From: a virus
Taxonomy: Duplodnaviria > Heunggongvirae > Uroviricota > Caudoviricetes
Virus record (IMG/VR): IMGVR_UViG_646311924_000020
Strand: one strand, 5' to 3'
Length of the DNA: 43,730 nt
Shown: piece by piece, positions 1 through 43,730 of the stretch
Position numbering within the stretch: position 1 is the stretch's first letter
Layout: each line of letters opens with the position of its first letter
Notes under the pieces: model-generated
Database searches by the model: none
Told to the model about the DNA's origin: nothing
Seen by the model: the letters and a program-made list of their open reading frames with translations, nothing else
Translations under genes and position numbers: made by a program

Positions 1-20194: not shown

Positions 20195-22393
20195 TTACTG
20201 CTGTGGTTGTTGCTGAGTTGGTTTTTGCAGGATACTGCTGATGTCCATGCGCTGCGCATGGCCCTGTGCCTGACTTTTCAGGACAAGCTCTGCATCAGCA
20301 CGGGCATTGTCTCCTTGCTGTTGCTGGAACTGTCCTAGCAGTTTCAGAGCCTCGCGGATATCAGATTTCTGCTGGCTATCGGCAGATGCGAGGATTTTCA
20401 CAACATTTGCCGCTGCAACCTGAGCATCAGTCTGTGCCTGGAATGCTTTAACCTGAATGGATGCCTGTTCGTTCTGCGCTTTCTGCAATTCAGCCTGACC
20501 AGCAAGAAGCTGACCTTGCGCAGCAACCATAGCCGGATCTGGCTGACTGGCCTGTTGTTGTTTCGCCTGCTCAACCATTTGCTGCTCTTCTGGCGTTCTC
20601 GGCTTGATAACTCCAGACAGAAGCAACTGATTGCGGTTGTATTCTTTAAGGTCGTCCATCCCTTCGCCGTCCATATTGTCGAGAATCATCGACGATACAA
20701 GGTCGTGCTTCGGCGTTCCTGGTGGGATAAGTGCCAGCATGGAAAGTAACGACTTAACCGTTGCGTCACGGCGAGTAGCGAACGACTGACCGACATCGAC
20801 AGTCACTTCATAGTTACCCTGCGAAAGGTCGTTAAGCGCGATAACCTGCCCTGTCTGACGGTCAACCACTTCACCAGTCATCAGCGCCACGTCATCGCTG
20901 CCGTCCTCATTAACGATACGCATCGGCGTATCACTGCCATAGACTTCACGAGCCATAGAAAGCCACACGACGCCAGCGCGGCGCATGGATTTAGCCATAT
21001 TGTCCATGTAGATATAGGACTGCGTGTCCATCCGGTTAAAGATGCTATCAACGGTATCGGTGGCGACGTTGCTCGGCATGTTCTCAAGCTGCGACGCACC
21101 TGTAATTTGCTGAATAGCCGTTCCGGTGTACTGCAATAGCCCGGCAAGAGCAGGAGGCATTTGTGTCGGAGGTGTATAACTGCTGACCTGAGCCTGCGCA
21201 GTAATATCTCCGTTTTTGTTTTTCAGACTGACCATCGGCAGGAACGCCGGGCGCTTTTTGTTGCGCTCCGCCCAATGAGTGGCGAGAGGACCAGGAATCA
21301 TGTCAACATCAACTACAGGAATGCCATCACCGCCAGCCTGAGTAGCGTTATCTGCAATCATGGAAACCATCAGGTTCTCAAGACGCTGTGCATCCATCGC
21401 TTTTGCTGCGTGACCTTCGATTCGCTCCTGATTATCAACAAATGAGCGACGCCCATATACCGGGATGAGAGGAATATGTTCGCCCGGAATACGCTTCGGT
21501 TCTTCCAGCCATTCAGCGCCAGACAGAAGACCGCAATAAACTCGGCGTTTCTTCACTGTCCGCTCACCAATCAGTTCGAATGCGCCATCGGTCAGCTCGT
21601 CGACAATATCTTTGATTTGATCTTCATCATAGATTGCCGTTTCTCCGCTAACAGGGTTACGCCATGCTGTGAGCTTCACCTTCTCTATGCGAACTTCGTA
21701 GTAGCGTCCAACATAGATGGCATCGGGCGTTGACCAGTCATACTGAGTACCAGTGTCATCACGAGAAAGGCTTGCCGCGATGGAATCAGGGTATTCAGCT
21801 TCGAACGCTTTAGGCGTCATGGAGAACATTTCCATAGCCCACATAGCATCAGAGCGGTCATATTGCTTGCTGTCCTGATCGAAGAAGACGCATGTCGCTG
21901 GGTCGTAAACAGGGAGAAGGCTTATACGGCGTTGCTCGTTACTCGGATCCATTTCATCTTCGTAATCGGCACACATGCGGAAACAACCGAATCCGCCCGT
22001 TACAGCATCATCAAATGCGTTATCACACGCTTCACCACCGGATGTTTCCTGATAGTCAGCGCGGAATTTACCATTCATCTTTTCGGCTAACGCTTCCGAT
22101 GCCTTATCGTCCTTCGGCCTGAATTTAACGCTGATGCGATTCTGTCGATACTCGCCAATGATGCGATCACATTCACGGGCAATCTTATTCAGTTCAAAGC
22201 GCGGGTAATGCTCAAACCTGCCTTCATCAAATGAGTAACCAGCGTTTGTGCTGCCTTCCCACTGTGCGCCGGATACCCGGACGAAACGTTGAGCCTCAAT
22301 AATCTGCTCACGCATATCCTGCGTTGCTGACCAGGCATTATCAAAGTTGCACAGCACCTTGCGATGCCAGTCAGTCATCTTTTTTTCTGCCAT
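20195..22393 (-). CDS. portal protein, P22 gp1-like
   Basis: 732 aa; conserved blocks shared with the recalled P22 portal (IPGEHIPLIPVYG, KPRTPEEQQMVEQAKQQQASQPDPAMVAAQGQLLAGQAELQKAQN, DNARADAELVLK, HAQRMDI). Confidence 0.9.
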   Translation of the reverse strand: MAEKKMTDWHRKVLCNFDNAWSATQDMREQIIEAQRFVRVSGAQWEGSTNAGYSFDEGRFEHYPRFELNKIARECDRIIGEYRQNRISVKFRPKDDKASEALAEKMNGKFRADYQETSGGEACDNAFDDAVTGGFGCFRMCADYEDEMDPSNEQRRISLLPVYDPATCVFFDQDSKQYDRSDAMWAMEMFSMTPKAFEAEYPDSIAASLSRDDTGTQYDWSTPDAIYVGRYYEVRIEKVKLTAWRNPVSGETAIYDEDQIKDIVDELTDGAFELIGERTVKKRRVYCGLLSGAEWLEEPKRIPGEHIPLIPVYGRRSFVDNQERIEGHAAKAMDAQRLENLMVSMIADNATQAGGDGIPVVDVDMIPGPLATHWAERNKKRPAFLPMVSLKNKNGDITAQAQVSSYTPPTQMPPALAGLLQYTGTAIQQITGASQLENMPSNVATDTVDSIFNRMDTQSYIYMDNMAKSMRRAGVVWLSMAREVYGSDTPMRIVNEDGSDDVALMTGEVVDRQTGQVIALNDLSQGNYEVTVDVGQSFATRRDATVKSLLSMLALIPPGTPKHDLVSSMILDNMDGEGMDDLKEYNRNQLLLSGVIKPRTPEEQQMVEQAKQQQASQPDPAMVAAQGQLLAGQAELQKAQNEQASIQVKAFQAQTDAQVAAANVVKILASADSQQKSDIREALKLLGQFQQQQGDNARADAELVLKSQAQGHAQRMDISSILQKPTQQQPQQ

Positions 22394-22394
22394 A

Positions 22395-23810
22395 TCAACC
22401 TACACCACAAGGAATTGAGTAACTGGAATAGTCGGGTTGCGCAGCCGACTCCGGGCAATGCATACACATCATCAGCGCATCAGCCAGGTTAGGAGATGGA
22501 ATACCGAGCTTCTGCTTCATTTCGACCTTAGTCATTAGCTCAAGCTTCCCGTTGTTATTGAATTTGCGCTGAATCTGCGTCAGTTCTGCAAACAGCTTCT
22601 CCAGCATCTTCTCGCCTATCGCTTCTTTGTCGAAACTCAGCATGTCGTCGGGGTCTGCATACTCACCGTGAACAACCGCCCGATATGTCAGATACAGCCT
22701 ATCAGCCAGTGCGTAATAGAATTGCGCTCGCTTATTGCGGAAAACATCGCCAATAGTGCGAACGTTGTCACCCTGTACGACTTCATCAGCCCATGCTCCG
22801 GCCTGATACGGCGCGTCTTCATCGAATGGCGATTCGCTGCCCTTGAACATCGTGGCGGTGATTTTCTTGCCGGAGAACGCTTCCGTTGTCTGTCTGCGTA
22901 GCCCTGCACCGACACCATCGCCATCCCACAGGTAATGATCAGCGCCGTCTTCAATCGCCAGCGAAGTAGCCCAGTCAGCACCCTCGTTGATGTCCATCAG
23001 CAGACCTTCGGCAATGCGCTTAACCACCGAACCGTGACGCGATGCATAACCTTTAGCATCCGGTCCTGTATCTGACGGGTCATGCGCAGAGACAACAGCG
23101 CCTTTCGCCTTCCATCCGAGTTTCTTGTGCGCATCGGTTGCGGCTTCAAGCCATTCACGTTTGATGATTGCCATATCACTTGCGCTTACTGGCTCACCAA
23201 GCCAGATGTGACGATACAGTGTCGGATTTCTGCGTTTGCACTCTTCCATCTCCAGACGGAGAACTTCAGGAAAGTGCGGGTTGTCGGTGTAGTTCACCGT
23301 CAGCAGGCAAATATCATCGGGAGGATTTACAACGAATCGCTGATAGGTATCGTCGAGGATGTTTTTCGGGTTAAAGCTCACCCATATTTCAGAGAACGGC
23401 TTACGGATGGTCGGTATCAGGATATCCCATGATTCCTTCGTTACCGCTTCCGCTTCTTCCACCCAGCAGATATCAATACCTTCGAGCGATTTAATCTTCG
23501 TCGGGTTGTTTTTTATGCCGTAGAACATGAATTCAGCATTCGTTCCGAGATGACGAATCATTGAACGCTGAATTTCAAACTCAGCCGAATACCCTTCCCG
23601 CTCTATGGTGTCTTCAAGCAACCGGATTACCGAATCACTGATACTGTTTTGCAGTTCACGAGCACAGAGGATGCGCACCGGCTGCCGACGCGCCGCTTCA
23701 ACAAGCAGCCTCGCGATTGCCCATGACTTACCGCTACCTCGACCGCCTTTGGCGACTTTGTAGCGATGCGCCTCAATGAACGGTTCAAAGATAGGATTAA
23801 TCGAGGTCAT
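22395..23810 (-). CDS. terminase large subunit
   Basis: 471 aa with Walker A (VAKGGRGSGKSW) and nuclease-domain acidic residues; directly upstream of portal. Confidence 0.9.
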   Translation of the reverse strand: MTSINPIFEPFIEAHRYKVAKGGRGSGKSWAIARLLVEAARRQPVRILCARELQNSISDSVIRLLEDTIEREGYSAEFEIQRSMIRHLGTNAEFMFYGIKNNPTKIKSLEGIDICWVEEAEAVTKESWDILIPTIRKPFSEIWVSFNPKNILDDTYQRFVVNPPDDICLLTVNYTDNPHFPEVLRLEMEECKRRNPTLYRHIWLGEPVSASDMAIIKREWLEAATDAHKKLGWKAKGAVVSAHDPSDTGPDAKGYASRHGSVVKRIAEGLLMDINEGADWATSLAIEDGADHYLWDGDGVGAGLRRQTTEAFSGKKITATMFKGSESPFDEDAPYQAGAWADEVVQGDNVRTIGDVFRNKRAQFYYALADRLYLTYRAVVHGEYADPDDMLSFDKEAIGEKMLEKLFAELTQIQRKFNNNGKLELMTKVEMKQKLGIPSPNLADALMMCMHCPESAAQPDYSSYSIPCGVG

Positions 23811-24229
23811 TTTCCGAATAGAGTGCTCATCGGTGATGTTTCAATCTGAATTGCGCCGCCGTCCTTACCGACAAGCTCGTTAGTTACCTTGTCGCCATAC
23901 TTACGGGGATTCATTCGGGCCAGCGCCCATTTGCGGGTATCAACGCGAAGTCTTGCCTTTGCCACCTCAGCAGCATCTGGAATCGCATTGTCAGCAATTT
24001 CGAATATCTCTTCGAAAATAGAATCAGCTCGTGCCTCAGTTGCCTTCGCGTACTTGTCGCGAAAATCCTCATGCTTTGCCAACCAGCGGAAAACAGTGGA
24101 CTTATCCGGCATACCAGGACGCTTACATACTTTCAGCAAACTTTCGCCAGAAGAAAGCAACGAGCAGATATCGTCAGCCACCTCCGGCATATAATCAGAG
24201 GGGCGACCAGCTTTTGGTTCAGTCGCCAT
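23807..24229 (-). CDS. terminase small subunit
   Basis: About 140 aa (MATEPKAGRPSDYMPEVADDICSLLSSGESLLKVCKRPGMPDKSTVFRWLAKHEDF...), HTH-containing, directly upstream of large terminase; resembles Sf6-type small terminase as recalled. Confidence 0.8.
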   Translation of the reverse strand: MATEPKAGRPSDYMPEVADDICSLLSSGESLLKVCKRPGMPDKSTVFRWLAKHEDFRDKYAKATEARADSIFEEIFEIADNAIPDAAEVAKARLRVDTRKWALARMNPRKYGDKVTNELVGKDGGAIQIETSPMSTLFGK

Positions 24230-24252
24230 ATTCATCTCACTTAGTTGTTATT

Positions 24253-24431
24253 TCAGGCTGAGGACTCTTTCGCGCCTTCAATCAGTGACTGCTTCAGCAA
24301 TTCGAGTGTGCCAATCGCCTCGCATAAACTGATTTCACCATCGTAATCATGGATGACGCTTTCCAGCCTCTCGTATAGCTCTTGAGTAATTGGGAATTTC
24401 TTCTCCTTACCAAGATCAACGACGCTTGTCA
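24253..24431 (-). CDS. hypothetical protein (59 aa)
   Basis: Small ORF MTSVVDLGKEKKFPITQELYERLESVIHDYDGEISLCEAIGTLELLKQSLIEGAKESSA in the operon strand; below the ORF-track cutoff. Confidence 0.35.
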
Positions 24432-24441
24432 TAGAGGATTC

Positions 24442-24729
24442 CTATAATTTTGAATATCCAGACTCAAATACCTCAGCAGGAGAATATGATTCATATCCAT
24501 CCTCATAGACAACGTAATAGCCTCCAGACATTGGTCGGTGCTTACAGATATATTCCGCGCTAACATCAAATGCTGCGTATTTCTTATCATCCGGATGAAT
24601 AATTGCCCCATAACTAGAAGAGCCAGACTTACCAGGCTGATCTGGGTTTGGCTTATGTTCTATAGAGCCAATCTTCAGGGCGCGAACTTTTTTGTGGCAC
24701 TGGTATCTCGGCATTTCTTGTTCAGTCAT
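24442..24729 (-). CDS. hypothetical protein (95 aa)
   Basis: Operon-strand ORF between Rha and terminase genes; no family recognised. Confidence 0.5.
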   Translation of the reverse strand: MTEQEMPRYQCHKKVRALKIGSIEHKPNPDQPGKSGSSSYGAIIHPDDKKYAAFDVSAEYICKHRPMSGGYYVVYEDGYESYSPAEVFESGYSKL

Positions 24730-24732
24730 CTC

Positions 24733-24975
24733 TTACACTCCGGTAGTGAACAGGTCTAACGCTTCCTTCGATTTACGCACCGCTTCGATAGTGCGGGTCG
24801 TGATATCTGAATTAGCGCCACCTGACTGGAAGTGAATTTTGAATAGCTCAAGCTTCAGTTCGTCAGTGCCAATGAATTGAAATGCTTCTTCTGCGGCTGC
24901 GTTCTGGTTCATGACCAGTTTGTAAATCTCTAACTGGAATTTCTGTTCTTCAGTCATGGGAATAATCTCTGCCAT
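24733..24975 (-). CDS. hypothetical protein (80 aa)
   Basis: Operon-strand ORF with 3 nt spacing to the next gene. Confidence 0.5.
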   Translation of the reverse strand: MAEIIPMTEEQKFQLEIYKLVMNQNAAAEEAFQFIGTDELKLELFKIHFQSGGANSDITTRTIEAVRKSKEALDLFTTGV

Positions 24976-25078
24976 TGTTGGCTCCGTTTATCCGTTAAAA
25001 GGGATATCAGTTAAGTTATCCCGTGTAGGGTATAAGCCATTGTCAAAGCCACTCTGTAGGGAATGGCTTTTGTAATAA

Positions 25079-25459
25079 CTACTGTTCGCTTAGCTTCTGC
25101 TTCAGCAAGTAACCTTCGAGCATCCAGATTTTGTTTACAGCATTCTGCCGAGCAATCTTCCGACCAATTTCTGCATCAAAGTTTCCCTGGCTTGCACAGG
25201 CACTCTCTCCGGTGACGGTGAAGCCATTCTTCAGCACCAGTACGCAGAAAGTGAGCAACTTCAATGGTGATAAATCACGATCGCCTTCCTCTGGTTTTTC
25301 CCTGCCACAATATTCGTTGCTGGAAATGGCACCATTTCGTCCATCATAAGCAGTAAAGTAATGCTCGCTTTTAATCACGTCTTCGATGTGCTGCGGGGTG
25401 ATTCGCGGTTCCGTTTTGCCTTTCTCAACGATTTCTTTTTCGATTTGCTGGTCGTTCAT
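25079..25459 (-). CDS. hypothetical protein (126 aa)
   Basis: Operon-strand ORF MNDQQIEKEIVEKGKTEPRITPQHIEDVIKSEHYFTAYDG...; no family confidently recognised. Confidence 0.5.
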   Translation of the reverse strand: MNDQQIEKEIVEKGKTEPRITPQHIEDVIKSEHYFTAYDGRNGAISSNEYCGREKPEEGDRDLSPLKLLTFCVLVLKNGFTVTGESACASQGNFDAEIGRKIARQNAVNKIWMLEGYLLKQKLSEQ

Positions 25460-25690
25460 AATTATGACCCTGTGGAGTGGTTGCTTGATTAGGATGTCTT
25501 TCCATCAGTCCGCCACCACAAAGAATCTTTTTTGCCATAAGGCAGGAGGTTCATCTTTCAGTGGCTGCCAGTGTTATTTCCCCACTTACTGGCTTGGGTT
25601 GTTTCGCTGTACTGCCGTTAATTAGTGACCAGAAATTAACTCCGGTTTCATTATCAAGCCCACCCGTAGATAGGCTTTGTAATGACATCT

Positions 25691-26173
25691 TCAATTAATC
25701 AGCAGTTCAGGCTGTGTCACCTGCAAGATGTATTCATGCTCGACAGCCAGGACGCGCTTCTCTTTCTTCCGTTCGTTCATTAACCGACTGCCGATCGTAC
25801 CTTTCAGCTTTGAGCGTGTTTCTTTGATGGCGTAGCGGTGCTGCATTTCTTCGCCAATTGCCATGCGGCGGCTCAGTTGCTCTGCCATCCAGTTGAATGC
25901 TGCGATATAGCTCTCCTTGATTGCCGCAGCAGCTTTCCCGGTGAACCCCATCACAACCATGATCCAGCCATCTTTCGTCAGGCTGTACATCGGGCGAACC
26001 TTGCCCTGCTCATCGATATAATCAGCCGACGCAAAATTGCGTTGGCTAAACTCACGTGAGCAATCAGCCTTAACCTGCTCGATTTTCCTGAGAACATCAC
26101 CGTGTCGCTTGCCGAAGTACTTGGCAATTTTTCTGGATGTGGTAACGACCTCTCCGTTTTTGGCTTGCACCAT
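25691..26173 (-). CDS. rha: Rha-family phage regulatory protein
   Basis: 160 aa; N-terminal SRKIAKYFGKRHGDVLRKIEQ... pattern typical of the Rha domain; located between lysis and packaging genes. Confidence 0.7.
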   Translation of the reverse strand: MVQAKNGEVVTTSRKIAKYFGKRHGDVLRKIEQVKADCSREFSQRNFASADYIDEQGKVRPMYSLTKDGWIMVVMGFTGKAAAAIKESYIAAFNWMAEQLSRRMAIGEEMQHRYAIKETRSKLKGTIGSRLMNERKKEKRVLAVEHEYILQVTQPELLIN

Positions 26174-26357
26174 TCTCGGAAGTCGAAGGCTGGAATAACT
26201 GAATGATTATTCATAGCGTCTTTACCTTTTAGAAAGTGAGCCTGTCTCACAGAAAAGCCGCCCGAGAGAGGTCGCCACCTATAACGGCATTTCTCAGGCT
26301 CGCTTACTGAAAGGCTCTCGTTAATATGCGCGTGAGATGCGCGTTTACTGCGGACAT

Positions 26358-26382
26358 AAAAAAGCCCCGCTTTTCGCGAGGC
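26358..26382 (-). terminator. intrinsic terminator downstream of Rz
   Basis: Minus-strand hairpin GCCUCGC-GAAAA-GCGGGGC (one U-G pair) followed by UUUUUU. Confidence 0.5.
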
Positions 26383-26414
26383 TCATTAAATGGACTTTGT
26401 GGTTTGCAAAAAAA

Positions 26415-26852
26415 TTATTTCAGGCACTGAGTCCTGATGTACTCCTGCAGGTAGTTAACCTGCGCGGTTATCCTGTCGATTCCACTTCGGAGACGGTAAT
26501 AATTGAGTTCAGCATCTGCTGTAAGTCTTGGGCTTTCTCCATCGCCCATGCTGCTGGCTCCGGTCGTTGACTTTGCACAGGTGGCGGCGACTTGCAGGCG
26601 CTTACGACCAGCAGAAACATCAGCACGGAGACTTTCGATAGTCGCGTTAGCATCAGCAAGCTCCTTTGTGTATCTGGCGTCGAGTTCTGCTACATCACGT
26701 TGACGCTTCTGCATATCAGCGATGATGGATGTGGCTTTATCGCGCTGCTCTTTGTAGGTCATGGCGTTATCACGGTAATGATTAACAGCCCATGACAGGC
26801 AGACGATGATGCAGATAACCAGAGCGGAGATAATCGCGGTTACTCTGCTCAT
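26415..26852 (-). CDS. Rz: spanin, inner-membrane subunit Rz
   Basis: 145 aa, N-terminal transmembrane segment then coiled-coil; follows endolysin with ATGA overlap. Confidence 0.85.
26468..26659 (-). CDS. Rz1: spanin, outer-membrane lipoprotein Rz1 (embedded in Rz, +1 frame)
   Basis: 63 aa with lipobox LVVSAC and Pro-rich mature part, entirely within Rz in another frame. Confidence 0.6.
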
Positions 26853-27325
26853 ACCTCAATCTCTCTGACCGTTCCGCCTGCTTCTTTGAATTTTGCAATC
26901 AGGTTGTCAGCCTTATGCTCGAACTGACCATAACCAGCGCCCGGCAGTGAAGCCCAGATATTGCTGCAACGGTCAATTGCCTGACGAATATCACCGCGAT
27001 CAATCATCGGTAAAGCGCCACGCTCCTTAATCTGCTGCAGCGCAACAGCGTCCTGGCTTTTTGGAGAGAAGTCTTTCAGGCCAAGCTGATTACGGTAGAC
27101 ATCCCACCAACGGGAAAGAAGCTGGTAACGTCCAGCGGCTGTTGATTTGAGTTTTGGGTTTAGCGTGACCAGTTTGCGAGGGTGATCGGAGTAATCGGTA
27201 AATAGCTCTCCGCCTACAATGACGTCATAACCATGATTTCTGGTTTTCTGACGTCCGTTATCAGTTCCCTCCGACCACGCCAGCATATCGAGGAACGCCT
27301 TACGTTGATTATTGATTTCCACCAT
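26849..27325 (-). CDS. R: endolysin, lambda R-type lytic transglycosylase
   Basis: 158 aa [51 protein letters not shown]..., nearly identical to recalled lambda R. Confidence 0.95.
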
Positions 27326-27632
27326 CTTCTACTCCGGCTTTTTTAGCAGCGAAGCGTTTGATAAGCGAACCAATCGAGTCAGTACCGATGTAGCCGATGA
27401 ACACGCTCGTTATATAAGCGAGATTGCTACTTAGTCCGGCGAAGTCGAGAAGGTCACGAATGAACCAGGCGATAATGGCGCACATCGTTGCGTCGATTAC
27501 TGTTTTTGTAAACGCACCGCCATTATATCTGCCGCGAAGGTACGCCATTGCAAACGCAAGGATTGCCCCGATGCCTTGTTCCTTTGCCGCGAGAATGGCG
27601 GCTAACAGGTCATGTTTTTCTGGCATCTTCAT
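27309..27632 (-). CDS. S: holin, lambda S-type (dual-start S107/S105)
   Basis: 107 aa [64 protein letters not shown]..., nearly identical to recalled lambda S. Confidence 0.95.
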
Positions 27633-27752
27633 GTCTTACCCCCAATAAGGGGATTTGCTCTATTTAATTAGGAATAAGGTCGATTACTGATAGAACAAAT
27701 CCAGGCTACTGTGTTTAGTAATCAGATTTGTTCGTGACCGATATGCACGGGC

Positions 27753-27787
27753 AAAACGGCAGGAGGTTGTTAGCGCAGCCTCCTGCC
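27753..27787 (-). terminator. candidate terminator between tRNAs and holin gene (tR'-like)
   Basis: Minus-strand hairpin with 9 bp stem (GGCAGGAGG/CCUCCUGCC, 12 nt loop) followed by GUUUUGCC; the U-run is short. Confidence 0.4.
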
Positions 27788-27874
27788 ACCCGCTTTCACG
27801 AAGATCATGTGTAGAAGGCCGCAGCGTAACTATCACTGATGAGTTCAGGATAGCCAGTGGCTACGGCTCAGTTA

Positions 27875-27950
27875 TGGTGCTGGTTAACGGACTTGAACCG
27901 CTACCCATTCGCTTACAAGGCGACTGCTCTACCATTGGAGCTAAACCAGC
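27875..27950 (-). tRNA. tRNA-Thr (anticodon UGU)
   Basis: 76 nt cloverleaf folded by hand: acceptor GCTGGTT/AACCAGC, D-arm GCTC/GAGC, anticodon loop CTTGTAA, T-arm with TTCAAGT loop, discriminator A, encoded CCA. Confidence 0.75.
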
Positions 27951-27955
27951 ATATT

Positions 27956-28030
27956 TGGCGGGACAGCGTGGACTCGAACCACGATAAGAAGGTTAACAGC
28001 CTTCCGTAATGACCTTTATACGACTGACCC
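27956..28030 (-). tRNA. tRNA-Asn-like (anticodon GUU), non-canonical, possibly pseudo-tRNA
   Basis: 75 nt: anticodon stem GAAGG/CCTTC with loop CTGTTAA, T-arm CGTGG-TTCGAGT-CCACG, encoded CCA; but acceptor stem has a T-T mismatch and the D-stem is only 3 bp. Confidence 0.55.
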
Positions 28031-28093
28031 AAATAAAAAAAGCCACCGTTGCAACTTAAGAGTCACTAACGGCAGCTTACCTTCTAATTATGG

Positions 28094-28612
28094 CTAAATG
28101 GATAATTGCATGTCAAGGCTTTTAACAGCAACATGCTTAACTTTCTCAACACGTTTACGCATTTTGAAAGCATTTTGCATTGGCTGGTACAAAACAAATA
28201 ACGACGCTTTCAGGATGTCGTCAATTTCGTTTCTACAGGTTGCCATTGAAGGTTTTCTCCATCCCTCGCCACTACGCCCACACATCTTGCGTGGCTTTGC
28301 AGTCGCGTGATAGTAGGATGCAATTGCTCGCTTAGATGAACCATGAGCGTAGTAGCTGAGGAGGATGCCAAAGGCTCTCTTGTCAATGTACATGACGGAA
28401 TCGACGACCTGAGAAATCAACATTCCATCATCATCATTACACATTGGCCTTGTCATAACTCTTCCCGGCTCTACGCTCTCCATGAACTTCGCTATTACGC
28501 TGCTCATACGCTTTTCCAGACGACCTGAATAAACCCATGCGCCCCACAGTTCAAGCCAGCCATTCAGCCACTCATGCTGTTCTTTGGTGAGGTTTAGTTC
28601 TCTTATGCCCAC
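28094..28612 (-). CDS. Q: late-gene antiterminator Q (Phage_antitermQ family)
   Basis: 172 aa with [21 protein letters not shown] and ILLSYY blocks resembling the recalled QuuD/Q21-type proteins; sits between the phosphatase gene and the lysis cassette. Confidence 0.7.
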
Positions 28613-29274
28613 GCGCCTTCTCCCTGTACCTGAATCAATGTGAGATTTCCGCAGAACACTGCGCCGGTATCGATATACATCTGGTTGGCAAATTTGAGTG
28701 GTTTCACTGCTGGCGTATGACCAAAGATGAACGTGTCCGCGCCTTTAATTTCTTTCACGATCCCGTCTTGTGAGTTGCTGATTCGTTTGCGGTTCCAGAT
28801 TACCTGCTGATGATCAACTGGCTTTCCAAACTCGTATTCGTCAAAGGGATAATCGGCGTGGCAGATAACATATTTTTTATCTTTGCTCACCAGTTCGATG
28901 ATTAACGGAAGTTCTTCTGCTTTATGGGCAAGAGCTTTAGCCAGAATTTCTTTGTCGTAATCGAGATTAAAGAACCAGCCACCGCCATTAAGCAGCCAGT
29001 GATTGACGTTTCCACGCTCTGATAAGCCATCAATCATCATTTGCTCATGGTTTCCACGTACAGCTCTGAACCAGGGGAATGTGATTAATTCCAGACATTC
29101 GACGTTCTCTGTACCGCGATCAACCAAATCGCCCACCGAGATAAGCAGGTCTTTTTTGGTGTCGAATCCTATCGTCTCCAGTTTTTTCATCAGGTTCGTG
29201 TAGCATCCGTGCAGATCGCCAACTACCCAAATATTTCGGTATTTGCTGCCATCAATTTTTTCGTAATAGCGCAT
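28603..29274 (-). CDS. Ser/Thr protein phosphatase (lambda NinI/orf221-like)
   Basis: Metallophosphatase motifs GDLHGC, GDLVDRG, GNHE; start placed at ATG 29274 ([23 protein letters not shown]) as in lambda orf221. Confidence 0.85.
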
Positions 29275-29458
29275 CTCTTTCACTCCATCCGCGATGAACC
29301 ATGAGAACGTCGTTGACGATGGCGTGCATTTTCCCGTCTTTATCATCAACGTATTTTCTGACCGTACCGCGACTACATTTCAGTCTGCGTGCTACTTCTG
29401 TCTGGTTTCCGTATGCTTCAACGAGCATGTCTGGAATGGTTTTTACTGAGAACGTCAT
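29252..29458 (-). CDS. ninH: NinH
   Basis: 68 aa [68 protein letters not shown], matches recalled lambda NinH. Confidence 0.9.
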
Positions 29459-30057
29459 GCGGCCTCACTTCTGCTATTTCGCAGGTCTTTGAGTTTCTGT
29501 TGGTACTCTGCCTTGATCGCCTTGCACTCTTCGACAGTCCAGCGATGGCGGCTATGGTTTGATTCGATTTCGTCTACTGCTTCCTGCCCGATGCGGTTAA
29601 TCAGTTCGACGCGATACGGAACGAGATTTCCGCTTTTGTGCTGGTTGCACACCACGCATTGCTTGTGAATATTGCGTTCATCAAATCGGAGTTGAGGTGC
29701 CGCAGCAGTTGTCCGGTAATGTCCGGCATCCCACTGAGCAGACGTGAGCGTTCCGCACGAGATACATGGTAAGTCGCGGTCTCTTTCTCTGATGAAGGCG
29801 TTTACGGCTTGTTGGGCTTGTTTAATCCAGTAACTGCGGGGCTTTAAGGCGAGTTTTCGAATCTTAAGTTTATCTTTCTGTTTCTGCTCCTCTCGTCGTC
29901 GTTTCTTCTCTGCTGCTTTTTCCGCTTTTTCGCGTTCTTTGCTTCGTCGTTCGAGTGCTATCTTGGTTCCACAAATCTCATTACACCAATATTGATTTTG
30001 ATATTTTGGTATAAACCATTCATTGCAACATTTACATTTCCTTCGATAGATTCGCAT
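29455..30057 (-). CDS. ninG: NinG (Rap-like recombination protein)
   Basis: From ATG 30057 ([15 protein letters not shown]...) the product matches recalled lambda NinG over most of its length ([18 protein letters not shown]...[20 protein letters not shown]...[10 protein letters not shown]...); the N-terminal ~30 codons are AT-rich and diverged. Confidence 0.85.
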
Positions 30058-30598
30058 AAGTGCTCCTTTCGTTGCCGGAAAAATCACCGTAATACTTATC
30101 TCGGGCTTCTTCAGCAACTAGTACCGCTAACTCCAGATCATCAAAGCATCCGAAGTGTTTACTCTTGCCATGGAATCCTAGCCTAACATTCCATTTTTTC
30201 TGTCGTTTGTGCCAAGTAACCCCTCTGCAACCTGATTTGCTATTCTTTCGGATCCTTATATTTCTTGAATTTTCTATTGGCAGGCATTCTCTTAAATTTT
30301 CTGGCCTATTGTCGGTCCTAATTCCATTAACGTGGTCAATTTGACCAGCAGGCCAACGATTATGAGTTATGTAAAAAACTAAGACGTGAGTTTTATATCT
30401 ACGCCCATCTATCATGATCATTGAATAACCGTTGGAATCAAAAGTTCCAGCAACACTATTTAATGCTATCCTTCCCTGAGTGGGAACTTTCCATCTAAAT
30501 ACCCCGGTAGATTTATCGAAACTTAGTAACTCAAATATCCTTTTAACAGTTAAATCTTCTCTTTTACGGTTACATCGTCTTCGCGCTGGTTTAGCCAT
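30032..30598 (-). CDS. HNH homing endonuclease with AP2-type DNA-binding domain
   Basis: 188 aa; HNH core ([33 protein letters not shown]) followed by AP2-like segment ([24 protein letters not shown]); AT-rich; overlaps the ninG start by 26 nt and begins MAKPARRRC. Confidence 0.8.
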
Positions 30599-30761
30599 CG
30601 TCTTCTTCCTCGTACATTGAGCTATTCGGATCGCTCATCAGTTCTGCGCAGCAATCGGAGCACACGTGAACTTCCAGCACATGCAGCTTCTGACCGCAGT
30701 TAGCGCACGTTAAAGCTCGCTCGACGCTTTCTTGTTCGTAACTTCGATTTGGGTCAATCAC
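30591..30761 (-). CDS. ninF: NinF
   Basis: C-terminal [46 protein letters not shown] matches recalled lambda NinF; start placed at GTG 30761 (GTGA overlap with ninE stop) for a 56 aa product. Confidence 0.7.
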
Positions 30762-30940
30762 CTTGTATTCCTCGCACGATGTCTTAGCCACCGGATATCC
30801 CACAGGTGAGCCGTGTAGTTGAAGGTTTTTACGTCAGATTCTTTTGGGATTGGCTTGCGTTTATTTCTGGATCGCTTCGTTGGAAGGTATTTGCAGTTTT
30901 CGCAGATGATGTCGGTGATACTTCGTCGCTGTCGTCTCAT
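30758..30940 (-). CDS. ninE: NinE
   Basis: 60 aa [60 protein letters not shown], matches recalled lambda NinE; ATGA overlap with upstream gene. Confidence 0.85.
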
Positions 30941-31464
30941 GCCGCCCTCCTGACGCCCCGCCCGATCGCCATCAATGCCGCTTTGGATACGGTAGTAAAC
31001 ATCCGTCGAGGACTGATGAACGGTCGCCAAATCAGCAGCATGGAGCCTTTACTGTTTCCCTTCTTCTCCAGCCCTGTCGATGGTTCGATAAAATTAATCC
31101 GTCCATCAGTGATAATGCGAACTTCGTCGACACTCTCCAGAGCCTTGCTGAACCATCCGACTGACATATCCTCTGGCACAAGCATAACTACCGTCTGTCG
31201 CTGTTGTATGCACTGCTCAGCGGCTTTTTCCACCCACGGCCTGATATTGCTGTACGGTGGGTTATTCCAGATTGCACCGTGGCTTATCCACTCAGAATTT
31301 AGCGCGTCGTCAGCCTCAGTTAGCCAGTGAGCGCACAGAGCGTTTTTGTCGCTCGCAGCTGAATCCAGCCAGAATCCAAACTCAATATCCAGCGCATCAA
31401 AAAGCCAGAGCGGCGTTTGCCAGCAGTCCTTGTCGTGTGCTGGCGTATTTGATTTGATAGTCAT
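30937..31464 (-). CDS. orphan DNA N6-adenine methyltransferase (phage Dam-like)
   Basis: 175 aa from ATG 31464 (ATGA overlap with ninB stop); catalytic NPPY motif ([10 protein letters not shown]) and N-terminal [13 protein letters not shown] block typical of small phage adenine methyltransferases; no adjacent restriction gene. Confidence 0.8.
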
Positions 31465-31907
31465 GCAGCCTTCCCTTTTCGTTGTGACCATTCATACTCT
31501 CGCCGGGAGTCATCACTCCACCGCACGTTGCGCTCTGAGCCGAACCAGAACATGATTTCGATAAGCTCAGTCATGCTGGCCTTTCGCATTTTGCTGGTAC
31601 GCACGCCAAGCATGACAACGCCACCGTCGATACCAGGCGCACTTCTTTGCTCCAGTTTTTTGGTCTTAAGCCACAGGGCAGTGAACAGGTCTTTCCAGTC
31701 TTCCGGCGCCAGCCGTTGACCATGCCATAGCACCTGACGCGAAACATCGTTCAGCATCGGCCACATGCGGTCATTCTGCGCTTTGCTGCGCTTGGGTTCT
31801 TTAACGTGGACTTCGTGGGGTGACTTGTCGTCGATGGGTAGTGAGAGAATGGCGTCTATGGCGTTATTTCTGATTGCTTCGTTGCGAAGCAGAAAGGTTT
31901 GCTTCAT
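31461..31907 (-). CDS. ninB: NinB (Orf-family recombination mediator)
   Basis: Start at internal ATG 31907 (MKQTFLLRNEAIRNNAIDAIL...); blocks QNDRMWPMLNDVSRQVLWHG and ERNVRWSDDSRREYEW parallel recalled lambda NinB. Confidence 0.8.
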   Translation of the reverse strand: MKQTFLLRNEAIRNNAIDAILSLPIDDKSPHEVHVKEPKRSKAQNDRMWPMLNDVSRQVLWHGQRLAPEDWKDLFTALWLKTKKLEQRSAPGIDGGVVMLGVRTSKMRKASMTELIEIMFWFGSERNVRWSDDSRREYEWSQRKGKAA

Positions 31908-32100
31908 CTCCTGCTCTCCGGTTCCATTTTTCAGTAGCCGCAGCAACTGATGGTGCCCATGCCACCCTGGCTTCACAGAGGTCACATTCTGCATAGCCCC
32001 ACACATCAATATTTATTCCGGCCTCAACCCACAGACGAGCATTACCGCCGCAAAACGGACATTCTTTTAGCTTTGGCTGGGTTAATGATAGGTCGCTCAT
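31864..32100 (-). CDS. Lar-like restriction alleviation protein (zinc ribbon)
   Basis: 78 aa from ATG 32100 (MSDLSLTQPKLKECPFCGGNARLWVEAG...CDLCEARVAW...); CPFCGG motif as in Lar-family proteins as I recall them. Family assignment from memory, moderate. Confidence 0.45.
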   Translation of the reverse strand: MSDLSLTQPKLKECPFCGGNARLWVEAGINIDVWGYAECDLCEARVAWAPSVAAATEKWNRRAGDEANLSASQRSNQK

Positions 32101-32110
32101 GCTCACTCCT

Positions 32111-32326
32111 TCACTTAAAATCCAGACTCCGGATAATTCTGTTGCGCTGAAACTCATTGTTGAGTTTGAACAACCGTCGAAGAACACGGTCACGCGGATA
32201 GCGTCGTGCGGCAGGTGAATGCTCATACAACTCATCAAGCGGCAAACTGGACGATGAACGATACCGATACCAACGCACCAACTCTTCACGAAAATTAGCC
32301 CTGACAAGCTCAGCTATCGTACTCAT
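32111..32326 (-). CDS. hypothetical protein (71 aa)
   Basis: ATG start 9 nt after GGAGG; Arg-rich; no family recognised. Confidence 0.45.
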   Translation of the reverse strand: MSTIAELVRANFREELVRWYRYRSSSSLPLDELYEHSPAARRYPRDRVLRRLFKLNNEFQRNRIIRSLDFK

Positions 32327-32458
32327 TTCTTAAAACCTCCTCAAACGCATTCTGACGCATTTTTCATTCTCGCTGCTTATCGGTATACCTTGCACGTGCT
32401 TACCTCACCACAGAGCGATTGTGATGCCTTAAAAGCGATTTATTGAAGTGATATTTGC

Positions 32459-32737
32459 TTAATCGAAATTCTTTTCTTTGATTCCTGCGGCCCTGATGGC
32501 TTTCATTACTGCAATTACCGTTTTGTCACGCCCATCCTCATAACCCATCGCATAAGCACCTTCTTCACCATCTTTCCAAAGGTCGTCATTCGATTCGGGC
32601 CAGTCGATATCCAGTTCAATAGCAGAGCGCGATGCCTGCCATATCACCCAGGCAAACTCTTTTAATTCATCGTCTCCCGTGAACTGGCTTTTGTCTTTTG
32701 ACCACCAGTTTTCAAACTGTCGGTAGCTATCGTTCAC
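32459..32737 (-). CDS. hypothetical acidic protein (about 92 aa)
   Basis: ORF-track ORF 32459-32752 starts at a TTG; GTG 32737 preceded by GGAG is the more likely start. Trp/acidic-rich, no family recognised. Confidence 0.45.
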   Translation of the reverse strand: MNDSYRQFENWWSKDKSQFTGDDELKEFAWVIWQASRSAIELDIDWPESNDDLWKDGEEGAYAMGYEDGRDKTVIAVMKAIRAAGIKEKNFD

Positions 32738-32754
32738 TTCCCTCTCCCCCAAAT

Positions 32755-32787
32755 AAAAAGGCCTGCGATTACAGCAGGCCTGTTATT
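32755..32787 (-). terminator. intrinsic terminator in nin region (tR2-like)
   Basis: Perfect 7 bp stem GGCCTGC/GCAGGCC with 7 nt loop; minus strand followed by UUUUUAUUU; plus strand followed by UGUUAUU. Confidence 0.55.
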
Positions 32788-32806
32788 AACTCAGTGATGT
32801 AGATGG

Positions 32807-33076
32807 TCATTGCTTCATCTCCCTTTCCATTTCATCAATGTCAACGTCATCAGGAAGATGGGAGCAATACGCCGCTATACCATGATGATTTATCTCATAC
32901 CCTTTGAACGTTACCATCTGGCGCGTAATCTCAACTTCGTTCAGGAATCCGCCATCGCATAACTGCCTGGCTATTTTCGATTTGGTCTGGATTATTGGTA
33001 GTGCCTGTTCTTTCAAAGCGTATGATATTTGCGCATCCCATGCCTTTTCGAGAATGGCTAATTGTTTTTTATTCAT
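32807..33076 (-). CDS. hypothetical protein (89 aa)
   Basis: Operon-strand ORF immediately downstream of helicase gene; no family recognised. Confidence 0.5.
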   Translation of the reverse strand: MNKKQLAILEKAWDAQISYALKEQALPIIQTKSKIARQLCDGGFLNEVEITRQMVTFKGYEINHHGIAAYCSHLPDDVDIDEMEREMKQ

Positions 33077-34512
33077 CAGAATCCTCCTTTCTTCTTGGAC
33101 TGCGGTTCCTCGCGTTCACGTCGGCGCATTTCAGCAGACTGTTGGTCTGTGTCATAAATAGCGCCATTTGCCTGAATGCAATACACCGTGCCGGTATTGC
33201 CATGACGATTGAGACGAAGGATTAGTTCGGTTTCACCAGGTGGAACACTGTCATCAAAAGCACCTTCACGATGGATCCCCACCCAATAATCGCAATCCTG
33301 TTCAATCTGCCCTGTATCTCGTGAGTCACTTGGTAATGGGCGTTTATTGGTTCGGCTTTCCAGTGCGCGGTTAAGTTGCGTCAGAAGCACAACAACGCAA
33401 TCAAGCTCTTTGGCAAGGTTCTTCAGTCCTTTGGTGATCATGCCGTAAGCAAGGTCGTTGCGATCGGCCTTCTCAGCGGTCATTAGTGTCAGGTAATCGA
33501 CCAGAATCATGCCAACACATCCTTTTTCTCGCTTGATTCGACGGCTTTCGCTGACGATTTGAGCCAGAGATAATCCCGGCGTGTCGTCGATGTAAAGCAT
33601 GTCGATTTCACTCAAGCGATTGGCTGTTTCGATCGCCCTGTTGAAGTCACCATCGTAATCACCCTGATAGCCGTCATCGGCGTCATTTGTCGCCGGAAGG
33701 TAAAAAATATTCGGGTTAACACCAGACTTCTGCCCTACCAGTTTTTCCAGTATCTGATCACCTGGCATTTCAAGGCTGAACATCAGAGCGGGCTTTTTCT
33801 CATGCACTGCGCAATTGATTGCCATCTGGCTGTATAGCGTCGTTTTCCCCATCTTAGGGCGAGCGCCAATGACAAACAGAGAGCCTTTCACCAGACCTTT
33901 CGGTGACAGCATCCTGTCCAGCGATGGGATCCCTGTGCTCATTCCCCGTTGTTCGCCTGATGGGTCAAATCGCTTCTCAAGGTCGCTAACCCAGTCTTCC
34001 ATGACCTCGCCAAATGAGCGAAGGCCGCGACGCGATCCGGTTTTTGCATGGTCTGTCAGTTGCGTGAAAATCGCCTGAATAGCTTCGTACTTCTGCGTCG
34101 CAGTCATTCCGTTGCGGGAATAGAGCAATTCCGTCGCTTCAGTCATGCGGTTGATGGCGTAGCGTTCCATTGCGGTTTCACGAACCTGCATTGCATAGGC
34201 AACGATGTTTGCTGCGCTTGGCGTGTTCTTTGCGATCTCAGCGATATAAGCAAAACCGCCAACAGACACCGTTAACGATTTACGCTCCAGTTCATCGAAA
34301 AGCGTCAGGCCATCTACTGGCTTTTGCTCCCGGTGCATTCTGGTTATTTCTTCGAAAAGGATTTTGTGTGGTCGGCTGTAAAATGAATCAGGCTTCAGCA
34401 TCGCCAGAACTTTCTGGACGCGCTCACTGCTGTCATCATCCAGAAGCAATCCACCAATCACCGCCTGCTCTGCCTCGATGCTATGGGGCGGCGCATAAAA
34501 ATTATCGGTCAT
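33076..34512 (-). CDS. replicative DNA helicase (DnaB family, P22 gp12-like)
   Basis: Walker A GARPKMGKTT, DnaB-type N-terminal domain (SIEAEQAVIGGLLLD) and RecA-like C-terminal domain; start placed at second ATG ([10 protein letters not shown]). Confidence 0.9.
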   Translation of the reverse strand: MTDNFYAPPHSIEAEQAVIGGLLLDDDSSERVQKVLAMLKPDSFYSRPHKILFEEITRMHREQKPVDGLTLFDELERKSLTVSVGGFAYIAEIAKNTPSAANIVAYAMQVRETAMERYAINRMTEATELLYSRNGMTATQKYEAIQAIFTQLTDHAKTGSRRGLRSFGEVMEDWVSDLEKRFDPSGEQRGMSTGIPSLDRMLSPKGLVKGSLFVIGARPKMGKTTLYSQMAINCAVHEKKPALMFSLEMPGDQILEKLVGQKSGVNPNIFYLPATNDADDGYQGDYDGDFNRAIETANRLSEIDMLYIDDTPGLSLAQIVSESRRIKREKGCVGMILVDYLTLMTAEKADRNDLAYGMITKGLKNLAKELDCVVVLLTQLNRALESRTNKRPLPSDSRDTGQIEQDCDYWVGIHREGAFDDSVPPGETELILRLNRHGNTGTVYCIQANGAIYDTDQQSAEMRRREREEPQSKKKGGF

Positions 34513-35401
34513 CGTGTTCACCCTCACGAACTTTCAGGTAGGTATTATCGTTAAGCAGGAAATCAAATCCCTTTTTGTGCCAGATAGTTCCGCGTTGATG
34601 GTTTGGACGCTCTTCGAACATCCATCGGCAATTTTCGCCTACGTAGCTCAAATAATTTCTCCAGTCCTGCATCGTGAACCCATGCCCGTCAAGCTGGCGT
34701 GTTATCACTCCGGCTTTGCGCCAGAACGTTCGGATCTGGTTTTTACGCTTGTCATTCAGTGCGCGGATTCTTGGCGCTTCAGGAAGGATTTCGTGGTAAG
34801 CATCGACAACATCCTGACAGCTGACGGAAGGTTTTTTCTTGTCAGACTTTTTGTCTGCTGTGGCACTCTCTAATACGTCAGTATTAGAGATAATATTATT
34901 ATATTCTTTATCTGTGGTAATTTGCTGGTAATCTGCTGGTACAGTATTGCTTGCATGCATTGGTATTGCTGGCTTTGAGGTGGTAATTTGCTGGTAATCT
35001 GCTGGTACAAAATTTGACTGATAATCGTCATATTTCTCTACCGAGAAAACTGAGGATTTACCGTGTGAAACCCAGTCAATCATGCCGAGTTTTTTGAACT
35101 TTCTAAGCAGGTACTGAACGCGATCTGGTTTGAGTCCTGTTTCAAACGCCAGAGAGTTTCTACCGCCAAGTAGCTTCCCTCTGCCTACCAGAATTTCTCC
35201 TGCGTCAGTCATTACATACTCAGGCGTATGCTTTGCTTTGAGGATTAAGTGAACCCACAGATGCGCTGCTTCTGCGTCCTTGTAAAACGGCACATCCATA
35301 ATTTTACGGTGCAGCAAGGCATACCCCTTACCGCTGCTTTGATGCGGTTGTTGTAGCCTTCTGGCCTCTCTGGCTTCGGCTAGATTAGATATGTTACTCA
35401 T
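34502..35401 (-). CDS. replication initiation protein (O-like, origin-binding)
   Basis: 299 aa directly upstream of and overlapping the helicase gene; contains an internal DNA iteron array and AT-rich block, as lambda O contains its own ori. Confidence 0.65.
34865..35010. repeat. candidate replication origin: iterons plus AT-rich block inside the O-like gene
   Basis: Two identical 29 bp direct repeats TGGTAATTTGCTGGTAATCTGCTGGTACA (34915-34943 and 34981-35009), each made of CTGCTGGTA-type sub-repeats, with a degenerate copy between, adjacent to AT-rich 34871-34910. Confidence 0.6.
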
Positions 35402-35572
35402 GACCTTTCTCCTTCTGCATCAGCTTCACTTTTTCCAACTCAGCCCGGAATCGACCAGGCTGCTTGAAGCTGGACAGGAAGCGATCACGTAGTATGTGTT
35501 TGTGAATTTTGTCCTGGTAAGGACTGAGTTGTTTTGTCATAATTACTCCTGTGGATTGATCCAGTAATTCCC

Positions 35573-35869
35573 TCAGAATTGCATATCAATTTGCTTAAAA
35601 TCCTCGGTGGCAGCCGGGGATTTTTTCTTTGTGATTTCATCAAGCGCATACTTAAAAGCCCTGCTAATCGGACTGATGTCTGATGCCATTCCGAAAGCAC
35701 ACAAGACCGAAGCAATAAATCTCCAGTCCGTTCTGCTTATCTTCGATTCATGACAGCCAATCATCTTTGCCAGACCGCGCTGGGTAAGCGTTGACAGGTT
35801 GATGAGTAAATCTGTTTCTGCGCGATCAACGTCGCGCTGTGATAGTTTGCTGTAACTTGTTTGTTCCAT
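35573..35869 (-). CDS. cII: CII-like transcriptional activator
   Basis: 98 aa; C-terminal [18 protein letters not shown] parallels lambda CII KKRPAATERSEQIQMEF; HTH-like segment ([15 protein letters not shown]); position downstream of cro. Confidence 0.75.
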
Positions 35870-35954
35870 TTCTTAAGATTTCCAGTAGTGAATAGTTAGT
35901 TGAAAGGTATGCGTGGAAACGCATATGGCCTTAGTTGGTCAGATATCTTGGAAC

Positions 35955-36000
35955 TCGCTTTTCAGCGACGTAGGACGAATGTCCGTTGTTACAAAGAGCG
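35955..36000 (-). promoter_or_regulatory. candidate nutR (boxA plus boxB)
   Basis: Minus strand just after cro: CGCUCUUUGUAACAACG (boxA-like), a small hairpin GGAC-AUUC-GUCC, then UCGC-UGAAAA-GCGA (GAAAA loop as in lambda boxB). Nearly the same arrangement recurs upstream of N. Confidence 0.5.
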
Positions 36001-36010
36001 GATCCGCTTA

Positions 36011-36226
36011 TTAAGCGGCTTTGTGTTCCGGCGGGAACACGTCATCAAGACTGACTTTTGCGCCTAACTTGTTTAGGCACGCAACAAGAGCACGGCATGT
36101 TTTAAGGTCTGGGAAGCGACGACCAGATTCCCAATGTCCGATAGCTCCCTGTGTGCATCCAACTGCCTTAGCAAGTGTTGTTTGAGAGATATTCAGTGAC
36201 TCTCGATATTTTCGTAGGTTGCTCAT
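36011..36226 (-). CDS. cro: Cro-like repressor (HTH_XRE)
   Basis: 71 aa from ATG 36226 (MSNLRKYRESLNISQTTLAKAVGCTQGAIGHWESGRR...), GGAGGG RBS, divergent from cI. Confidence 0.8.
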   Translation of the reverse strand: MSNLRKYRESLNISQTTLAKAVGCTQGAIGHWESGRRFPDLKTCRALVACLNKLGAKVSLDDVFPPEHKAA

Positions 36227-36252
36227 ATGCCCTCCATAGTAACCATAACGCA

Positions 36253-36281
36253 ATAATACGATATGTACTTTTAGAATGCAA
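36253..36281 (-). promoter_or_regulatory. candidate pR promoter (-35 TTGCAT, 17 bp spacer, -10 TATTAT)
   Basis: On minus strand upstream of cro; spacer and -10 overlap the 15-mer AGTACATATCGTATT, an operator-like motif also present at pL. Confidence 0.45.
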
Positions 36282-36343
36282 ACAAAAAATACATCTTGTG
36301 CATGGATGATTTTAGTACAGAGCGTAATAATAAGGGTATGAAA

Positions 36344-36997
36344 ATGAAATGGTATGAACTGGCTAGATCCAGAATGAAAGAGCTCGGCATAACTCAAGAG
36401 AAGTTAGCCGAAGAGCTTGGTATGACGCAGGGTGGAATTGGTCACTGGTTGCGCGGATCTCGTCATCCATCTCTTGACGAGATTGGTGTGGTGTTTAAAT
36501 ACCTTGGTATTGATAACGTCTCATTCAACCACGACGGTACATTTTCACCTGTTGGCGAATACTCATCTGCCCCCGTTAAAAAACAATATGAGTACCCTGT
36601 TTTTTCTCATGTTCAGGCCGGTATGTTCTCGCCTGAGCTTAGAACCTTTACCAAAGGTGATGCGGAGAGATGGGTCAGCACAACCAAAAAAGCCAGTGAT
36701 TGTGCGTTTTGGCTTGAAGTTGAAGGTAATTCCATGACCGCGCCAACAGGATCCAAGCCAAGCTTTCCTGACGGGATGTTAATTCTCGTTGACCCTGAGC
36801 AGGCTGTTGAGCCAGGTGATTTCTGCATAGCCAGACTTGGTGGTGACGAGTTTACCTTCAAGAAACTGATCAGGGATAGCGGTCAGGTGTTCCTACAACC
36901 ACTAAACCCGCAATATCCAATGATTCCATGCAATGATAGCTGTTCCGTAGTAGGGAAAGTTATCGCCAGCCAGTGGCCTGAAGAGACATTTAGTTAA
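36344..36997 (+). CDS. cI: CI-type prophage repressor (N-terminal HTH, C-terminal S24 LexA-like domain)
   Basis: HTH segment ([23 protein letters not shown]) and S24 motifs (GNSMTAP...FKKL); start chosen at ATG 36344 (7 nt after AAGGG); ORF-track start 36296 is a TTG. Confidence 0.85.
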
Positions 36998-37029
36998 CAG
37001 CCTCACCACTCTAAAACACACAACAATAA

Positions 37030-37057
37030 CCCGACCTTAGCGTCGGGTTTTCTTTTT
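37030..37057 (+). terminator. intrinsic terminator after cI
   Basis: Hairpin CCCGAC-CTTAGC-GTCGGG followed by TTTTCTTTTT, 33 nt after the cI stop. Confidence 0.6.
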
Positions 37058-37123
37058 CCAAAATATAAACCCATTAAATACAAAGCGTTATAAAAAACTA
37101 AACCATATTTAGAACATTTTGTA

Positions 37124-37152
37124 TTGACTCAGTAAAGTACACATCGTACTAT
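37124..37152 (+). promoter_or_regulatory. candidate pL promoter (-35 TTGACT, 17 bp spacer, -10 TACTAT) with overlapping operator-like 15-mer
   Basis: Spacer and -10 contain AGTACACATCGTACT (37136-37150), an inverted-repeat-containing 15-mer near-identical to the one at pR. Confidence 0.5.
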
Positions 37153-37198
37153 TTAGCTATCAGCAGGAAGCTGGAAGCCAAACGGAACAGACTGGCAG

Positions 37199-37244
37199 GC
37201 TCTTTAAACAACGTCGAACACTCGACTACGTGGCTGAAAAGCCA
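37199..37244 (+). promoter_or_regulatory. candidate nutL (boxA plus boxB)
   Basis: GCTCTTTAAACAACG (boxA-like), small hairpin GTCGA-ACAC-TCGAC, then TGGC-TGAAAA-GCCA (GAAAA loop); located between pL and N. Confidence 0.5.
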
Positions 37245-37342
37245 GATCACCCAACCACATAAGCTGTGGGATGCAATGCCGAAGCAACCGTCTCAGGAGG
37301 GGCTTCGAGATTGCATCGCCAAAGTTTATTCGGGAGGAATCT

Positions 37343-37615
37343 ATGTCCAGAAAAACAGAATTTAAAGGAACCGCAGCTTCTCGCCGTAGAGCTCGTCGTG
37401 CAAATCTGCAAAGTCAGGAGGCGATCAGCTCCGACAAGCTACACAGGCCAACCCCTTCACGAGTGGTCTTGCAATGCAAGCGCAAACCAGCAATGAGAGC
37501 AGAAGTGATAACTCTGACAACGTTGACCAGAAAATATGAAGGTTCAACTTGTCTTCCGAACGTAGCCATTTACGCGGCAGGCTACCGGAAATCAAAACAA
37601 CTGACGGCGAGATGA
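37343..37615 (+). CDS. N: N-type antitermination protein (arginine-rich motif)
   Basis: 90 aa from ATG 37343 (GGGAGG RBS): MSRKTEFKGTAASRRRARRANLQSQEA...; first gene after pL and the nut-like site. Confidence 0.7.
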   Translation: MSRKTEFKGTAASRRRARRANLQSQEAISSDKLHRPTPSRVVLQCKRKPAMRAEVITLTTLTRKYEGSTCLPNVAIYAAGYRKSKQLTAR

Positions 37616-37743
37616 CTTGTGTTGGTCGCCAGAAAATGAAATTAGGCAGCAAACCACTTATTTGAGGTGAGATATGGAAGAAGAATTTGAAGAGTTCGAA
37701 GAGCATCCGCAGGATGTGATGGAACAATACCAGGACTATCCGT

Positions 37744-37944
37744 ATGACTACGACTACTGATAAAAATCAATGGTGTGGACAATTCAAGCGATGCAATGGA
37801 TGCAAGCTGCAATCGGAATGCATGGTTAAGCCTGAAGAAATGTTTCCTGTAATGGAAGATGGGAAATATGTCGATAAATGGGCAATACGAACGACGGCAA
37901 TGATTGCCAGAGAACTTGGTAAACTGAACAACAAGGCTGCCTGA
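37744..37944 (+). CDS. ral: Ral (restriction alleviation protein)
   Basis: 66 aa MTTTTDKNQWCGQFKRCNGCKLQSECMVKPEEMFPVMEDGKYVDKWAIRTTAMIARELGKLNNKAA, matches recalled lambda Ral. Confidence 0.85.
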   Translation: MTTTTDKNQWCGQFKRCNGCKLQSECMVKPEEMFPVMEDGKYVDKWAIRTTAMIARELGKLNNKAA

Positions 37945-37962
37945 TGGCGGCCTTTATTTTTG
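37935..37962 (+). terminator. intrinsic terminator overlapping 3' end of ral
   Basis: Hairpin GGCTGCC-TGAT-GGCGGCC (one G-U pair) followed by TTTATTTTTGG. Confidence 0.5.
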
Positions 37963-38009
37963 GCATAAACAACAGAATAAACACAGCACTGAATTATTTG
38001 AGGTGAGAT

Positions 38010-38480
38010 ATGACAAAATCATGGAGCGTACCTTTTCCTGAATCAGAAACTGAACATGATGGAATGCCTGTTTTCTGGAGATTCCAAGCGACAGTTGAAG
38101 AAGATGGAATCAAAATATTCGCACTTCAATATATAGCTTTTCATCAGACAGATCATTATGCATGGTTGGTTCCTGCGCATTGGATTGTTAATTTTAAACC
38201 AGCACCAAATCAGTGGTTACAGGAATGGAAACAAAGGAGAAATAGATATGCAATTAAGAAAGTAGCAAAAAATGCCGAAAGATCTTTTGCATTCCCGACG
38301 AAGAAACTTGCCATTGAAAGTTTATTGCGCCGGAAGAAGTACCATTTAATGAGAATCAAACAAGATTTGGCTGTTGTATCAACTCTTGTTGATGGGATGA
38401 AGAATATTGATACATCAATACCAGATATTGAATATAACTTTGGACACAACCAAGAAACAGAAAATTGGGTGTTTTATTAG
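38010..38480 (+). CDS. hypothetical protein (156 aa), accessory gene between ral and cIII
   Basis: AT-rich ORF with strong RBS GAGGTGAGATATG, no predicted membrane segment; no family recognised. Position corresponds to P22 gene 17 / lambda sieB locus. Confidence 0.55.
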   Translation: MTKSWSVPFPESETEHDGMPVFWRFQATVEEDGIKIFALQYIAFHQTDHYAWLVPAHWIVNFKPAPNQWLQEWKQRRNRYAIKKVAKNAERSFAFPTKKLAIESLLRRKKYHLMRIKQDLAVVSTLVDGMKNIDTSIPDIEYNFGHNQETENWVFY

Positions 38481-38584
38481 TACGAATAAGCACTGTGTAT
38501 TCATTCCAACGAGTGAATACACGGAGCAATGTCGCTCGTAACTAAACAGGAGCCGACTTGTTCTGATTATTGGAAATCTTCTTT

Positions 38585-38610
38585 GCCCTCCAGTGTGAGG
38601 GCCTTTTTAT
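38585..38610 (+). terminator. intrinsic terminator after the 156 aa gene
   Basis: Hairpin GCCCTC-CAGTGT-GAGGGC followed by CTTTTTAT. Confidence 0.65.
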
Positions 38611-38674
38611 ATGCATACCAATAACGCTTCACTCGAGGCGTTTTCGTTATGCAATCAAACAGAAGGAGCATCCT

Positions 38675-38845
38675 ATGCAACAGTTCGCTATTGCAGGGGC
38701 GGCATCGGTTCGCCCTTTCAACCCGATTTTATCGGTACAGCATTCACGAAAAAATATTTTAACCGGAGCAGACTTTAAACAACCAAGAATGAAAAGCTTG
38801 CTCGAAAAGCTTTGGGATATTTTGAAACAACAAGGCCGCCCATGA
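38675..38845 (+). CDS. cIII: CIII-like protein (FtsH inhibitor)
   Basis: 56 aa from ATG 38675 (AAGGAG RBS): MQQFAIAGAASVRPFNPILSVQHSRKNILTGADFKQPRMKSLLEKLWDILKQQGRP; N-terminal MQ-AIAG and central amphipathic LLEKLWDIL resemble lambda CIII. Confidence 0.7.
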   Translation: MQQFAIAGAASVRPFNPILSVQHSRKNILTGADFKQPRMKSLLEKLWDILKQQGRP

Positions 38846-39012
38846 GTTTTACAGATAACTGGTCAGACGAAGAATTCATTCGTCAGATGAAAGAATTAAT
38901 CGGTAACGAAGGAGATATTCATGTCACTTGCAACCACCGTGAAGGAGAGCAAGTTACAGAGACGCATGTACACGCAGCAGGCGTTAATGTATCGCCAGAA
39001 GGGAGATCGTGA
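38842..39012 (+). CDS. hypothetical protein (56 aa), kil position
   Basis: ATG overlaps the cIII stop (ATGA); small acidic protein; function by position only. Confidence 0.4.
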   Translation: MSFTDNWSDEEFIRQMKELIGNEGDIHVTCNHREGEQVTETHVHAAGVNVSPEGRS

Positions 39013-39101
39013 AGGTGTTCGCGTATTTTTAAATGCGGCAAAGACTGAAGTATTAAATCAGCGTTATTTCCTTGGGCCATGTCCATTCTGAGAACAATCA
39101 T

Positions 39102-39707
39102 ATGAGCAAAGAATTTTACGCAAGACTGGCAGCTATTCAGGAAAATCTGAACGCGCCCAAGAATCAGTACAACTCATTCGGTAAATATAAATACAGAAGC
39201 TGCGAAGACATTCTTGAAGGCGTTAAGCCGTTACTGAATGGTCTGTTTTTATCAATCAGCGATGAAGTTGTGTTGATTGGTAATCGGTATTACGTGAAAG
39301 CCACGGCAACTATTACCGATGGCGAAAACAGTCATACGGCAACCGCTCTTGCACGAGAGGAAGAAAGCAAGAAAGGAATGGATTCTGCACAAGTTACGGG
39401 AGCTACAAGCTCTTATGCACGCAAGTATTGCCTCAATGGTTTGTTCGGCATTGATGATGCGAAAGATGCAGATACAGACGAGCATAAACATCAGCAGAAC
39501 GCAGCAGCAAAGCAATCAAAACCATCACCTACACCTGAACAGGTTCTAAAAGCATTCACTGACGCAGCATTGCAGAAAAACACCGTAGAAGAGCTTAAAC
39601 AGGCGTTCGCCAAAGCGTGGAAGATGCTCGAAGGCACACCGGAGCAGCACAAAGCGCAGGACGTTTACAACATCAGACGAGACGAATTAGAAGGAGCGGC
39701 TGCTTAA
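39102..39707 (+). CDS. erf: Erf (essential recombination function, single-strand annealing protein)
   Basis: From ATG 39102: MSKEFYARLAAIQENLNAPKNQYNSFGKYKYRSCEDILEGVKPLLNGLFLSISDEVVLIGNRYYVKATATITDGENSH..., matches recalled P22 Erf. Confidence 0.95.
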   Translation: MSKEFYARLAAIQENLNAPKNQYNSFGKYKYRSCEDILEGVKPLLNGLFLSISDEVVLIGNRYYVKATATITDGENSHTATALAREEESKKGMDSAQVTGATSSYARKYCLNGLFGIDDAKDADTDEHKHQQNAAAKQSKPSPTPEQVLKAFTDAALQKNTVEELKQAFAKAWKMLEGTPEQHKAQDVYNIRRDELEGAAA

Positions 39708-40090
39708 TGGCACATTCGATTACTGTAAGACTAAACAAGCCCGCAAGAGAGTTTCAGGCCGGGGAAAATATCGGATTCAACATCCGTGCTGGCGTTCAGT
39801 ATTACGATCGCCAGACAAAAAAGAAAGAATGGACAAACTACAACGCCGTTGTATTTGCCAAGCCGGGAGCGCAAGCGGATTACTACCGTAGTGTTCTTGT
39901 TGAAGGTGGCATTGTAGAAATTACCGGAGAAAACATCAGGGTTGATGTTTATCAGGGGCAAAATGGTCAATCAATCACTCTTGAATTACTGAATGCAAAG
40001 ATTGGATTTGCAGCTTCAGGAAATGGCCCGCAGCAGCAAAGTAGTAACCAGCAGAACACCCCTGTATACGACGATTCCATCCCATTCTGA
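39707..40090 (+). CDS. hypothetical protein (127 aa), immediately downstream of erf
   Basis: ATG overlaps erf stop (TAATG); MAHSITVRLNKPAREFQAGENIGFNIRAGVQYYDRQTKKKEWTNYNAVVFAKPG...; function unknown. Confidence 0.55.
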   Translation: MAHSITVRLNKPAREFQAGENIGFNIRAGVQYYDRQTKKKEWTNYNAVVFAKPGAQADYYRSVLVEGGIVEITGENIRVDVYQGQNGQSITLELLNAKIGFAASGNGPQQQSSNQQNTPVYDDSIPF

Positions 40091-40113
40091 TTTAGAAAAA
40101 TAAGGATTTAATT

Positions 40114-40407
40114 ATGCCAGCGCCTCTGTATGGTGCGGATGACCCGCGCCGCTGTTCCGGCAATTCCGTATCGGAGGTGCTGGATAAATTCAGGAAAAAT
40201 TACGACCGGATAATGTCGCTACCGCAGGAAACAAAAGAGGAAAAGGAATTTCGCCACTGCGTATGGCTTGCAGAGAAAGAAGAACGCGAGCGAATTTACC
40301 AGACATCAATCCGACCATTCCGCAAAGCCACATATACCCACTTCCCTGAAATTGACCCGCGCCTGCGTAATTACCGCTCACGCTATGGCGCTATCAGTAA
40401 TAACTGA
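40114..40407 (+). CDS. possible Abc2-like anti-RecBCD protein (97 aa)
   Basis: Size and position (second gene after erf) fit P22 abc2; I cannot verify sequence identity from memory. Confidence 0.4.
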
Positions 40408-40417
40408 GGAATTTACC

Positions 40418-40585
40418 ATGAGAGGACTTGCATACAATCCCAGCATTCTTCCGGCAGAAATGATTATTCGCCAGCGCGTAAAGCCAATGCCATCGAGAGA
40501 GGAATTACTTAAGAGAAATTCTTTTCCGTCAGTAAATCAAAACAAATATCTGAATGCGATGTTGCGTAAAGGAGGCAAGCAGTGA
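40418..40585 (+). CDS. hypothetical protein (55 aa)
   Basis: ATG 40418 after GAGGA; operon-strand small ORF. Confidence 0.35.
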
Positions 40586-40881
40586 GTGTATGTCTTATTG
40601 ATAAACGTCGACGTGGGCAACAAATACCATCTGTTGAAATGCCGAATCACACATGGTTTTGCGTACTTGATATCGATGGTATGGATACGTTGGTTGACAC
40701 TCGTCATTACTGCGATACCGCAACAGCTACTCCGGCGAAAGCAAAGAAAATTGCTGCTCTGATAGAAAACTGGACTCCACCTGATGGTTGGTGCAATGGG
40801 AATGATCGAGATTGGCATGAAAAAATGAAGGGCTATATCTGCGATTTCTTACGTAAATGCAACGGATTCAGGGTGATGTGA
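40582..40881 (+). CDS. hypothetical protein (99 aa)
   Basis: GTG start overlapping previous stop; Cys/Trp-containing small protein. Confidence 0.45.
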
Positions 40882-40882
40882 C

Positions 40883-41437
40883 ATGAACAAGATTGACTAT
40901 CAGGCACTGCGTGCCAAGGCAGAAAAAGCAACGTGTGGTGAGTGGTCGCTCGAATATGGAGAGGAGAGATTTGATGCTGGTGATGCGCTAATTCATCGTG
41001 AAGTTGTTGGATATCTTCCCATTTGCAGAATTGAAGGAGCGCATCCTGAAAGCGGTTTCGATGAAGATTTCCAGATGGAACAGCAGGCCAATGCTGAATT
41101 TATTGCTGCCTTTAATCCAAAGGTTGCTTTGGCACTGCTGGATGAACGGGAAAGAAACCAGCAATACATCAAACGCCGCGACCAGGAGAACGAGGATATT
41201 GCGCTAACGGTAGGGAAGCTGCGCGTTGAGCTTGAAGCAGAAAAACAGCGGGCAAAAGTTCTATTTATGGAAAATGCTCGGCTTAAGTCAGGCATAGCCG
41301 GTCTGATACACCTCGGTATTCGATATGCAGATGTTGAGGTCATGAAAATTGCTGGAGATGCCCAGCTTTCTACCCCATGCACTGACAGCATCATAAACAG
41401 CATTGCAACAGGCATTCGCATCAAAGGAGGTGAGTAA
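40883..41437 (+). CDS. hypothetical coiled-coil protein, possibly Ead/Ea22-like
   Basis: 184 aa with central coiled-coil (RRDQENEDIALTVGKLRVELEAEKQRAKVLFMENARLK); resembles Ead/Ea22-like prophage proteins by memory only. Confidence 0.45.
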   Translation: MNKIDYQALRAKAEKATCGEWSLEYGEERFDAGDALIHREVVGYLPICRIEGAHPESGFDEDFQMEQQANAEFIAAFNPKVALALLDERERNQQYIKRRDQENEDIALTVGKLRVELEAEKQRAKVLFMENARLKSGIAGLIHLGIRYADVEVMKIAGDAQLSTPCTDSIINSIATGIRIKGGE

Positions 41438-41613
41438 TGCGTGTGGCATGTATCGGCTTGTTACCGTACCCGACTCGTTTTTGGGCTTCTGCGCTAATTG
41501 CAAAGCCGCATGTCCTGATGGCTGACAACATCATCCCGGCACCAAAGCGCCGCCATACCGGTATTGCATCGGCACGACGAGCAGCAAAGAAACGCAGGAG
41601 AGCAAAACGATGA
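41437..41613 (+). CDS. hypothetical protein (58 aa, basic C-terminus)
   Basis: Translationally coupled small ORF (TAATG start, ATGA stop overlap). Confidence 0.3.
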   Translation: MRVACIGLLPYPTRFWASALIAKPHVLMADNIIPAPKRRHTGIASARRAAKKRRRAKR

Positions 41614-41798
41614 AAAACCGTAAAGCAAAGATTCTGTTAGTTCGTAGAAACGCTCCTGGCGTCTGGCAGTGGGTGAGACTCAGCAACCGACGGGTGGGGT
41701 TAATGAAACATTACGGGATGATGGATTGTGGTTTTTGCAAAAAGCCCAGCGCGGCGCAAAACCGCTGGAAAAACCACTTGCGTACTAAAGGAGAGTGA
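41610..41798 (+). CDS. hypothetical protein (62 aa)
   Basis: Start overlaps previous stop; basic, Cys-containing. Confidence 0.3.
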   Translation: MKNRKAKILLVRRNAPGVWQWVRLSNRRVGLMKHYGMMDCGFCKKPSAAQNRWKNHLRTKGE

Positions 41799-41799
41799 T

Positions 41800-42009
41800 A
41801 TGGCTATTGCCGCAAGTTACACCATGCATCTCTATTGTGACTGCCGCCAGTGTACGGAAGGTGTATATCCAGTGCCAGACTTCGGAGAGTATATCGGCAC
41901 GTCATGGGCTGGTTGTGCAAAAGAGGCGCGTAAGGATGGCTGGCGAATAAGCAAAGACAAAACACGTGCTTTTGCGCCTGGGCATAAAGTTTTGAGGATT
42001 AACAAATGA
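41800..42009 (+). CDS. hypothetical Cys-rich protein (69 aa)
   Basis: ATG 41800 after AAGGAGAG; MAIAASYTMHLYCDCRQCTEGVYPVPDFGEYIG... Confidence 0.35.
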   Translation: MAIAASYTMHLYCDCRQCTEGVYPVPDFGEYIGTSWAGCAKEARKDGWRISKDKTRAFAPGHKVLRINK

Positions 42010-42809
42010 CCACTATTACCAGAGAACAAGCTCTGAAAATTATTGAGGCAGCCGATGAGGTTATTAGTGCGCTTGCCGGAACTAACGAGGATGTTCACCC
42101 TGGTAGCGATAACATGCTACGCCTGTGGGATGACCTGAATGACCGTTACGCGCCGCCGGAAGTTGTGCGTGAGCTGGCACGGATTGCGCTGGCATCGTTG
42201 GAAGCAAAACCAATAGGTGCATTCCACATTGCAGAACAGCAAGTTGACGGCACAAGTGACTACCTCAAGGATGGAGAATGGCCTATTGATAATGGGACAA
42301 TTGAAGTATACGCCGCCCCTCCAGTGCCAGTAGTACCTGAAGAAAAACCAATGCCTAACCCTCTTAGCATGTACGCGGTCGATGCTGTTGCCGCTATTGC
42401 AGAGGTGAGAGGCTGGAACGCCTGCCGCGCCGCCATGCTTCATGGTGCCGAACCTGTAAGCCAAACTTACAAGTCACAACACACGCAGTTTGAACAAGTT
42501 GCTGACCTCTACGAAATGCAATTTGATGACGGTCGCACTTGTGCCTTTCACACTGATGCGCAAAAGGCTGCGCAATGGCTTCAGGCATGCGACGGAAACA
42601 GGGTTCAGGAATACGTGAAGCTGGAGCGATTGCGTAATGCGCTATCGGGCAACTCTCCGGTAACTCCGGATGGTTGGGTTATGGTGCCGAAGGAACCAAC
42701 TCAGGCCATGATTAAAGCGTGGCTATCAGAGATTGCTAACTTTCGCGGTCATGCTGCTGGTTACAGGGCTGCTCTTGAGGCAGCACCACAGGAGGTTAAC
42801 CGTGGCTAA
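42006..42809 (+). CDS. hypothetical protein (267 aa)
   Basis: Longest ORF of the early accessory region; no family recognised. Confidence 0.55.
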   Translation: MTTITREQALKIIEAADEVISALAGTNEDVHPGSDNMLRLWDDLNDRYAPPEVVRELARIALASLEAKPIGAFHIAEQQVDGTSDYLKDGEWPIDNGTIEVYAAPPVPVVPEEKPMPNPLSMYAVDAVAAIAEVRGWNACRAAMLHGAEPVSQTYKSQHTQFEQVADLYEMQFDDGRTCAFHTDAQKAAQWLQACDGNRVQEYVKLERLRNALSGNSPVTPDGWVMVPKEPTQAMIKAWLSEIANFRGHAAGYRAALEAAPQEVNRG

Positions 42810-43086
42810 CCTGCAACTTGCCGTCAAAGGTGAATACTTCGATGCCATGATTCGCGGAGAGAAAACAGAAGAGTATCGCCTGTGTAATGACTACTGGAAT
42901 AAGCGAATTATGTTCCGGGAGTATGACCGCCTGATTATCACAAAGGGATATCCGAAGCGCGACGACTCCAGCCGCAGAATAGACGTCCCGTATGACGGAT
43001 ATGAAATCAAGACAATCACACATCCCCACTTCGGCGATAAACCGGTAAAGGTGTTCGCGATAAATGTGAATATCGGCAATGAATAA
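42802..43086 (+). CDS. ASCH-domain-like protein (94 aa)
   Basis: GTG 42802 after GGAGG; VANLQLAVKGEYFDAMIRGEKTEEYRL... resembles ASCH/PUA-like small proteins (from memory). Confidence 0.45.
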   Translation: MANLQLAVKGEYFDAMIRGEKTEEYRLCNDYWNKRIMFREYDRLIITKGYPKRDDSSRRIDVPYDGYEIKTITHPHFGDKPVKVFAINVNIGNE

Positions 43087-43145
43087 CAACCCTCGCATTT
43101 GCGGGGATTTCTTTTATCTGAACTCGCTACGGCGAGTTTTGTTTT

Positions 43146-43457
43146 ATGGAGATGATTATGGTCTGTTCAACATTCAACCATCTAACGTTACAGAAATACC
43201 AGCCAGACCCTGAAGATTTATGCTCACTGTGTGGCGGAAATCATGGTAAAGCCGCCATGATCGAATGTAATGACAAAATCCACATTTGCCTTAATTGCGT
43301 TGATGTCCTCGTTGATATCAAAAATGAGAGAGAAGATAAAAAGCGTAGCGAGGCTATTCGCGCCTTAGATTCATGGATGCGAGATGGGTATAGTGCTGCG
43401 CAAATTTATGACTTAGCAATATCAAAAGGCGAAATACCAGGAGTACGCATCGAATAA
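43146..43457 (+). CDS. hypothetical protein (103 aa), possible zinc-binding
   Basis: Contains CSLCGG...CNDKIHICLNC cysteine pattern. Confidence 0.5.
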   Translation: MEMIMVCSTFNHLTLQKYQPDPEDLCSLCGGNHGKAAMIECNDKIHICLNCVDVLVDIKNEREDKKRSEAIRALDSWMRDGYSAAQIYDLAISKGEIPGVRIE

Positions 43458-43497
43458 GACATAACCGATATTCGAATTGAAGAACTGAAAGAACACC

Positions 43498-43524
43498 AAG
43501 CCGCCTGATGGCGGTTTCTTTTTG
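43498..43524 (+). terminator. intrinsic terminator upstream of xis
   Basis: Hairpin (AAG)CCGCC-TGAT-GGCGG(TTT) followed by TTTCTTTTTG; shares the GCCTGATGGCGG core with the terminator at 37935-37962. Confidence 0.5.
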
Positions 43525-43538
43525 CCTGGAGAATTAAG

Positions 43539-43730
43539 ATGACCGATACCAGCCTGATTCCTGAGAAAGAAGTGATGAACAAGCTCGGTGTTTCATCACG
43601 TCAGACAATCTGGAACTATACCAAACGACACGGATTTCCGAAGCCAGTCAGAACCCACCCCAAATCATACCTTCGTGAAGCTGTTGAAGGGTGGATTCTT
43701 AACGGTGGCGTTAATCAGAAATGCTCCTGA
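43539..43730 (+). CDS. xis: excisionase / AlpA-family DNA-binding protein
   Basis: 63 aa, HTH-like segment (MNKLGVSSRQTIWNYTKRHGFPKPV); last gene before the window edge, where int is expected next. Confidence 0.6.
   Translation: MTDTSLIPEKEVMNKLGVSSRQTIWNYTKRHGFPKPVRTHPKSYLREAVEGWILNGGVNQKCS

Follow-up and report, generated by a model that had tools for sequence, protein, structure and literature searches.

An early-left accessory region of a P22-like prophage of Escherichia coli O111 and a ClpX-type zinc-domain candidate within it

The stretch 40418–43457 of the window (the whole 43,730-nucleotide stretch of DNA analysed, a P22-like prophage of Escherichia coli O111) is the dispensable distal end of the early-left (PL) operon, of the 'ea' or exo-xis type, and its nine genes, g1–g9, probably constitute a series of accessory cassettes, each exchangeable independently of the others, and not one multi-protein system. 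The region is ordinary as a kind; its one new lead is the last gene, g9, whose product, judging by its sequence, looks like the zinc domain through which the host unfoldase ClpX docks adaptors, encoded as a protein of its own.

Genomic setting and gene content

The prophage is located between dacD and sbcB in an E. coli O111 chromosome that is 100% identical to the window, and it combines virion genes of the P22 type with a lambdoid early region. As a reading made from the sequence only had stated, the stretch holds nine ORFs of 55–267 aa (55, 99, 184, 58, 62, 69, 267, 94, and 99 aa), all on the + strand and together making 97.6% of it coding. All nine are RefSeq gene calls in the identical chromosome, each has a GGAG/GAGG-type Shine–Dalgarno motif 5–10 nt 5' of its start, and each product matches a PHROG family over its full length; they are more than chance ORFs. 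The genes and the two spacers around g9 are as follows.

40418–40585, + strand: g1, 55 aa, DUF2737 (Pfam PF10930, 112 bits vs a cut-off of 25)
40582–40881, + strand: g2, 99 aa, DUF7739 (Pfam PF24881, 75 bits vs a cut-off of 27; phrog_1239 at full length)
40883–41437, + strand: g3, 184 aa, Ead/Ea22-family mosaic (Pfam PF13935, 107.8 bits vs a cut-off of 27)
41437–41613, + strand: g4, 58 aa, phrog_13831 at full length
41610–41798, + strand: g5, 62 aa, phrog_1380 at full length
41800–42009, + strand: g6, 69 aa, phrog_926
42006–42809, + strand: g7, 267 aa, Eaa/DUF551-family modular protein (module alignment)
42802–43086, + strand: g8, 94 aa, minimal ASCH (PUA-like) domain protein, equivalent to the C-terminal part of 933W L0064 and to phiV10 p54; GTG start
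43087–43157, + strand: g8–g9 spacer, two terminator-like hairpins (43091–43106 and 43120–43139), each followed by a U-run
43158–43457, + strand: g9, 99 aa, equivalent to 933W L0063 and Sf6 gp19
43458–43538, + strand: g9–xis spacer, 3'-end remnant of lambda orf55 and a terminator-like hairpin

The descriptors given earlier to individual products also hold, the coiled-coil protein being g3, the ASCH-like protein g8, the Cys-rich proteins g2, g6, and g9, and the 267 aa protein g7. The accompanying view that none could be assigned with confidence was too pessimistic at the level of family and fold: g1–g3 exceed Pfam thresholds, g7 is a member of the Eaa family, g8 has an ASCH fold, and g9 matches a ClpX-type zinc-binding domain (ZBD). 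Established functions for all nine in related phages were not found; the genes are conserved, but PHROG gives every one of the nine the label 'unknown function', no literature was found on DUF2737 or DUF7739, and none of the nine proteins matches the defence models.

The stretch is syntenic with the P22 ea region, Sf6, 933W, HK446, and the lambda exo-xis region, and synteny with P22 and lambda agrees with its description as the classic dispensable early region running from the recombination module (Erf, gp31-like, Abc2) to xis. The P22 'ea' region (orf56, eaE, orf45, eaF, eaD, eaI, eaA, eaG, and eaC, between abc2 and xis) occupies the same PL-operon position and shares with the window its first gene (g1/orf56), the Ead coiled-coil core (g3/EaD), and patches of EaA (g7), whereas P22 EaE, EaF, EaI, EaG, and EaC have no homologue in the window, which carries DUF7739, g4–g6, the ASCH protein, and the ClpX-ZBD-like g9 instead. 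The lambda/Stx exo-xis region (orf60a, orf63, orf61, orf73, ea22, ea8.5, and orf55; 933W L0063–L0069) is likewise an early dispensable block just 5' of xis. The lambda Ea22 core is also present in g3, and 933W L0068, L0064, and L0063 are 90–97% identical to g6, g8, and g9, whereas lambda orf60a, orf61, orf63, orf73, and ea8.5 have no homologues in the window, and the upstream recombination module is Erf/Abc2 here but Exo/Bet/Gam in lambda and Stx phages. In 933W and the window alike, inserted small genes seem to divide an Ea22-type protein (g3 ... g7), a feature described for 933W (PMC8614690).

Junctions, spacers, and transcription signals

Adjacent genes from g1 to g8 overlap by 4 nt (g1/g2, GTGA; g4/g5 and g6/g7, ATGA), 1 nt (g3/g4, TAATG), or 8 nt (g7/g8), or are separated by a single nucleotide (g2/g3 and g5/g6). 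The proposed translational coupling of all nine genes therefore stands for g1–g8, with their 1–8 nt overlaps or 1-nt gaps, but not for g9, which lies 71 nt past g8 behind two hairpins and is a separate cassette between terminator-like hairpins. The spacer before g9 folds with a dG of −26.5 kcal/mol (z = −4.45; none of 200 shuffles was equally stable), and 43083–43156 is 93% identical to lambda 29288–29361, which sits between ea8.5 and orf55 in that phage. On the other side, 43457–43528 is 93% identical to lambda 29098–29169 and includes the orf55 remnant, which translates from 43468 to 43509 as DIRIEELKEHQAA followed by a stop codon; this stop codon falls in the loop of a GC-rich hairpin with a U-run detected by the terminator scan at 43498–43517, the fold of this spacer as a whole being not unusual (z = −1.2). 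These flanks also enclose orf55 in lambda and JM3.2, but g9 in the window, where the orf55 remnant has been left. No sigma-70-like promoter was predicted within 39900–43730, vs 5.0 ± 2.0 expected in shuffles, which fits the interior of an operon, and an N-like protein that includes an arginine-rich motif is encoded at 37343–37615.

g9 and the ClpX zinc-binding domain

The g9 product consists of a predicted C4 zinc-binding domain at about aa 19–58 (CX2CX18CX2C), a long helix, and a variable C-terminus, without an AAA+ module. Its PDB matches are ClpX N-domains only (E ~0.02), and zf-C4_ClpX is the sole Pfam family matched by all 20 of the 20 g9-family members, with every match sub-threshold. 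HHalign of the g9 family against 10 ClpX-type ZBDs returned a probability of 93.4% (P = 2.6e-7), whereas the reversed alignment gave 1.1% and 30 column shuffles with fixed Cys columns gave at most 37.8%. The AF2 model reaches only a pLDDT in the 50s across the zinc-binding part and so does not confirm the fold. With the ClpX N-domain (PF06689; PDB 1ovx, 2ds5–2ds8), g9 has in common the CX2CX18CX2C spacing, the CS(F/L)CG and IC.(E/N)CV(D)L motifs, and a helix that begins at the second CxxC. A hydrophobic patch around F16/I46 of the ClpX ZBD binds lambda O, SspB, and RssB (PMC7804408); these two residues align with the conserved L24 and I54/M of g9, so that the equivalent hydrophobic positions are kept.

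The g9 family comprises 31 clusters, found in Enterobacteriaceae only, and no motif residue varies between genera. Other temperate phages also encode free-standing ClpX-ZBD proteins, one directly after an Ea22 gene and one two genes from an integrase; like g9, those of D6 (orf93), P88 (gp19), PhiR41_1, and the Pseudomonas phages Alize and phi1 are about 100 aa long and belong to temperate-phage accessory regions. g9 is much more diverged from the ClpX ZBD (about 33% identity over 39 columns) than the copies of D6, P88, and Cr30 (52–77%), and its ZBD is N-terminal as in Alize, whereas that of D6 and P88 is C-terminal. In sister O111:H8 strains, g9 is split by IS1203, showing that the lysogen does not need it; the insertion could equally mean that g9 is of little use.

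The remaining small genes and g7

g1 encodes a basic protein (pI 11) with no Cys and corresponds to P22 orf56 (79% identical), Sf6 gp23 (96%), and HK446 gp28 (89%). It is present in all 47 viral loci with a full abc2 (44 full-length and three partial copies) and probably travels with the anti-RecBCD/recombination module, not as a free accessory gene. g2, whose GTG start overlaps the g1 stop, encodes a protein with six Cys and three His that equals Sf6 gp22 (94% identical), and no PDB relative of it was found.

g4 is the least certain of the nine genes. Its product has a hydrophobic N-terminus and an Arg/Lys-rich tail (pI 12); the phiV10 version is 97% identical, and RCS47 and Dewey have it as well. 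The pN/pS against phiV10 is 0.12, from substitutions too few for a firm coding test, and in 933W an in-frame deletion of 21 nt leaves the ORF intact. The very basic g5 product (pI 11.6) has a conserved MKNRKAK...SNRR...AAQNRWKNHLRTKG pattern and cysteines that vary. Its homologues, in P22-like, Stx, epsilon15-like (phiV10), and P1-like (D6, RCS47) phages, keep the ORF down to 57% aa identity, with tandem paralogues in phiV10 and RCS47. 933W carries both g4 and g5 intact but unannotated. g6 corresponds to the C-terminal 69 aa of 933W 'L0068' (residues 25–93; 90% identical); its family alignment shows an invariant YCDCxxC (C13, C15, and C18) and a conserved AP(G/N)HK, which together are a candidate CCCH metal site, and no Pfam or PDB relative was found, even by profile search. 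Both g5 (pN/pS 0.25–0.68) and g6 (0.16–0.24) are under purifying selection.

g7 encodes an acidic protein (pI 4.7) without a Pfam match of its own but related to more than 7,800 clusters named 'eaa protein' or 'DUF551 domain-containing protein'. Modules of the family are joined, in the alignment, by the junction peptides LASLEAxP, APPxPVVP, GWNACRAAML, GNSPVTPDGW, and PEPPQEV; thousands of Eaa/DUF551 proteins share with g7 the first four modules (about aa 1–222) and these junctions, whereas at the C-terminus g7 has an alternative 45-aa module (VMVPKEPTQAMIKAW...) in the place of DUF551. Patches of g7 are common to P22 EaA and the C-terminal part of Sf6 gp21, and g3 and g7 map to positions 1–130 and 116–324 of phrog_60, so that the pair resembles a single longer type of protein divided in two.

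g8 scores 14.2 bits against Pfam ASCH, below the 21.2 cut-off, and its family has 754 divergent cluster representatives. At 94 aa it is shorter than the ASCH proteins of Enterococcus faecalis (3iuw) and Pyrococcus horikoshii (PH0355), the ac4C amidohydrolase YqfB of E. coli, and the ASCH ribonuclease of Zymomonas mobilis. Its residue 24 is Glu, where YqfB has Thr.

g3, Oad2, and the question of anti-defence

g3 is composed of an N-terminal module (about aa 1–80), a conserved coiled-coil core (about aa 82–123), and a C-terminal module unlike that of lambda Ea22. Its aa 1–113 are 71% identical to Sf6 gp21 and its aa 51–123 are 59% identical to lambda Ea22, while the core DNA (41130–41245) is 92–95% identical in lambda, 933W, and JM3.2 and 88% in P22. 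HK446 gp27, or Oad2 (OLD anti-defence 2), is an EaE-related protein that inhibits the P2 OLD defence nuclease, whereas its 54%-identical HK75 homologue is inactive against OLD (bioRxiv 10.64898/2026.07.10.737580); thus, family membership does not predict anti-OLD activity. Like g3, HK446 Oad2 is a coiled-coil protein, and its gene directly follows abc2 and the DUF2737 gene, in what is the g2/g3 slot of the window. g3, P22 EaE, and Oad2 have phrog_368 and phrog_492 in common over overlapping profile columns, but BLASTP of the nine proteins against Oad2 (E ≤ 1) gave nothing except a chance-level g1 match (E 0.039), so the g3–Oad2 link is one of shared PHROG profiles only, including a generic coiled-coil segment.

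The earlier suggestion that anti-defence genes accumulate here is plausible as a part of its accessory-region reading, though supported only in part, with the dispensable early position and the HK446 slot on its side and the nine-gene coupling and the unassignability not upheld. A stronger form, in which the region is a dedicated anti-defence island where most or all of the nine products inhibit host immunity triggered by the RecBCD-manipulating genes of the phage, with g3 (or g2) as an Oad2-like anti-OLD protein, is possible but doubtful. The preprint authors name the HK446 locus an anti-defence hotspot; the window encodes Abc2 and a Gp33-like ORF (about 93% identical), which are the cognate triggers, as well as tRNA-Thr(UGU), the isoacceptor cleaved by OLD, and the module shuffling of g3 and g7 and their fast turnover fit an arms race. 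Against it, besides the missing BLAST-level similarity to Oad2 and the inactive homologue, is that g8 and g9 suggest RNA or nucleoside chemistry and a control of proteolysis rather than any known anti-defence fold, and that the published exo-xis phenotypes concern lysogeny and induction.

These phenotypes suggest, just as tentatively, that the genes mainly adjust the lysis–lysogeny decision and prophage induction, as do the exo-xis genes of lambda and Phi24B. In published work, ea22 favours lysogeny, orf60a, orf61, orf63, and ea8.5 favour lysis, and the whole exo-xis region on a plasmid impairs lysogenization and alters induction (PMC7093339, PMC3824215, PMC10789677; for the pro-lysogenic Ea22 also PMC10834534). 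g3 and lambda Ea22 share their coiled-coil core, and g9, as a decoy of the ClpX N-domain, could stabilize short-lived phage regulators or replication proteins. However, the eight window genes other than g3 are absent from lambda, and the reported exo-xis phenotypes are modest and without known mechanism.

Proposed mode of expression and action

For an array of separate accessory cassettes, which we favour, expression would follow the course known from lambda and P22. Following infection or induction, PL transcription antiterminated by N would cross the gp33-like gene, erf, the gene for the SSB-like gp31, and abc2, and continue to xis, and ribosomes would move from g1 to g8 via the overlapping or abutting stop and start codons, whereas g9 would be translated from its own ribosome-binding site, the antiterminated polymerase reading through the flanking hairpins. 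We infer that each product may act by itself, as a small protein that binds or modulates host machinery in the first minutes of infection. g1 would functionally be part of the Abc2/recombination module, and g3 may be a coiled-coil oligomer of the Ea22/EaE superfamily, whose members bias toward lysogeny (lambda Ea22) or block a host abortive-infection nuclease by binding (HK446 Oad2 against P2 OLD). The swappable end domains of g7, as a shuffled multi-module Eaa protein, probably bind targets; the arginine-rich g4 and g5 are probably nucleic-acid binders; and the minimal ASCH domain of g8 may bind or process RNA or a modified base. g9 would most likely serve as a decoy for what the ClpX N-domain binds (SspB, RssB, and lambda-O-type substrates) or pair with that domain, and could thereby rewire ClpXP proteolysis.

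Mosaicism and independent assortment

The argument for separate cassettes draws on the best 80 of the 504 viral stretches in which a relative of g8 is encoded. g8 is at least 96% identical in all 80, while g2 is found in 14 of them, g4 in 10, g6 in seven, and g9 in 15–16, and g7 takes many alternative forms. Such independent assortment over 80 related viral contigs points to exchangeable cassettes, not to one system. That the nine products assemble or share a single pathway is accordingly very improbable, even though g1–g8 are tightly coupled translationally and the order g4-g5-g6-(g7-like)-g8 is kept in P22-like, Stx, epsilon15-like (phiV10), and P1-like (RCS47, D6) phages: the genes are present or absent largely independently of one another, neighbours have been exchanged at boundary sequences that are conserved, and the subset carried differs among Sf6, 933W, JM3.2, and P22. 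Least credible of all is that these are mostly decaying, non-functional ORFs in a recombination-prone region, to which the IS1203 insertion, the orf55 remnant persisting after g9, and the weak coding statistics of g4 might be attributed, given that all nine ORFs are intact with Shine–Dalgarno motifs, purifying selection acts on g5 and g6, g8 is nearly invariant in these 80 stretches within a widely diverged family, and the motif residues of g9 are retained from genus to genus.

Gene content and order of the early region

The gene set of the window, which includes a tailspike, ejection proteins, a P22-type capsid and portal, lambdoid immunity and replication genes, nin genes, and Q, is that of a P22-like prophage, and the prophage is inserted between dacD and sbcB of E. 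coli O111. The early-left genes on the + strand follow the order N-like gene, ral, gp33-like ORF, Erf, SSB-like gp31 homolog, Abc2, nine small genes designated g1 to g9, and xis, with the following positions (g1–g9 as in the ORF listing):

37343–37615, +, N-like gene with an arginine-rich motif
39102–39707, +, Erf
40114–40407, +, Abc2
40418–40585, +, g1, 55 aa
40582–40881, +, g2, 99 aa
40883–41437, +, g3, 184 aa
41437–41613, +, g4, 58 aa
41610–41798, +, g5, 62 aa
41800–42009, +, g6, 69 aa
42006–42809, +, g7, 267 aa
42802–43086, +, g8, 94 aa
43158–43457, +, g9, 99 aa
43539–43730, +, AlpA-type xis

The sequence-only reading had placed nine ORFs between the recombination module and xis. The ORF listing, in which all nine are on the + strand, and the gene order confirm this, as do the RefSeq calls, which give the same nine genes in E. 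coli O111 chromosomes matching the window at 100% identity. Coding sequence accounts for 97.6% of 40418–43457, and a GGAG/GAGG-type motif is found 5–10 nt 5′ of the start in all nine genes. The translational coupling claimed for the whole set holds for g1–g8, whose stops and starts overlap by 1–8 nt or are spaced by 1 nt, but not for g9, which is separated from g8 by a 71-nt gap containing a pair of hairpins, both with a U-run on the 3′ side (ΔG −26.5 kcal/mol, z −4.45). Another hairpin, the third, lies 3′ of g9 and 20 nt upstream of xis; it is GC-rich and likewise has a U-run. An Rfam scan of 36000–43730 gave no RNA family, and a weak match to the Leu leader at 43083–43141 reflects only the terminator-like hairpins. 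Sigma-70-like promoters number zero in 39900–43730, against 5.0 ± 2.0 expected from shuffles, as would be anticipated within a long operon; together with the N-like gene upstream and the terminator-like hairpins inside the operon, this is consistent with early expression through antiterminated PL transcription.

Downstream of the repressor/N-like region, the nine genes and their neighbors are all encoded on the + strand, in an order that parallels those of P22, Sf6, HK446, 933W, and lambda. The equivalent slot is occupied by orf56-eaE-orf45-eaF-eaD-eaI-eaA-eaG-eaC in P22, the exo-xis genes in lambda, L0069–L0063 in 933W, and gp24–gp19 in Sf6. Given this parallel, 40418–43457 is the version in the window of the classical dispensable "ea/exo-xis" region, located in the PL operon and combining an Ead/Ea22 gene with mosaic small ORFs. 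The region is in this sense ordinary, a further mosaic form of a block known in P22, Sf6, lambda, and Stx phages, and none of its nine genes is new to public genomes. Published accounts report effects of exo-xis genes on lysogenization and induction and describe Ea22 as pro-lysogenic; a literature search returned nothing on DUF2737, DUF7739, the PHROGs concerned, or the P22 ea genes.

Next to the region, int is carried on the opposite strand, convergent with the AlpA-type xis, whose 3′ end it overlaps by 20 nt (43711–43730; 6612–7790 in the coordinates of L001, a DNA stretch of another genome), unlike in P22, lambda, and Sf6, where int lies downstream of xis on the same strand.

Coding status and families of the small genes

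All nine proteins match PHROG families end to end. In Pfam, three of them exceed their gathering thresholds, namely g1 (DUF2737, 112.3 bits vs 25), g2 (DUF7739, 75.4 bits vs 27), and g3 (Ead_Ea22, PF13935, 107.8 bits vs 27), and NCBIfam offers nothing for the nine proteins except weak ClpX matches of g9. Single-sequence PDB searches with g2, g3, g6, and g7 found no relatives. The g6 protein is under clear purifying selection (pN/pS 0.16–0.24), its YCDCxxC motif is invariant, and its AP(G/N)HK motif is conserved; relatives of known fold were not detectable, and a likeness to the fibronectin-type-II repeats of gelatinases was dismissed, the profile-search matches being at chance level only.

Selection on g5 is moderate (pN/pS 0.25–0.68), with homologs diverging to as little as 57% amino acid identity, and g4 is the weakest case among the nine, showing six synonymous and two non-synonymous changes relative to phiV10 and too few changes in other comparisons. 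Both encode extremely basic proteins (pI 12.0 for g4 and 11.6 for g5). In 933W, the frames of g4 and g5 are intact though unannotated, the sole indel being an in-frame 21-nt deletion in g4, which is evidence, not presented before, that both are real genes missed in the annotation of that phage. The g5 family is further represented by two tandem diverged paralogs in phiV10 (p50/p51; 2174–2544 of stretch L010) and in RCS47 (2174–2535 of stretch L012), which share a conserved N-terminal MKNRKAK... and a C-terminal ...AAQNRWKNHLRTKG peptide around a variable middle. A zinc site formed by the g5 cysteines was rejected, as these vary across the family.

Probable exchangeable cassettes rather than one system

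The region is mosaic in pairwise comparisons: g1 is 96% identical to Sf6 gp23, 89% to HK446 gp28, and 79% to P22 orf56, g2 is 94% identical to Sf6 gp22, the products of g6, g8, and g9 are 90–97% identical to L0068, L0064, and L0063 of 933W, and g3 and g7 are patchworks. Short DNA islands common to otherwise different phages are found at 41130–41245, 42648–42677, 43083–43156, and 43457–43528. Assortment was followed in 80 IMG/VR contigs, the best of 504, for which the sole criterion was an encoded g8 at least 96% identical. Among these 80 best of 504 g8 loci, g1 is present in most, g2 in 14, g4 in 10, g6 in 7, and g9 in 15–16, and g7 takes many alternative forms. Every gene checked (g1–g7 and g9; g8 defined the loci) is absent from some related phage, and the run g4-g5-g6-(g7-like)-g8 recurs in the epsilon15-like phiV10 and in the P1-like RCS47 and D6.

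Independent assortment across loci speaks against a single multi-component system and for exchangeable cassettes. One association is tight: g1 is present in all 47 loci, within the 80, that have a complete abc2, and it therefore probably belongs with the anti-RecBCD/recombination module. As a map, the analysis shows which ORFs are real, g4 and g5 among them, and which genes keep company, with g1 traveling with Abc2 and g9 forming a separate cassette; it also yields two fold-level assignments that can be tested, ASCH for g8 and a ClpX zinc-binding domain for g9. The best explanation for the region, and in our judgment a likely one, is that early accessory cassettes, independent of one another, are arrayed here and expressed with the PL operon, and that each would encode a small modulator of host machinery.

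Similarity of g3 to lambda Ea22 (59% identity, aa 51–123) is confined to the coiled-coil core and ends at g3 residue 123, and the DNA of the core, 41130–41245, is 95% identical to lambda. The dimeric C-terminal domain of lambda Ea22, known from an NMR structure (PMC10834534), is absent from g3, as judged from the end of the alignment and from a single-sequence PDB search giving no match. On the phrog_60 profile, g3 and g7 occupy consecutive positions, 1–130 and 116–324, respectively, and Sf6 gp21 amounts to the N-terminal part of g3 fused to a C-terminal part of g7, in agreement with a published remark that the Ea22 of 933W is split by an insertion (PMC8614690). More than 7,800 clusters, bearing the names Eaa or DUF551, make up the family of g7, and proteins so named are 60–100% identical over 55–100% of g7. 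The family alignment (A3) resolves five interchangeable modules, linked by the near-invariant junction peptides LASLEAxP, APPxPVVP, GWNACRAAML, GNSPVTPDGW, and PEPPQEV. The last module of g7, common to the A3 sequences P0048, P0078, P0082, and P0126, is an alternative to DUF551 (PF04448), and g7 has no Pfam match to any family even at E 10. At the DNA level, the junction peptides are probably recombination joints, an example being the 30-nt island at 42648–42677 common to JM3.2, 933W, P22, and Sf6.

Possible anti-defense functions

The proposal that anti-defense and host-takeover genes accumulate in this nonessential region is supported in part: the classical ea/exo-xis accessory slot is upheld by synteny and mosaicism, and an anti-defense function is plausible. 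The relevant precedent is HK446 Gp27 (Oad2, OLD anti-defense 2), which binds the OLD nuclease of P2 and inhibits it with a narrow specificity, and whose gene comes right after abc2 and a DUF2737 gene; it is related to EaE of P22 and at times fused to EaD/Ea22, and Gp33 of the same HK446 module, a putative RecBCD manipulator, triggers OLD (July 2026 preprint, bioRxiv 10.64898/2026.07.10.737580). The HK446 recombination module is 95–99% identical to that of the window, which also encodes an unannotated Gp33 homolog:

38842–39012, +, 56-aa ORF within the ORF 38812–39012, beginning MSFTDNWSDEEFIRQMKELIGNEGDIHVTC..., approximately 93% identical to HK446 Gp33

At this site, the RefSeq annotation of the identical E. 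coli region has two other overlapping ORFs, 38675–38845 and 38921–39091. When the nine proteins were compared with Oad2 by BLASTP, none matched at E ≤ 1 save a chance-level match of g1 (E 0.039), yet g3, EaE, and Oad2 match overlapping columns of the same two profiles, phrog_368 and phrog_492; on phrog_492, the C-terminal fragment of g3 reaches E 5.6e-5 and Oad2 reaches E 6.2e-18. PADLOC defense-protein models gave no family for the nine proteins at E ≤ 0.01. Given the Oad2 slot, the shared module, and the shared PHROGs on the one hand and the failure of BLASTP on the other, an anti-defense role of g3 or g2 is a reasonable possibility, albeit unproven. Two further leads were set aside: Oad1 comes from a vibriophage and is unrelated, and the "SSB-like trigger" of the DRT10 paper is another phage protein.

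The prophage has two tRNA genes between Q and its lysis genes:

27875–27950, −, tRNA-Thr(UGU)
27956–28030, −, tRNA-Asn(GUU)

BTP1 and other P22-like phages have the former at 100% identity; tRNA-Thr(UGU) is a reported cleavage target of P2 OLD, and phage copies are reported to counteract OLD. If g3 or g2 were Oad2-like, the newly described anti-OLD hotspot would extend to STEC prophages, in which the OLD trigger Gp33 and a tRNA-Thr(UGU) are encoded as well.

Between Erf and Abc2, a 127-aa protein (39707–40090, +) is 95% identical to HK446 gp31 and ends in ...PVYDDSIPF. This ending resembles DDDIPF, the acidic tip at the C terminus of bacterial SSB. The protein is perhaps SSB-like and may be able to dock host partners of SSB such as SbcB, encoded by a gene that flanks the prophage.

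Predicted ASCH-like fold of g8

An ASCH-like protein had been noted in the region from the sequence, and for g8 this is borne out at the fold level. Members of the g8 family, which counts 754 representative clusters, score below the threshold on Pfam ASCH (PF04266): g8 itself reaches 14.2 bits against a gathering value of 21.2, on profile positions 1–23 only, and sub-threshold matches occur in 13 of 40 family members (best E 0.003). The ASCH signature motif, GxKxxExR, is kept in the family alignment (A4), which covers 40 diverse members: K21 never varies, and G19, E24, and R26 each show conservation of 90% or more. A fold search with the predicted model, which has a PUA-like β-barrel, placed g8 closest to solved ASCH structures that a profile search with g8 had missed. 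The ASCH-like character of g8, accepted here at the level of the fold, is a new element, and a search of the literature on phage ASCH proteins gave nothing on g8.

A candidate ClpX N-domain mimic, g9

In both single-sequence and profile searches, the only PDB sequence matches of g9 are the N-terminal zinc-binding domains (ZBDs) of ClpX. On Pfam zf-C4_ClpX (PF06689), g9 scores 15.6 bits against a gathering value of 27, and this is the only family matched by all 20 g9-family members, in every case below the threshold (best E 1.3e-3). Four cysteines, C22, C25, C44, and C47, are invariant and form CX2CX18CX2C with flanking CSFCG and ICxxCV motifs, a spacing identical to that of C15, C18, C37, and C40 of E. 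coli ClpX (numbering inclusive of Met1). When the g9 family was compared with ten ClpX-type domains by HHalign, the probability was 93.4% (P 2.6e-7, score 38.8), against 1.1% (score 14.0) for a reversed alignment and at most 37.8% (score at most 24.1) for 30 column shuffles with the cysteines fixed. At the level of sequence profiles, the homology to the ClpX ZBD extends beyond the cysteine pattern. The conserved L24 and I54/M of g9 align with F16 and I46 of ClpX, hydrophobic positions of the ZBD that bind lambda O and, according to the same paper, SspB and RssB (PMC7804408). The AF2 model of g9 is unreliable in the zinc-finger part (pLDDT 51–56 at residues 11–40), and only the helix 45–75 is confident. 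In ClpX, the unfoldase proper is the AAA+ module after the ZBD; g9, with 99 aa, lacks this module and ends after a helical tail. Judged from its sequence, g9 is a putative mimic of a ClpX domain and no ClpX, and the reading of this family as ClpX N-domain mimics, g9 and relatives included, is a new element.

Free-standing ClpX-type ZBD proteins of approximately 65–110 aa, which are 39–77% identical to E. coli ClpX residues ~10–55, were found in several unrelated temperate phages by tblastn with ClpX residues 1–60, some of them mis-annotated as "carboxylate-amine ligase" (coordinates are those of the DNA stretches named):

L094 1312–1632, D6 orf93
L095 1348–1680, P88 gp19
L102 118–441, PhiR41_1, directly 3′ of an Ea22 gene
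L096 1025–1354, Pseudomonas phage Alize, two genes from integrase
L100 298–495, Pseudomonas phage phi1

It may tentatively be proposed that g9 (933W L0063/Sf6 gp19) belongs to a recurrent class of phage ClpX N-domain mimics, of which D6, P88, PhiR41_1, Alize, and phi1 would carry closer copies, and that it titrates adaptors or N-domain substrates or heterodimerizes with the ClpX ZBD, selectively switching off one branch of ClpXP early; as a whole, this proposal is possible and rather unlikely. Candidate targets would be SspB, RssB, lambda-O-like replication proteins, and MuA-type complexes. The searchable literature on ClpX-type zinc fingers in phages and on phage ClpXP inhibitors contained nothing on these proteins or on such a host-takeover mechanism. 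Were g9 indeed to rewire ClpXP, phage host-takeover proteins would gain a new class, and the finding would be relevant to the biology of Stx phages, 933W having the same gene.

The g9 slot and dispensability

The spacers on either side of g9 are 93% identical to those around lambda orf55. Lambda has an intact orf55 between these flanks, and APC_JM3.2 has an intact homolog of it. The last 13 codons of orf55 (DIRIEELKEHQAA and stop) are kept 3′ of g9 at 43468–43509, the stop codon being in the loop of a terminator-like hairpin (43498–43517). From these shared flanks and the orf55 remnant, it appears that g9 replaced most of orf55, and the slot is, on this sequence comparison, a defined cassette-exchange site, whose anatomy is new. 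A relationship of g9 to Ea8.5 was rejected, since BLAST against the lambda exo-xis proteins relates only g3. In several O111:H8 strains in which the region is otherwise identical, an IS1203 copy interrupts g9 approximately after codon 24 (3259–4871 of stretch L103, strain 05-3004; also the database matches H26, H28, and H36), and g9 is thus dispensable in the lysogen. Together with the gene absences in relatives, the IS1203-split g9 indirectly suggests that the region may be dispensable for both lytic growth and lysogeny.
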